Shown here: positions 1-64,000 of the stretch, piece after piece
Layout: the number at the start of each line of letters is the position of its first letter
How positions within the stretch are numbered: the first letter of the stretch is position 1
Source of the DNA: Alphaproteobacteria bacterium
Lineage (GTDB): Bacteria > Pseudomonadota > Alphaproteobacteria > SHVV01
NCBI GenBank assembly: GCA_965261735.1
Contig: OZ253470.1
Coordinates: 3,264,001 to 3,328,000 of the forward strand
Length of the DNA stretch: 64,000 nucleotides
Reading direction: 5' to 3'
Position numbers and translations under genes: made by a program
Notes under the pieces: model-generated
The model's database searches: none
Told to the model about the DNA's origin: nothing
Seen by the model: only the letters and a program-made list of their open reading frames with translations

Positions 1-275
1 CTCCTCCGCGGCGCGCTCCACCTGACGGTTCCAGTCCCGCTTCAGTCCCTCCGATCGCTCCAGGGCCTTCCGCGCGAAGGTCGCGGTCCGCAGCCGATCG
101 TGGTAGTCCTGCCCGCCAACGAGGTGGCCAATGGCGCGGCCGAAGCGGGAGAGCGCCGCCCGCACCGGCGCGCCGCTGCCGGACATGGCCCGCGCCGGGT
201 CCGGCGTAGCGCCGTCATCCAATGCGAATCTGGGACCAGCCATGTGGAGGAACCGCTGGCGCCGCAGCTCGCGCG

Positions 276-1724
276 GGTCGTGTCCCAGGACGTGGTGTAG
301 GAGTTGTTGGAGCCTCTGTTAGCTGTGGGTAGGCGGCTTGCCGTAGCGACCGCCGAGAGTCTGGCGTAGGCAAGCCGGCTATCCACAGCGGAGGCCATCG
401 CGGTTCCGGTTTAGGGTTGGGCTAGTGCAAACCAACCTGACCCGAAGGAGAACCACGATGACCCAGGACATGATGACCCTGCGCGCGCTTTTGGAGAAGA
501 GCTCCGATGCCGATCTGCTTTGCGAGATGATCGGCTTCACGGCCGAGCGGCTGATGGCACTGGAGGTTGAGGGCCTGACCGGCGCCGGGCACGGCGAGCG
601 CTCGGCGGATCGTATCACCCATCGCAACGGCTACCGCGACCGGTCCTGGGAGACGCGGGCCGGCACGGTCGAGCTGAAGATCCCGAAGCTGAGGAAGGGA
701 AGCTACTTCCCGGGCTTCCTGGAGCCGCGGCGGATGGCCGAGAAGGCGCTGGCTGCGGTGATCCAGGAGGCCTACATCCAGGGGGTGTCGACCCGCTCGG
801 TCGACGATCTGGTTCAGGCGATGGGGATGTCGGGCGCCTCCAAGAGCCAGGTCTCCAGGCTGTGCGGCGAGATCGACGATAAGGTCAACGGCTTCCTCGA
901 TCGACCGCTGGAGGGCGACTGGCCCTATCTGTGGCTCGACGCCACCTACGTGAAGGTGCGCCAGACCGGACGCATCGTCTCGGTCGCGGTGACCGTGGCT
1001 GTGGCCGTCAACGACCAAGGCCGCCGCGAGGTCCTGGGCGTGGCGATCGGCGCGTCGGAGGCCGAGACCTTCTGGACCGAGTTCCTGCGCTCGCTGGCCC
1101 GGCGCGGGCTGCGCGGCGTGAAGCTGGTGATCTCCGACGACCACAAGGGCCTGAAGGCCGCCGCGACCCGGATCCTCGGCGCCACATGGCAGCGCTGCCG
1201 CGTGCACTTCGCCCGCAACCTGCTGGCCCATGCCGGCCGCCAGGGCCGGCGCGTCGTCTCCGCCTTCGTCGCCACCGCCTTCGCCCAGGAGGACGCCGAC
1301 AGCGCGAAGGTCCAGTGGCGCCAGGTCGCCGACCAGCTCAGGCCCAAGGTGCCCAAGCTGGCAGTTCTCATGGACGAAGCCGAGCACGACGTCCTCGCTT
1401 ACATGAGCTTCCCCAGGGAGCACCGCCAGAAATTGCACTCCACAAACCCGATCGAACGGCTCCATGCCGAGGTCAAGCGTCGCACCAACGTCGTCGGTAT
1501 CTTTCCCAACGAAGCCGCCATCACACGGCTCGTCGGCGCCATCCTTCTCGAGCAGAACGACGAGTGGGCCGTCTCAAGGAGATACATGACGCTGGAATCC
1601 ATCGCTCCGCTGAGCGATGGTGTCCCCATCACGCTGCCCACCGTGGCAGCCTGAACGTCCCGGCCCTACCCGCCGGGAGCCGCGTAGAGCGCAACGCTCT
1701 TACACCACTCCGCGGGACACGATC
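276..1724 (+). mobile_element. IS256-family element, copy 1
   Basis: Imperfect terminal IRs (GGTCGTGTCCC.../...GGGACACGATC); 8-bp TSD CTCGCGCG at 268-275 and 1725-1732. Confidence 0.95.
458..1654 (+). CDS. IS256 (mutator-type) DDE transposase
   Basis: Motifs [36 protein letters not shown]; AAGGAG RBS. Confidence 0.95.
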
Positions 1725-2504
1725 CTCGCGCGCCTTCCGTTCGGCCAGTTCCTTGTCGTCGCCCCGGATCGCCCCGCGAAGGTCCGAAAGCGCTCTTGTC
1801 ATATGCGTTCCGGCCTCCACGATCCTGTCAAGGTGGACGCCATAAGTTCCCTTGCCGGAGAGGATGGCCTCGCCCGCCGCCGTCAGGCGCTCGGCCTCCT
1901 GCCGCCAGTCCGCGTAGGCCGGAACCCCGGTCAGCTCGATTTCCCGATCCGCCGCAACGTCCTGGAGGGAGGCGCGTGCCTCCATGTGCCGTTCCGCTTC
2001 GCCTGGATAGTCCAGGATATGTTTGCGGGTCGAGACAAATCGCTGGTGATTCTCAAGGACCTGGATCAAGGGCGCCCGCGACTTGGCCGGGATATCCGGG
2101 TTTTCCATCAGCTCCCGGATGCGCAAGATCATGTTCATGTAGCCCTTGGCGTAGAAAGAAGGCGCAAGGCGCGTGGGAGGATCGCGGCCACGGTCCCTGC
2201 TGCGGGAGGTAACAGGTGAACCCACACCGCCACTGAAGCCGCCGATTCGGAAGGCTTGACGACATGCCGGGCAGGCGCGTGGGACGCCGGGAAGGGGCAC
2301 AAAGGGCCGGAGACATGGATTCCGGATTGCGACGGAACGGACTGCGACTTCCGTGCCTGTGTCCAGGAGGGACGCCTCGGGGAAAACGCGCCATTGCGCA
2401 AGAAGCATGGCGCGGTCCGCGCGAACGGCGTAAGAAAGCCGCCGGGGAGAAACCGGAAAATCAGGCAGGCGAACCCGGCCTGGTGACGCCTGTCGGGAGC
2501 GGCC

Positions 2505-3284
2505 ATGCCGGAAAAGTCACGATCGCAGAGCTTGGCGGTTTTGATCGACGCCGACAATACCAGCGCGCGCCACGCGCACGCGATCTTCGAGGAGATCGTC
2601 AAGCTGGGCGAAGCCAACGTGCGGCGCATCTACGGTGATTTCTCGGGCACACGCCTTGCCGGCTGGAACAAGGAGATACAGTCGCTCGCAATTCTGCAGC
2701 ATCAGCAGCGCAGCAACACAACGGGCAAGAATGCCTCCGACATCGCGCTTGTGATCGACGCCATGGACCTGATGCACAAGGGCAAGCTCGACGGCTTTTG
2801 CCTCGTCAGTTCCGACAGCGACTTCACCCGTCTGGCGCAGCGTCTCAGAGAGGACGGACTCGTGGTCTACGGTTTCGGCGAGCGCAAGACGCCGGAGGCG
2901 TTTCGTAGCGCCTGCAACCGGTTCATCTATGTCGACAACCTGATGGAGGCCGGAGCGGACAAGGAGAACGGCGAGGTGGCGTCTCCGGCTGCGGCGAAGA
3001 AGGAGCCTCCATCAAAGGCCGTGAAGATCATCGCCAGGGCGATCGAGGACTCCGACGACTCCGACGATGACGGTTGGGTGAATCTCGGCGGCGTCGGTAG
3101 CCGGATTACCGGCGCGGCGCCGGACTTCGACGCGCGCACCTACGGGTGCCCGAACCTGAGCACGCTCGTCGCGAAATCCGGCGGTTTCGAGATCAGGAAG
3201 GGGCCGGGCGCAGCGGTTCATATCCGCCGCAAGGAGGCAGGCCGCAAGGCGGCGGGGAAAGCGGCGGCAGGTAGAGGCAAATGA
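2505..3284 (+). CDS. NYN (LabA/DUF88, PIN-like) RNase domain protein with C-terminal OST-HTH/LOTUS domain
   Basis: VLIDADN, GKNASDIALVIDAMD, SSDSDF; C-terminal WVNLGGVG...FDARTYG. Confidence 0.9.
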   Translation: MPEKSRSQSLAVLIDADNTSARHAHAIFEEIVKLGEANVRRIYGDFSGTRLAGWNKEIQSLAILQHQQRSNTTGKNASDIALVIDAMDLMHKGKLDGFCLVSSDSDFTRLAQRLREDGLVVYGFGERKTPEAFRSACNRFIYVDNLMEAGADKENGEVASPAAAKKEPPSKAVKIIARAIEDSDDSDDDGWVNLGGVGSRITGAAPDFDARTYGCPNLSTLVAKSGGFEIRKGPGAAVHIRRKEAGRKAAGKAAAGRGK

Positions 3285-4048
3285 GAGAAAGCGCCGGCTG
3301 CGGGCGAAGAGTTCTGGAGCGGGGTGGCGATTACACCGGTTTTGAGGGGACGCGGTCACACTCTTTCCTCGCGTTGAGGAAGTCAAGAAAGCCGTTGCCG
3401 GATCGTGTTCCCCGGCGACCGTGCCGGCCTTTCCATGAACAAGAACGCGCTCCACTATTTCTGGGTCAAGGTGGCATCGTCTCCGGCGCTTCGGGCAGGA
3501 CGGGGCAAATGTCACCGTCGAGCATGGCCTTGAAGCGCTCTGATCATCTGCACGGTGAACTCTCCGTCGTGCGGTGGTCGGGAACAACGACGATATCCTC
3601 CCCCGGACATCCGACCGCCGCCCCGCTCACGGCCCCACTCGGCCTCTCGGCGGCGCGGGATGCACCGGTCGGTGACGGCGGTAGCAGGGCGTCGCGATGC
3701 CGGACCGGCGCCAGTTCGCCGGAATCCCGACAAGTGATGTGCTCGAATATGGTGTGCTCACAGGGACACGGCGCGGGGTCGCGGCCGGTGCGGCTCACCC
3801 CGGCGGAACTGGGCGCCGATCCGCAGCCAGCCATTTCCGATCGTTCCCGGCCGAGGCTTGAACCCGATCCGGTTTCTGTCCATCGTGTCATTTCAATCAC
3901 ACCATCGCGGAGCCAGGTTCGGCGGCGCGGTTTCGCCGCCGAATCCCGGGGCGCATCGCGAGGAGGAACGGGCAATTCCTGCGCATTCCACCGCCGCCGA
4001 CCCGAACGCGGGCACTGGTCGGGGAGCGGATCTCCACCTGGCCGGGCT

Positions 4049-5160
4049 TGTTGGTAGCGACCGTAAATTTCCCATTTGTAACGACCCAAAATTTCTCACT
4101 TTGGGCTTGTCGCTGAAGGCGTCCCGGGCCGCTCTGTTGGCTTTGCCAACAGAGCGGGATCGGTGCGCGGATGTACAAATGGGAGACCAGGATGTTGTTG
4201 AAGCACTATCTGGACCGGGGTGTCTCGAAGGCGGAGCTGTCGAGGCGGTTCGGGGTGAACCGTCGGACGATCCACAATTGGGTCGATACCGGCCAACTGG
4301 ACCGGGATCTGGCGGCCGGTGCGCGAGGGTATTCGCCCCGTCCGCCGGTGGCCCACAAGCTGGACCCCTACAAGGCGATCATCGACGCCCGTCTTGAGGC
4401 GTTCCCGAAGCTGTCGGCGAAGCGGCTTTTCGATGAGGTCCGCGCTGCGGACTACCCGGGCTGCTACTCTCGCGTGAACGACTACGTGCGGGCGACGCGA
4501 CCGCGCGAACCGGTTGAATCGCTGGTCCGGTTCGAGACGCCGGCGGGGCGTCAGGGCCAGGTGGACTTCGGTACGTTCACGCTGCCCTGGGGCCGGCGCC
4601 ATGCCCTGGTGATCGTCCTCGGCTTCACCCGGCTGCTGTGGCTGCACTTCTATACTCGGCAGACCATGCCGGTCCTGATGGAAGGTCTGGAGAGCGCCTT
4701 CGACCGGTTCGGCGGGGTTCCGGAGGAGCTGCTGTTCGACCAGATGCGCGCCGTGGTGCTGTCCGACGACCGTGGGGCCGGCGGCGGCCTGGTGCTGAAC
4801 GAGGAGTTTCTGCGGTTCGCCGCGCACTGGGGGTTCATGCCGCGCTCGTGCCGACCCTATCGGGCCCAGACCAAGGGCAAAGTGGAGCGCCCGATCCGCT
4901 ACATCCGCGAGAGCTTCTTCTACGGCCGCTCGTTTGCGAATGACAACGATCTCAACGAGCAGGCCGTGCGCTGGCTGGAGGGCACAGCCAACGTCCGCCG
5001 GCATGCCACGACCGGGGAGCGTCCTGTCGACCGCTTCGAGCGCGACGAGCGAGCGGTGCTTCTCCCCTTGGCGAACCATCCCTATCGACGTCTCGGCGTC
5101 CGGCATGCTCCGGAGCCCGCGCCGCGGCGACTGCCGGCAACCGTGAAGGTCGAGTCTCGC
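4049..5160 (+). mobile_element. istA: IS21-family left end plus 3'-truncated istA (CDS from 4171); istB and right end absent
   Basis: TG-starting end with repeated GTARCGACC...AAATTTCYCA units; HTH, RFETPAGRQGQVDFG, LLFDQM, AQTKGKVER motifs. Confidence 0.88.
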
Positions 5161-5331
5161 CCTGGCTGGCGGAGTTGGAGATCGGGAGCCTGGTCGGGGA
5201 TGCCGTCCATTGCACCGGCTTGCGTCCCGCCCGCGCCGATTTGGTGGAACGGCTGGATTGGGAGACTGCCGGAGCGTATCTGGAGAAGCTGGCCGGGCGC
5301 GCGGACGAGGAGTGCGCCGCGCTGCACAAAA

Positions 5332-7637
5332 CCGGATATAGGGGAGCGCGCCATGGATGTTCTCGACCGCGCCGATCTCCCATTCCCGCATTCGCTACCC
5401 GAGTTCCAGCGACTTTTCCCCGATGATGCGGCCTGCGCCGCCTACCTGGAGAAAGCCCGCTGGGGAGACGGCTTTGCCTGCCCGCACTGCGGCACGGCGG
5501 GAGAGCCGTTCCACTTTGAAAACCGCCCTGGCGTCCTGCGCTGCCGCAAGTGCCGCCAGAACACCGGGCTGACGGTGGGAACAGTGATGGAGCGTAGCCA
5601 CACTCCGCTGAACGTCTGGTTCTGGGCCGCTTATCTGGTCGCCAGTCAGACGCCCGGCATGTCCGCCGTGCAGTTTCAGCGGCAACTTGGTCTTTCGCGC
5701 TACGAGACGGCCTTTCAAATTCTCCACAAGCTCCGCTCGGGCATGGTGCGGCCCAACCAAGACAGGATCGGTGGACAGCCCAAGAACCATGTTGAGGTGG
5801 ACGAAACCTGGGTTGGCGGGCGAACGCGTGGGGAAGGCCGTGGTGTTCACCACAAGGTTCCCGTCTCCTGTGCCATCGAGGTGCGTCATCGAAAGCCGGG
5901 CACCAAGCTCGACAACCGGAAAGACGGACGCTATGCCGGACGCGTTCGGCTCGCCGTCGTGCTCGACCGTAGCGCCGAGTCGCTCTGTGGGTTCGTCGAG
6001 AGCACCGTCGCGCCGCGATCGCTGATCGTTACTGACGATTGGAGCGGCTATGCTGGCCTCGGTAAGCGCGGCTATGAGCACTTCGCTGTTGCCGAGTGTG
6101 GTGGGTCGTGTCCCAGGACGTGGTGTAGGAGTTGTTGGAGCCTCTGTTAGCTGTGGGTAGGCGGCTTGCCGTAGCGACCGCCGAGAGTCTGGCGTAGGCA
6201 AGCCGGCTATCCACAGCGGAGGCCATCGCGGTTCCGGTTTAGGGTTGGGCTAGTGCAAACCAACCTGACCCGAAGGAGAACCACGATGACCCAGGACATG
6301 ATGACCCTGCGCGCGCTTTTGGAGAAGAGCTCCGATGCCGATCTGCTTTGCGAGATGATCGGCTTCACGGCCGAGCGGCTGATGGCACTGGAGGTTGAGG
6401 GCCTGACCGGCGCCGGGCACGGCGAGCGCTCGGCGGATCGTATCACCCATCGCAACGGCTACCGCGACCGGTCCTGGGAGACGCGGGCCGGCACGGTCGA
6501 GCTGAAGATCCCGAAGCTGAGGAAGGGGAGCTACTTCCCGGGCTTCCTGGAGCCGCGGCGGATGGCCGAGAAGGCGCTGGCTGCGGTGATCCAGGAGGCC
6601 TACATCCAGGGGGTGTCGACCCGCTCGGTCGACGATCTGGTTCAGGCGATGGGGATGTCGGGCGCCTCCAAGGAGCCAGGTCTCCAGGCTGTGCGGCGAG
6701 ATCGACGATAAGGTCAACGGCTTCCTCGATCGACCGCTGGAGGGCGACTGGCCCTATCTGTGGCTCGACGCCACCTACGTGAAGGTGCGCCAGACCGGAC
6801 GCATCGTCTCGGTCGCGGTGACCGTGGCTGTGGCCGTCAACGACCAAGGCCGCCGCGAGGTCCTGGGCGTGGCGATCGGCGCGTCGGAGGCCGAGACCTT
6901 CTGGACCGAGTTCCTGCGCTCGCTGGCCCGGCGCGGGCTGCGCGGCGTGAAGCTGGTGATCTCCGACGACCACAAGGGCCTGAAGGCCGCCGCGACCCGG
7001 ATCCTCGGCGCCACATGGCAGCGCTGCCGCGTGCACTTCGCCCGCAACCTGCTGGCCCATGCCGGCCGCCAGGGCCGGCGCGTCGTCTCCGCCTTCGCCC
7101 AGGAGGACGCCGACAGCGCGAAGGTCCAGTGGCGCCAGGTCGCCGACCAGCTCAGGCCCAAGGTGCCCAAGCTGGCAGTTCTCATGGACGAAGCCGAGCA
7201 CGACGTCCTCGCCTACATGAGCTTCCCCAGGGAGCACCGCCAGAAATTGCACTCCACAAACCCGATCGAACGGCTCCATGCCGAGGTCAAGCGTCGCACC
7301 AACGTCGTCGGTATCTTTCCCAACGAAGCCGCCATCACACGGCTCGTCGGCGCCATCCTTCTCGAGCAGAACGACGAGTGGGCCGTCTCAAGGAGATACA
7401 TGACGCTGGAATCCATCGCTCCGCTGAGCGATGGTGTCCCCATCACGCTGCCCACCGTGGCAGCCTGAACGTCCCGGCCCTACCCGCCGGGAGCCGCGTA
7501 GAGCGCAACGCTCTTACACCACTCCGCGGGACACGATCGTGTGGTGATCCAGAGGTTGCCGAGCAATACCTGCCGATCATCCATCTGGTTTTCGCCAACC
7601 TGAAGACGTGGCTGATCGGTATCCACCACGGCGTTAG
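5332..7637 (+). mobile_element. IS1595-family element, both ends lost, interrupted by IS256
   Basis: CPHC...CRKC zinc ribbon, VEVDETWVGG, VTDDW; near-identical to 42579-43626; resumes at 7539 after the IS256. Confidence 0.9.
6104..7538 (+). mobile_element. IS256-family element, copy 2, frameshifted transposase
   Basis: Near-identical to copy 1; TSD GTGTGGTG at 6096-6103 and 7539-7546; extra G near 6672 and a 15-bp deletion near 7095. Confidence 0.93.
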
Positions 7638-8365
7638 TCATAGGACCAGACGTGATTGGGCCAGCACGGCCGCAGACGGATGCAGGATCCGTCGTTGAGC
7701 CACAGCCTGCCCCGTTTCGGTTGCTTCTGTGGGACCTTCAGCCCCTCCCGCCACCAGATGCGCTGGACCCGCTTGGCGTTCACGTGCCAACCTTCGGTCC
7801 TGAGCAAGGCAGTGATCCGCCGATAGCCATATCTGCCATACTGGCTGGTCAAGCGGATGATCGCGGCCGTGAGTGCCTCTTCATCATCCCGACCACGGGG
7901 TCTCTTGCGCTGGGTTGAGCGATGTTGGCCTGCAACAGCACAGGCACGTCGCTCGGAGATTCCCAATTCGGCCTGGAGATGATCAACACACTGCCGGCGA
8001 CGGGCGGGGCTTAGCAGTTTCCCTCAAGCGCCTCTTTCAAGATCAGCTTATCCAACGTCAGATCCGAGATCGCCTTCCGGAGACGGCCATTCTCCTTCTC
8101 CAGGTCCTTCAGACGCTTGGCCTGGTCAGTACGAAGGCCGCCATATTCCTTGCGCCAGCGATAGTAACTCTGCTCCGATACGCCGAGCGTGCGACAAGCT
8201 TGACCAATGGACTGGCCCTGCGCCAAGGCCACCTCGGCTTCGCGCAACATGCTGATAATCTGTTCTGGGGTGTAGCGTTTACGGCTCATTTTGTCCTCCT
8301 TTCGAGGGGGCAAAATGCGCCAAACTCTCTTAACAAATTTGGACCACTTTTAGGGGGTCACTCCA
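7638..8365 (-). mobile_element. IS3-family element: orfA (8011-8290) plus truncated orfB
   Basis: End TGGAGTGACCCCC at 8365; orfA MSRKRYTPEQII...YYRWRKEYGG; orfB YGRYGYRRIT...PNHVWSYD cut before the DDE core is complete. Confidence 0.88.
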
Positions 8366-8820
8366 GTTGAGCTCGGTGGTGGTGCCGGTCTGAATGCAGA
8401 TCGAGGCGCCGTCGAGCCCCTTGGCGCTCATTATGCCAAGCGCCTTGCGGCCGATGAAGCTCTGGCCGTCATAGTAGCTGACGCCAATGAAGGTGAAGCC
8501 GAGGTCGACATCGCGCGACAGCGTCCAGGTCGTGTTGCGCGACAGCACGTCGATCTCGCCCGAAGCCAGCGCCGGGAACCGGTTCTTACCGGTCAGGTTA
8601 ACGTAGGAGACCTTGTCCGCATCGCCCAGCACGGCGTCGGCCAGCGCCCGGCAATAGGCGACGTCGAAGGCCGGTCCAGTTGCCCTCGTCGTCGGTGAAG
8701 GCGAAGCCCGGCAGGCCCGTGTTGATGCCGCATTTGAGCGTGCCTGCGGCCTTCATGTCGTCGAGAGTCGCTGCCTGGCCCGGCATCACGCCTGCGACCA
8801 TGAGCGCACCGACCGCCGCG
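8366..8820 (-). pseudogene. Partial duplicate of the aapJ 5' half
   Basis: Near-identical to 12643-13096, with several missense changes and a +1 frameshift near 8670. Confidence 0.9.
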
Positions 8821-8920
8821 GCTTTCTGGGTGCGGACCGGTGCTGAGACCCAGCGGCCCAGGCGTGGCGCACCAGCCGCGCAGGGGCCCGACGCGAGCGC
8901 GGCGACCCCCGCTGTCGGAT

Positions 8921-9685
8921 CTACAATATCTGGTTCAGGAACAGCTTGGTCCGGTCGGACTGCGGGTTGTTGAAGAACTCGTCTGGCGTATTCTGCTCGA
9001 CGATCTGGCCGGCATCCATAAAGATCACGCGATCGGCGACCTGGGCGGCGAATCCCATCTCGTGGGTGACGACCAGCATGGTCATGCCGCTTTCGGCGAG
9101 ATCGACCATGACTTCGAGGACTTCCTTGATCATCTCGGGATCGAGCGCCGAGGTCGGCTCGTCGAACAGCATGATGTTGGGCTGCATGCATAGAGCGCGC
9201 GCGATCGCCACCCGCTGCTGCTGGCCGCCCGAGAGCTGGCCCGGATATTTATCCGCCTGCTCGGGAATCTTGACTCGCTCGAGATACTGCATTGCGATCT
9301 TCTGCGCCTCGGCCTTCGGCCTCTTGCGCACCCAGATCGGCGCCAGCGTGCAGTTTTCCAGCACCGTCAGATGCGGAAACAAATTGAACTGCTGGAAGAC
9401 CATGCCGACCTCGCGGCGGATGGCGTCGATGTTCTTGAGATTGTGTGTCAGCTCGGTGCCGTCGACGCTGACCTCGCCTTCTTGATATTCCTCAAGCCTA
9501 TTGATGCAGCGGATCAATGTCGATTTTCCGGACCCCGACGGCCCGCAGATGACGATGCGTTCGCGCCGCGCCACCGACAGATCGATGTCGCGGAGCACGT
9601 GAAACCGGCCGAACCACTTGTTGAGCCCCGTGATCTCGATGATCGGTTCCTCGGCATTCGTCGGTTTTGTTTCGGCCGTCGGCAT
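8921..9685 (-). CDS. aapP: General L-amino acid ABC transporter ATP-binding protein
   Basis: [25 protein letters not shown]; operon position. Confidence 0.92.
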
Positions 9686-9697
9686 GATGCCCGCTCC

Positions 9698-10810
9698 CTA
9701 ACGTTTCGTCGTGTCCAGGCGCTTTTCGAGGTTGATCGAGTAGCGCGACATGCCGAAGCAGATGACGAAGAAGAACAACGCCGCCAGCACGTAGGTTTCG
9801 TAGTCGACCGTGCCGAGCCAGTCGGGGTTGGTCTGGAGGAGGCGCGCCTGACCCAATATGTCGAATAGGCCGATGATAATGACCAGCGTGGTGTCCTTGA
9901 ACAGGCCGATGAAGGTGTTGACGATGCTCGGAATGGAGATCTTCAGCGCCTGCGGCAGAACCACGAGCCGCATCATCCGCCCGTAGCTCAGACCTATCGC
10001 CTGGGCCGCTTCGTACTGGCCCTGGGGGATCGCCTGCAGCCCGCCGCGGATCACCTCGGCCATATAGGCAGAGGCGAACAGCGTGATCATGATCATCACG
10101 CGCATCAACTGGTCGAGCGAGACTTCCGGCGGCAGGAAGAGCTGCAGGATGACGATGGCAACGAACAGCAGGGTGATCAACGGCACACCCCGGATAAACT
10201 CGATGAACGCGACCGACAGGATGCGGATCACCGGCATGCGCGAGCGCCGGCCAAGCGCCAGCAGGATGCCGATCGGCAGCGACAGCAGAATTCCCGTCAA
10301 GCCGGCGACGAGGTTGAGCATGAAGCCGCCGAACCTGTCGGTGGTCACACCCTCGAGGCCAAAGCCGCCGATCAGCAGGAACGTCGCGATCACGGGATAG
10401 GCGAGCGAGAACCAGCGCCCGTAGCGCACGTAGGGCAATTTGCCGAACAGCAGGTAGGCAAGCGCCGGCACCAGCAGGATGACGGCCAAGTTGACGCGCC
10501 AATAGGCCCCGCTCGGATAGGAGCCGTAGAGGAACTGGTCGATACGCTGGTCAAGCCAAGCCCAACAGGCGCCCTCAGCCGTGCATTCCTTGCCGGTGGC
10601 GCCGGTGAAGTCGGCGTCGATCAGTGCCCAGTTGACCACCGGCGGCACGATCAACCACAGAAGCGCGAGCGCGAGCAGCGTCAGTACCGTACTCAAATAG
10701 CTTGAGAACAGATTTGCGCGCACCCAGCCGATCAAACCGACGCTGGTGATTGGCGGCGCCCGTTCAGGCAGCATGTCCGCCTGGCTGCGATGGAAGACCC
10801 GGTCGGTCAT
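9698..10810 (-). CDS. aapM: General L-amino acid ABC transporter permease
   Basis: WVRANLFSS, GACW, FIEFIRGVPLI, EAA loop. Confidence 0.9.
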   Translation of the reverse strand: MTDRVFHRSQADMLPERAPPITSVGLIGWVRANLFSSYLSTVLTLLALALLWLIVPPVVNWALIDADFTGATGKECTAEGACWAWLDQRIDQFLYGSYPSGAYWRVNLAVILLVPALAYLLFGKLPYVRYGRWFSLAYPVIATFLLIGGFGLEGVTTDRFGGFMLNLVAGLTGILLSLPIGILLALGRRSRMPVIRILSVAFIEFIRGVPLITLLFVAIVILQLFLPPEVSLDQLMRVMIMITLFASAYMAEVIRGGLQAIPQGQYEAAQAIGLSYGRMMRLVVLPQALKISIPSIVNTFIGLFKDTTLVIIIGLFDILGQARLLQTNPDWLGTVDYETYVLAALFFFVICFGMSRYSINLEKRLDTTKR

Positions 10811-11997
10811 CGCTCCACCAGCGCGATGCGTTTGTTGTACCAGTTCATGAACGCCGAGGTGAGCAGGCTGAGCACAAGATAGAAGCTCATATAGATCGAG
10901 ATCACCTCGAGCGCCCGACCGCTCTGATTGAGGATGGTATCCCCGATCGAGACCATGTCCTGGTAACCGATGGCGACGGCGAGCGAGGAGTTCTTGGCCA
11001 AGTTGAGATACTGGCTAGTCGCCGGCGGGATGATCACGCGCAATGCCTGCGGCAGGATGATCTTGCGCATCGTCAACCCGCGCCTGAGCCCGAGCGCGCT
11101 GGCCGCCTCGGTCTGCCCCTTGGAGACCGAGAGAATACCGGCGCGGACGATCTCGGAGATGAAGGCGCCGGTATAGGCCGACAGCGCTATCCACAGCGCG
11201 ATCAGCTCCGGCGTGATGTTTAGACCGCCTTCGAAATTGAAACGCTTGGCAACCGGCAGCTCGAAATCGAGCGGCTGGCCGATGATGAAATAGACGATCA
11301 GCGGAATGCCGACGACCAGCCCGAGGCCGGTCCAACTGACCGGAAATGTCCGGCCCGTCGCGTCCTGGCGCGGCCTGGCCCAGCGGGAGACCAGGACGGT
11401 CCCGATGACACCCGCGAAGATCATCGCCAGCACGATCGCCGATCCGTCCTCGAAAATCGGCGCGGGTATGCGCACGCCGCGGTTGTTGAGGAAGATCGAA
11501 TCGCCGATCGACAGGCTCCCGCGCACCCGCGGCAGCGCCAGCAAGATCAACCACCAGAAAATGATCTGCAGGAGCACCGGGACGTTGCGGATGCACTCGA
11601 CATAGACGGCCGCCATTCGGCTGATCAGGTAGTTGTTGGAAAGCCGCAGGACGCCGGCGAGGAAGCCGATGACCGTCGCGGTGACGACGCCCATCGCGGC
11701 GACGAGAATGGTGTTGAGGCCGCCGACGATGAACGCACGTCCGTAGGTCGAGGTCGAGGAGTACTCGATGAGCCGCTGGTTGATGTCGAACGAGGCGGTA
11801 TCGAACAAGAAGCCGTAGCCGGAGGCGAGGCCGGCGCGCTGCAAATTGGCAATCGTATTCGAGGCGATGAAGGCGATGAACAGCGCCAGCCCGAGCACCA
11901 GCAGCAACTGGAAGATCACGCCTCGGGCGCGCTCGTCCGTCCACACGCGGCTGAATTCGATCCGGCCGTCGCCGGCGGCGGCTGCGTTTTTAGCCAC
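10807..11997 (-). CDS. aapQ: General L-amino acid ABC transporter permease
   Basis: GYGFL...ASFDI, YVECIRNVPVL, GQTEAA, KNSSLAVAIGY. Confidence 0.9.
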   Translation of the reverse strand: MAKNAAAAGDGRIEFSRVWTDERARGVIFQLLLVLGLALFIAFIASNTIANLQRAGLASGYGFLFDTASFDINQRLIEYSSTSTYGRAFIVGGLNTILVAAMGVVTATVIGFLAGVLRLSNNYLISRMAAVYVECIRNVPVLLQIIFWWLILLALPRVRGSLSIGDSIFLNNRGVRIPAPIFEDGSAIVLAMIFAGVIGTVLVSRWARPRQDATGRTFPVSWTGLGLVVGIPLIVYFIIGQPLDFELPVAKRFNFEGGLNITPELIALWIALSAYTGAFISEIVRAGILSVSKGQTEAASALGLRRGLTMRKIILPQALRVIIPPATSQYLNLAKNSSLAVAIGYQDMVSIGDTILNQSGRALEVISIYMSFYLVLSLLTSAFMNWYNKRIALVER

Positions 11998-12096
11998 CGT
12001 CCCGCAGCTTTACATGTCGTGCGGTTTTGCCCGCAAGCCGGTCACGCCACCGCCCCGCCCGGAGAGCGCCGAGCGGGACGACCATATCGTGAACGC

Positions 12097-13125
12097 CTAG
12101 CGGATCGGGGGCGAATAGAGGATGCCGCCGTCTTTGTAGAGGGCGTTGAGACCCCGCGCCAGACCGAGCGCGGTGTTGGGACCGAGATATCTGTCGAAGA
12201 TCTCCGCGTAGTTGCCCTCCGCCGCGATGGCGCGGACCGCCCATTGCGCGTCGAGGCCGAGCATCTCCCCCATCGAGCCGTCGGCGCCGAGCATGCGCTT
12301 GACTTCGGGAATGTCGGTTCCCATGGCCATATCCGCGACATTGGCCTGGGTCACGCCGAGTTCCTCGGCGGTGATCAGCGCGTTCAACACCCAGCGCGCG
12401 ATATCGGCCCACTGGTCGTCGCCATGGCGCACCAGCGGCCCCAGCGGCTCCTTCGAGATGATCTCCGGGAACACCATATGCGCGGCGGCGTCGGCGAAGG
12501 TCGCCTTGGTCGCGGCGAGGCCCGAGGCGTCCGTCGTATAGACGTCGCAGCGCTCCGCTTCGTAGGCGGCGCGCGCCTCGGCGTTGGTCTCGATCGGCAC
12601 CGGCTCGTAGGACAGGTTGTTGACGCGGATGAAGTCCGCGAGGTTGAGCTCGGTGGTGGTGCCGGTCTGAATGCAGATCGAGGCGCCGTCGAGCTCCTTG
12701 GCGCTCATTATGCCAAGCGCCTTGCGGCCGATGAAGCCCTGGCCGTCATAGTAGCTGACGCCAATGAAGGTGAAGCCGAGGTCGGCATCGCGCGACAGCG
12801 TCCAGGTCGTGTTGCGCGACAGCACGTCGATCTCGCCCGAAGCCAGCGCCGGGAACCGGGTCTTACCGGTCAGGTTGACGTAGGAGACCTTGTCCGCATC
12901 GCCCAGCACGGCGGCGGCCAGCGCCCGGCAATAGGCGACGTCGAAGCCGGTCCAGTTGCCCTCGTCGTCGGTGAAGGCGAAGCCCGGCAGGCCCGTGTTG
13001 ATGCCGCATTTGAGCGTGCCTGCGGCCTTCATGTCGTCGAGAGTCGCTGCCTGGCCCGGCATCACGCCTGCGACCATGAGCGCACCGACCGCCGCGATGG
13101 CGGCGGCAACCATTCTAAACCCCAT
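12097..13125 (-). CDS. aapJ: General L-amino acid ABC transporter substrate-binding protein (AapJ/BztA)
   Basis: Signal peptide; LSRNTTWTLSRD, GTTTELNL, ISKEPLGP, GNYAEIFDR. Confidence 0.92.
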   Translation of the reverse strand: MGFRMVAAAIAAVGALMVAGVMPGQAATLDDMKAAGTLKCGINTGLPGFAFTDDEGNWTGFDVAYCRALAAAVLGDADKVSYVNLTGKTRFPALASGEIDVLSRNTTWTLSRDADLGFTFIGVSYYDGQGFIGRKALGIMSAKELDGASICIQTGTTTELNLADFIRVNNLSYEPVPIETNAEARAAYEAERCDVYTTDASGLAATKATFADAAAHMVFPEIISKEPLGPLVRHGDDQWADIARWVLNALITAEELGVTQANVADMAMGTDIPEVKRMLGADGSMGEMLGLDAQWAVRAIAAEGNYAEIFDRYLGPNTALGLARGLNALYKDGGILYSPPIR

Positions 13126-13713
13126 TCCTGCCCTCCAGTTTCAGATTTGCATAGTACGGGTGCCGGACCGCGCACAGCCAGCAAAGAAGAATCATAAGCA
13201 TATTGCAAATTGTTGTAAATAAGCAAGTTTTTGGTATTAAGGATATTTACACTGGGATTCCCCAGATTGCTTCTCCCAGCCGCCGACAATGATAGCAGAA
13301 TGGGCATCCGACCGCAATCCGCCGTCAAAGCTGTTGAGCGCCCAGGTGGCGCTACCGCCGCTGTCGAAAACTGACGCCCACCGCGACCGCGCCCACCGCC
13401 TGATAGACGATGGCAGGCTCCATTCCAGCGGAACCTCGCCACCATCGTCCACGATACAAAGCGCGAGCGTGTGAATGCCAACAGCCAATGCTGCGTAATA
13501 AGCCTTTCATCTCCCTCTTCGATCACCTCGTCACTATGAGGCTGAGGGAGCTTGACCCGTTTTCGGTCTAGCCCGATTACGAATGCTTTACCTCCAGACC
13601 TGGACATAAAACTGCGGCGCAAAAGGCGCTCTTTTGTATGCTGAACGCCTGGGCGACGCGACCACCTTCGAAGACGAAAGAAGTGCACTCGAAAGTTGGC
13701 TAACGGGCTCGCA

Positions 13714-14469
13714 TCACGGCGGTAGCTCGTCGCCATTCCACTGGTAGAGGTTGCCGCTATCCGTGAGCGTCAAACGATCGATCAGCGCCCGCATTCCGCG
13801 GATGCTCTCGACCGGATCGAGCAAAATATCCTCTCTGTCTCCAGGTCCAAGACCGGCGCGTCCCAATACAGTATTCGCCCAACCTGGGTTAATCGATACC
13901 ACGATGACGCCCTGATCCTTGAGATAGCCGGACATGCTTTTGGCCAACATGTTGATGGCCGCTTTCGTCGTGCGGTAGACGTGTTTTTCATCACCCCACA
14001 CCAGCGAACCTCCGCCGGGCGTGGAGATACTCGATAGCGTGCTGGCCATTGTTATCATTATCCGCCGGTTCGAACACGCAACATGCGGCGTAAAGGCTTC
14101 GGACATTTTGCACGTGCCGAACAGGTTACCCTCCATGGCCCACCGCCATTTCTCGTAATTGGTCTGGCCCCACGGGTCGGACATTTCAAAATCGGTCCCC
14201 ACGCCGCCCGCGACGCCCGCATTGTTGCAGAGGACGTCGATCGCCTCGTCTTTGAGTTCGCCGGCGAGCGCCTCAATTGCGGCGTGATCGGCGACATCCA
14301 GCTTGTGGATTGTGATCCGACCATCCGCATTGTTTGCGAGCAGAGTGAGCTCGTCGGCTTTGTCCGGGTTGCGGCAACACGCCCGGATGCGCCACCCTGC
14401 CTGATCGAGCTGGCGTACCCATTCGAGGCCGAGCCCCCGATTGGCACCGGTAATAAGCATCGTATCCAT
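13714..14469 (-). CDS. Short-chain dehydrogenase/reductase (CsgA/C-factor-like)
   Basis: ITGANRGLG, NNAG, YRTTK. Confidence 0.85.
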   Translation of the reverse strand: MDTMLITGANRGLGLEWVRQLDQAGWRIRACCRNPDKADELTLLANNADGRITIHKLDVADHAAIEALAGELKDEAIDVLCNNAGVAGGVGTDFEMSDPWGQTNYEKWRWAMEGNLFGTCKMSEAFTPHVACSNRRIMITMASTLSSISTPGGGSLVWGDEKHVYRTTKAAINMLAKSMSGYLKDQGVIVVSINPGWANTVLGRAGLGPGDREDILLDPVESIRGMRALIDRLTLTDSGNLYQWNGDELPP

Positions 14470-14824
14470 TGCTAGTCCCGCCCTACTTGCCGATCTATCT
14501 CCTAAACAATATGCAATGCGCTACGGCCCTACCAGGAAGTATCGAGCCGTCCCAGTGAAACAGCCTCCCGCAGTCTTCGACGGTAACGTTTTCAGCCCGG
14601 GGTGCGTAAGCGGCACGCCGACAGCGTTGTAGACGGCCAAGGCGTACTGATCGAGGATCAGGAAGACCAGGGCGGTCGCTGCCTGAACCGACGTCCACAC
14701 GCTCTACCCGAGCTTTGCGCCCGTATGGATGCGTGCTTCACCGGGCGTTATTCCGGCGGCGTTTGGGCGGACAACGTAACGATGTGTTTCAGTCTTGCCA
14801 CGGCGATGTAATCAGGTGGACAAA

Positions 14825-14859
14825 AAGCCGGGCCCCCAGGTAATCCCAGGGCCCGGCTT
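14825..14859 (-). terminator. Intrinsic terminator
   Basis: AAGCCGGGCCC/GGGCCCGGCTT stem followed by a T run on the minus strand, downstream of 14926-15930. Confidence 0.65.
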
Positions 14860-14925
14860 ATAGGAAATTCGGTTGGCTGCCGCTAAGTGCGAGCCGCCAA
14901 ACGCTTTCTCAGTGCTGCGTGCGGC

Positions 14926-15930
14926 TTATTGAACGTAGTCATTTGTGAACACATCGGCCGGCTTGATGTCTTTTGGTACCAATCCGACATCGGCCATCAG
15001 CGCCAGGCTCGATTTCCACGCCGCCGGCTCCATATATCCCGCCGGTTTGTCCTTGGGCGAGGCGAACAAGGGTTGATACATCTGGAGCTGCTTAAGCGAC
15101 GTATCGCGATTGATCTTATTGTCCGGACGCGCCGCGAAGATCGCATCGAGGCCTTCGGCCTGGTGACCATTGATCACGTATTGGAAGGCCTTCATGGTTA
15201 CTTTCACAAATGTGCGGATATCGTCTGGTCGTTTCTTAAGCGCTTCGTCACTCGAGATTAGACCCCAACCGGGCAACACCATCCCAGTTTCGTAGAGCAT
15301 AAAAAAATCGGACGGCCGTTCCTTTTCGATGAGGGGAATGGCATAGGCGGGCACCGTCGTCATCGCCATGTTTCCGGTGCCAATGATGTAGCTCGACATC
15401 TTCGCCGCCGGCGAAACAGCCGTGAGCTTTGCTTTGTGCACATCCGAGCCGCTCATCCTGAAAATGGTTTCGAACAACGGCGCCCATGCATCACCGGTGC
15501 TCATGATGATGATCGCGCCCGCATCGACGAGATCCTTTGGTGTTTTCCAGTTCTTCCCCTTCGGAAAGACGAAACCCAAATCGGACTTCTGCGCCATCGC
15601 CGCGATCACCTTCACGGGTACACCCTTGCCCCGCGCGATGGCTGCTGTGCTGAGGTTTATGCAACCGCCAATGTCGAATCTACCGGCCGCGACCAGTTGA
15701 ATACCGACCGCAGAGCCTTTGCCATCTTCGATCTCCACCGTAAGACCGGCATCTTTGTACCAACCTTTCTGGTTGGCCAAATGATACCAGGAATGAATGC
15801 CGCTCGGCAGCCATTCGAGTTTTACCCGGATCGGATCGGCCGCCTGTACCGGCGCCGCTGCCAATATGCCAAGCGATGCGGCGACCAAAACACCACCCAA
15901 CAGACGCGAGCCGTGCCAAAAACGATGCAT
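14926..15930 (-). CDS. ABC substrate-binding protein, NMT1/THI5 (SsuA/TauA-like) family; no permease nearby
   Basis: Signal peptide; LEWLPSGIH, GWYKDAGLTVEI, GKGS, C-terminal DVFTNDYV. Confidence 0.8.
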   Translation of the reverse strand: MHRFWHGSRLLGGVLVAASLGILAAAPVQAADPIRVKLEWLPSGIHSWYHLANQKGWYKDAGLTVEIEDGKGSAVGIQLVAAGRFDIGGCINLSTAAIARGKGVPVKVIAAMAQKSDLGFVFPKGKNWKTPKDLVDAGAIIIMSTGDAWAPLFETIFRMSGSDVHKAKLTAVSPAAKMSSYIIGTGNMAMTTVPAYAIPLIEKERPSDFFMLYETGMVLPGWGLISSDEALKKRPDDIRTFVKVTMKAFQYVINGHQAEGLDAIFAARPDNKINRDTSLKQLQMYQPLFASPKDKPAGYMEPAAWKSSLALMADVGLVPKDIKPADVFTNDYVQ

Positions 15931-16228
15931 TGTTCATCCCTCTGCTAAGTTATGAAACCAGCATAGGGACTTACCATGGTGAAGAAAAGTGATTTCGCCA
16001 CCGTCGACAAGGCGGCCTATCACGGTGCCGACTACCCCGACGGGTTCGAACCGGGCCTCCGGTATCGCGATCGGCACGGACCAGCGGGCTAGGGTCGCGG
16101 TGCTCACGGCAATTCCCGCCAATTCCAGGTGAATACCGTCCCGCACGGCCGGCAACATTGCCTCGGCAGGCAATCCGAACTACTGTCTCCTCGCAAACCG
16201 GGGTTCATTTGGGAATGTCGGTTAGATC

Positions 16229-16530
16229 ATGAAGGCCCAAGCACTGGGGATCGTCACTCGTCGCGACGTCGACGCCTTCGAGCGCGACGCCGAAACTGGC
16301 GACTGTATCGTCAATCATCTGCTCACGGTTCATTGGGAGCCGGGGAATCATACGAATGGGAGCCGTCGGGCTGTCGTCTACCGCCTAGCCGGCGACGACG
16401 TCGTGTGCGTCGAGCGCGGACCAGGCCGATCCAAACCGAAATACGATCGGGCCTGAACCCAGGCGATCCGATTCCTGCCGATCACGACCAGTTCCCGACG
16501 ATTTGGCCGCGCAATGGGAGATCATCATGA
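16229..16530 (+). pseudogene. Internally deleted, frameshifted PhyH-family dioxygenase paralog
   Basis: DAFERD fused directly to ETGDCIV...VH..PGN...RRAV.YRL.GDD, then FPTIWPR in another frame; matches both ends of the next gene. Confidence 0.75.
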
Positions 16531-17429
16531 ACCGCAACATGCCGAGACCGCTGAGCAGAGACGAACTCGATGCCTTCGAGCGCGATGGCGTCGCCCTGGT
16601 GAAGGGTATGTTCGATGCCGATTGGATCGAGCGAATGAGCGCGGCCCTCGACGTCATCCTCGACACGCCGAGCGAGCGCATGGGCGACCTCAACCCGGAA
16701 GGAAAGCCGGGAAAGTTCGTGTATGACAATTACATCTGGACGTTCAACGACGAGTTCCGTGCATTGGCGTGCGATTCTCCAGTCCCGGAGATCGCAGCGG
16801 CGGCGATGAACTCGGAGCGGGTCAACCTGCTCTACGATTTCGTTCTCGTTAAAGAGCCGAATTCGCCGCACGGTGAAACCCGCTGGCACCAGGATACCTA
16901 CGGCAACCCTTGCGAGGGAAACCAGACGATGGGGTTGTGGTTGTCGCTCGACCACGTAACGGCAGAGAGCGGTGCGGTCGAATGGGTGCGCGGTTCTCAC
17001 CTCTCGGGCCGGCGCTTCGAGCCAACGACAACCGGCGATCCCGATCGGCATTCCTTCCTGAGTGGCCACGACGCCGACGTCGCGTCCGCGCGTCCTGAGG
17101 ACCAGGTTGAGCCGATGCCCGATATTAAGAACAATCGCGACGACTACGACATCATCTCGTTCGAAACCGAGCCGGGCGATTGCCTGATCGCCAAACTCGG
17201 TCTTCTTCATGGCGCACCCGGCAATGTGACGGACCGGCGCCGGCGTGCGATTGGCTATCGGCTCGTCGGTGACGATGCGTGGTATGCGGTGCGCGCGACG
17301 GCGCGCTCGATCCGGCCGTACACCAGCCCCGGGCTGGAACACGGTGAGGCATTTCCTGCCGACGCCAATCACAGCGTGTTCCCAATGATTTGGCCGCGGC
17401 CGCACGCGCACGAAGCCGCCGCCGAGTAA
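16527..17429 (+). CDS. Phytanoyl-CoA dioxygenase (PhyH) family Fe(II)/2OG oxygenase
   Basis: AFERDG, WHQD, GSH, EPGDCL, distal His in LLHG, RRA. Confidence 0.88.
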   Translation: MNRNMPRPLSRDELDAFERDGVALVKGMFDADWIERMSAALDVILDTPSERMGDLNPEGKPGKFVYDNYIWTFNDEFRALACDSPVPEIAAAAMNSERVNLLYDFVLVKEPNSPHGETRWHQDTYGNPCEGNQTMGLWLSLDHVTAESGAVEWVRGSHLSGRRFEPTTTGDPDRHSFLSGHDADVASARPEDQVEPMPDIKNNRDDYDIISFETEPGDCLIAKLGLLHGAPGNVTDRRRRAIGYRLVGDDAWYAVRATARSIRPYTSPGLEHGEAFPADANHSVFPMIWPRPHAHEAAAE

Positions 17430-17539
17430 CCTCTCCGGCGCCTCGTTTGACGCTTATCGGGGCGCCACCTAGCATGCCCGGACCCTGGCAAGGGCAATAA
17501 TGATTAAGAGATAGTCTGAGGGGGTAGTGCCCGTCAGCA

Positions 17540-18055
17540 AAATGCCGCAGTTGGGTCACGAGCTGCCGTACACCGATTACGCCTGGCACGTCCGGACCTG
17601 CGGGTGAACCGGAAGGAAACGCCCCGAAAGCGGAAGTCGGCGTTGGAGAGTCCGCATTTGAAGGTGGACCGGACGGACCGCGAGCATGCCCGTTAGGTCC
17701 GGGGTTAGCCAGGAGCGGAAATTCGCGCTAGCCACCGAGAACGGCTCACTGCTCTGGTAGTCCCGCCCTTAGAAGACCGTCCCTGTGGTGCGTGCGGTCT
17801 TCGTCGCTAAGGTAGTGCATGGTCACCATGTGAGCATCGACAGTGAAGTCCGGGGCGCGACCCAATACCTCTCTGCTGTGCGCCGGCGCAGGCTGAACTA
17901 GCGCACCAGAAAGTATCGGCCTCCGTGGTGCCCCGCCTCGCGCGGGGCTTCTCTTTTGGTGCCCGCTATATCAAGCTCCGCATGTCGCTTAGGGTCAAGA
18001 CTGGCACTCCCGTGGCCGGTCTCTGAAGGTCTGCAATGGGGTCGCAAGAAACCTT
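17540..18055. repeat. Cluster of degenerate short palindromic intergenic units (GTCCG-N~15-CGGA type)
   Basis: gtccggacctgcgggtgaaccgga, gtccgcatttgaaggtggaccggac, gtccggggttagccaggagcgga in a noncoding stretch. Confidence 0.4.
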
Positions 18056-18078
18056 CAGTTAGTAAGTACACGCTCTAG

Positions 18079-19451
18079 CAGGCTGCTAAAAAAGTCCTCG
18101 CCTTTGCAGTTGTGACATGATTCTGTGATTCCTTCGAGTGATGGAGGATGGCATGCGGGGTCGAGATCAAAGCAGTGGCAATTTATTCAGCTACGTAGAC
18201 TTGGAAGAGCGTGTTCCGGATGATCATCCGCTGCGTCTGATCCGTGAGATCGTGAACGACGTATTGGGGTCTCTATCTTCGGAGTTCGAGACGCTTTATT
18301 CCCACATGGGTCGCCCATCGATCCCGCCGGAGAAGCTTCTTCGAGCGTTACTGTTGCAGGCGTTTTATTCGATCTGCTCGGAGCGTCAGCTGATGGAGCA
18401 GCTAAACTTCAACATGCTGTTTTGCTGGTTTGTGGGGCTTGGGCTGGACGATGGCGTGTGGGACGCCAGCGCGTTCTGCCACAACCGGGACCGTCTTCTG
18501 GAGGCGGAGGTTTCGGGGCAGCTGCTTGCGGGGGTTATCCAGCACCACAAGGTAGGGGGACTATTGAGCCGGGATCATTTTTCGGTAGACGGAACATTGA
18601 TCGAGGCCTGGGCGTCGATGAAGAGCTTTCGTCCCAAAGGTGAGGACGATGGCGACGGGGGATCGGGGCGCAACGCCGCGCGGGATTTTCATGGCGAGAA
18701 ACGCTCGAACGCGACCCATGCAAGCACCACTGATCCGGACGCCCGGCTTTATCGCAAGGGTAATGGCCGGGAAAGCAAGCTGTGTTACATGGGCCATGCG
18801 CTGACGGAGAACCGCCATGGTCTGGCAGTCGGCGGCGGCGTGACCATTGCGTCGGGCACGGCGGAACGCGAAGCCGCCCTTGATCTGATCGACAGGCATC
18901 GCCCGGTGGAGAGTAGAGGCGGGCGGCGTCGGATCACGGTGGGCGGGGACAAGGGTTTTGACGTCGCGGATTTTGTCGAGGAACTGCGGCACCGCAAGGT
19001 GACCCCCCATATCGCCGTCCAGGACCACGTCACCAAGACCGGCAAGCGGCGCAAGACCAAGATAGACGGGCGCACGACGCGCCATCCCGGTTACGGCGTC
19101 AGCCAACGTTGCCGCAAGCGCATCGAGGAGGTCTTCGGCTGGGTCAAGACGAGCGCGGGATTGAGCAAGACCAAATTCCGGGGCCGCCACCGGGTCGACG
19201 CTTCGTTCACCCTGGCCTTGGCCGCCTACAACCTCGTCCGACTACCCAGACTGCTGGCGGAGGCGCCAACATGACGGGCGATACCGGCACGCCGCTGACC
19301 GCAAAGTGGCAGATCATCGAACTGGACGAAGCCCAGGGCATCGGATCGGTCGAGATTGAAGACGGTTTCACCCTAAGACACGAAATCTCATTTCATTTCG
19401 GCGATGAATCCGAGTTCAAGGCCCGGCAATGATGACTTTTTCAGCACCCTG
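18079..19451 (+). mobile_element. IS5-family element; transposase 18153-19274
   Basis: IRs CAGGCTGCTAAAAAAGTC/GACTTTTTCAGCACCCTG; CTAG TSD at 18075-18078 and 19452-19455; GRPSIPPE, VDGTLI, GDKGFD, RKRIEEVFGW. Confidence 0.93.
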
Positions 19452-20141
19452 CTAGAACGCTTCGACCCAGGGGCGGAGCTCGATCTCCCAGGCCCAGGCG
19501 CTGCGGGCCTGCGCGTGCAGCTGGTAGTAGGACTCGGCGATGGCGTCGGGATCGAGGCGTGCCTCGCCCGCGTCGCGCCCGATGCCGCCATCGACGACCA
19601 CGTGGGCGACGTGGAGGCCCTTCGGCGCGAGCTCGCGGGCCATGCTTTGCGCCAGCGCGCGCAGCCCGAACTTGCCGACGGCAAAGCCGGCGGACAGGGC
19701 GAAGGCCTTGACGCTGGCGGTGGCGCCGGTGAACAGGATGGTGCCGTGGCCGCGCGCGAGCATACGCTTGGCGGCCTCGCGGCCCATAAGAAAGCCGCCC
19801 AGGCAGGCGCCGCGCCAGGCGTGCTCGAATTCATCCGCGCCGATGTCGACGATGCTTTTGCGCACGCGGCCGCTCGCGTTGTAGACGGCGACCTCGAGCG
19901 GCCCGAGCTCGTCCTCGACGCGGGCCATGAGCCCGGCGACCGCCGTCTCGTCGGTGCCGTCGGCCGCATAGGCGCGGGCGGTGCCGCCGGCGGCCGCGAT
20001 CTCGTCGACGAAAGCACCGAGCTTGGCCTCGTTTCGCGCCGACAGCGCGACGCTCATGCCGGCGGCGGCAAAGCGGCGGCCGAGCGCGGCGCCCAGGCCT
20101 GGCCCGACGCCGACGATCAGTGCGCTTCCTTGATCAGCCAT
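19452..20141 (-). CDS. Short-chain dehydrogenase/reductase
   Basis: GVGPGLG, FTGATAS, FAVGKFGLR, WEIELRP. Confidence 0.88.
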   Translation of the reverse strand: MADQGSALIVGVGPGLGAALGRRFAAAGMSVALSARNEAKLGAFVDEIAAAGGTARAYAADGTDETAVAGLMARVEDELGPLEVAVYNASGRVRKSIVDIGADEFEHAWRGACLGGFLMGREAAKRMLARGHGTILFTGATASVKAFALSAGFAVGKFGLRALAQSMARELAPKGLHVAHVVVDGGIGRDAGEARLDPDAIAESYYQLHAQARSAWAWEIELRPWVEAF

Positions 20142-20177
20142 GTCTGTCCTCCTTGAACTTGAAAATGCCGGTGCCCC

Positions 20178-20609
20178 TCACGCGAGCAGAAAGTGGCCGT
20201 GCGCGGCCGCGATCCGGGTTGTGCGCTCCTCCTGCCACGCCTCGATGCGCACGTTGGCCACGCGCCGCCCCTGGCGCGTGATCGTGCCGTGAGCGAAGGC
20301 ATCGATTGGCCGGCCCGGCGTGAGGAAATCGATCGACATGTTGATGGTCTTGGGGATGCTCGCGTCCTCCATCTCCCAGATCAGGTGGAAGATCGCGGTG
20401 CTTTCGAGGAGCGCCCCGATGACGCCGCCGTGGAGCGCCGGTAGCACCGGGTTACCGATGTTGCGTGCGTTGTAGGCGAGCCGGCACACCAGGCCCTCCG
20501 GGCCGACCTCCAGCGACAACCCGAGAAAGCGCGCGTAAGGGACGGCGGCCATCAGCTGCTGTGGATCGCGAGCCGCCTTTGCGGCGGTGATGGCGTCGCC
20601 GAGCGCCAC
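20178..20609 (-). CDS. PaaI-family thioesterase
   Basis: GNPVLPALHGGVIGALLE, SIDFL. Confidence 0.88.
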   Translation of the reverse strand: MALGDAITAAKAARDPQQLMAAVPYARFLGLSLEVGPEGLVCRLAYNARNIGNPVLPALHGGVIGALLESTAIFHLIWEMEDASIPKTINMSIDFLTPGRPIDAFAHGTITRQGRRVANVRIEAWQEERTTRIAAAHGHFLLA

Positions 20610-20612
20610 GGC

Positions 20613-21068
20613 CTAGGTCGTGCCCTCGACCGGGGCGCCGACATTGAGTATGAACGTGCCGACGCTGTTGGCGACCGGCTCGTCACTGTCGGCGTGATAG
20701 GCCTCGGCGCGGGCGAAGGCGATGTGGCGCGTGACCTTGTAGCACGTGGCGCGCGCCAAGAGATCGCGGTGGGGCGTCGCCGGCCGCAGATAGTCGATGC
20801 GCAGATCGAGGGTCATGATCGGCACCGGCCGCTCGAGCGAGATCAGAACGGCGACGCCGCAGGCCGTGTCGACCAGCGTCGTGATCACGCCGCCATGCAA
20901 GACCCCCGAATCGGGATTGCCGACCAGCCATTCCTGCCACGGCAGGCTGAGGACGGCATGATCGCCCTCGGCCTCGATAAGATCGATGCCGAGCTCCTCG
21001 ACGTGGGGTATGGCGATCGGCGAGCGCCGCCGGGACGCGCTCGGTGGGGCTGGTTTGCGCGGGGCCAT
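20613..21068 (-). CDS. PaaI-family thioesterase
   Basis: VGNPDSGVLHGGVITTLVD, TLDLRIDYLRPA; ATG at 21068. Confidence 0.88.
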   Translation of the reverse strand: MAPRKPAPPSASRRRSPIAIPHVEELGIDLIEAEGDHAVLSLPWQEWLVGNPDSGVLHGGVITTLVDTACGVAVLISLERPVPIMTLDLRIDYLRPATPHRDLLARATCYKVTRHIAFARAEAYHADSDEPVANSVGTFILNVGAPVEGTT

Positions 21069-21087
21069 GGCAGCTCGGCCTGCCGCC

Positions 21088-22068
21088 CTAGAGGCCGTGG
21101 TAGTCGCGGTACCAGGCGACGAACTTGGGAACGCCGTCGTCGATGGTGTGCTTGGGCGCAAAACCGACGAGCTCCTGCAGCGGCGCGATGTCGGCATACG
21201 TCTCCTTGACGTCCGCCGGCGGCATCGGCTCCAGGATGAGCTCGGCTTTGCGTCCGGTCTCCTTCTCGATGAGCTCGATCAGATGCGACAGGTGCTCGAC
21301 CCGGTTGTTGCCGATGTTGAAGACGCGGTGCGGCACCTCATCGTCGGCAATTACCGGCGGGTGGTCGAGCACCGCCACGGTGCCGGCGACGATATCGTCG
21401 ATGTACGTGAAATCGCGCCGCATGTCGCCGTTGTTGAAGACGTGGATGGGCTCGCCGGCGTAGATCGCCTTGGTAAAGATATAGAGCGCCATGTCGGGGC
21501 GGCCCCACGGCCCGTAGACGGTGAAGAAGCGCAGCCCCGTCTGGGGGAAGCGGTAGAGGTGGGCATAGCACTGGCTCATCAGCTCGTCGGCCCGCTTGGT
21601 CGCGGCATAGAGCGACTTCGGCAGCTCCACGCGATCGTGTGTGCTGAAGGGCAGCTTGGTATTGGCGCCGTAGACCGAGCTCGAGCTCGCATAGACCAGG
21701 TGCTCGAGCGCGGGTAGCCGCCGGCATAGCTCAAGGATCACCAAATGTCCGGTCAGGTTCGTCTCGAGATAGGCGAACGGGTGATCGATCGAGTAGCGCA
21801 CGCCGGCCTGGGCGGCGAGGTGGACGACACGGTCGATGTCGGTACGGTCGTGAAACTCGGCCGCCATCGCCTCGCGATCGGAGATATCGAGACGCAAGAT
21901 CGTGAACCCCGCGTGCCGCTCGAGGCGTGCGAGCCGGGCCTCCTTGAGCGCGACGTCGTAGTAGGGGCTGAGGTTGTCGACGCCAATCACGCTCTCGCCG
22001 CGGGCAAGAAGCGCCTCGCACAAGTGATAGCCTATGAACCCGGCGACACCGGTAACGAGCATCGTCAT
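21088..22068 (-). CDS. UDP-glucuronate 4-epimerase-like NAD-dependent epimerase
   Basis: VTGVAGFIG, LAAQAGVRYS, YAATK, RFFTVYGPWGRPDMA. Confidence 0.9.
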   Translation of the reverse strand: MTMLVTGVAGFIGYHLCEALLARGESVIGVDNLSPYYDVALKEARLARLERHAGFTILRLDISDREAMAAEFHDRTDIDRVVHLAAQAGVRYSIDHPFAYLETNLTGHLVILELCRRLPALEHLVYASSSSVYGANTKLPFSTHDRVELPKSLYAATKRADELMSQCYAHLYRFPQTGLRFFTVYGPWGRPDMALYIFTKAIYAGEPIHVFNNGDMRRDFTYIDDIVAGTVAVLDHPPVIADDEVPHRVFNIGNNRVEHLSHLIELIEKETGRKAELILEPMPPADVKETYADIAPLQELVGFAPKHTIDDGVPKFVAWYRDYHGL

Positions 22069-22128
22069 GCGCTGGTTGGGTGCACGTGAGGAACTGGCGC
22101 GCCACCATAGCAAACGAAGTCAACGCCG

Positions 22129-22734
22129 TCAGTCCGGTCCGGCAGTTTCTTCCAGCGCGGCGGACCGCGCCCTGGTGACGTAGCGCTGCAGTTGCTCGCG
22201 AATGCCCGTTGGCCATTCCGCGATGCGTTGGGCAAAAGCCTCGAAGTCCTGCGCGAACAACGCGCGCGATGCTTCCTCGAAGCCCGGTAGGTCGCCCGCC
22301 ATGTCCCACATGAAGCAATGCGCCGCATCGATGGCCTTGCGGGTCCGCTCCTGCGCCGCGTTCCCTTTCCGCGCCGTGTCGACCAGCCTGCGCAGGGCCG
22401 CGGACGCCCCGCCGCGTTGCTCGGCGAGCCAACTCCAGTGGCGGGGTAGGAGCGACACCTCGCGAGAGACGACACCCAGCTTGGGTCGCCCAGGCCCGCG
22501 TTTCCGGGGCGGCGCGATCAAGGGGTGGTCGGCGAGCTTCGCCAGAACCTCCGCCTTCTCGCCCGAAAAATCGATGTCCACCGGCCGCCCGGTCTCATCG
22601 TCGAACACGGCGATCCGCTCGTCCGGCCGGCGGTCGAGCCGATCCTTGCTGCGGCGCACGACATCGGCCAGGTCAGCTCTGGCAATAACGTCAGCTCCGG
22701 CAAAGGCCGCGAACATTTTCGGCTCGGAGGTCAC
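22129..22734 (-). CDS. DUF2239 family protein (likely GTG start at 22734)
   Basis: FDDETGRPVDID, RGPGRPKLGVVSREVSLLPRHW, GDLPGFEEASRALFA. Confidence 0.85.
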   Translation of the reverse strand: MTSEPKMFAAFAGADVIARADLADVVRRSKDRLDRRPDERIAVFDDETGRPVDIDFSGEKAEVLAKLADHPLIAPPRKRGPGRPKLGVVSREVSLLPRHWSWLAEQRGGASAALRRLVDTARKGNAAQERTRKAIDAAHCFMWDMAGDLPGFEEASRALFAQDFEAFAQRIAEWPTGIREQLQRYVTRARSAALEETAGPD

Positions 22735-22764
22735 TCGTCGTCCTATCTCTTTCGCCCCGGGCAT

Positions 22765-22812
22765 AATATTACCCGGGGGAAATTAGCTTGTCAATATTAC
22801 CCGGGTAATATT
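22765..22812 (-). promoter_or_regulatory. Sigma70-type promoter overlapped by two palindromic operator-like sites
   Basis: TTGACA-17-TAATAT on the minus strand; perfect palindrome AATATTACCCGGGTAATATT at 22793-22812; degenerate copy at 22765-22784. Confidence 0.75.
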
Positions 22813-22913
22813 TACTGGTCCCCGACGGCGACGACGGTGTTGTTCAAGCGGTGGACCGCCGGCCGGTTGCGCGCCTTGGCAGGTCTGCGGGAATGGCCTA
22901 TACCGGCGCGAAA

Positions 22914-22949
22914 GGCGAGGCAGGCGAGGCAGGCGAGGCAGGCGAGGCA
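22914..22949 (+). repeat. 9-bp tandem repeat (GGCGAGGCA)x4
   Basis: Directly visible, just before the ATG at 22953. Confidence 0.9.
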
Positions 22950-22952
22950 GAA

Positions 22953-24737
22953 ATGAGCGAACAGCCGGACAAGACCGAACTCGGTGAGCTCCCCGAATGG
23001 GACTTGAGCGACCTCTATCCGGGTCCCGATTCGCCGGAGCTGGAGGGCGATATCCAGGCTGCCGAAGCCGCCGCGCGCGACTTCGTGGAGCGCTATCAGG
23101 GCCGCATCGAAACCCTCGATGGCGAGGCGCTCGGTGCCGCGGTCACCGCCTACGAGGACATCGAGGAATCGCTCGGGCGGATTTCGAGCTTCGCCTTTCT
23201 GCGGTACGCCGGCGATCTGAGCGACGGCGAGGCCGCGCGCTTCCTGCAGAACACGCGCGAGCGCCTCAACCGCATCGGCACCACTCTCCTGTTCTTCTCC
23301 CTCGACCTCATCCGCCTCGAGGATACGGAGTTCGAGGAGCGCCTGAAGGCGCCAGCGCTCGCGCACTATACGCCTTGGCTCGAGAAGATACGCGTCTTCA
23401 GGCCCTATCAGCTCGCCAATGACCTCGAAAAGATGCTGTACGAGAAGGACGTGGTCGGGCACGCGGCGTGGACGCGCCTGTTCGACGAAACGATGGCCGA
23501 GCTTCGATTTCCCGTAGACGGCGAGGACCTGACCAGCGAGCAGGCGCTGCACCTGCTGAGCGACAAGGACGCGGCCAAACGCGAGCAGGCGGCTAAGAGT
23601 CTGGGCCGGGTGTTCGGCGCCAACATCCGGCTGTTCGCCTTCGTCACCAATACCCTCGCCAAGGACAAGGAGATCGAGGACCAGTGGCGCGGCTACCCCT
23701 CCCCCGCCGCCGCTCGCCACCTCGCCAACCAGATCGAGCCCGAGGTGGTCGAGGCCTTGGTGGCCGCGGTGAAGGGCGCCTACCCGCGCCTGTCGCACCG
23801 CTACTATGTGCTGAAGGCGCGCTGGCTCGGTAAGGATAAGCTCGAGCACTGGGACCGCAACGCGCCACTGCCCGAAGCCGACGATCGCACCGTGTCGTGG
23901 GCCGAGGCGCGCGACGTGGTGCTCGGCGCCTATGCGCGCTTCTCGCCCGAGCTGGCGGCGATCGGGCAGCGCTTCTTCGATCACGCCTGGATCGACGCGC
24001 CGGCCCGTCCCGGCAAGGCTCCCGGCGCCTTCGCCCACTCCACCGTGCCCGCGGTCCACCCCTATCTACTGCTCAACTATCTCGGCAAGACGCGCGACGT
24101 GATGACGCTGGCGCACGAGCTCGGCCATGGGGTGCACCAGGTGTTGGCGGGCCCGCAGGGCGCGCTGATGGCCGACACCCCGCTCACGCTCGCCGAGACC
24201 GCCTCGGTGTTCGGCGAGCAGCTCATCTTCCGAGCCCTGCTCGATGCCGAAACCGAGCCGGTGCGCCGGCGCGTGATGCTCGCCGGCAAGGTCGAGGACA
24301 TGCTCAACACCGTCGTGCGCCAGATCGCCTTCCACGACTTCGAGCGCCAGGTCCACGACGAGCGCGGCGCCGGCGAGCTCTCGGCCGAGCGCCTGTGCGA
24401 GATCTGGCTCGCGGTACAGGGCGAGAGCCTGGGCCCCGCGTTCCGCTTCGACGACGGGTACCGCTACTACTGGAGCTACATCTCCCACTTCCTGCACGCG
24501 CCGTTCTACGTCTACGCCTATGCGTTCGGCGATTGCCTGGTCAACTCGCTCTACGCGCTGTACCGCGAGTCCGAGGCGGGATTCGCCGAGCGCTATCTGG
24601 CCATGCTGCGCGCCGGGGGCACGCTCCGCCACCGCGAGCTCCTCGCCCCATTCGGGCTCGACGCCAACGACCCCGACTTCTGGTCGCGCGGGCTCGCGGT
24701 CATCGCCGGCTTCATCGACGAACTCGAAGCGGACTGA
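22953..24737 (+). CDS. M3 oligoendopeptidase F
   Basis: LPEWDLSDLY, GKAPGAF, LAHELGH zinc motif, AETAS, FYVYAYAFG. Confidence 0.92.
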   Translation: MSEQPDKTELGELPEWDLSDLYPGPDSPELEGDIQAAEAAARDFVERYQGRIETLDGEALGAAVTAYEDIEESLGRISSFAFLRYAGDLSDGEAARFLQNTRERLNRIGTTLLFFSLDLIRLEDTEFEERLKAPALAHYTPWLEKIRVFRPYQLANDLEKMLYEKDVVGHAAWTRLFDETMAELRFPVDGEDLTSEQALHLLSDKDAAKREQAAKSLGRVFGANIRLFAFVTNTLAKDKEIEDQWRGYPSPAAARHLANQIEPEVVEALVAAVKGAYPRLSHRYYVLKARWLGKDKLEHWDRNAPLPEADDRTVSWAEARDVVLGAYARFSPELAAIGQRFFDHAWIDAPARPGKAPGAFAHSTVPAVHPYLLLNYLGKTRDVMTLAHELGHGVHQVLAGPQGALMADTPLTLAETASVFGEQLIFRALLDAETEPVRRRVMLAGKVEDMLNTVVRQIAFHDFERQVHDERGAGELSAERLCEIWLAVQGESLGPAFRFDDGYRYYWSYISHFLHAPFYVYAYAFGDCLVNSLYALYRESEAGFAERYLAMLRAGGTLRHRELLAPFGLDANDPDFWSRGLAVIAGFIDELEAD

Positions 24738-24749
24738 GCCGGTTCCGCC

Positions 24750-26099
24750 ATGGCCGGCGCCAGGGACGAGGACCGGCTGGCCGGCCGACTCAAGCGCTAC
24801 GCAAAGGTATCGACCGCGGTCGGCGGCCTGGCCGCGAGGCTGGCCGGCGAGCGGGTGTTCGGCCTCGCGCTCGACCGGCCGCGCCACGCGGCCGAGCTAC
24901 GCCGCGCGCTCGGCGGCCTCAAGGGGCCGCTGATGAAGGTCGCGCAAATCATGTCGACGATCCCCGAGGCGCTGCCGCGTGAATACGCGGCCGAGCTCGC
25001 CCAGCTTCAGGCCAACGCGCCATCCATGGGCGGGCCGTTCGTCAAGCGCCGCATGGCGAGCGAGCTCGGCCCCGACTGGCGCGCGCGTTTCGCGTCCTTC
25101 GAGCCGGTCGCCGCCGCGGCCGCGTCCCTCGGCCAGGTCCACCGCGCCCGGGCCCATGACGGCCGCGAGCTTGCGTGCAAGCTGCAGTACCCCGACATGG
25201 CTTCCGCCGTCGAGGCCGACGTCCGCCAGCTTAAGCTCGTGTTCTCGATCTACGAGCGCTACGACAAAAGCATCGACACCAGCAACATCCATGGCGAGAT
25301 CGCGGCGCGATTGCGCGAGGAGCTCGATTACGACCTCGAGGCCCGCCACATGCGCCTGTACAGCGAAATGCTCAAGCCGGAGCGCGGCATACACACGCCC
25401 GACGTCGTCGACGAGCTATCGACGCGGCGTCTGCTTACCATGTCCTGGCTCGAGGGCCGTCCGCTGATGGACTTCGTCGACCGCCCCGCGGCCGAGCGCG
25501 ACCATCTCGGCCAGCTCCTGTTCCGGGCCTGGTACGTGCCCTTCTACCGCTATGGGGTGATCCACGCCGATCCCCACCTCGGCAACTATACGGTCGCTCC
25601 CGAGGGCACCATCAACCTGCTCGACTACGGCTGCATCCGCGTCTTTAAGCCGAAGTTCGTGCGCGGCGTGATCGACCTCTATCGGGCGCTACTCACCGGC
25701 GACGAGGCGCTCGCCGTCCACGCCTACGAGACCTGGGGGTTCGAGAAGCTGTCGAAGGAGGTGATCGACACCCTCAATCTGTGGGCCGAGTTCGTCTACG
25801 CGCCGCTGCTCGAGGACCGGCCGCGCCGTATTCAGGAGTTCGAGTCGAGCGGCGTTTACGGTGTCGAGGTGGCGGAGAAGGTGCACCGGCGCCTGCACGA
25901 GCTCGGTGGCGTTCGGCCGCCGCCCGAGTTCGTTTTCATGGACCGCGCCGCCATCGGGCTGGGCGGCGTGTTCCTGCGCCTCAAGGCGGTCATCAATTGG
26001 CACCGCCTGCTGCACGATCTGATCGATGGCTTCGACGAGGCGGAGCTCGAACGCCGCCAAGTCCGGGCGTTGAAGCGGGCCGGAATCGCGCTCCCTTGA
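24750..26099 (+). CDS. ABC1/UbiB (AarF/COQ8-like) atypical kinase
   Basis: LKGPLMKVAQ, AAASLGQVH, KLQYP, HADPHLGN, LDYG. Confidence 0.9.
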   Translation: MAGARDEDRLAGRLKRYAKVSTAVGGLAARLAGERVFGLALDRPRHAAELRRALGGLKGPLMKVAQIMSTIPEALPREYAAELAQLQANAPSMGGPFVKRRMASELGPDWRARFASFEPVAAAAASLGQVHRARAHDGRELACKLQYPDMASAVEADVRQLKLVFSIYERYDKSIDTSNIHGEIAARLREELDYDLEARHMRLYSEMLKPERGIHTPDVVDELSTRRLLTMSWLEGRPLMDFVDRPAAERDHLGQLLFRAWYVPFYRYGVIHADPHLGNYTVAPEGTINLLDYGCIRVFKPKFVRGVIDLYRALLTGDEALAVHAYETWGFEKLSKEVIDTLNLWAEFVYAPLLEDRPRRIQEFESSGVYGVEVAEKVHRRLHELGGVRPPPEFVFMDRAAIGLGGVFLRLKAVINWHRLLHDLIDGFDEAELERRQVRALKRAGIALP

Positions 26100-27016
26100 G
26101 GGCGGCGCCGGGACCGGAGCGCGGCGGCACGCCAGCGCTCGGCATCGCCTATCTCCTGTGCGCGATACTGGTGTTTGGCGTGCTCGAGGCGACGGCGAAA
26201 CATCTCAGCGCGACGTATTCCGTGCCCCAGGTCATGTGGGCGCGCTTCTTCTTCCATGCGATCTTTACGCTCGCGCTGATGGCCCCGAGCGGCGTGCTGC
26301 GTTGCCTGAGTACACGGCGATTCGGCTTGCATCTGGTGCGGTCGCTGTTGGTGCTCACGGCGACGATGTCGTTCTTCTTCGCGATCAGCTACGTCCCGCT
26401 CGCCGATGCCACCTCGGTCCTGTATCTCTCACCGCTTCTGGTGACGGCCCTCTCGGTTCCCATGTTGGGCGAGCGCGTTGGCGCGCGCCGATGGGTCGCC
26501 GTGGCGATCGGCTTCGCGGGCGTTCTCGTGATCATGCGGCCTGGTCTGGGGGTCGCGCATTGGGCGCTCTCGATCGTGCTCATCACGGCGCTGTCGAACG
26601 CCCTGTTCGTGATCATCACGCGCCTGCTCGGAGCGACCGAGCCGGCGCTGACCACGCTGCTCTACACGGCGCTCATCGGGATGGTGGCCTCGAGCGCGTG
26701 GGCCCCGTTCTTCTGGACTGCGCCCGACCTCGCCGGTTGGTTCGGGTTCGTGGCCCTGGGCGCGTCCGGCGGCGTCGGGCACTACCTGCTCATCAAGGCG
26801 CTGGAGCACGCCACGCCATCGAGTATCCAGCCCTACACCTACCTTCATATCCTGTGGTCGGCGATGCTCGGCTACGTCATTTTTGGCAATTTCCCGGACA
26901 TTTGGACCTTCGTCGGCGCGCTCTTGATCGTCGGCGGCGGCCTCTTTGCCTTCTACCGGGAAACCGCGTCGGTGCGAGTCCATCAAAAGAACGCGAGCGG
27001 GAGAGGCCCCGGTTGA
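26096..27016 (+). CDS. DMT/EamA-family transporter (probable TTG start)
   Basis: About 10 hydrophobic segments; LGERVGARRW, MRPG. Confidence 0.85.
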   Translation: MRAAPGPERGGTPALGIAYLLCAILVFGVLEATAKHLSATYSVPQVMWARFFFHAIFTLALMAPSGVLRCLSTRRFGLHLVRSLLVLTATMSFFFAISYVPLADATSVLYLSPLLVTALSVPMLGERVGARRWVAVAIGFAGVLVIMRPGLGVAHWALSIVLITALSNALFVIITRLLGATEPALTTLLYTALIGMVASSAWAPFFWTAPDLAGWFGFVALGASGGVGHYLLIKALEHATPSSIQPYTYLHILWSAMLGYVIFGNFPDIWTFVGALLIVGGGLFAFYRETASVRVHQKNASGRGPG

Positions 27017-27102
27017 TCGGCGATTGCGGTTTGATATAGTGCGCGCGGGCTGCGCTACGGCCTGTGGCGCCAGGACCTCACAACCCAGTCAGAGACGCTC
27101 GC

Positions 27103-27213
27103 ATGGAAATCGAACAGCAGGAGCGCGCGTGGCGCTCTTTCACGCGGCTGACCAAGACGATGATTACCCTGACGGTCGTCACTCTCATCATTTCGGCCTG
27201 GGCCCTGTTGTAG
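27103..27213 (+). CDS. Small membrane protein, aa3-type cytochrome c oxidase subunit IV-like (36 aa)
   Basis: MEIEQQERAWRSFTRLTKTMITLTVVTLIISAWALL; position upstream of pntA. Confidence 0.7.
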   Translation: MEIEQQERAWRSFTRLTKTMITLTVVTLIISAWALL

Positions 27214-27322
27214 AACCGGCGGTGGCGCGCATTCCCCGGCTGTCCCGGTGCGGGTCGCCCGGGTTGATCGTGCGCAACTGAAACGCCTCTGACGTTGTGG
27301 GTCCAGCTATGCGGACACAATC

Positions 27323-28477
27323 ATGAAGATCGCCGTCCCCAGGGAGCGGCACCAGGGCGAAAAGCGGGTCGCGGCTTCGCCGGAGGCGGTGAAGAAGCTC
27401 GTGGCGTTGGGTGCCGACGTGGTGATCGAGGCTGGTGCCGGCGCAGGCGCCGATTTCCCCGATGCGGCGTACGAGGACGCGGGCGCCGCGATCGCCCCTG
27501 GCGAAGAGGCGGCGCTCGCCGAGGCGGACGTCGTCTTCAAGGTAAGGCGCCCACAAAGCGGCGCCGAGGGGACCGACGAGGTCGGACTGATGCGGCCCGG
27601 GGCCACGCTCGTCGGCCTGCTCGAGCCGCTCGCGCACCCGGAACAGGTGGCGGCCTACGCGGACCGCGGCCTCGTTGCCTTCGCGCTCGAGCTTATGCCC
27701 AGGATCACGCGCGCACAGAACATGGATGTGCTGTCGTCCCAGGCCAACCTCGCCGGCTACAAGGCGGTGCTCGACGCCAGCGTCGCCTTCGGCCGGGCCA
27801 TGCCGATGATGATGACCGCGGCGGGGACCATCGCGCCGGCGCGGGTGCTGGTGTTGGGCGCAGGCGTCGCCGGACTGCAGGCGATCGCCACCGCGCGCCG
27901 CCTGGGCGCCATCGTCAGCGCCTTCGACGTACGCGCCGCCGCGCATGAGGAGGTCGAGAGCCTGGGTGCAGCGTTCATCGAGGTGCCGCGCGCCGAGGGC
28001 GAGTTGGGCGAGGGCGCCGGCGGCTATGCCGGCACGATGAGCGAGGACTACCAGCGCCGCCAGGCGGGCCTGATCGGCGGGCAGCTCAAGCGCCACGACA
28101 TCGCGATCTGTACCGCGCTGATACCGGGCAAGCGCGCGCCGGTGCTGATTACCGAGGACATGGTTCGCGGCATGAAGCCGGGATCGGTCATCGTCGACCT
28201 CGCGGTCGAGGCGGGCGGCAACTGCACGCTATCGAAGGCCGACCAGGAGGTGACCGAGGGCGGCGTGCGGATCATCGCCCACGCCAACGTCCCGAGCCGC
28301 ATCGCGGTCGATGCGAGCAGCCTCTACGCGCGCAACCTGGTCAACTTCATCACCCCCCTGATCGACCCCGAAACCCACGCGCTCAAGATCGACTGGGACG
28401 ACGAGATCGTGCGCGGAACGCTGCTCACGCGCGACGGCAAGGTGGTTCATCCGCTGCTCCAGCAGAAGGCGGCGTGA
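27323..28477 (+). CDS. pntA: NAD(P) transhydrogenase alpha subunit part 1
   Basis: EKRVA, RITRAQNMDVLSSQANLAGY, GAGVAGLQA. Confidence 0.95.
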   Translation: MKIAVPRERHQGEKRVAASPEAVKKLVALGADVVIEAGAGAGADFPDAAYEDAGAAIAPGEEAALAEADVVFKVRRPQSGAEGTDEVGLMRPGATLVGLLEPLAHPEQVAAYADRGLVAFALELMPRITRAQNMDVLSSQANLAGYKAVLDASVAFGRAMPMMMTAAGTIAPARVLVLGAGVAGLQAIATARRLGAIVSAFDVRAAAHEEVESLGAAFIEVPRAEGELGEGAGGYAGTMSEDYQRRQAGLIGGQLKRHDIAICTALIPGKRAPVLITEDMVRGMKPGSVIVDLAVEAGGNCTLSKADQEVTEGGVRIIAHANVPSRIAVDASSLYARNLVNFITPLIDPETHALKIDWDDEIVRGTLLTRDGKVVHPLLQQKAA

Positions 28478-28480
28478 GCG

Positions 28481-28774
28481 ATGGAGGCGCTGCCCGTCGA
28501 CCCCTTCGTCTTTCGCCTGACGATCTTCGCGCTGGCTATTTTCGTCGGCTACTACGTGGTGTGGAGCGTCACGCCGGCCCTGCATACGCCGTTGATGTCG
28601 GTCACCAACGCCATCTCAAGCGTCATTATCGTCGGTGCGCTGATCGCGGCCGGGCCAGAGGAGCTGAACCTGCCCAAGATATTCGGCTTGGTCGCCATTA
28701 CGCTCGCCGCCGTCAACATCTTCGGCGGGTTCGTCGTCACCCAGCGCATGCTCCGCATGTTCAGAAGGAAGTAG
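28481..28774 (+). CDS. NAD(P) transhydrogenase alpha subunit part 2
   Basis: VTPALHTPLMSVTNAIS, NIFGGF. Confidence 0.95.
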   Translation: MEALPVDPFVFRLTIFALAIFVGYYVVWSVTPALHTPLMSVTNAISSVIIVGALIAAGPEELNLPKIFGLVAITLAAVNIFGGFVVTQRMLRMFRRK

Positions 28775-28780
28775 GCGCGG

Positions 28781-30166
28781 GTGTCAGCCAACCTCTCCGG
28801 CGTCGCCTATCTGGTCGCCGCCATCTGCTTCATCATGGCACTGCGCGCCCTGTCCTCGCCGGACACGGCGCGCCGCGGCAACCTCTACGGCATCGCCGGC
28901 ATGGCGATTGCCGTGGCCACCACGGTCCTCAACCCGACGGTGGTCGGTTATGACCTGATCATCGCCGGCTTTCTCGTCGGCGGCGCCGTGGGCACCGCGG
29001 TGGCGCTGCGTATTCAAATGGCGGCGATGCCGCAACTCGTGGCCGCGTTCCATAGCCTCGTCGGTATGGCGGCCGTGCTCGTGGCCGCGGCGGCTTTCTA
29101 CGCGCCCGACACTTACGGCATCGGCACGCCCGGCGCCATCAAGACCGCGAGCCTGATCGAGATGTCGGTCGGCGTGGTGATCGGCGCCATCACCTTTAGC
29201 GGATCGGTGATCGCCTTCGCCAAGCTCCAGGATCTGATGACCGGCAACCCGATCGTCTTCCCCGGCCAGCACTGGTTCAACCTCCTGCTCGGCGTCGCCA
29301 TTGTCGGCTTCGCCGCGGATTTCACCCTCACCCAGTCGGCGGCCTCGTTTTGGACCATGACCGGGCTCGCCTTTCTCCTCGGCATGCTCGTCATCATCCC
29401 CATCGGCGGCGCCGACATGCCGGTGGTGATCTCGATGCTCAACTCCTACTCGGGCTGGGCCGCGGCGGGCATCGGCTTTACCCTCGAGAACACCGCCCTC
29501 ATCATCACCGGCGCCCTCGTCGGCTCGTCCGGCGCCATCCTCAGCTACATCATGTGCAAGGGAATGAACCGCTCGTTCGTCAGCGTCATCCTCGGCGGCT
29601 TCGGGGGCGGCGACGCCAGCGCGGCGCGCGGCGATCGTGGCCAGGCGGTCAAATCGGGCAGCGCCGAGGACGGCGCCTTCATCCTCAAGAACGCGCGTTC
29701 GGTCATCATCGTGCCGGGGTACGGGCTCGCGGTCGCGCGGGCCCAGCGCGTCGTCCGCGAAATGGCGGATGAGCTCAAGGCCGAAGGCGTTCAGGTGCGC
29801 TACGCCATACACCCCGTCGCGGGGCGCATGCCGGGGCACATGAACGTGCTGCTGGCCGAAGCCAACGTCCCCTACGACGAGGTGCTCGAACTCGACGAGA
29901 TCAACAGCGATTTCGCCGCCACCGACGTCGCCTTCGTCATTGGCGCCAACGACGTCACCAACCCGGCCGCGAAGAACGATCCACAGAGCCCGATCTACGG
30001 CATGCCGATCCTCGACGTCGACAACGCGGCGACGGTGCTTTTCGTCAAGCGTAGCCTATCGGCGGGCTATGCCGGGATCGATAACGAGCTGTTCTACAGC
30101 GCCAAGACCATGATGCTGTTCGGCGATGCCAAGAAGATGACCGAGGGCATCCTGAAGGCGCTCTAG
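28781..30166 (+). CDS. pntB: NAD(P) transhydrogenase beta subunit
   Basis: IGGADMPVVISMLNSYSGW, HPVAGRMPGHMNVLLAEA. Confidence 0.96.
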   Translation: MSANLSGVAYLVAAICFIMALRALSSPDTARRGNLYGIAGMAIAVATTVLNPTVVGYDLIIAGFLVGGAVGTAVALRIQMAAMPQLVAAFHSLVGMAAVLVAAAAFYAPDTYGIGTPGAIKTASLIEMSVGVVIGAITFSGSVIAFAKLQDLMTGNPIVFPGQHWFNLLLGVAIVGFAADFTLTQSAASFWTMTGLAFLLGMLVIIPIGGADMPVVISMLNSYSGWAAAGIGFTLENTALIITGALVGSSGAILSYIMCKGMNRSFVSVILGGFGGGDASAARGDRGQAVKSGSAEDGAFILKNARSVIIVPGYGLAVARAQRVVREMADELKAEGVQVRYAIHPVAGRMPGHMNVLLAEANVPYDEVLELDEINSDFAATDVAFVIGANDVTNPAAKNDPQSPIYGMPILDVDNAATVLFVKRSLSAGYAGIDNELFYSAKTMMLFGDAKKMTEGILKAL

Positions 30167-30188
30167 GCGCGAGCCGGAGGGCGACGCG

Positions 30189-30527
30189 ATGATGGTGATC
30201 GACAAGGACTCGGGCGTGACGACGGTGATGGTGCTGATGACGGTGAAGCCCGAGGATCAGGATGCGCTGACCGAGCTGGCTCTCGCCGCCGAGCCCCTCT
30301 TCGCCAAGCAGCCGGGCTTCGTGTCGGCGAGCCTGCACAAGAGCACCGACGGCACGCGCCTGGTGCAATACCTGCAGTGGCGCTCGCTCGCCGATTCCGA
30401 GGCGTGCATGGCGAGCCCCGATTGGCGGGCCGACGCCGGTGTTGCGTTCATGGAATTCATCGGGACCGGCAGGGCCACCATCGAGCCGCAAGCCTATGAG
30501 GTGCTCTCGACACGCGCGCCGAGCTAG
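30189..30527 (+). CDS. ABM-domain (antibiotic biosynthesis monooxygenase-like) protein
   Basis: QPGFVSASLHKSTDG...YLQWRS. Confidence 0.8.
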   Translation: MMVIDKDSGVTTVMVLMTVKPEDQDALTELALAAEPLFAKQPGFVSASLHKSTDGTRLVQYLQWRSLADSEACMASPDWRADAGVAFMEFIGTGRATIEPQAYEVLSTRAPS

Positions 30528-30529
30528 AA

Positions 30530-30554
30530 GGCCGCCCCCGCAAGAGGGCGGCCA
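30530..30554. terminator. Hairpin between convergent genes
   Basis: GGCCGCCC...GGGCGGCC stem. Confidence 0.5.
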
Positions 30555-30596
30555 AGTGGCGGTGCCGGATCGGGCGCGGTCGTCCCACGGAGGGAG

Positions 30597-30800
30597 CTAG
30601 ATTTCGCGCTGCGCGCGTTTGCGGGCCAGTTTGCGGGCCCGCCGAATGGCCTCGGCCTGCTCGCGGGCACGCTTGACGGACGGTTTTTCGTAGTAGTTGC
30701 GCAGCTTCATTTCGCGGTAGATGCCCTCGCGCTGCATCTTCTTCTTGAGCGCGCGCAGGGCCTGATCGACGTTGTTGTCGCGGACAAGGACTTGTACCAG
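30597..30800 (-). CDS. rpsU: 30S ribosomal protein S21 (probable CTG start)
   Basis: [24 protein letters not shown]...YEKPS; AGGAGG 6 nt before CTG. Confidence 0.95.
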
Positions 30801-30971
30801 GTCGCTCCTCCTTCTCGCTGTGGCGCGGGTCTGCGCTCCTGAGCGGGCCGCGGTTGATACCACAGCGATGGCGCGATGTGAAGGCGATTTGCCTCGCCCC
30901 CGCCCCGTTCCGCGGCGCCGAGCGTGCGTTCACAGGTTTACCCGCACAGCTAGCGCACCCATATTAGCGCC

Positions 30972-31550
30972 ATGGCCATTCTGAAGATCGCACGCATGGG
31001 CCACCCTGTCCTCGGCCGTCGCGCGGCCGAGGTCGACGACCCGACCGCGCCGGCGGTTCGCCGGCTCGTTGCCGACATGTTCGAGACCATGGCCGATGCC
31101 GAGGGTCTCGGCCTGGCCGCACCGCAGGTCTATGCGCCACTACGCATCGTCATCTTCCGCGCCCCGCCCGACGGCGAGCCGGCCGACGATGAGGAATCGC
31201 CCGAGCCTGCCCCCCTCACGGTGCTCGTAAATCCGGTGATCGAGCCCCTCAGCGAGGAGACAAAGGAAGGGTGGGAGGGCTGCCTGTCACTCCCGGAGCT
31301 CCGTGGCCTCGTGCCCCGCTACACGCACATCCGCTATTCGGGCTTGACGCTCGAGGGGACCGCGCTCGCGCGCGACGCGCTCGGTTTCCATGCCCGGGTG
31401 GTGCAGCACGAGTGCGATCACCTCGACGGCATGCTCTATCCCCGGCGCATGACGGACTTGGCCTCGCTCGTGTACCTTACCGAGTGGAAGTACCACCTCG
31501 AGGCGGACGAAGAGGCGCCCGTGGCGGCCGGCGAGATCGCCGAGGGCTGA
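30972..31550 (+). CDS. def: Peptide deformylase
   Basis: GLGLAAPQ, EGCLS, QHECDHLDG. Confidence 0.95.
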   Translation: MAILKIARMGHPVLGRRAAEVDDPTAPAVRRLVADMFETMADAEGLGLAAPQVYAPLRIVIFRAPPDGEPADDEESPEPAPLTVLVNPVIEPLSEETKEGWEGCLSLPELRGLVPRYTHIRYSGLTLEGTALARDALGFHARVVQHECDHLDGMLYPRRMTDLASLVYLTEWKYHLEADEEAPVAAGEIAEG

Positions 31551-31574
31551 GGCGCGCAACGGAAGCACTCGCGT

Positions 31575-32216
31575 ATGCGACACCACCTGGAGAGCGAGCG
31601 GCGCGCGATTCTCGGGCGCATGCTCGAGCACGTGCCGTTCGAGGGTTGGTCCGCCGCGAGCCTTAAGACCAGGGTCGCCGATCTCGGCTACCCGCCCAGT
31701 ATGGCGGCGCGCGCCTTTCCCGGTGGCGTACGCGAGGTCGTCTCACTGTTCAACGCCGAGACGGACCGGCGCATGCGCGCCGCCCTCGCCGAGCGCGACC
31801 TCGGCGCGCTGCGCGTGCGCGAGCGCGTGGCGGCGGCGGTGCGCTGCCGGCTCGAGCTCGTGGCGCCACACCGTGAGGCGGTGCGCGGGGCGGTCGCCTT
31901 CAGCGCCCACCCGGCCAACGCGCCTGCGGCGCTTGCCGAGCTCTATCGCACCATCGACGACATGTGGCGGGCCTGCGGCGATACGGCGACCGATTTCAGC
32001 TTCTACACCAAGCGCGCACTGCTCGCCGCGGTCTACAGCTCGACCCTGCTCTACTGGTTCGACGACCGCTCGCCCGACTGCGCCGACACCTGGGCCTTCC
32101 TCGACCGCCGCATCGCGGAAGTGATGAAAATCGGCGCGCTCAGGGGCCGCCTCGAACGCTTCGCCAAGGCCGTGACACCGGCACCGCGACGAGGCCGCGG
32201 GCGCGGGCGCGCGTAG
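31575..32216 (+). CDS. COQ9-family (rpsU-divergently transcribed) protein
   Basis: VPFEGWS, GDTATDFSFYTKRA, TWAFLDRRI. Confidence 0.88.
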   Translation: MRHHLESERRAILGRMLEHVPFEGWSAASLKTRVADLGYPPSMAARAFPGGVREVVSLFNAETDRRMRAALAERDLGALRVRERVAAAVRCRLELVAPHREAVRGAVAFSAHPANAPAALAELYRTIDDMWRACGDTATDFSFYTKRALLAAVYSSTLLYWFDDRSPDCADTWAFLDRRIAEVMKIGALRGRLERFAKAVTPAPRRGRGRGRA

Positions 32217-32234
32217 CGCTGCGTCGCAGGCGCC

Positions 32235-32720
32235 CTAGTCCGGGGTTTGGGGGACGGCCGCCGCCTGGCGGTCGCGCCACGCATCGAGCGCGGCCGCCGT
32301 CTTCTCGTCGCCGAGCGCGAGCACCGCGGCGGCGAGCAGAGCCGCATTGATGGCCCCCGCCTTGCCGATCGCCAATGTACCGACCGGAATGCCGCCCGGC
32401 ATCTGCACCGTCGACAGCAGGCTGTCCATGCCCCCGAGCGCCTTGGTCTCGATCGGCACGCCGAGAACGGGGAGCGGCGTGTGCGCCGCCGTCACGCCGG
32501 CGAGGTGGGCAGCGCCCCCGGCACCGGCGATGATAATCTTGAGGCCGCGCTCACGCGCGCTTGTCGCGTAGGTGCGCGCCCGCTCCGGCGTCCGGTGGGC
32601 CGATGCGACGCGCACCTCGTGAGGGATGTCGAGCGCTTCGAGGGTCTCCGCCGCATGGCGCATGGTGTCCCAGTCCGAGGCGCTTCCCATGAGGATGCCG
32701 ACGAGTGCTTCACCGGCCAT
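32235..32720 (-). CDS. purE: N5-CAIR mutase
   Basis: [30 protein letters not shown]. Confidence 0.96.
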
Positions 32721-32862
32721 GATGCGGGGCTCCCAGCCGAAAAGAGCGGCGATTATAGGCGTGCGCCCCGACGGTGCAAGGGAACGTGACGGCGCTCACC
32801 TGACCCGAGCCGCGCGCTGTGGTACACTGGCGTGAGCCTTGATCTCCACGGGGGCCTCGCAC

Positions 32863-33588
32863 ATGAAGATCGGCGATTCGCCACGGATCTCCCGCAACAC
32901 CGAGATTGGCCGCCCCGCGGCCCGGGCGCGCGCGCCCGAGTCCGTCACCCCACCGCGCCCGATCCAGGACACCATGTCAGTCATGGGCATCCCCGAGCCG
33001 GAGCTCACGCCCAAGGTGCGTCAAGCGCTGGTCACGCTGATGGAGGAGGTCGGCCGGCTACGCGGCGATCTCGAGCGCACGCGCGAGCGGCGCGCCCACC
33101 TCGAGCGCCTGGCCGACCAGGATACCCTGATCCCGATCGCCAACCGACGTGCGTTCGTGCGCGAGTTGTCGCGCGTGATGTCCTACGTCGAGCGCTACGA
33201 GACGCCCTCGAGCCTCGTTGACTTCGACGTCAACAGCTTCAAGGGAATCAACGACACCTACGGCCACGCGGCCGGCGACGAGGCGCTGCACGTGGTCTCC
33301 AACATCTTCTTGCAGAGCATCCGCGAGTCCGACGTTGTCGGACGGTTGGGGGGTGACGAGTTCGGCATCATCCTCGCCCACACCGACCGCGCTGGGGCGA
33401 TCGAGAAGGCCGAAGCGCTCGTCGAGTCGATGCGCCGCGCGCCCTTTACCTGGGCCGGGAAGCGTATCCAGCTCGAAGTCGCCTACGGCATCTACACCTT
33501 CCAGGCGGGCGAGGACCCGGGACGAGCGCTGGCCGAGGCCGACCGCGCGATGTATGCGCACAAGCAGAGCATGAAGGCCGGCGGCTAA
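32863..33588 (+). CDS. Diguanylate cyclase (coiled coil plus GGDEF domain)
   Basis: NRRAF, FKGINDTYGHAAGD, RLGGDEF. Confidence 0.9.
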   Translation: MKIGDSPRISRNTEIGRPAARARAPESVTPPRPIQDTMSVMGIPEPELTPKVRQALVTLMEEVGRLRGDLERTRERRAHLERLADQDTLIPIANRRAFVRELSRVMSYVERYETPSSLVDFDVNSFKGINDTYGHAAGDEALHVVSNIFLQSIRESDVVGRLGGDEFGIILAHTDRAGAIEKAEALVESMRRAPFTWAGKRIQLEVAYGIYTFQAGEDPGRALAEADRAMYAHKQSMKAGG

Positions 33589-33656
33589 GTCAGAACCGGC
33601 GGCGCCCGAGCCGAATCGCGCCGGGCGTTGGGCCCCCTGTCCACGCCTGTGCCCGA

Positions 33657-33857
33657 CTACGCGATGATGTCCGGCAGGAGCTTGCTTTCGAGCCGCGTGA
33701 TGTGGTCTTTCAGCGACAGCTTCCGCTTTTTCAAGCGTTGCACCTGGAGCCGGTCGTAGTCGGCCGCAGCGGTCAGGGCCGCAATCGCCTGGTCGAGGTC
33801 GCGATGCTCGGTCTGCAGATCGACCAGCTGTTTCGCCATTTCCTCTCGGGTCGCCAT
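33657..33857 (-). CDS. DUF465 (YdcH-like) protein
   Basis: EHRDLD...RLKKRKL.LKD...LLPDIIA. Confidence 0.85.
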   Translation of the reverse strand: MATREEMAKQLVDLQTEHRDLDQAIAALTAAADYDRLQVQRLKKRKLSLKDHITRLESKLLPDIIA

Positions 33858-33949
33858 CGGTCTCCGCGGTCGGTCTGTGGCTGTCGTCATGATAGCAGAA
33901 AGTGGCTGAGGCCGGCACGACAATCGCCGCCCGGGCGGGCCGGGCCGCC

Positions 33950-34513
33950 GTGAGTCCGACGTTTCCCGACCACCCCTTCTGGGACTACTCGCTGGTGCTT
34001 TACGCCAAGCCCGAGGCGGCCGCCGCCTGCCTCGGGCTGCAGCGCCGACGCGGCACCGACGCCAATCTCCTGCTGCTGTGCTGCTGGTGCGCGGCGACCG
34101 CCCGCGGCGTGCTCGGGGTGCGACGGATCGAGCGCCTGGTCGCCGAAGTAGCCGCGTGGCGGACCGAGGTGTTGGAGCCGCTGCGTGCGGTCCGGACTCG
34201 CCTCGGGCAAGCGACCGCGCCAGGCGACCTCGCGGCCGCCTTGCGCGGGCGCGTACTCGCGGTCGAGGTCGACGCCGAGCACGTCGAACAGCTGGCGTTG
34301 GCCGCGGGCGTCGAGCCCCTCGCCGAGGCGCAATCACGGGCCGGGCCCGCCGCCACCGCCGCGCGCAACCTCGCCGACTACCTCGCCGCGACCGGAATCG
34401 CGGTGGATGAGGCGGATCGCGCGGACCTCGCCGCGCTGGTGCGTGCCGCCTTCCCGGAGCTCGGCGAGGCGGAGACCGCGGCCCTGATCGGCCGCGCCGC
34501 TGCTAGGCCCTAG
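33950..34513 (+). CDS. TIGR02444/DUF2390 family protein
   Basis: FWDYSL..Y..P.AAAACL.LQ...DANLLL; PLRAVR; AEHVEQ. Confidence 0.8.
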   Translation: MSPTFPDHPFWDYSLVLYAKPEAAAACLGLQRRRGTDANLLLLCCWCAATARGVLGVRRIERLVAEVAAWRTEVLEPLRAVRTRLGQATAPGDLAAALRGRVLAVEVDAEHVEQLALAAGVEPLAEAQSRAGPAATAARNLADYLAATGIAVDEADRADLAALVRAAFPELGEAETAALIGRAAARP

Positions 34514-36138
34514 AGCGCGCCCGCGCGCTCGCGCAGCTTGAATTTCTGGATCTTGCCGGTCGAGGTTTTCGGCAGCTCGCCGAAGACCACCGTCTTCGGC
34601 GCCTTGAAGTGGGCCATGTTGTCGCGGCAATGGCCGATGATATCGTCCGCGGTCACCGTGCCGGCGTCCGCCTTGAGCGTCACGAAGGCGCACGGGGTCT
34701 CGCCCCAGGTCTCGTCGGGCCGCGCCACCACGGCCGCCTCGAGGACCGCGGGGTGCTTATACAGCGCCTCCTCGACCTCGATGCTGGACACGTTCTCGCC
34801 GCCCGAGATGATGATGTCCTTGGAGCGATCCTTGAGCTCTATGTATCCGTCGGTGTGCACGACGCCGAGATCGCCGGAGTGGAACCAGCCCCCGGCGAAG
34901 GCCTCCTCGCTGGCGCTGGCGTTCTTGAGGTAGCCCTTCATGACGATGTTGCCGCGAAAAAAGACCTCGCCCATGGTGGCGCCGTCGGCGGGCACCGGTT
35001 CCAACGTCGCCGGGTCCGCGACCATGAGCTCCTCGAGCACCGGGTAGCGCACGCCCTGGCGGGCCTTGGTGGCTGCGCGCTCGGCATCGGGCAGCGTATC
35101 CCACTCGCGGTGCCAGGCGCTCACCACCGCCGGCCCGTAGGTCTCGGTCAGGCCGTAGACGTGGGTGACGCCGATGCCCTCGCGATCGAGCCCCGCCAGG
35201 ACGGTGCTCGGCGGCGGCGCGCCCGCGGTCATCGCGCTGATCGTGTGCTCGATCTTGCGCTTGTGCTCGGCGGGGGCGTTGATGAGCGCGTTCATGACCA
35301 CCGGAGCGCCGCAGAAGTGGCTCACCCGGTGTTCAGCGATGGCGTCGTAGATCGCCTTCGCCTCGACGCGCCTGAGGCAGACGTGGGTACCGGCCGCGGC
35401 GCACACCGACCAGGTGAAGCACCAGCCGTTGCAGTGAAACATCGGCAACGTCCACAGGTATACCGGGTGGGCCGGAGCGTGCCAGACGAGCAGGTTGCCG
35501 AGTGCGTTGAGGTAGGCGCCGCGGTGGTGGTAGACGACGCCCTTGGGATTGCCGGTCGTGCCCGAGGTGTAGTTCAGCGCGATCGCCTGCCATTCGTCCT
35601 CGGGCAGGCGCCACGGATGGTCCGCCGGCCCTTCGTCGAGAAGGGCCTCGTAGTCCTTCTCACCGAGGAGCTCGCCGGCGTGCGCGAGTGGATCGTCGAT
35701 ATCGATGACGACGGGCGGGCGCTCGAGCAGCGCCAGCGCCTCCTTGACCACCGGGCTCAGCTCGCGGTCGGTGAGCAGCAGCTTGGCGCCGCCGTGCTCG
35801 AGGATAAAGGCGACGGTGCGTGCATCGAGGCGGGTGTTGATCGCACACAACACGGCGCCCGCGGCCGGCACCCCGTAATGCGCCTCGAGCAGGGCCGGGA
35901 TGTTGGGCGCTATCACCGCCACCGTGTCGCCCGCGGCGATGCCGCGGCCGGCGAGCGCGCCGGCGAGCCGGCGGCAACGCGCGAAGAACTCAGCATAGGT
36001 GAAGGACTGGGAGCCGTGAATGACGGCCGTATGATCGGGGAAGACGGCGGCGCTGCGCTCGGGGAAGCCGAGAGGCGACAGCGGCTGAAAGTTGGCCGCT
36101 ACCTTGTCGAGGTCGGTATCGTAGGGGTGCGAGGCCAT
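34510..36138 (-). CDS. Acyl-CoA synthetase (AMP-forming, DmdB-like subfamily)
   Basis: NYTSGTTGNPKG, LPMFHCNGW, YGLTETYGP, KTSTGKIQK. Confidence 0.88.
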   Translation of the reverse strand: MASHPYDTDLDKVAANFQPLSPLGFPERSAAVFPDHTAVIHGSQSFTYAEFFARCRRLAGALAGRGIAAGDTVAVIAPNIPALLEAHYGVPAAGAVLCAINTRLDARTVAFILEHGGAKLLLTDRELSPVVKEALALLERPPVVIDIDDPLAHAGELLGEKDYEALLDEGPADHPWRLPEDEWQAIALNYTSGTTGNPKGVVYHHRGAYLNALGNLLVWHAPAHPVYLWTLPMFHCNGWCFTWSVCAAAGTHVCLRRVEAKAIYDAIAEHRVSHFCGAPVVMNALINAPAEHKRKIEHTISAMTAGAPPPSTVLAGLDREGIGVTHVYGLTETYGPAVVSAWHREWDTLPDAERAATKARQGVRYPVLEELMVADPATLEPVPADGATMGEVFFRGNIVMKGYLKNASASEEAFAGGWFHSGDLGVVHTDGYIELKDRSKDIIISGGENVSSIEVEEALYKHPAVLEAAVVARPDETWGETPCAFVTLKADAGTVTADDIIGHCRDNMAHFKAPKTVVFGELPKTSTGKIQKFKLRERAGAL

Positions 36139-36302
36139 GGTCTTCTCCCAACTGCCGGGCGCCCGCGCTGGCGCGGGTGGATCAAAGCTACGCGAACTGG
36201 GCGCGCCCGATCAACGGCGGGGCGGGCCGGTTGACAAACGAAACGCAAGGGTAGTTTGGTTGTGATCACGTTGCGCCACCGTGCAGCCGGCAGGGGGACG
36301 AG

Positions 36303-38204
36303 ATGACGAGTACCTACGACAGGGTCTACACGAGCTGGCAGGAGGACCCGGAGGGGTTTTGGGCCAGGGCGGCCGAAGACATCATGTGGACCAAGAAGTG
36401 GGACAAGGTGCTCGATTCGAGCGCGACCCCGATCACGCGCTGGTTTGCCGGCGGCATCCTCAACACCTGCTACAACGCGCTCGACTACCACGCCCATACC
36501 GGGCGCGGCGACCAGCCGGCATTGATCTACGACAGCCCGATGACGGGCACCATCGAGTCCATCACCTACCGCGCGCTGCGCGACCGCGTGTCGCTGTTTG
36601 CGAGCGCGCTCAAGGGCTTGGGCGTCGTCGCCGGCGACCGCGTCATCGTCTACATGCCGATGGTCCCGGAGGCGGTAATCGCCATGCTCGCCTGCGCCCG
36701 CCTGGGTGCGATCCACTCGGTGGTGTTCGGCGGCTTCGCCGCCAACGAGCTCGCGACCCGCATCGACGACGCGGCACCCAAGGTGATCGTCGCCGCGAGC
36801 TGCGGCCTCGAGCCGGGCCGGATCGTGGCCTACAAGCCGCTGCTCGATGCGGCCATCGACCTCGCCACCGCCAAACCCGAGGCTTGCATCGTCCTGCAGC
36901 GCCCGCAGGCGGAGGCCACCATGGTCGAGGGCCGTGACCACGATTGGCACGAGGTCACCGCCAACGTGCTGCCGACGTCCTGTGTCGACGTCGCCGCCAC
37001 CGACCCGCTCTACATCCTCTACACCTCCGGTACGACGGGTATCCCCAAGGGCGTGGTGCGCGACAATGGCGGCCACGCGGTCGCGCTCAAGTGGTCGATG
37101 TCGAACATCTACGGGATCGAGCCCGGCGAGGTGTTTTGGGCGGCCTCGGACGTGGGCTGGGTGGTCGGCCACTCCTACATCGTCTATGCGCCGCTGATCC
37201 ACGGCTGCACCACGATTCTCTATGAGGGCAAGCCGGTGGGCACGCCCGACCCCGGCGCCTTCTGGCGCGTCATCTCGCAGCACAAGGTCTCGGCCCTGTT
37301 CACCGCGCCGACCGCCTTCCGCGCCATCAAGCAGCAGGACCCCAAGGCCGAGTACGTCAAGAAGTACAATCTCGACCATTTCCGTACGCTGTTCCTGGCC
37401 GGCGAGCGCGCCGATCCCGACACGCTCGAATGGGCGGAGCGCGCGCTGGGAAAGCCGGTCATCGATCACTGGTGGCAAACCGAGAGCGGCTGGCCGATCG
37501 CCGCCAACTGCGTCGGGCTGGGTGCGCTGCCGGTCAAGCACGGCTCGCCGACCAAGTCGGTGCCGGGCTACGACGTGCGCGTGGTGAACGAGGACAACCA
37601 GGAGGTAGCGGCGGGCGAGACCGGCGCCATCGTCCTCAAGCTGCCGCTCGCGCCGGGCTGCCTGCCGACGTTGTGGAACAACGACGACGGCTACAAGGAC
37701 TCCTATCTGTCCCAATACCCCGGCTACTACATGACGGCGGACGCCGGCTACCTCGACGAGGACGGCTATCTCTACGTCATGAGCCGCACCGACGACATCA
37801 TCAACGTCGCCGGTCACCGGCTGTCGACGGGGGCGATCGAGGAGGTGCTGGCCTCGCACGCCGACGTCGCCGAGGCGGCGGTGATCGGCGTCCATGACGA
37901 CATCAAGGGGCAGGTGCCGGTGGGCTTCGCCGTTCTCTCCGCGGGCGTTAACCGCGAGCACGGCGACATCGTCGGCGAGGTCGTGCAACTCGTGCGCGAG
38001 CGCATCGGGCCCATCGCCTCGTTCCGCACCGCCGCGGTGGTCAAGCGCCTGCCCAAGACGCGCTCGGGCAAGATCCTGCGCGGCACCATGCGCCAGATCG
38101 CCGACGGCGAGGAATACCGGATGCCGGCGACCATCGACGATCCCGTCATCCTCGACGAGATCACCGAGGCACTCAAGGGCGTCGGCCTGGCCAAGGCGGG
38201 CTGA
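36303..38204 (+). CDS. prpE: Propionyl-CoA synthetase
   Basis: YTSGTTGIPKGVVRDNGG, DHWWQTE, PKTRSGKILR. Confidence 0.88.
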   Translation: MTSTYDRVYTSWQEDPEGFWARAAEDIMWTKKWDKVLDSSATPITRWFAGGILNTCYNALDYHAHTGRGDQPALIYDSPMTGTIESITYRALRDRVSLFASALKGLGVVAGDRVIVYMPMVPEAVIAMLACARLGAIHSVVFGGFAANELATRIDDAAPKVIVAASCGLEPGRIVAYKPLLDAAIDLATAKPEACIVLQRPQAEATMVEGRDHDWHEVTANVLPTSCVDVAATDPLYILYTSGTTGIPKGVVRDNGGHAVALKWSMSNIYGIEPGEVFWAASDVGWVVGHSYIVYAPLIHGCTTILYEGKPVGTPDPGAFWRVISQHKVSALFTAPTAFRAIKQQDPKAEYVKKYNLDHFRTLFLAGERADPDTLEWAERALGKPVIDHWWQTESGWPIAANCVGLGALPVKHGSPTKSVPGYDVRVVNEDNQEVAAGETGAIVLKLPLAPGCLPTLWNNDDGYKDSYLSQYPGYYMTADAGYLDEDGYLYVMSRTDDIINVAGHRLSTGAIEEVLASHADVAEAAVIGVHDDIKGQVPVGFAVLSAGVNREHGDIVGEVVQLVRERIGPIASFRTAAVVKRLPKTRSGKILRGTMRQIADGEEYRMPATIDDPVILDEITEALKGVGLAKAG

Positions 38205-38337
38205 GGCAACGGGCAGCCGGGGGCAGGCGGCGCGGCCACTGGTCGCCGGAGGCGCCCGGTCGCACGCGCGGTCTACACTCCAAAGGCCCGGGTTCGCGCG
38301 GTCATGGGGTCTACTTGCTTGCGCAATCCGCCGCGTT

Positions 38338-40133
38338 CACCCCCTCCCAACCCTCCCCCATCAAGGGGGAGGGCCAACAAACCGACTTAGCCCCACAATC
38401 TCCCATTCTTGTGGGAGGGCTAAGAAACCAACATCGCACCATCATTTCCCCTCCCCTTGTGGGGTGCGAGTCTCGCATGGCAGTGATGTCTGCGGCTTGG
38501 TTCGTTGAGTTCAGGCAGCGATTGCCATGGCTGCTGCACGTGGACTGATGTTGTCGTTGGCCGGTGTGTCGGTTGCGCTGATCAGGGCCTTCCATGCGCG
38601 CTCGAAGCGGCCGGATTTGATCAGGGCGCGGAAGGTCAGAACAGCCTGTCCGCCGACGATCCGCCAGCGCATGCCGGAGCGCTTCATGCGCTGTGTCACC
38701 AGGGATCTTGTTGGCAGCCTCGACCACGCCTGAGCCGATGGCGATGCCCTCTTCCTTCAGGGCGTGGTAGCGCATGCGATGGCGATGCTTGCGGAAGAAG
38801 GCGAGTTCCCGCTCGGTCTCGGCCCGGTCCGGCGCAGCGGCGGCATCGCGAAGGTGGCGCAGCGCCCGGATCACCTTGGCGACGCCACGGGGATCGTGAC
38901 GGAGGATCTCGCGGTACTTCTCGAACCAGCCGGGCGCCACGGCATGGTCGGACGCGGTTTGCAGATGTTCGCAAGCATGCCAGAAGTCGATCACCTCGGT
39001 TTCGGGCGACAGGGTCTCCAGGAAGGTCCAGTTGTCGGCGGCACCATCGGCGATAGCGACGATCTCGATCTCGGGGCGTGCTCGCCTGATGTGTGCGACT
39101 TCGCTTGCAAGCTGCGCCTTCAGCGTGAGCTTGCCGCTCTCCGGCATGGGGCCGAGATAGAGGGTCTTCAGGCGCTTGCCCTTGGCGTCGTGGAAGGAGA
39201 CCGTGCCGCAGGCGGCCTCGCGCCAGGAGGCCTTGGCGCGACCGTCCTCGCCGGGTCTCAGCGGCACCATGACGCCGTCGAGGGAGACCGAGGCGGTGGT
39301 CGCGTCCTGCGGTATGCCCTCGGCCTCACGGATGCTGCCCAGCGTCTCCGGGCCGAGGCTCTCCCAGCATTCGTGCATGCTCAGGGTCAGGCGCTCACCG
39401 ACGGCGTCATGGCGCCGGTCTTCGCAAAGAACGCCGCCGCTTCCCGGGCCGTGCAGCGACCCATCATCAGCAGACCGAGTTCGGCCGCCGGCCGCGTCAG
39501 GTAATCGTCGACGAGGCCCAGGCTCTCGTCGACCGGCCACCCGCGATGCCCCGCTCGCGCCGCTGCGGTAACGCGCTCGCCGGTAGGTCACCGGACCGAG
39601 CGAGGTCATGATCGTCTTCGGCGTCACCGCGACCCGGAACCAGCTCTGCCCGTCCCGCTCGATCCGGGAAGCGCCATCGTCCCGGTTCTCGATGACGGCG
39701 CCCATGACATCGCGAGCGAACTCGTTCGTGGCCTCACGCACCCGCAACTCGACCTCCTCGGGCGCCTCGGGGCGCGGCTCGGAACGAAGCTCCTCGCGAC
39801 ACAGTGCGAGCACCCGGGCGGCCGCCTCGACGACCCGAGGAGGCAGGCCGGAAAGATCGATGGACGAAGGCGCCGGAGGCGGGATACTGCCATGGGAATG
39901 CTCCCGATGTTGGGTTTCGAGACACGGCATCGTACCGCTTCTGGCGGTGCGGAGCGTTCCCACCTTCCCCTGCTCGACCCTGCCGTCGTGACAAAATCCT
40001 GCCTTGGAGCGGCCCATTGTCACGAATAGCCGTTTTCGGCCGTTCGTCTCGACACAAAAACGCACTAAATCAATGACTTAGATTTTCCATACCAGACCCA
40101 CACCCCCCTTGTGGGAGGGGGTAGGGGGAGGGG
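38338..40133. repeat. Inverted pair of C/G-rich REP-like hairpin units; the second is split by the ISKra4-like element
   Basis: CCCTCCCCCATCAAGGGGGAGGG at 38351-38373; TTTCCCCTCCCCTTGTG|IS|GGAGGGGGTAGGGGGAGGGG. Confidence 0.65.
38462..40105 (-). mobile_element. ISKra4/ISLre2-like (mutator superfamily) element, copy 1, frameshifted transposase
   Basis: GGGTG...CACCC IRs; TSD CCCTTGTG at 38454-38461 and 40106-40113; SLDG, ADGA, DFWHACEHL, GSGVVEAANK, RMKRSGMRW. Confidence 0.85.
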
Positions 40134-40185
40134 TACGAACAAGAGGAGGAGGCCGGCAGTGAGTCGCCTTCCTCCGCGGCCGAGT

Positions 40186-41073
40186 TTAGGTGGGCGGCGG
40201 TTCGGGGGCTTTCGGTGCCTCCTCACCGGCCTTGTCGGCCACGGGCTCCGGGGCGGGGGCGGGCTCCACGGGCGCGACGCCCCACGACGCCGCGGCAGGC
40301 TCCTCGGGCGCGGGCTCGGCGCTCACGACGCTCGCCGGCTCCGCGTCCTCGCCACGCTCCTCCGCCGGCGCGTTTACTGATTCCCCTGTCCGCTCGTCGG
40401 CGGCCGCCTCCGCCGGCACGTCCAATGGATCCGGCTCCGGCTCGTCCACCGGCATCTCCGTAGACGCAGCGGACGCGCCCTCTTCGGCTTCGGCGAGCTT
40501 CGCCTTTTCCGCCCGCCGCGCCGCCTTGCGCTCGCGTGCTTCCGCCGCGCGCAACCGGGCGGCGGCCCGGCCGACCGCCTCGTCGAGCTCGATTTGCGAG
40601 CACATGCCGAGCGAGACCGGGTCCTGCTGCTTGATGTTGGTAATGTTCCAGTGGGTGCGGTCGCGGATGGCGTTGATCGTCGGCTTCGTGGTGCCGACGA
40701 GCTTGACGACCTGGCTGTTGGTGAGTTCGGGGTGGAACCTGAGCAGCCAGCTGATGGCGTTGGGGCGGTCCTGGCGCTTGGCGACGGGCGTATAGCGCGG
40801 GCCCTTGCCGCGCGCCTGCGGTATCGGCACCCGCGACTCGGCCAGCGTCAGCCGGCGCTTCGGATCGGCCTCGCAGGCCACGATTTCGTCCTTCGTGAGC
40901 TGGCCGTTGGTCATGGGATCGAGGCCGACGATCCCGATCGCGACCTCGTCGTCGGCGATCCCCTGAATCTCGAGCGGATGCAAGCCGCAGAAGGCGGCGA
41001 TCTGCTCGAAGGTGAGCGACGTGTTTTCGACCAGCCACACGGCGGTGGCCTTGGGCATGAGCGGAAGGGTCAT
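40186..41073 (-). CDS. trcR: DUF1013 family protein (TrcR-like) with acidic low-complexity tail
   Basis: PLMPKATAVWLVENTSLTFEQIA, PRYTPV, RDRTHWN. Confidence 0.85.
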   Translation of the reverse strand: MTLPLMPKATAVWLVENTSLTFEQIAAFCGLHPLEIQGIADDEVAIGIVGLDPMTNGQLTKDEIVACEADPKRRLTLAESRVPIPQARGKGPRYTPVAKRQDRPNAISWLLRFHPELTNSQVVKLVGTTKPTINAIRDRTHWNITNIKQQDPVSLGMCSQIELDEAVGRAAARLRAAEARERKAARRAEKAKLAEAEEGASAASTEMPVDEPEPDPLDVPAEAAADERTGESVNAPAEERGEDAEPASVVSAEPAPEEPAAASWGVAPVEPAPAPEPVADKAGEEAPKAPEPPPT

Positions 41074-41185
41074 CAAGTCTCCTCGGGAGGCCGGCACCCA
41101 TCGCCGGCCCTCCTCTCGAATGGCGCCGAGTTAAACACGATTGCGGCCCGCGGAAAAGAACGGCGCGCGGGCCGGGGCCGGCGGA

Positions 41186-42163
41186 TCAGGCGGTCAGCAC
41201 GATCTTGCCGGTATGGGTACCCGCTTCCATGCGCGCGTGCGCGCCCGCCGCGGCGGCGAGCGGGTGCGTCGAGTCGATGACCGGCCGCAGGCGGCCGGCC
41301 TCGAACAGCGGCCACACGCGGGCGCGCAAAGCATCGGCGATCTCGGCCTTTTCGGCTAGGGGGCGGGCGCGTAGGCGCGAGCCCGTGATCGTCAGGTGCT
41401 TGAACATCAGCGGCAGGAAGTTGACGGTGACCTTGTGGCCCTGCTGGAGGGCGATGTGCACGAGCCGACCCTCGGGCGCCAGCGCCTCGAGGTTGCGCTG
41501 CACGTAGTCGCCGCCGACCATGTCGAGGATGACGTCGACGCCCTCGCCGCCGGTACACTCCTTGACCACGGCGACGAAGTCCTCGTCGCGGTAATTGATC
41601 GCGCGCTCGGCGCCGAGCGTCTCGCACACGGCGCATTTCTCCGGTGTGCCGGCGGTGGCGAAGACGCGCGCGCCGAGGGCCTTGGCGAGCGCGATCGCGG
41701 CCGTGCCGACGCCGCTCGCCCCGCCATGGACGAGAAAGCGTTCGCCGGCGGTCAGGCGCGCGCGGTCGAAGACGTTGGTCCACACCGTGAACGTAGCCTC
41801 GGGCAGCGCCGCGGCGGCGACCATGTCGAAGCCGCTCGGCACCGGCAGCGCGAGCTCGGCTGGAACGGTGCAATACTCGGCGTAGCCGCCCCCGGTGAGC
41901 AGCGCGCACACCGGATCGCCAACGCCCACGCCCGCGACACCGGGCCCGAGCGCGGCCACGGTGCCCGCCGCCTCGAGGCCGGGGATGTCGGAGGCGTCCG
42001 GTGGCGCCGGATAGGTGCCCGCGCGCTGCATACAGTCGGCACGATTGATGCCCGCGGCGGCCACCTTGATCAGCACCTCGCCGTAGGCCGGATCGGGCAC
42101 CGGCCGCTCGCCGAGCTGCAACACCTCCGGGCCGCCGGGCGCGCTGATGAAAACGGCCTTCAT
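41186..42163 (-). CDS. NAD(P)H-quinone oxidoreductase (PIG3 family)
   Basis: AAGINRAD, PGLEAAG, HGGASGVG, DMVGGDY. Confidence 0.9.
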   Translation of the reverse strand: MKAVFISAPGGPEVLQLGERPVPDPAYGEVLIKVAAAGINRADCMQRAGTYPAPPDASDIPGLEAAGTVAALGPGVAGVGVGDPVCALLTGGGYAEYCTVPAELALPVPSGFDMVAAAALPEATFTVWTNVFDRARLTAGERFLVHGGASGVGTAAIALAKALGARVFATAGTPEKCAVCETLGAERAINYRDEDFVAVVKECTGGEGVDVILDMVGGDYVQRNLEALAPEGRLVHIALQQGHKVTVNFLPLMFKHLTITGSRLRARPLAEKAEIADALRARVWPLFEAGRLRPVIDSTHPLAAAAGAHARMEAGTHTGKIVLTA

Positions 42164-42286
42164 GCTTTGGGCCCGGGTCGGTCTCCGTCGTCGCGTTCGG
42201 GGTTGGGGCGGGTTGCCGCGAGAGGTTGCAGGTCTAGTACGAACGCCGCACACTGGCAAGGCCGCAAGCCCCTGAGGGGAAGCCGC

Positions 42287-42461
42287 ATGGAAGAAGAAGA
42301 GGTCAAACCGGCGCCGGCCCCACCGGTCCTCGAAACGATGTCGATCGAGGCGCTCTATGAGCGCATCGCGGAGCTCGAAGCAGATGATCGCCAAGGCGCG
42401 GGAGATGATCGCACAAAAGGAAGCCGCGCGTAGCGACGCCAATTTGGTGTTCCGGAAGTAG
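42287..42461 (+). pseudogene. DUF1192-like small protein with a frameshift (or sequencing error) near 42383
   Basis: MSIEALYERIAELEA, then in a shifted frame MIAKAREMIAQKEAARSDANLVFRK*. Confidence 0.7.
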
Positions 42462-42578
42462 CGCGTACCAAAATGCAATCCCTGCTTGCGGCGCTAACCA
42501 TTTATTAATACTTATACGCGATATTCGATGCACGGTACGTTTTGCGAATGAACTACCGTCGTATCCTCCAGTCTGTTC

Positions 42579-43626
42579 CTTGCCTATCCGGTTTACACCC
42601 ACACCCACTAGGGCTAGAATGGGCGCAACCCGGATATAGGGGAGCGCGCCATGGATGTTCTCGACCGCGCCGATCTCCCATTCCCGCATTCGCTACCCGA
42701 GTTCCAGCGACTTTTCCCCGATGATGCGGCCTGCGCCGCCTACCTGGAGAAAGCCCGCTGGGGAGACGGCTTTGCCTGCCCGCACTGCGGCACGACGGGA
42801 GAGCCGTTCCACTTTGAAAACCGCCCTGGCGTCCTGCGCCACACTCCGCTGAACGTCTGGTTCTGGGCCGCTTATCTGGTCGCCAGTCAGACGCCCGGCA
42901 TGTCCGCCGTGCAGTTTCAGCGGCAACTTGGTCTTTCGCGCTACGAGACGGCCTTTCAAATTCTCCACAAGCTCCGCTCGGGCATGGTGCGGCCCAACCA
43001 AGACAGGATCGGTGGACAGCCCAAGAACCATGTTGAGGTGGACGAAACCTGGGTTGGCGGGCGAACGCGTGGGGAAGGCCGTGGTGTTCACCACAAGGTT
43101 CCCGTCTCCTGTGCCATCGAGGTGCGTCATCGAAAGCCGGGCACCAAGCTCGACAACCGGAAAGACGGACGCTATGCCGGACGCGTTCGGCTCGCCGTCG
43201 TGCTCGACCGTAGCGCCGAGTCGCTCTGTGGGTTCGTCGAGAGCACCGTCGCGCCGCGATCGCTGATCGTTACTGACGATTGGAGCGGCTATGCTGGCCT
43301 CGGTAAGCGCGGCTATGAGCACTTCGCTGTTGCCGAGTGTGGTGATCCAGAGGTTGCCGAGCAATACCTGCCGATCATCCATCTGGTTTTCGCCAACCTG
43401 AAGACGTGGCTGATCGATATCCACCACGGCGTTAGCCACCAGCACCTACAAGCCTACCTCAACGAGTTCACCTTCCGCTTCAACAGGCGGTTCTACCCGT
43501 TCAACGCCTTCCGCTCATTGCTCGGCATCGCGGGCGACACCTCTGCTCCAACCTATGCCGAGCTTTACTCGGGAGAGTGGCGGCACCCTACATGTAGCGG
43601 TCATGGACGTTAACCGGATAGCCAAG
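42579..43626 (+). mobile_element. IS1595-family element; transposase 42651-43613 with an in-frame 19-codon deletion
   Basis: IRs CTTGCCTATCCGGTT/AACCGGATAGCCAAG; TSD GTCTGTTC at 42571-42578 and 43627-43634; YLNEFTFRFNRR. Confidence 0.93.
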
Positions 43627-43652
43627 GTCTGTTCGATACCTCCCTGTTGACT

Positions 43653-43681
43653 AAAGCCGCCCTCCGGGGCGGCTTTTTTTT
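43653..43681 (+). terminator. Intrinsic terminator
   Basis: AAAGCCGCCC TCCG GGGCGGCTTT followed by a T run. Confidence 0.8.
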
Positions 43682-43756
43682 GCGTGGCCCCGGACATCGC
43701 CGCCGTCGGCCGCCGGCTCGCCCGGCGAGGGTCCGGGCGTGTATGCTTGGGGTGCG

Positions 43757-45052
43757 ATGGCCGATCCCAAGAACCTCAAGCTCGAGACCCTGAGCCTGCA
43801 CGCGGGCCAGCAGCCGGACCCGACCACGGGCGCGCGCGCGGTGCCCATCTACCAGACCACCTCCTACGTCTTCCGCGACACCGAGCACGCGGCCTCGCTG
43901 TTCAACCTGGAGCGCGCAGGCCACATCTACTCGCGCATCTCCAACCCGACGACGGCCGTCCTTGAGGAGCGTATCGCGGCGCTCGAGGGCGGCGTCGGTA
44001 CCGTGTGCACCGCGAGCGGCCAAGCCGCCGTGCACCTCGGCGTCGCCACCCTGATGGGTGCGGGTGGACACATCGTGTCCTCGGCTGCCGTTTACGGCGG
44101 GACGCACAACCTCTTTACCCATACGCTGCCACGCTTCGGCATCACCACGACTTTCGTCGATCCTCGTGATGTCGCCGCCTTTTCCGCCGCCATCCGCCCC
44201 GAGACGCGGCTCCTGTTCGCCGAGACGCTCGGCAACCCGGGCCTCGAGGTGCTCGACATCGCGGCGGTCGCGGACGCAGCCCACGCGGCGCGGGTGCCGC
44301 TGATGATCGACTCGACCTTCACCACCCCGTACCTGTGCCGCCCGTTTGAGTTCGGCGCCGATATCATCATGCACTCGGCGACCAAGTTTCTCGGCGGCCA
44401 CGGCGTCGCCATCGGCGGCGCGCTCGTCGATTCGGGCCGCTTCGACTGGGAGGCGTCGGGCAAGTTCCCGACGCTGACCGAGCCCTACGCCGGCTATCGC
44501 GGGCTCGATTTCGTCGAGGAGTATGGACCCTCGGCCTTCATCATGCGCGCCCGCGCCGAGGGCTTGCGCGATTTCGGGGCGTGCATGAGCCCGACGACCG
44601 CGTTCCACATCCTCCAGGGCGTGGAAACGCTGCCGCTCCGGATGGCGCGCCACGTCGAGAACACGCGCCACGTCATCGCCTTTCTCCGCGCCGCCGAGGG
44701 CGTCGCCTGGGTCAACTACCCCGAGCTCCCGGACCACCCCGACCACGAACTCGCAGGCCGCCTACTGCCGCTGGGCTGCGGCGCCATCTTCAGCTTCGGC
44801 ATCGCGGGTGGACGCGTCGCCGGCCGGCGCTTCATCGACGCGCTGCGGCTGTTCTCGCACCTCGCCAACGTCGGCGATGCCAAGTCGCTCGTCATTCATC
44901 CGGCCAGCACCACGCACCAACAGATGGACGCGGCCGCGCTCGAAGCCGCCGGTGTTGGCGAGGATCTGATCCGCCTGTCGATCGGCCTCGAGGACGCCGA
45001 CGACCTGACCGACGACCTCGGCCAAGCGTTGCGGGCCTCGCAGCGGGGATGA
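43757..45052 (+). CDS. metY: O-acetylhomoserine aminocarboxypropyltransferase
   Basis: [48 protein letters not shown]. Confidence 0.9.
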
Positions 45053-45053
45053 G

Positions 45054-45842
45054 GTGGAGCTGAGCGTCGCCGGCAAGCACGTCTACGCGGCGACCGGTGG
45101 GCGGGCGCCGGCGCCTGACGCGCCGACCATCCTCTTCGTTCACGGGGCGGGGATGGACCACAGCGTGTGGGCGCTGCAGGCACGCTACTTCGCCCATCAC
45201 GGGCGCAACGCGCTCGCATTCGACCTGCCGGGACATGGACGCTCCGAGGGTCCGCCGCTCGCCTCGGTGAGTGAGGTCGCCGCGTGGCTCGCGCAGGCCA
45301 TGGCGGCGGCCGGGTTCGACAAGGCGGCCGTCGTCGGCCACAGCTTCGGCGCGCTCGCCGCCCTCGAGCTGGCCGCGCGCGAGCCCGCGCGCGTCTCGGC
45401 GCTGGCGCTGCTCGCGGCCGCCGCCCCGATGTCGGTCCATCCCGATCTGCTCGCCGCCGCCGCAGCCGACCGCCCGCTCGCCTGCGAGTTGATGGCCGAT
45501 TGGGGGCACAGCCGGCGCGCCCATATCGGTGGCGCCCTGCCGCCCGGCACCTGGCTGAAGGGCGCGAGCCAGCGCCTCCTCGAGCGCAGCGCGGCCGGCG
45601 TCCTGTACGCCGACCTCCTCGCCTGCAACGCCTATGAGGGCGCCATGGCGGCGGCCGCGGCCATACGTTGTCCGGCGCTGGTGCTGCTCGGCGAGGGCGA
45701 CCGGATGACGCCGCCGGAAGCCGCCGGCGCGCTCACGCGGGCGATTCCGGGCGCCGAGACCGTCGTGCTGGCGGCGTGCGGCCACCTGATGATGAGCGAA
45801 CAGCCGGCGCGCGTCCTCGACCGGCTCGCCGACTTTATCTGA
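45054..45842 (+). CDS. Alpha/beta hydrolase
   Basis: HGAG, DLPGHG, GHSFG, GHLMM. Confidence 0.88.
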   Translation: MELSVAGKHVYAATGGRAPAPDAPTILFVHGAGMDHSVWALQARYFAHHGRNALAFDLPGHGRSEGPPLASVSEVAAWLAQAMAAAGFDKAAVVGHSFGALAALELAAREPARVSALALLAAAAPMSVHPDLLAAAAADRPLACELMADWGHSRRAHIGGALPPGTWLKGASQRLLERSAAGVLYADLLACNAYEGAMAAAAAIRCPALVLLGEGDRMTPPEAAGALTRAIPGAETVVLAACGHLMMSEQPARVLDRLADFI

Positions 45843-45854
45843 TGACCAACGAGC

Positions 45855-45883
45855 GAGGCCCCGCCGTGCCAGGCGGGGGCCTC
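45855..45883. terminator. Hairpin between convergent genes
   Basis: GAGGCCCCGCC...GGCGGGGGCCTC. Confidence 0.5.
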
Positions 45884-45901
45884 ATCGATAGGCTTGGTCG
45901 A

Positions 45902-46396
45902 CTAGGACCGCTTGATAGCGATCTTCTTGACGCGCTTTTGCGCCGCGACCGCCTTGGGCACGCCGACCGTGAGCACGCCGTTGCGAAAGGCGGCCGAGAC
46001 CTTGCCCGCGTTGACCTCGTCGGGCAGCTTGAACGTCCGGCGGAAGGCACCGTAGGCGCGCTCGCTCAGATGACGGTCCGCGCCCCCGTCGCCCACCTTC
46101 TTCTCGCCGCTGATCGTCAGGCGATCGCCGACGACGTTAACCTCGACGTCCTTGTCGTCCATGCCCGGCAGCTCGACGGTGATCTCGTACGCCTTGTCGG
46201 TCTCGCTCACGTCGACCTTCGGGGCGAGGTCACCGAACTCGCCGACCCCGAATGGCTCGGCATCGAGGATCCGCCAAGGGTGCGCGAACAGCGTCGCGAA
46301 CGGATCGCGAGTGGCGAACATCGGGTGAAAGATCTTGGAGCTCGTGGGGGCGACCCGGCGCGCGTGCCGGGGGACCAGGGATGTTCCGAATACCAT
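45902..46396 (-). CDS. Hsp20/alpha-crystallin small heat-shock protein
   Basis: PKVDVSE, ELPG, ERAYGAFRR, FRNGVL. Confidence 0.9.
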   Translation of the reverse strand: MVFGTSLVPRHARRVAPTSSKIFHPMFATRDPFATLFAHPWRILDAEPFGVGEFGDLAPKVDVSETDKAYEITVELPGMDDKDVEVNVVGDRLTISGEKKVGDGGADRHLSERAYGAFRRTFKLPDEVNAGKVSAAFRNGVLTVGVPKAVAAQKRVKKIAIKRS

Positions 46397-46506
46397 GACG
46401 CTTCTCCTTTTGGTTCGATGCGGTGCCGGCGCTGGGCGCGCGTTGGGCCATGCGCTGCGCGCGGCGGCGCTGGGCGGGGCGGTGTGGCGGCGCCGAGGCG
46501 CCAGCC

Positions 46507-46971
46507 TCATGCGGCGTTTGCGGTGGGCTTGCTGCGGGACGGGGCCTCGCCCGCGTGGATCGAAACCCGTCTCGGCTTCAGGGCCTCCGGCACCTCGCGC
46601 GCGAGGTCGATGTGCAAGAATCCGTACTCGAGGCTCGCGCCGCTCACCTTGACGTTGTCGGCGAGCTCGAAGCGACGCTCGAAGGCGCGCCCGGCGATGC
46701 CGCGGTGCAGGAAGACCCTACCGTTCTCGCTCGTCTGCGCCTTGCCGGAGACGACGAGCAGGTTCTCCTGCTGGGTCACGTCCAGGTCTTCGGGCGGAAA
46801 GCCCGCGACCGCCATCGTGATGCGGTAATCGTTGTCGCCCGAGCGCTCGATGTTGTACGGCGGGTAGGCGACCTCGTCGTCGCTGACCCGGCTCGCGGCA
46901 TCGAACAGCCGGTTGAAGCGGTCGAAGCCGACCGTGGAGCGCAAAAGTGGGGTGAGATCGTAGGTTCGCAT
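46507..46971 (-). CDS. ibpA: Small heat-shock protein, IbpA class
   Basis: DLTPLLRSTVGFDR, YPPYNIE, LHRGIAGRAFERRFELAD. Confidence 0.92.
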   Translation of the reverse strand: MRTYDLTPLLRSTVGFDRFNRLFDAASRVSDDEVAYPPYNIERSGDNDYRITMAVAGFPPEDLDVTQQENLLVVSGKAQTSENGRVFLHRGIAGRAFERRFELADNVKVSGASLEYGFLHIDLAREVPEALKPRRVSIHAGEAPSRSKPTANAA

Positions 46972-47070
46972 GTGCAGATCCTCCGTGAAGCAATCTGGCT
47001 CTATCGCGGCCCGCCGCAAAGGGCCGGGCTGCTCGGTTCGTGAACCGGGACCCTCGACAGGCGTCCCGCT
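46972..47070 (-). promoter_or_regulatory. ROSE-like RNA thermometer in the 5' UTR
   Basis: Upstream hairpins, then GAUUGCUUCACGGAGGAUC: the UUGCU motif pairs with the SD (AGGA) leaving a bulged G. Confidence 0.7.
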
Positions 47071-47078
47071 CACAACTG

Positions 47079-47108
47079 AGATGTAGTCATTCTGGTTGCG
47101 GCTGCAAG
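47079..47108 (-). promoter_or_regulatory. RpoH (sigma32)-type promoter
   Basis: CTTG-N18-CTACATCT upstream of ibpA. Confidence 0.55.
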
Positions 47109-47227
47109 AGGTCGCACGAACGTAAAGAGAGGCACGACGCGGGCGCCGTACCGTCCTCGCGCGACATGTTAATCTTCTTCGCCGACAATCGCCCGCGCAC
47201 GCCGACGCCGAGAAGGAGATGCGGCGC

Positions 47228-47660
47228 ATGGCCGATGACGGCCGGGACGAATCCGCGGGCGTGGCCGAAACGGTCTTCTTCGCGAAAACGTTCGACGACA
47301 CGCTCGCCCTTGTCACGGACGCCCGCGACTACTTGGCGACGCAGGCCGCGGCGGAGATGCGCCCCCTCCCCGGCACCACGGCGCTCGCCTATACCCACGA
47401 AGCGCTGCGACTCACCTGCCGGCTGAGCCACGCGATGGCCTGGCTGCTGGTTCAGCGCGCGGTGCTTGCCGGCGAAATCACGCGGGCGGACGCGGGGCGA
47501 GAGGAATTTCGCCCGGCCGACCTCACGAGCGTGCTGTGCGAGCCGCCGCTGCTCGCGGCCGGCATGCCGCCAGCGCTGAGCGCGCTGCTCGAACGGGGGC
47601 CGCGCCTTGTCGCTCCGCATCGCCCGGCTCGACGAGCTAGCGATGCGCGACCAAGCGTGA
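47228..47660 (+). CDS. rcdA: DUF1465/RcdA-like protein with a +1 frameshift in a G run near 47597
   Basis: ARDYL, EALRLTCRL...AWLLVQRAV..GE; shifted frame gives RALSLRIARLD. Confidence 0.75.
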
Positions 47661-47776
47661 GTCGCGGCCGCCCGCCTCCCCGAACCATTTCCACGCCTGC
47701 GCTCAGCCGGAGGTTGCGAACGGGGATGCATCGTGGATGAAGGCCGTCGTAGGATGGCTTTGTGAAGCATGGGGTG

Positions 47777-48556
47777 ATGCAATCGGCAAAGTTACTCGCC
47801 GCCGCAATGACAGCGGCGCTGGCGGCCTCGCACGCGGCGGCCGAGGAACCGAATTACCCAGTTTGGTGATCGCCGGTGCTCGAGCTTGAAAGCATCGACG
47901 ATATCGATGCCCGTCTGTCGAAGCGCTTTGTGGACAGCGGCAAAGGCGCGCCCGTTCACAAGGGCAAAGGGGCCGACCGTAAGACCGAATACGTGGACAG
48001 TTGCGCCTCTCTCGCCCGGTGGTCAGAGCACGGCTACAGCGCCCTCGCGAATGTGTACCTGAAGTTTTTGCACTATCAAGAGGCCACTTGCCGCATCATT
48101 GAACTGCTGCGGAGCGCGAAGCCCGCGCGCACGAGCTTTGTGCGGGAGTTCGCGCTCGACGGCGACGCCCTCGACTACCTGCCGGACATGGTCAATCTCT
48201 CACCCTCGTGCGAGGGGGCAGGCTGGCAATTCCAGGCCAACGAAAAGAGCATCCCGCTTACGCAACACTCTGAGATCAGCGAGCTGCAAGTGGTGGGCTC
48301 TAACCGGATCGAGTTCGACACGGATGGAGACTTCACGAGTGTAGAAGCGATGGCGCGGGCCGATTTCAATGGCGACGGGCTTGATGATCTGGTGGTGCGA
48401 GTATCGGTGGAGCTTGCGCACGGAACATGGGGGGCGACCACCGATTTAGTGCTGTCGCGCGCCTCGCCTCGCGCCGTCCTCAGAGTCCTCGATGCCGCCA
48501 AGGAACTCTGCCCCGGTTACGACTATCCCTTCGACCACCCCGACCCTGGCGGATAG
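47777..48556 (+). pseudogene. Secreted paralog 1 (putative immunity protein) with a nonsense codon at 47867
   Basis: Signal peptide MQSAKLLAAA...; YPVW*SPVLELES where the paralogs read YPVWWS; DFNGDGLDD. Confidence 0.85.
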
Positions 48557-48561
48557 GCCCG

Positions 48562-48658
48562 CTAGACGTACCACTGTTTGAGGGCGTCTCGCTTGCCGGT
48601 GGGGTGGACGAAATGGGGCTCCCTTCTTGGCCGCCTCCTCGAATCACTTCCGCACTTG
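48562..48658 (-). pseudogene. Remnant of the muramidase 3' end (about 31 codons, with a stop and a frameshift)
   Basis: QVRK*FEEAAKK/EPHFVHPTGKRDALKQWYV; near-identical to 51629-51724. Confidence 0.88.
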
Positions 48659-48735
48659 AGCTCAGCCAGTGGTTGCGAGTGAGGATGTATCGTGGATGAG
48701 GACTGCCGTAGGATGTCTTCATGAGGCGTGGGGCG

Positions 48736-49482
48736 ATGCAATCGGCAAAGCCAGCTATGGCCGCGGTGATCGCGGCGCTGGCGGGCTTGCCCGCGTCGCG
48801 GCCGGTGGCCGCAAACGAACTTTACCCCGTGTGGTGGTCGCCGGTGCTGGAGCTTGAAAGCCTCCACGACATCGACGAGAGGCTTGCGCGGAAGTTCAAG
48901 TACCCCTTCACCGCCTACAAGGGCAGGGGCGCGGAGCGCAAGAGCGCCCACGTCGACAACTGCAACTCCCTCAAGCACTGGTGGGCCCAAGGCTATGCCG
49001 ACGCGGTGAGCTCGGACCGGTTGATTTCGCTCTATGATTTGGTTGGCTGCCGCATCATCGAACTGCTGCGCCGGGCGAAGCCCGCGCGCACGAGCTTTGT
49101 CCGAACGTTCATGCTCGACACCGAAGCGGTCAACTACCTTCCGGCGATGGTCGATTTGGAGCCGTTTACCAGTCGAGTAAAATGGCAATGCGAGGCTAAT
49201 GAAAAGGGCATCCCGCTGGCCCGCGCCTCCAACGTGAGCAAACTAAAGGTCATCGGCCCAAATGAGATGAAGTTCGAGTCGCCAGGAATGAGCGTCGGTG
49301 TTGAGCTGATGGCGCGCGGCGACTTCAATGGCGACGGGCTCGATGACCTGGTAGTGCGGGTGAGGGGGCGCGCGACGGGGGGAACTTGGGGGGCGACGCG
49401 GCACTTCCTATTGTCGCGCGCGACTTCGCAAGCCGTATTGCGAATCCTGAATACCGCCGAGATAAGGGCTTGCCGAACCTAG
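48736..49482 (+). CDS. Secreted paralog 2 (putative immunity protein), C-terminus probably truncated
   Basis: Signal peptide; YPVWWSPVLELES, CRIIELLR, YLPAMVDL, DFNGDGLDD, GTWGAT. Confidence 0.85.
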   Translation: MQSAKPAMAAVIAALAGLPASRPVAANELYPVWWSPVLELESLHDIDERLARKFKYPFTAYKGRGAERKSAHVDNCNSLKHWWAQGYADAVSSDRLISLYDLVGCRIIELLRRAKPARTSFVRTFMLDTEAVNYLPAMVDLEPFTSRVKWQCEANEKGIPLARASNVSKLKVIGPNEMKFESPGMSVGVELMARGDFNGDGLDDLVVRVRGRATGGTWGATRHFLLSRATSQAVLRILNTAEIRACRT

Positions 49483-50632
49483 TGGATTGATTCCAACGTT
49501 TGGAACCCTCTGTTTCGTGCGGCGATGATATGATCGGGGTCGGCTTTCCAGATGAAGGGTTTTGGGTTTGCGTCATTGTATTCGCGGACAAATCGGTTGA
49601 TGGCGTCCTGAAGGTCGACGACGGATTGGAAGACGCCGTATTTGAGCCTGCGCCGCGTTAGTTTGGCGAAGAAGCCCTCGACGGCATTGAGCCACGAGCA
49701 CGAGGTTGGCGTGAAGTGGAAGGTCCAGCGTGGATGGCGGGCGAGCCAGGCGCGGACCTTGTCCTTCTTGTGCGCGGCGTAGTTGTCGAGGATGACGTGG
49801 ACGGCCTTGTCCGTCGGCACCTCGCGCTCGATGCGGTTGAGGAAGCGGATGAACTCCTGATGGCGGTGGCGCTGCATGTTCTGTGCGATGACCGTACCGT
49901 CCAGCACGTTGAGCGCGGCGAACAGCGTCGTCGTGCCATGCCGTTTGTAATCATAGGTCATCGTACCGGCGCGGCCCTTCTTCATCGGCAAGCCGGGTTG
50001 GGTGCGGTCGAGCGCCTGGATCTGTGATTTCTCATCAACCGACAGCACCACGGCATGGGCCGGCGGATCGACATACAAGCCGACGATATCTGTGAGCTTC
50101 TCGGCGAAGGCGGGATCATTGGAGAGCTTGAAGTGCCGCCAGCGGTGCGGGCTGAGGCCATGGGCCTTCCAGATCGCTTGGACCGTCGACGCCGCGACGC
50201 CAGCAACCTTCGCCATCGCGCGCAGCGTCCAGTGGGTCGCCTCGTGCGGCGGCGCTTGCTGGGTCAGGCGGACGATCTCGGCGACGCGCTCCGGCGGGAT
50301 CGGCGCTTTGCCAGGCGGACGGGACCTGTCGCGAAGCAAGCCGTTGACACCCTCGTGCATGAACCGCTCCTGCCAGCGCCAGACACAGGTCTTGGACTTG
50401 CCGGTCTCGGCCATGATCGACGAGTTCCCGAGCCCCTCGTCGCTCTTCAGGATGATCCGCGCCCGCCAGACATGTTTCTGCGAGCTCTTCGGGTCCGCGA
50501 CGATAGCTTGCAATCGCTGACGGTCGCCAGACGTGACAGTAAAATGGATGCCGGTGCGCATAGCACAGACTCGCATGACACCGCACAATACGGAATCTCA
50601 AATCGGACTCTTTCGTTCCGATCAATCCACTA
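49480..50632 (-). mobile_element. IS630-family element; transposase 49479-50561
   Basis: TAGTGGATTGAT/ATCAATCCACTA ends within CTAG; SVDEKS, ILDNYAAH, SWLNAVE. Confidence 0.93.
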
Positions 50633-50673
50633 GGACTGCCCCGCCGGCCAGGCCGCCATACGGGGCTCTTGAA

Positions 50674-50769
50674 CTAGACATACCACTGCTTGAGGGCGTC
50701 TCTTTTGCCGCTGGGGTGAACGAAATGGGGCTCCCTCTTAGCCGCCTCCTCGAACCAGTGGCGTACCTG
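50674..50769 (-). pseudogene. Remnant of the muramidase 3' end (31 codons)
   Basis: QVRHWFEEAAKREPHFVHPSGKRDALKQWYV*. Confidence 0.88.
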
Positions 50770-50845
50770 GTCTCAGCCAGGGGTTGCGGACACCGGCAGG
50801 CGGGAGATAATTAGCCTCGAGGATCACCGGTAGAGGACTCCGGTA

Positions 50846-51622
50846 ATGCGAGCAGCAACGGCCGGGGCGGCAGCGTTAGCCGCGATGCTCGTGGCAGCGC
50901 CGGCGCTGGCGACCGAGCGCTACCCCGTGTGGTGGTCGCAGGCGCTGGAGCTTCAAAGCCTTGACGACATCGATACCCGTCTGTCGAGGCCCTTTGTGAC
51001 CAGGGGTAAGGGCGCCCCCGTCTACAAGGGTAAGGGGGCGGACCGCAAAACCGAGTATGTAAACAGTTGCGCCTCTCTCTTCCGGTGGTCAGAGCAAGGC
51101 TACAGCGCCTTCGCGAACGTTTATCTGAAGGCCTTGAATTATCAGAAGGCCACATGCCGCATCATCGAGTTGCTGCGCGACGCCAAGCCGGCGCGCATGA
51201 GCCATGTGCGCACGTTCACGCTCGACGCCGAAGCGATCAACTACCTGCCGGCGATGGTCGATCTGCATCCGCTGTGTGGCGCGGTGGGCCCGCAATATTT
51301 GGCTAACGACAAAGGCATCCCGTTGGCTCAGTTTTCAAAGGTCGGCAAGGTCGAGGTTATCGGACCCCACGAGATGCGGCTCGACTCGGTCGGATCGCGC
51401 GTCCGAGTCGCGACGATGGCACGCGGCGACTTCAACGGCGACGGGCTCGATGATCTGGTCGTTCGGGTTTCTGCCCACGTGACGGACGGCACTTGGGGGG
51501 CGACCACTTATCTAACGTTGTCACGTGCCTCGCCCGGCGTCGTCCTCCGGGTTCTCGATGCTGCCAAGGAATTGTGCCGGGATTACGACTACCCCTTCGA
51601 CCACCCAGAACCTGGCGGATAG
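50846..51622 (+). CDS. Secreted paralog 3 (intact; putative cognate immunity protein)
   Basis: Signal peptide ending ALA; four Cys at positions matching paralog 1; DFNGDGLDD; ends 6 nt from the muramidase stop. Confidence 0.88.
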   Translation: MRAATAGAAALAAMLVAAPALATERYPVWWSQALELQSLDDIDTRLSRPFVTRGKGAPVYKGKGADRKTEYVNSCASLFRWSEQGYSAFANVYLKALNYQKATCRIIELLRDAKPARMSHVRTFTLDAEAINYLPAMVDLHPLCGAVGPQYLANDKGIPLAQFSKVGKVEVIGPHEMRLDSVGSRVRVATMARGDFNGDGLDDLVVRVSAHVTDGTWGATTYLTLSRASPGVVLRVLDAAKELCRDYDYPFDHPEPGG

Positions 51623-51628
51623 GTCGGG

Positions 51629-52522
51629 TTAGACGTACCACTGTTTGAGGGCGTCTCGCTTGCCGGTGGGGTGCACGAAATAGGGCTCCTTCTTGGCCGC
51701 CTCCTCGAACCACTGCCGCACCTGCGTGTTACGCTCTTCGGGCGCCTGCCTGCGTCCAGATTCCTTAGCCGCCCTTTTCCAGTCCCGCATGGCAACGGCT
51801 TTTCTGAATTCCGGGAATCCATACTCTTCAGCCGACATGAAGATTTTTTCGACGCCCGCATTGTAGGCGATGTCCAGGAGGCCGAGCTTGGCCGTGGGCG
51901 GGAAGGTGTCGAAGCCCGAGAACTCGGTCTTCTGCTTGAGCGCCCCTATCGTTTGCCAGATGTCGAGCACCGCGAGGTCGCCGACGTCGTTCTTCGACAT
52001 CCTGATTTCGGTCAGGGGTTCGAACACGGTGAAAATCCTGTCTTTTAGATCCTGTCTCTTCTTGACCGCTTCATAGGCCTGTCTGATGGCCTCTGCCGTC
52101 GCCGGCTCCTCGTAGTCAATCCCCGGCCGCGCCCAATAGAAACGCAGTTGCTGCGCCGCCTGCGCGCTCTCGATCAGGTGGCCGAGGCCCACGGTCACGT
52201 TGCCCTCGCTATCGAGATACATATACTGGACGCGTCCTTCGGACCTTTCCAGCTGATCGAAATATTCCTTCTCGATGTCCTTCCACGGGAAGGGCGGCCG
52301 CAGCCCAGTGTTGAAAATCTGCTTGAGCTTGGCGTCGCGAACGACGTAGCCCGTACCGCGCTCGACCAGGATGTGTTTGTGCCACTTCCAGTGGTAGGCC
52401 CAGGCGGCAAGCTTCTTCAGGCGCTCGGCGATGTAGTCCGGCTTGACCTTGAACTTGGTGAAACCGGCGTGGCGCGCGTCTTTCTTCTCGATGTTCCGGG
52501 CCTCGATCATGAAGCTCATCAC
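51629..52522 (-). CDS. T4-lysozyme/GH24-like muramidase with an ~85-aa N-terminal extension and no signal peptide
   Basis: SEGRVQYMYLDSEGNVTVGLGHLI gives the E-x8-D-x5-T triad; LLDIAYNAG; FRKAVAMRDWKRAAKES. Confidence 0.85.
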   Translation of the reverse strand: MMSFMIEARNIEKKDARHAGFTKFKVKPDYIAERLKKLAAWAYHWKWHKHILVERGTGYVVRDAKLKQIFNTGLRPPFPWKDIEKEYFDQLERSEGRVQYMYLDSEGNVTVGLGHLIESAQAAQQLRFYWARPGIDYEEPATAEAIRQAYEAVKKRQDLKDRIFTVFEPLTEIRMSKNDVGDLAVLDIWQTIGALKQKTEFSGFDTFPPTAKLGLLDIAYNAGVEKIFMSAEEYGFPEFRKAVAMRDWKRAAKESGRRQAPEERNTQVRQWFEEAAKKEPYFVHPTGKRDALKQWYV

Positions 52523-52536
52523 CGCTCTCCCGCGTT

Positions 52537-52581
52537 TGATGCGTTACGCATCATTATACGATACGTTAGGAGACGTGTGAA
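52537..52581 (-). promoter_or_regulatory. Sigma70 promoter with adjacent palindrome
   Basis: TTCACA-17-TATAAT (52581-52553); palindrome TGATGCGT-T-ACGCATCA at 52537-52553. Confidence 0.7.
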
Positions 52582-52689
52582 TTCATAACGAATTGGGGAA
52601 TACGGGCGCGGGAGGGCGCGTCGATGAGCGCGATTGTTGGCGGGCGGGCGTCGATTCAGCCGAGCTTATGCGGAGGGACGCGGCGAGGC

Positions 52690-52910
52690 CCACCCTTCGA
52701 CAGGCTCAGGGTGAGGCGGAGTCTGGTGCCGGCCTCACCCTTCGACAGGCCCAGGGTGAGGAGCCGCACCAACCCTCATGCTGAGCTTGTCGAAGCAGGA
52801 GCGCCAGCAGGCCCACCCGTTGACAGGCTCGGCCAATCGTGGGGTGTGGCGCGCGGCGTCGCCACCTGTGCGAGGATTAAGGTAGGGGCGGGTTTGAAAC
52901 CTGCCGTTGC
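52690..52910. repeat. Cluster of REP-like elements
   Basis: CACCCTTCGACAGGCYCAGGGTGAGG x2, inverted CCTCATGCTGAGCTTGTCGAAG, a degenerate fourth copy, and GTAGGGGCGGGTTTGAAACCTGCC. Confidence 0.75.
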
Positions 52911-52943
52911 GGGCCGGCTCGGGGCCGGCGGCCGAATGGACGC

Positions 52944-53168
52944 CTATTTGAGGCCGAAGCCCTCGAAGCGCTTCTGGAACTTGGCCACCTGGCCGCCGGT
53001 GTCGACGAGGCGCAGGCCGCCGCCGGTCCAGGCCGGGTGCGACTTGGGGTCGATGTCGAGCTTGAGCACGTCGCCCGCCGCGCCCCAGGTCGAGCGGGTC
53101 GTGAAGGTGGTGCCGTCGGTAAGCACCACCGTGATTTCGTGGTAGTCCGGGTGGGTGTCTTTCTTCAT
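52944..53168 (-). CDS. rpmE: 50S ribosomal protein L31 (no zinc-binding Cys)
   Basis: [24 protein letters not shown]. Confidence 0.95.
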
Positions 53169-53300
53169 CGGGCGAGCCTCTTGTGGACGGCGCACGGTTT
53201 ATAGGCGACGCCGCGCGCGCTGGCAAGCGCCGCCGACTTGTTGGCGGCACCCAGGATTGCTAGGCTCGCGCTCCTTGGACTGCGGCAGCGGGATCGCCAT

Positions 53301-53630
53301 ATGGCGCTCGATGAACGAGCCTTCGCAACACTCGCCGACGAGACGCTCGCGCGCATCGCCGAGCGCATCGAGGCCGCAGACGACGATCTCGAGGTCGATC
53401 TCGAGGGCAGCGTCCTGCAGATCGAGACGCCGTCGGGCGAGATCTTCGTCCTCAACAAGCATGCGCCGCTGTGCCAGCTGTGGCTCTCCTCGCCGATGAG
53501 CGGGGCCAGCCACTACGCCTGGGACGCGGCCCGCGCCGGCTGGTTCTCGACCCGCGGCGGCGCGGCCCTCGGCACAGTCCTGAGCGGCGACCTGAGCTCG
53601 GTCGCCGGCCTCGACGTGAGCTTCGACTGA
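53301..53630 (+). CDS. cyaY: Frataxin-family iron donor
   Basis: GSVLQI, FVLNKH, QLWLSSPMSGASHY. Confidence 0.88.
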   Translation: MALDERAFATLADETLARIAERIEAADDDLEVDLEGSVLQIETPSGEIFVLNKHAPLCQLWLSSPMSGASHYAWDAARAGWFSTRGGAALGTVLSGDLSSVAGLDVSFD

Positions 53631-53653
53631 GCGCCCATGCCGACGGTGACAGG

Positions 53654-55468
53654 GTGAGCGTAACCGGCGCGTCCGAGCGCAGCGCCGAGCCGCGCGCGGG
53701 CGCCGGCCTCGGCAAGCTGCGACGCCTGCTGCCTTTCGTCGCGCCCTACCGGCTCGTGGTCCTAGGCGCAGTGCTGGCGCTCACGGTGGCCGCGGGCGCG
53801 ATGCTGGCCATCGGCCAGGCCCTGCGCCGGGTCGTCGACCTCGGCTTTCGCGCCGAGAACGCCGAGTTCCTCGACCAGTACTTCATCGGCCTGTTCGGTG
53901 TGGTCGCGGTGCTGGCGGCCGCCACCTACGGCCGCTTCTTTCTCGTCTCGTGGCTCGGCGAGCGCGTCGTCGCCGACCTCCGCAGCGCCGTCTACGACCG
54001 CGTGATCGGGCTCGACCTCGCCTATTTCGAGGTCACGCGGACGGGCGAGGTGCTCTCGCGCCTGACCACCGACGCGACGTTCATCGAATCGGTAGTCGGC
54101 TCGACCGCCTCGGTGGCGCTGCGCAACGTGCTGCTGTTCCTCGGCGGCACGGTCCTGCTCGTCGTCACGAGCCCCAAGCTCGCGGGCCTCACCTTCCTCA
54201 TCGTCCCGGTCGTCGTGCTACCGATCGTGGTCTTCGGACGGCGCGTGCGGCGGCTGTCGCGCGCGAGCCAGGACCGCATCGCCGACGTCGGCGCGCTCGC
54301 CGGCGAGACGCTCAACGCCGTGCAGACCGTGCAGGCGTTCACCCACGAGGACGTCGACCGCCGCCATTTCCGCGCGCGCGTCGACGCCGCGTTCCGCACC
54401 GCCATTCGCCGCATTCGCATGCGCTCCGGGCTCACGGCCGCGGTCATCCTGCTGGTGTTCGGCGCCGTCGATGCGGTGCTGTGGATCGGCGCCACCGATG
54501 TCGCCCGCGGCGCGATGAGCGGCGGCGAGCTTGCCGCGTTCGTCTTCTACGCCATTGTCGTCTCCGGCGCCGTCGGCGCGCTGAGCGAGGTCTACGGAGA
54601 GTTCCAGCGCGCAGCGGGCGCGGCCGAGCGCCTCATCGAGCTGCTCGAGACCGAGCCCTCGATCACCCCACCGGCGCATCCGGTGGCGCTGCCCGAGCCG
54701 GTGCAGGGTGCGCTGGTGATGGACGACGTGACGTTCTGCTATCCCTCGCGCCCCGAAACCCCGGCGCTGGCCAACTTCTCGCTCACCATCGCGCCGGGCG
54801 AGCGCGTGGCGCTGGTGGGCCCTTCGGGCGCCGGTAAGAGCACCGTGTTCCAGCTCATCTTGCGCTTCTTCGATGCGACAGCCGGGACCCTCTCGCTCGA
54901 CGGCGTGGCGCTTGCCGACGCCGATCCCCGGGTGCTGCGCTCGCGCATCGGCCTGGTCTCCCAGGAACCCGTCATCTTCGGCGGCGATGCCACCGAGAAC
55001 ATCCGCTACGGCCGGCCCGACGCGAGCGAGGACGAGGTTCGCGCGGCCGCGGTGGCCGCCGCGGCCGACGGATTCCTCGATAAGCTCCCGCAGGGCTACG
55101 CCACCTATCTCGGCGAGCGCGGCGTACGTCTCTCCGGCGGCCAGCGCCAACGTATCGCCATCGCCCGCGCGATTCTGCGCAACCCGGCGCTGCTCCTGCT
55201 CGACGAGGCGACCAGCGCGCTCGACGCCGAGAGCGAGCGCAAGGTGCAGGCGGCGCTCGAGCCGCTGATGGTGGGCCGGAGTACGCTGGTCATCGCCCAC
55301 CGCTTCGCCACCGTGCTCAAGGCCGACCGCATCATCGTCATGGATAAGGGCCGCGTCCTCGCCCAGGGCAGCCACGCGGAGCTCATGGCCGAGGGTGGCC
55401 TCTACGCCCGCCTCGCCGCGCTCCAGTTCGATATGACCGAGGCGAGCATCGGAGCGGCGGCGCAGTAG
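53654..55468 (+). CDS. ABC exporter, fused permease/ATPase (MsbA-related)
   Basis: WLGERVVADLR, GPSGAGKST, LSGGQRQR, LLDEATSALD. Confidence 0.92.
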   Translation: MSVTGASERSAEPRAGAGLGKLRRLLPFVAPYRLVVLGAVLALTVAAGAMLAIGQALRRVVDLGFRAENAEFLDQYFIGLFGVVAVLAAATYGRFFLVSWLGERVVADLRSAVYDRVIGLDLAYFEVTRTGEVLSRLTTDATFIESVVGSTASVALRNVLLFLGGTVLLVVTSPKLAGLTFLIVPVVVLPIVVFGRRVRRLSRASQDRIADVGALAGETLNAVQTVQAFTHEDVDRRHFRARVDAAFRTAIRRIRMRSGLTAAVILLVFGAVDAVLWIGATDVARGAMSGGELAAFVFYAIVVSGAVGALSEVYGEFQRAAGAAERLIELLETEPSITPPAHPVALPEPVQGALVMDDVTFCYPSRPETPALANFSLTIAPGERVALVGPSGAGKSTVFQLILRFFDATAGTLSLDGVALADADPRVLRSRIGLVSQEPVIFGGDATENIRYGRPDASEDEVRAAAVAAAADGFLDKLPQGYATYLGERGVRLSGGQRQRIAIARAILRNPALLLLDEATSALDAESERKVQAALEPLMVGRSTLVIAHRFATVLKADRIIVMDKGRVLAQGSHAELMAEGGLYARLAALQFDMTEASIGAAAQ

Positions 55469-55509
55469 GCGGCCGCCGGGCCGCCAGGCCCCGAGCGGCC
55501 GACCCGCGC

Positions 55510-56565
55510 TCAGATTGCGTCGGCGATGGCGCGGCCCGCGTCCTCGGTCGAGGCGCGCCCGCCGAGGTCGGGCGTCAGTGCCCGCCCCCCCACAACCACG
55601 CGCTCGATGGCCGCGACGATGGCGGCGGCAGCCTCGGGGTGGCCGAGGTGGTCGAGCATCATGGCGCCCGACCAGATTTGCGCGATCGGATTGGCGATGC
55701 CCTGGCCGGCGATATCGGGCGCCGAGCCGTGCACGGGCTCGAACATCGACGGTGCGGTGCGCTCGGGATTGAGGTTGGCCGAGGGCGCGAGGCCCATGCC
55801 CCCGGCCACCGCCGGGCCGAGGTCGGAGAGGATGTCGCCGAACAGGTTGCTACCGACGACGACGTCGAACCAATCGGGATGGCGCACGAAATGCGCCGTC
55901 AGAATGTCGATGTGAAACTTGTCGACGCGCACGTCGGGGTAGTCGGCAGCCGAGGTCTCCATGCGCTCGTCCCAGTAGGGCATGGTGTGGATGATCCCGT
56001 TGGACTTGGTCGCGGACGTCAGGTGCTTGCGCGGCCGCGAGCGCGCGAGTTCGAGGGCGAAGCGCTGCACCCGATCGACGCCGGTGCGCGTGAACACCGA
56101 CTCCTGGACGACCATCTCCTGCGCCGTGCCGGCGTAGAGCCGACCGCCGATCTCGCAATACTCGCCCTCGACGTTCTCGCGCACGACGATGAAGTCGATG
56201 TCCTCGGGCCCGCGGTCGCGCAGCGGCGATGCGAGGCCCGGCAGCAGGCGAACCGGGCGCAGGTTGACGTACTGGTTGAAGGCACGGCGAATGGGGATCA
56301 ACAGTCCCCACAACGACACGTGATCGGGCACGCCGGGATAGCCGACGGCGCCGAGGTAGATGGCATCGAAGGGCGCCAGACGAGCCAGGCCGTCCTCGGG
56401 CATCAGGCACCCGGTCGCGGCATAGTCCTCGCACGACCAGTCGAAGGTCTCGACATCGAACTCGACGCCGAAGCGCCGGCCCGCAGCCTCGAGGGCGCGC
56501 AGGCCCTCGGGCATGACCTCGCGCCCGATCCCGTCGCCCGGGATTACGGCGATGCGGTGGCTCAT
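55510..56565 (-). CDS. Tartrate dehydrogenase/D-malate decarboxylating dehydrogenase
   Basis: IAVIPGDGIG, VPDHVSLWGLL, TKSNG, FEPVHGSAPDI. Confidence 0.9.
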   Translation of the reverse strand: MSHRIAVIPGDGIGREVMPEGLRALEAAGRRFGVEFDVETFDWSCEDYAATGCLMPEDGLARLAPFDAIYLGAVGYPGVPDHVSLWGLLIPIRRAFNQYVNLRPVRLLPGLASPLRDRGPEDIDFIVVRENVEGEYCEIGGRLYAGTAQEMVVQESVFTRTGVDRVQRFALELARSRPRKHLTSATKSNGIIHTMPYWDERMETSAADYPDVRVDKFHIDILTAHFVRHPDWFDVVVGSNLFGDILSDLGPAVAGGMGLAPSANLNPERTAPSMFEPVHGSAPDIAGQGIANPIAQIWSGAMMLDHLGHPEAAAAIVAAIERVVVGGRALTPDLGGRASTEDAGRAIADAI

Positions 56566-57059
56566 GAGGCGGTGGCGGCTGGCGCCGCGTCGCCGTCGAG
56601 GCGCAGCTCGAAGAACATCACGCCGGGCAGCGGATTGTCGTTGTAGGCCGGGATTTGCGTGAAACCCAGGTCGCGGTACAGCGTGAGGGCGGCGGCCAGA
56701 TGCGGCAAGGTATCGAGGCGCATGACGCCGTAGCCCAGGTCCCGCCCCTTGTCCACGATGGCGGTGGCGAGGCGGCGCCCCAGGCCCGTCCCGCGAAAGC
56801 GCGGCCGGACATAGAGCCGCTTCATCTCGCATGCGGTGCCCATCAGCGGCCGAAGCCCCACCGCGCCGGCCGCCCAGCGAGGTGCGCGCGCCAGCAGGAG
56901 ACAGCCGCCGGTCGATGCGTAGGCGCCGGGAAAGCCGGCGATTTCCTCATCGAACCCCTGAAAGCACAAGTCGACGCCAAGCGCGTCCACGTACTCGACG
57001 AACAGCGTCTTCCCCGCCTCGATATCGGGTGCGGACCGTGCCTCGACGATATCGGCCAT
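56562..57059 (-). CDS. GNAT acetyltransferase
   Basis: DLCFQGF, CEMKRLYVRPRFRGTGLG, LDTL. Confidence 0.88.
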   Translation of the reverse strand: MADIVEARSAPDIEAGKTLFVEYVDALGVDLCFQGFDEEIAGFPGAYASTGGCLLLARAPRWAAGAVGLRPLMGTACEMKRLYVRPRFRGTGLGRRLATAIVDKGRDLGYGVMRLDTLPHLAAALTLYRDLGFTQIPAYNDNPLPGVMFFELRLDGDAAPAATAS

Positions 57060-57105
57060 GGCGCGACACTAGTAGTCCGCCGGGCCCGTGGCCAGCGCCA
57101 CGGCA

Positions 57106-57897
57106 TCAGACGGTGATCGTGCCCTCGAGGTAGAGCACACAGCGACCCTCGATGACGACGCGATCGCCCGCTAGCCGGCATTGAAGCTCGCCGCCGCGCC
57201 GCGATATCTGCGCCGCGGCGAACTCGCTCTTGCCGAGCCGCGACGCCCAATAGGGCGCCAGCGCGCACTGCGCCGAGCCCGTCACCGGGTCCTCGGGCAC
57301 CCCGAGCGCGGGGGCGAAGAAGCGCGATACAAAGTCGTGGTTGCGCCCGGGTGCGGTGACGATGACGCCCGGGCGGTCTAGGCGCGCGAGCGCGGCCATA
57401 TCGGGGGCGAGGCGCGCGAGCGTGTCCTCGGTCTCGACCACCGCGAGATAGTCGCGCTCGCCGGCGCTCAGCACCTCCAGCGGCACCAGCCCCAGAGCAT
57501 CCTCGAGCCCGGCGGGAGGGGGGCAGGGCTGCGGCACCAGCGCCGGGAAATCCATCGCCAGCCGATCGCCGACCTTGTCGACGCTGAGGGTCCCACTCTC
57601 GCGTGTCGTGAAAGCAACCTGGCTCAGTCCGCGTTCGAGCAGCTCGAACAGGACGAAGGCCGAGGCCAGCGTCGCATGGCCGCACAGGGCAAACTCGGCG
57701 ACGGGCGTGAACCAGCGCAATGCGTAGGCGCCGCCCTCGCCGGCAACGAAGAAGGCCGTCTCCGAAAGATTGTTCTCCGCCGCGATGCCCTGGAGCAGCG
57801 AATCGTCGAGCCAGCCCTCAAGCGGACACACGGCGGCGGGGTTGCCCGCGAACACGGCGCTCGCAAAGGCATCGACCTGGTAAAGCGGCAGCCGCAC
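57106..57897 (-). CDS. PhzF-family isomerase
   Basis: VDAF, GNPAAV, NLSETAF, LCGHAT, EDPVTGS. Confidence 0.9.
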   Translation of the reverse strand: MRLPLYQVDAFASAVFAGNPAAVCPLEGWLDDSLLQGIAAENNLSETAFFVAGEGGAYALRWFTPVAEFALCGHATLASAFVLFELLERGLSQVAFTTRESGTLSVDKVGDRLAMDFPALVPQPCPPPAGLEDALGLVPLEVLSAGERDYLAVVETEDTLARLAPDMAALARLDRPGVIVTAPGRNHDFVSRFFAPALGVPEDPVTGSAQCALAPYWASRLGKSEFAAAQISRRGGELQCRLAGDRVVIEGRCVLYLEGTITV

Positions 57898-57901
57898 GAG
57901 C

Positions 57902-58839
57902 CTACGGAGTTTTGGCGGCGGCGAAGGTGCCGGAGGCGTCGTAGCCGGAGCCGGTCAGGCTGATGTGCCCGCCGGTCTCGGCGACCTTATCGGTACCGGT
58001 GGAGTTCTGCACGAAGGAGCCGAGGAAGGAGCCGGTCCGGCCCGAATGCACGCCGGCGCCGGTGACCGAGCCCGAGTACTTGTGGCCGGCACTCGCAGAG
58101 ACGATGGAGATGCCGAAGCCCGAGAAAGAGCCGCCGTCGAAGTCGGTGACGTTGAAGGTCGAGGCGGCGGGGTTGCCGAAGTTGGCGACAAAGGCCAGGT
58201 TGCCGGCGGCGAAGTAGGAATCGCTGCCGTTGAGGACGCTGGTCGCGATGTGGCCAGAATAGGTCGCGGTGCCGGTCGACGGAATATCGGCGAGGTCCGG
58301 GATGCGCCCGGCAACCCACGTTGCGCCGTGAATGCGCTCGAAGGTCAAGCCGCCGCTCGGTTGCAGCTCGCCGCCCCAGAAGCCCCATTTGAGGAAGTTG
58401 CAGTCGCACAGCGTGATCGTCGACGAAAGGCCGGGGATGCTCTCGGTAGTGAACATGTAATGGTTGGAGATGCTCACCGTGACGCCGTCGAAGCGCGATT
58501 TGGTATCGGGGTTCGCGACGGCACCGAAGGCATCGTCGTCGATGAAGGCGCTGTGTTCAGCGCCGTCGAACGAGGTGCCGAAGGCGGTCACGTCTTCATC
58601 GCCGAACTGCGCGATGATCGGCGTGAAGGGCGAGACGATCTGGTTGACGGCGATGGTGGCGAGCACCTTGTTCGCCTCGGCGCTGGTCTGCACCCTGATG
58701 TCGATCAGATCGTTAGTGTTGTTCTGGAACAGCTTCTCGGAAATGAGCGCCCCGGTGCTGGTGTTGATCGACTGGACGGCGCCGCCGGAATAGCCGTGTA
58801 GCGCGTTCGAAGATACTTGGGTCGTGCGCGTACCGAGAG
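57902..58839 (-). pseudogene. C-terminal part of a large surface protein with a TbpB-like beta-barrel end; 5' part removed at the IS border
   Basis: Frame open to the IS end; KWGFWGG, PSTGTATYSG, GSFLGSF, terminal GTFAAAK. Confidence 0.65.
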
Positions 58840-60483
58840 GGGTGCGAGTCTCGCATGGCAGTGATGTCTGCGGCTTGGTTCGTTGAGTTCAGGCAGCGAT
58901 TGCCATGGCTGCTGCACGTGGACTGATGTTGTCGTTGGCCGGTGTGTCGGTTGCGCTGATCAGGGCCTTCCATGCGCGCTCGAAGCGGCCGGATTTGATC
59001 AGGGCGCGGAAGGTCAGAACAGCCTGTCCGCCGACGATCCGCCAGCGCATGCCGGAGCGCTTCATGCGCTGTGTCACCAGGGATCTTGTTGGCAGCCTCG
59101 ACCACGCCTGAGCCGATGGCGATGCCCTCTTCCTTCAGGGCGTGGTAGCGCATGCGATGGCGATGCTTGCGGAAGAAGGCGAGTTCCCGCTCGGTCTCGG
59201 CCCGGTCCGGCGCAGCGGCGGCATCGCGAAGGTGGCGCAGCGCCCGGATCACCTTGGCGACGCCACGGGGATCGTGACGGAGGATCTCGCGGTACTTCTC
59301 GAACCAGCCGGGCGCCACGGCATGGTCGGACGCGGTTTGCAGATGTTCGCAAGCATGCCAGAAGTCGATCACCTCGGTTTCGGGCGACAGGGTCTCCAGG
59401 AAGGTCCAGTTGTCGGCGGCGCCATCGGCGATAGCGACGATCCCGATCTCGGGGCGTGCTCGCCTGATGTGTGCGACTTCGCTTGCAAGCTGCGCCTTCA
59501 GCGTGAGCTTGCCGCTCTCCGGCATGGGGCCGAGATAGAGGGTCTTCAGGCGCTTGCCCTCGGCGTCGTGGAAGGAGACCGTGCCGCAGGCGGCCTCGCG
59601 CCAGGAGGCCTTGGCGCGACCGTCCTCGCCGGGTCTCAGCGACACCATGACGCCGTCGAGGGAGACCGAGGCGGTGGTCGCGTCCTGCGGTATGCCCTCG
59701 GCCTCACGGATGCTGCCCAGCGTCTCCGGGCCGAGGCTCTCCCAGCATTCGTGCATGCTCAGGGTCAGGCGCTCACCGACGGCGTCATGGCGCCGGTCTT
59801 CGCAAAGAACGCCGCCGCTTCCCGGGCCGTGCAGCGACCCATCATCAGCAGACCGAGCTCGGCCGCCGGCCGCGTCAGGTAATCGTCGACGAGGCCCAGG
59901 CTCTCGTCGACCGGCACCGGCGATGCCCCGCTCGCGCCGCTGCGGTAACGCGCTCGCCGGTAGGTCACCGGACCGAGCGAGGTCATGATCGTCTTCGGCG
60001 TCACCGCGACCCGGAACCAGCTCTGCCCGTCCCGCTCGATCCGGGAAGCGCCATCGTCCCGGTTCTCGATGACGGCGCCCATGACATCGCGAGCGAACTC
60101 GTTCGTGGCCTCACGCACCCGCAACTCGACCTCCTCGGGTGCCTCGGGGCGCGGCTCGGAACGAAGCTCCTCGCGACACAGTGCGAGCACCCGGGCGGCC
60201 GCCTCGACGACCCGAGGAGGCAGGCCGGAAAGATCGATGGACGAAGGCGCCGGAGGCGGGATACTGCCATGGGAATGCTCCCGATGTTGGGTTTCGAGAC
60301 ACGGCATCGTACCGCTTCTGGCGGTGCGGAGCGTTCCCACCTTCCCCTGCTCGACCCTGCCGTCGTGACAAAATCCTGCCTTGGAGCGGCCCATTGTCAC
60401 GAATAGCCGTTTTCGGCCGTTCGTCTCGACACAAAAACCGCACTAAATCAATGACTTGGATTTTCCATACCAGACCCACACCC
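58840..60483 (-). mobile_element. ISKra4/ISLre2-like element, copy 2, no TSD
   Basis: Near-identical to 38462-40105; flanks ACCGAGAG and GGCAGCTT differ. Confidence 0.88.
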
Positions 60484-60744
60484 GGCAGCTTTCGGTTCCA
60501 GTTCGATTTGTGAACAATTTCGGATATCTCAATCTATTTCGACCCAGATACCTCTATAACACGCTGTTATTATTTAATATTATATCCACTCCAGAGACTC
60601 GTCGCACAAACGCCCTCAAATATACGTAATCATTTCGCAAGAGGATTCGTTCTAATTCAGGCGCATTCAAGCGCACATTTGTCGTAACGTTTCACCAACA
60701 TCCCAACATCGGGGGTAACCGTTCCACCGTTCCCCCGAGGCGTG

Positions 60745-61159
60745 TACGCACGCAGAGCTTGTAGCCGTGTTCGATACGCACTCCGGCGAGATCCGTCGCT
60801 GGACCGGTAAATCCTATCCAGTGGATGGGCAGCAGCACACCCTGGACCACGTGAAGGACCTCGGCACGCATTTCCTCGAACTCGGCTCCGAGCGCCTCCT
60901 CCTTCTCGGCTGCCATGATCTGTTGCTCTTCGCCGCTCGAGGCAGGCCGTCGGTGCACGGTCCCACGCCCAAGGAAGAACGGTGCCGGCGCATGATTGGA
61001 CTAGCCCGGGAGTTCGAGCCGACGATGATCCTCCATCATCCCCACACGACCTACTCGCCGAGAGTCTGGGCAGGCGCATGGGGCGCAATGCCGAAGCACA
61101 TCGCACGGAGCCCGACGTCCCGGCAAACCGCTGAGGCAGTACCGCCCTGGAGGGCTTGA
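60745..61159 (+). pseudogene. Fragment with a nitrilase/C-N hydrolase-like motif
   Basis: WTGKSYP...LLLLGCHDL...HHPH; no clear start, tail degenerate. Confidence 0.35.
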
Positions 61160-61344
61160 AGCGAATCCGCGCAACCCCGCGCACCATCGAGCCAGACACA
61201 AGTATCTCAGCCACGTTCCGGCGCTTCCGCGCCTCGCTCCAGCGACGGTGACGACGGCGAACCCGACCGTCGCCCCCGGTGCCTGACTGCTCCGCTTCGT
61301 CCGACATCCTTACAAGTGTCCACTTATCCTCGATGGACACTTAC
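61160..61344 (-). mobile_element. IS66-family left end and tnpA remnant
   Basis: GTAAGTGTCC end at 61344; RRRHRRWSEARKRRNVAE...VRGVAR. Confidence 0.6.
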
Positions 61345-61525
61345 AACGCGCCCACCTCCGAGCGCGCACCCTCCTCGATCCCGGACAAATGCGACAGACG
61401 GCCTACGCCGAATGCCTACGGGTCTGCAGAGCTCAGGCGGAGGGAGCGCGGATGTGGAGGGAGACGGGTAGGGGGCCTTCTGAGCGCTCCCACAATACTC
61501 CACGAAAGCTCTGCCTTTTTTGGTG

Positions 61526-61554
61526 TTGACATGGAGTTATGGGGAGAATATAGG
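61526..61554 (+). promoter_or_regulatory. Possible sigma70 promoter
   Basis: TTGACA-17-TATAGG. Confidence 0.4.
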
Positions 61555-61611
61555 AGATTTACCGAAGCATTATTAAGGTGCTTCATTTACCTATGAAGAA
61601 GGAGCAGGGAC

Positions 61612-62094
61612 ATGAAAATGTTCGTTTTCGAAGGGACTCAAAAGGAGATCCGCGAGGTAGCTCAATCCATGCTGCCGATGGCCTCGGACCACACCGTCTC
61701 GGTCAAGATACCAGAAGAGCGCCGGTCCACCAGCCTGCGGGAACAGAGTTCAGAACAACCGAAAAAGTTCGTCAGCGAGGAGTTTGCCCACCGCGTGTTG
61801 ACGCGTCGACCGCCGCTTTCCGCGCCAGTCAAAGCTGTGTTCAAAGCGCTGAATGACGCCTACCCGGGCTGGGTGCCGTTGACCGACCTGCACGTCGCTG
61901 CAGATTATACCCCCCAGCAGTTCGCGGGACTGATGGGGGCCTTTGGCAGGCGGATGTCACATACCGACGACTATGATGCGGACGCTCACTTCTTCGACTA
62001 TCGGTGGAACGACGAGCGAGAAGCATGGGGCTATGCCCTGCCGGATTCCGTGTACCAGGTGTACCAGGTGTTGAATGCAGACGAAGGCGATTGA
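61612..62094 (+). CDS. Hypothetical protein, possible winged-helix C-terminal domain
   Basis: Clean ORF with AAGGAG RBS; QQFAGLMGAFGRR helix followed by an aromatic beta hairpin. Confidence 0.6.
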   Translation: MKMFVFEGTQKEIREVAQSMLPMASDHTVSVKIPEERRSTSLREQSSEQPKKFVSEEFAHRVLTRRPPLSAPVKAVFKALNDAYPGWVPLTDLHVAADYTPQQFAGLMGAFGRRMSHTDDYDADAHFFDYRWNDEREAWGYALPDSVYQVYQVLNADEGD

Positions 62095-62182
62095 CGAGCC
62101 TACGCTGAGAATTGCTCGCCGGTGCAGTGGCGTCGGCGAGCGTTCTCCATGTGCCCTGGAGCTAGTTCACAGACTTCAGGGG

Positions 62183-62274
62183 TGTTGATCGGCGTCGAAT
62201 GTTGACCCCTCACAGTCACGCAATATCAACGCGTTAGAGCGCCGATCGGCGTCGAATCGGCGCGCCGATCAACA
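62183..62274. mobile_element. 92-bp miniature element with IS21-like ends
   Basis: TGTTGATCGGCG...CGCCGATCAACA terminal IRs; internal repeat GATCGGCGTCGAAT. Confidence 0.65.
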
Positions 62275-63325
62275 CCATAGCCAGCTGAGCTGGATCATCA
62301 TCGTACGAAGCCGAGCGTTTCCGGCTTTGGAGACGCCTTGCTCCCGAGCGACGGCGCCGCTCTGCCAAGGCGTCGGAGCCAGACCGGCGTAAGAGGCAAG
62401 CTGCCGTCGGTTGGCGAAGTGTCGGAAGAGCCCTTCAAACCAAAGGACCATGGTGAACTCGGGACCGATGCCCCTCAAAGTGTGCAGAACCGCCGCCGGG
62501 GACCGCGGGTCCTCGGCTTGTGACGCCAGAAGCGCATCGCGCTGCTTCTCTACCGTCCTTACCTGTTCGAGAAGGAGTTCCAGACGGTCAAGTTCGCGGC
62601 TGAGCTGTTGCTTCAGGCAGATCGGGAGAGGTCGTCCATCGCCAGTTCTGAGCGCCTCCAGCTTTTGGCGCCGATCGCGCCGAACAGGCTCGTATTCCGT
62701 GATGCCCTGTGCGAACAGAAGCCCCTTTATGCGGTTGACATCCTTAACCCGTTCGGCAGTCAGAGACCGGCGCTCACGGCTGATCTGACGACGGTCCTCC
62801 TGTTCAGGCGTGGGCGCCTTAGCCATGGCGCAGACCCGCGGCTCGCCCCGCTTATGGGCCAGCAAGGCTCTGACCAAGGCTTCGCCGTCGACCCCGTCCG
62901 TCTTGACACGCCGCCGCCGGCGCGACGTGGCTATGGAAGCCGGATCCACAACGTGGCTCTCGATGTTTGCATTCTGAAGGGTCCGATGAATCCAGAACCC
63001 GTCCAGGCCAGCCTCATGGATCACAATCAGACGGTACCGCCGCCCTGTCCGCGTCTGGCACTTTGCCTGCAGTTGGGAAAACCTCGCAAAAAGGCCCGCG
63101 ACATCGCCGCCACGCACCTGGTGCTTGGACATCTTCTCCCCGCTGCCCGGTGACAACGACGTGACGTGCCACGTCGTCAGGCTGAGTTCTAGCGACACGA
63201 AAATCGCGCTTAGATCACTGTGGACAGGAGCCCGCTCTTCAGACACTTGTTTAATCGATGACATGGTTACCTCCACAGAGTTATGTTGCGACACCACTCT
63301 CAAAAGTGGATCACAATCCATCCCA
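62275..63325 (-). mobile_element. IS110-family element; transposase from 63264, 3'-truncated
   Basis: LELS, HEAG, KTDGVD, GIG, YAGLAPTPWQSG, KAGNARLR; cut at 62275. Confidence 0.88.
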
Positions 63326-63571
63326 TGGATCCTCGACGAGCTCGGGATCAGTCAGTACCGGTTGGCGAAAACGATCGGCGTATCGCCACGCCGCATCAAC
63401 GAAATCGTCCACGGCCGCCGATCCATCACGGCAGACACTGCGCTACGCATGGGGCAAGCCCTCGGAATGACACCGGAGTTTTGGTTGAATCTGCAAAACT
63501 TCTACGACCTGGATGTAGCGCGAGGTTCAAACGAAATCGGCACCATCGAACCGCTTGTTGCCGCAGGCTAG
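63326..63571 (+). pseudogene. higA: HigA antitoxin, 5'-truncated at the IS110 end
   Basis: GISQYRLAK.IGVSPRRINEIVHGRRSITADTALR...PEFWLNLQ; HPGE N-terminus missing. Confidence 0.85.
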
Positions 63572-63622
63572 AGAGAGTGCTCCTGTCGGCGGTCTGCCGC
63601 ACAAGGTCGATCATAGTCTCGC

Positions 63623-64000
63623 TTAGACGCTTGCGTTTGCCCCCGGCTTAGCCTCAGAAGCCAACCGTTCCATCGCCAGGTCAGCCATCACGCGGAGCGC
63701 GACGGCGCCGTTGTGGATGTCGAGCTTCGACTTGACCGCAATGATGGTGTCGAACAGGCGGGAGAAGTCGTCGTAGTGGGCGACGAGCCAGCGCGCTTCC
63801 GTCTTGGCTTGCTGCATGCGGTCGAGCAGCGCAACGAAGGCTTCCTTTTCCTCCGGCAGAAAGGCTAGGTTGATCTCCTCGTACTTCGGCGCCGCGACGC
63901 TGATCGGCGTCGTGTCGATCTCGGTGATGCCCGCGAGGTCCTCCTCGGTGAGCCCTGAATATTCCTTGAAGGCGAAGTCGAGATCGGCCCATAGCTCGGT
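63623..64000 (-). CDS. C-terminal part of a hypothetical protein (starts beyond the window)
   Basis: Open frame ...KEYSGLTEEDL...LAFLPEE...AKPGANASV*. Confidence 0.6.
   Translation of the reverse strand, partial: TELWADLDFAFKEYSGLTEEDLAGITEIDTTPISVAAPKYEEINLAFLPEEKEAFVALLDRMQQAKTEARWLVAHYDDFSRLFDTIIAVKSKLDIHNGAVALRVMADLAMERLASEAKPGANASV

Follow-up and report, generated by a model that had tools for sequence, protein, structure and literature searches.

A GH24-type muramidase and its secreted partner family as a probable mobile toxin–immunity module in an alphaproteobacterium

The locus described here lies in a window of 64,000 nucleotides (the whole stretch of DNA that was analysed) and is probably a self-contained, mobile toxin–immunity module, in which a GH24 muramidase is accompanied by a periplasmic partner that would inhibit it (P3), an orphan copy of the partner (P2) and an inactivated one (P1), as listed in Table 1. 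Computation establishes the fold and catalytic residues of the enzyme, the conserved pairing of the two families, the predicted binding of their products, and the fact that the island interrupts a conserved site. An earlier, sequence-only reading had seen in the locus an effector against the cell wall, its cognate immunity gene and additional orphan ones, and this is supported by the pairing, the predicted complex, the divergence of the interface and the closeness of P2 to the partner of another locus (C) of the same genome.

Table 1. Features of the muramidase–partner array (positions in the window)
Feature	Position	Strand	Description
P1, partner-family pseudogene	47774-48556	+	frame open but for TGA at 47867-47869; 65-68% identical to P3
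Muramidase 3′-end remnant 1	48563-48657	-	ends in EPHFVHPTGKRDALKQWYV and a stop codon; one frameshift; 6 nt past P1 stop, as in the intact pair
P2	48721-49482	+	intact, 253 aa, signal-peptide-like N-terminus
IS630-family element	49479-~50633	-	transposase 49479-50588; located between P2 and P3
Muramidase 3′-end remnant 2	50675-50769	-	ends in VRHWFEEAAKREPHFVHPSGKRDALKQWYV and a stop codon; same breakpoint as remnant 1
P3, presumed cognate periplasmic immunity protein	50846-51622	+	intact, 258 aa; AF2 pLDDT 80.5
Muramidase	51629-52522	-	297 aa; GH24/T4-lysozyme fold at residues ~83-280; family-specific N-terminal domain at 1-82
15-nt palindrome GATGCGTAACGCATC	52552..52538	-	directly after the promoter-like site
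Promoter-like site TTCACA-17-TATAAT	52581..52553	-	11/12 consensus matches

The muramidase and its N-terminal domain

The catalytic set of the muramidase is E95-x8-D104-x5-T110; an alignment of 25 sequences shows D104 in every one of them and E95 and T110 with a conservation of at least 90%. The AF2 model (pLDDT 86.8) contains the two-lobed alpha/beta lysozyme fold, and its comparison with the PDB by Foldseek gave 234 matches at E ≤ 0.001, and almost every one of the best 50 is T4 lysozyme or a T4L fusion or chimera; the E-value for T4 lysozyme and pesticin–T4L chimeras is about 1e-4, and the TM (target) is about 0.6 for free T4 lysozyme. Alignment, model and fold search thus bear out the GH24/T4L-like ORF with an E-x8-D-x5-T motif that had been recognised from the letters, and Foldseek, run on both proteins as had been suggested, leads to T4 lysozyme for the muramidase and to no PDB fold for P3. 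In Pfam, the muramidase falls below the gathering cut-off of PF00959 (Phage_lysozyme; 14.9 vs 22.3 bits) with a match limited to residues 93–123. Its relatives carry PF00959, and some of them PF16754 (Pesticin), and are labelled GH24 lysozyme by their sources; since relatives at 36–40% identity have PF00959, the protein is a divergent member of GH24 rather than a non-member. NCBIfam gave no match for the muramidase, P2 or P3.

The N-terminus of the muramidase (MMSFMIEARNIEKKD...), read by eye, has no hydrophobic signal, in agreement with the original statement that a signal peptide is absent. No TonB-box-like motif was seen by eye either, and an export or import signal was likewise not recognised. 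A profile of the N-terminal domain found 78 proteins, namely 38 with a lysozyme domain, 17 fragments and 23 unrelated adhesin-like proteins, and in none of the 78 did the domain stand on another toxin domain. Among these matches it belongs to the muramidase family alone, and it is thus unlike a shared trafficking module. The 23 long proteins were rejected as non-homologous, the match being a beta-hairpin motif of 25–30 residues; of five that were scanned, four were TQ/SpaA adhesins and one was an Ig-like repeat protein. A protein atlas search with muramidase residues 1–85 gave no usable match.

Pairing, predicted complex and proposed growth of the array

In this genome the muramidase family is found at 7 loci and the partner family at 20–23 places. 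At 6 of the 7 muramidase loci a partner gene stands on the opposite strand no more than about 2 kb from where the muramidase gene ends, and the gap between the two is 6–59 nt at the loci without an intervening IS (the present locus, W, and loci B, C, D and G); at W, the genes of the muramidase and P3 are convergent, with their stop codons 6 nt apart. The pairing is also present in three other genomes: a three-domain partner ORF is convergent with a muramidase at L026, one convergent pair occurs at L027, and in genome G005 a muramidase is convergent with a partner array broken by IS elements. Among the three MAGs containing L026, L027 and L029, two (G001 and G002) carry convergent pairs and G003 carries only partner-like genes. 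In metagenomes, the muramidase 3′ end is followed by a partner gene in each of the 17 close relatives (HMM E < 1e-60) for which 700 nt or more of downstream sequence was available; among the more distant GH24s, 5 of 30 have one. Co-occurrence of the two families, which the sequence-only reading had proposed as a check, is thus observed, and its recurrence inside and outside this genome exceeds chance. A scan of genome contigs matched at least 597 stretches and at least 13 loci; ten of these loci matched P3 weakly (E 9e-8 or worse) and none of the ten was counted as a pair, seven matching around the FG-GAP motif only and three (L028, L030 and L033) over residues ~35–240 at 21–28% identity. Partner domains are fused in other genomes, with three in one ORF at L026 and two at L059 and L071.

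P1, P2 and P3 have in common a signal-peptide-like N-terminus, the motif YPVWW, three invariant Cys and DFNGDGLDD, in line with the signal peptides, conserved Cys and last motif noted earlier, and some relatives of the family have a lipobox-like N-terminus. The description of three tandem secreted paralogs holds in that all lie on one strand and P2 and P3 are intact, but not for P1, in which a TGG to TGA change at 47867–47869 replaces the conserved Trp of YPVWW (the frame reads YPVW, stop, SP). The AF2 model of P3 has helices in its N-terminal half and, after it, a single beta-sheet domain. This fold has no PDB match, the best sequence match in the PDB (E 0.48) is confined to the FG-GAP motif, the family has no Pfam family, and no description of it was found in the literature, although supplements of papers may still list such families. 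In the protein atlas, the clusters nearest P3 are unnamed "hypothetical protein" clusters, and PADLOC assigned no anti-phage defence family to the muramidase, P2, P3 or the tape-measure-like ORF described below. A reading of the partner as an FG-GAP/integrin-type beta-propeller was rejected, because there is one motif only, at 22.1–23.0 bits (cut-off 22.1), and the model lacks a propeller.

The predicted complex of the muramidase with P3, a check that had also been proposed, was run three times and scored an ipSAE of 0.87 twice and 0.86 once, while the best of 3 controls scored 0.07. In calibration, 58 of 80 solved complexes came up to that mark, as did 2 of 110 mismatched pairs; these counts are only roughly valid here because own alignments were used. 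The three runs share at least 87% of contacts, with a partner pLDDT of at least 90. In the model, P3 sits over the catalytic cleft, and the interface takes in muramidase residues 93–96 and 104–106; no comparable complex involving the partner was found among solved structures. P3 and P2 are identical at 19 of 55 interface positions vs 108 of 167 elsewhere, and the W and locus C muramidases at 14 of 29 vs 91 of 123. The modelled interface thus diverges faster than the remainder, for which position in surface loops alone may account.

According to the proposed mechanism, the muramidase would cut peptidoglycan once in a periplasm, and P3, exported by Sec, would bind across the catalytic cleft and block the enzyme, whereby the producer and its kin would be protected; enzymatic activity, periplasmic location and neutralisation are what we infer here. 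The predicted cover of a lysozyme active site by a periplasmic protein would also suit a housekeeping wall-remodelling enzyme with a regulatory lysozyme inhibitor, comparable to Ivy, MliC or PliG. Such a role is very unlikely, however, as no export signal is seen on the enzyme, the module is patchily distributed (of 60 other related genomes, 1 has the partner family), there are many diverged copies, many pseudogenes and many IS elements, and the module has entered a conserved site. This insertion is seen between DUF1465 and rpmE, where genome G005 lacks the island, and the GC of the island is 0.61–0.62 vs 0.66–0.71 in the flanks.

In the array of the toxin–immunity module, the repeat unit includes the final ~22–32 codons of the muramidase gene besides the partner gene. 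The array had been taken to start at 47665, which is not a gene start; it lies close to the left end of the repeat, whose first position is 47672. Growth of the array may have proceeded by repeated duplication or cassette recombination, with one immunity gene and the last ~30 toxin codons as the unit. P2 shares 56–57% identity with P3 and 74% with the partner gene of locus C, which is broken. To judge from its sequence, P2 is likely an orphan immunity gene of different specificity that stands close to the locus C partner, and P1 would be a P3-type copy that was inactivated recently. The IS630 element, one of three genomic copies differing at 0 to 3 positions, was inserted at the TA of the P2 stop codon, so that P2 is left whole, and a contig from an RNA library joins 49478 to 50630 with the element absent.

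Decaying, non-functional remnants of an old module might be supposed, given the frequent IS elements at the loci and the damage to P1, to all of locus C and to the muramidase of locus A. This is improbable, since at W the muramidase as well as P2 and P3 remain whole, with a coding-type GC3 of 0.76–0.81, the B and D pairs are intact as well, and the promoter-like site of the muramidase keeps 11 of 12 consensus positions. This site and the palindrome behind it are also kept upstream of the locus C muramidase; the palindrome that follows the −10 hexamer is confined to W and C and therefore defines no regulon. GTTC-N7-GTTC and GAAC-N7-GAAC are SOS box motifs, and neither is present in exact form upstream of five muramidase genes. 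Only short contigs from RNA libraries touch 51653–51920 (muramidase) and 47749–47908 (P1), and they could be DNA; four metatranscriptome runs gave short contigs only, mostly on the IS and on the repeats near rpmE, and uncovered stretches carry no weight either way.

Possible routes of delivery

Relatives of the muramidase without the N-terminal domain (short forms) adjoin hcp at L059, L066, L071 and L100, directly after it at the first three, and at L092 a short form stands beside tssB-tssC-hcp. Since they lie beside hcp or tssBC, the short forms are regarded as T6SS cargo. A contact-delivered T6SS effector with a Tgi-like immunity protein in the present bacterium, to which these contexts of both families might point, is nevertheless highly improbable. 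Pfam models, which gave TssC, Hcp and TssB matches in control genomes, found no match for TssB, TssC, Hcp, VirB4 or a phage/contractile sheath in this closed, 98% complete genome (a single contig of 5.03 Mb); no hcp, vgrG or PAAR occurs at its loci, and TssC was not found in the three MAGs holding L026, L027 and L029, which are possibly incomplete. In addition, an extra N-terminal domain distinguishes the long form, which is also preceded by a promoter-like site of its own. Delivery here is therefore T6SS-independent, and the analogy with T6SS Tge/Tgi pairs drawn in the sequence-only reading stands for the family and fails for the locus.

The route tentatively favoured is bacteriocin-like, with release of the toxin and then import from outside, because T6SS, T4SS and sheath are missing, the N-terminal domain is dedicated, and the position of the immunity gene, downstream on the other strand, is that described for colicin M. 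Evidence on the other side is that no lysis gene was found and no export or import signal recognised. An export route of unrecognised kind may be the alternative. A 334-aa tape-measure-like ORF (PF09718, lambda tape-measure C-terminal motif, E 4.5e-5) just upstream of the D and G muramidases hints at a phage-tail connection, which the bacteriocin reading leaves unexplained.

This ORF, the GH24 domain as the classical phage lysozyme fold and a weak muramidase match to the PHROG endolysin phrog_7 (E 0.0032) would fit a phage-derived endolysin or tail-associated lysin, whose periplasmic inhibitor regulates lysis or excludes superinfecting phage. Such an origin is unlikely: there is no holin, capsid or other phage gene at any locus, the modules are flanked by housekeeping genes, the tape-measure-like ORF had 0 matches beside relatives in other genomes, and the presence of T6SS genes next to short forms indicates interbacterial antagonism.

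For the toxin–immunity module, a wider scenario can be put forward as a speculative possibility. A T6SS GH24 effector family of Gammaproteobacteria may have been re-tooled in T6SS-less Alphaproteobacteria, where the N-terminal domain would free the toxin from the injection machine (by bacteriocin-like release and import or by an undescribed export route), with immunity proteins of a fold absent from the PDB, cassette recombination at the conserved toxin 3′ end and, in some cases, fused "poly-immunity" proteins.

Comparison with known toxin–immunity systems

Peptidoglycan-degrading toxins with periplasmic immunity proteins are an already known kind of system. What is new is, first of all, an immunity family that accompanies a single GH24 subfamily on contigs of both Alpha- and Gammaproteobacteria type; as a confidently predicted plug of the lysozyme cleft, it is a clean target for structure work and lysozyme inhibition. 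Moreover, one toxin–immunity pair occurs in two contexts, the short form as T6SS cargo vs the N-terminally extended form in genomes without a contractile system, so the role of the extra domain is directly testable and could expose a new Gram-negative cell-to-cell route for a folded enzyme. Finally, one 5-Mb genome holds seven toxin loci, some twenty immunity copies and remnants with a common breakpoint; together with the fused immunity domains of relatives, these single-breakpoint remnants form a natural record of how an immunity repertoire is built.

The gene for immunity to colicin M is described as downstream and on the opposite strand, with a periplasm-facing product, and orphan immunity genes (bmi) as common (PMC4661593). 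The present locus resembles it in the position and direction of the immunity gene and in the occurrence of orphans. The convergent layout, which had been called atypical, matches the one given there and is kept in all long-form relatives seen. Pesticin of Yersinia is described as a T4L-like muramidase whose immunity protein, Pim, is periplasmic (PMC3390615); similarly, the protein described here has a C-terminal T4-lysozyme-like domain behind an N-terminal extension, no signal peptide and a putatively periplasmic immunity protein. As in pesticin and colicin-type bacteriocins, the immunity gene is linked and its product is predicted at the toxin's place of action. Unlike pesticin, whose N-terminus consists of a disordered T domain and an R domain (residues 1–167), the extension here comprises ~82–130 residues, is predicted to be folded and shows no TonB box by eye; the module is chromosomal and multi-copy, whereas pesticin is on a plasmid; and the partner, of ~230 mature residues, has no known relative by comparison with Pfam, NCBIfam and the PDB.

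In T6SS systems, Tge1–3 are separate families. With Tge/Tgi and TssI2–TsiI2 the present family shares a lysozyme-type toxin for the prey periplasm and short forms beside hcp or tssBC; it differs from T6SS pairs in that the genome has no T6SS, the genes are convergent rather than in an operon, and an extra N-terminal domain is present. [quoted passage not shown]

As in orphan immunity arrays of the colicin M-like bmi kind, tandem immunity genes of differing specificity stand beside one toxin gene, together with toxin 3′-end remnants and an IS. Comparable orphan immunity arrays occur at CDI and Rhs polymorphic toxin loci. Two differences set the present family apart from such arrays: the toxin remnants lie on the opposite strand here, because the pair is convergent, and at L026, L059 and L071 a single fused polypeptide comprises the tandem immunity domains.

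Pairing of the muramidase and partner families

The window locus (W), where a muramidase gene faces three tandem secreted paralogs of a partner family (P1, P2 and P3), is probably a toxin-immunity module that works in the manner described. In the whole genome of this environmental alphaproteobacterium, a single contig of 5.03 Mb that is 98% complete, 7 loci carry members of the muramidase family, and members of the partner family turn up at 20-23 places. Six of these seven loci have an opposite-strand partner gene no more than about 2 kb from the 3′ end of the muramidase gene, and the gap is 6-59 nt at the loci without an intervening IS (W, B, C, D and G). The sequence-only reading had proposed an effector with cognate and orphan immunity genes, and the co-occurrence that this implies is borne out both here and elsewhere: in a Rhodospirillales MAG (L026), a three-domain partner ORF converges on a long-form muramidase, that is, one with the N-terminal domain; a single convergent pair is present in a Rhizobium MAG (L027); and in G005, the only one of 60 other related genomes with the partner family, a long-form muramidase converges on a partner array broken up by IS elements. 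Moreover, 71 metagenomic loci were found with the muramidase alignment and binned by muramidase HMM E value, with at least 700 nt of downstream sequence required; the partner stood at the 3′ end in 17 of 17 such cases with E < 1e-60 and in 5 of 30 with E >= 1e-60, bins that measure closeness rather than an independent classification, since the HMM was built from the same alignment. The long forms L039 and L041 are convergent with the partner. In most short forms (about 195 aa, without the N-terminal domain), the partner follows in the same orientation, and intact ORFs are separated by -58 to +38 nt; L092 (a short form) and L072 (which is cut off at the contig edge) are convergent.

The short muramidase copy at 4566 kb sits between a VTT-domain gene and selA/selB. 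The enzyme of locus G is almost identical to that of locus D, and the G partner has neither the signal peptide nor the YPVWW region; immunity at G may rely on the D partner copy. An orphan partner array (L021) holds three to four copies, one of them intact (311 aa), with interleaved IS and no muramidase gene nearby. Two tandem partner-like genes in an alphaproteobacterial MAG (L029:5923-7652; HMM E 2e-14 and 5e-13) may be another orphan immunity set, and no match to the muramidase family was found in that genome (G003). Apart from IS, no third gene is common to the muramidase loci of this genome, with the exception of a tape-measure-like ORF, which immediately precedes the D- and G-type muramidase genes in the same orientation and is intact only at locus H, where the muramidase is absent; it was not found beside the relatives in other genomes.

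The two proteins and their predicted complex

The Pfam Phage_lysozyme match of the W muramidase is sub-threshold (14.9 bits, cut-off 22.3) and covers only residues 93-123, and T4 lysozyme is matched at E 0.05-0.3 over residues 86-121 in a PDB sequence search. Among the 32 relatives at E<=1e-3 in a set of 5.8 billion proteins, many carry PF00959 and some PF16754 (Pesticin), and several are labelled GH24 lysozyme by their sources. D104 never varies across the 25 aligned sequences, and conservation of E95 and T110 is at least 90%. The AF2 model (pLDDT 86.8) resembles T4 lysozyme and pesticin-T4L chimeras (E about 1e-4, target-normalised TM about 0.6). Residues 1-82 form an extra domain, in which two helices are followed by a β-hairpin around LVERGTG. 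A profile of this domain, built from 8 loci and searched in 1.84 billion representatives, matched 79 proteins at E<=1e-3. Of the 78 examined, 38 have a lysozyme domain, 17 are short fragments and 23 are long proteins (462-4684 aa) with the hairpin motif alone; five of the long proteins were scanned and proved to be four TQ/SpaA adhesins and one Ig-like repeat protein. No other toxin domain stands behind the N-terminal domain in these 78 proteins.

For P3, the same protein set contains just 10 relatives at E<=1e-3, and five of them come from the window or its own genome. NCBIfam and PHROG have no family for P3, its sole Pfam match is a single FG-GAP motif, at cut-off, on DFNGDGLDD, and nothing matched in the PDB; in the literature, supplements apart, no description of this immunity family was found. 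The 11-sequence alignment is characterised by YPVWW, invariant C75, C104 and C244, an Asp-rich loop and a signal-peptide-like N-terminus that is lipobox-like in some members. In addition, some ORFs join tandem partner domains into one polypeptide that has a single signal peptide or lipobox in front.

The complex of the muramidase with mature P3 (residues 24-258) was predicted from the alignments of both proteins. The ipSAE was 0.87, 0.87 and 0.86 in three runs, compared with 0.07 for the best of three controls. In the calibration, 58 of 80 solved complexes but only 2 of 110 mismatched pairs attained that mark, counts that apply only roughly with custom alignments. Contacts agree by at least 87% between runs, and the partner pLDDT is at least 90. 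Since no similar complex of the partner has been solved, the score is unlikely to reflect structures on which the predictor was trained. The binding of P3 suggested by the sequence-only reading thereby gains support, which is not proof. On the muramidase, the predicted interface comprises residues 93-96 (with E95), 104-106 (with D104), 113-114, 161-169, 218-229 and 253-265, i.e., the catalytic cleft. Identity is lower at the predicted interface than elsewhere between P3 and P2 (19/55 against 108/167), between P3 and P1 (33/55 against 115/167) and between the muramidases of W and locus C (14/29 against 91/123); as a sign of specificity this is only suggestive, because surface loops evolve fast anyway.

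The island and the origin of the array

Locus W occupies a low-GC stretch of about 5 kb (GC 0.61-0.62, against 0.66-0.71 in the flanks) between DUF1465 and rpmE. In G005, a genome of the same family, these two genes are only 158 nt apart, so the island at W is an insertion. In P1, the TGA replaces the second Trp of YPVWW and the frame is open otherwise. The IS630 element and its transposase ORF end together, right against the TA of the P2 stop codon, so that P2 is intact; its C-terminus (NTAEIRACRT) is like that of the locus C partner copy (NTAEIEACRG). An RNA-library contig joins 49478 to 50630 without the IS, and an IS-free allele therefore exists elsewhere. The three IS630-family copies in the genome differ at 0 to 3 positions, and two of them are at or near muramidase/partner loci, where further IS families (339-aa and 378-aa transposases) recur.

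Both muramidase remnants retain the last ~22-32 codons of the gene (WFEEAAK(K/R)EPHFVHP(T/S)GKRDALKQWYV and stop), and their homology ends at one shared point, the start of the upstream region of the next partner gene. The unit that is repeated (959 nt between P1 and P2) therefore consists of one partner gene and the toxin 3′ end. P1 shares 65-68% identity with P3. For P2, identity is 56-57% with P3 but 74% with the broken locus C partner, and the muramidases of W and locus C are 66-67% identical. P3 is taken as the putative cognate; P2 would be an orphan whose specificity is of the locus C type, and P1 an inactivated P3-type copy. The units may be in-place duplicates, or recombination at the conserved toxin 3′ end may have brought them together.

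The promoter-like site before the W muramidase is the best σ70-type match (11/12) within 5.5 kb and is directly followed by a palindrome, both of which are also kept at locus C. Upstream of this promoter, repeats of CACCCTTCGACAGGC(T/C)CAGGGTGAGG occur at 52691-52761 and up to about 52900, and comparable ones precede the locus C muramidase. RNA-library contigs, probably from many organisms, pile up on the repeats from 52691 to about 52900. In addition, 15 public runs from 8 studies under 8 organism labels contain DNA nearly identical to 47600-53000 (0.73-0.96 of sampled words); the bacterium was evidently sampled along with various other organisms.

Features of the window, of its genome (contig G000:C1) and of other locus stretches (L numbers)
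Feature	Position	Strand	Remarks
DUF1465	window 47219-47740		left neighbour of island; Pfam E 5.8e-22
P1	window 47774-48556	+	pseudogene; TGA at 47867-47869
Muramidase 3′ remnant 1	window 48563-48657	-	95 nt
P2	window 48721-49482	+	intact
IS630-family element	window 49479 to about 50633 (copy: 49479-50633)	-	
Muramidase 3′ remnant 2	window 50675-50769	-	
P3	window 50846-51622	+	intact
Muramidase (W)	window 51629-52522	-	intact; convergent, 6 nt from P3 stop
rpmE	window 52944-53195		right neighbour of island
IS630-family copies	G000:C1:774187-775296; G000:C1:1403476-1404585		
Locus A	778-782 kb		broken enzyme, two partner copies, IS; convergent
Locus B	977 kb		intact pair; convergent, 59 nt gap
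Locus C	1353 kb		both genes broken; convergent
Locus D	1412 kb		intact pair; convergent, 45 nt gap
Locus G (L022)	2916 kb; G000:C1:2915731-2917464		enzyme intact, partner N-terminally truncated; convergent
Short muramidase copy	4566 kb; G000:C1:4566068-4566595; L023:8068-8595		175-200 aa; no adjacent partner
Orphan partner array (L021)	G000:C1:1696200-1701700		
Tape-measure-like ORF (H)	G000:C1:3943492-3944496 = L025:7492-8496	-	334 aa; lambda tape-measure C-terminal motif (PF09718, E 4.5e-5; ...PYLVGEAGPELFVP...)
Tape-measure-like ORF (D)	G000:C1:1413453-1414470		frameshifted
Tape-measure-like ORF (G)	G000:C1:2917652-2918178		truncated
Fused partner ORF	L026:5911-8448	+	three domains, 845 aa, single signal peptide
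Fused partner ORF	L059:891-2342	+	two domains, 483 aa, one lipobox
Fused partner ORF	L071:5579-7018	+	two domains, 479 aa, one lipobox

Delivery and comparison with known systems

Short-form pairs elsewhere are T6SS-linked. In L059, L066 and L071, hcp is directly upstream of the pair (Pfam T6SS_HCP, E 9e-28 in L066 and 2e-16 in L071; the L059 gene was called by 91% identity to the L071 protein), L100 has hcp upstream of a GH24 gene, and in L092 the pair is next to tssB-tssC-hcp (VipB E 2e-124). In L055, the neighbour of the pair is an Imm11 immunity gene. For locus W, the Tge/Tgi-type T6SS pair brought up by the sequence-only reading was rejected because a defining feature fails: TssC, Hcp and TssB are absent from this 98% complete genome. 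VirB4 and a phage-type sheath are absent too, and the control genomes were positive in each search. A search for TssC in the three possibly incomplete MAGs from which L026, L027 and L029 come was likewise negative. A bolder reading, less likely than not, is that the N-terminal domain lets an effector of T6SS type do without an injection machine.

A bacteriocin-like route is tentatively favoured by analogy, on the basis of the colicin M-like gene layout and of pesticin, in which, according to PMC3390615, a T4L-like enzyme behind an N-terminal import module can kill from outside. However, neither a TonB box nor a lysis gene or receptor was seen for the W muramidase. The convergent layout, which had been called atypical, matches that of colicin M.

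In conclusion, the kind of system is already known, namely a peptidoglycan-hydrolase toxin with a periplasmic immunity protein. P3, with 258 aa, differs from TsiI2, which has 127 residues (PMC9620997). The W locus is like the colicin M-type bacteriocins as PMC4661593 presents them, with the immunity gene downstream of and opposite to the toxin gene, a periplasm-facing product in the colicin M case, and orphan immunity genes, which are common there and have their counterpart in the orphan copies here.
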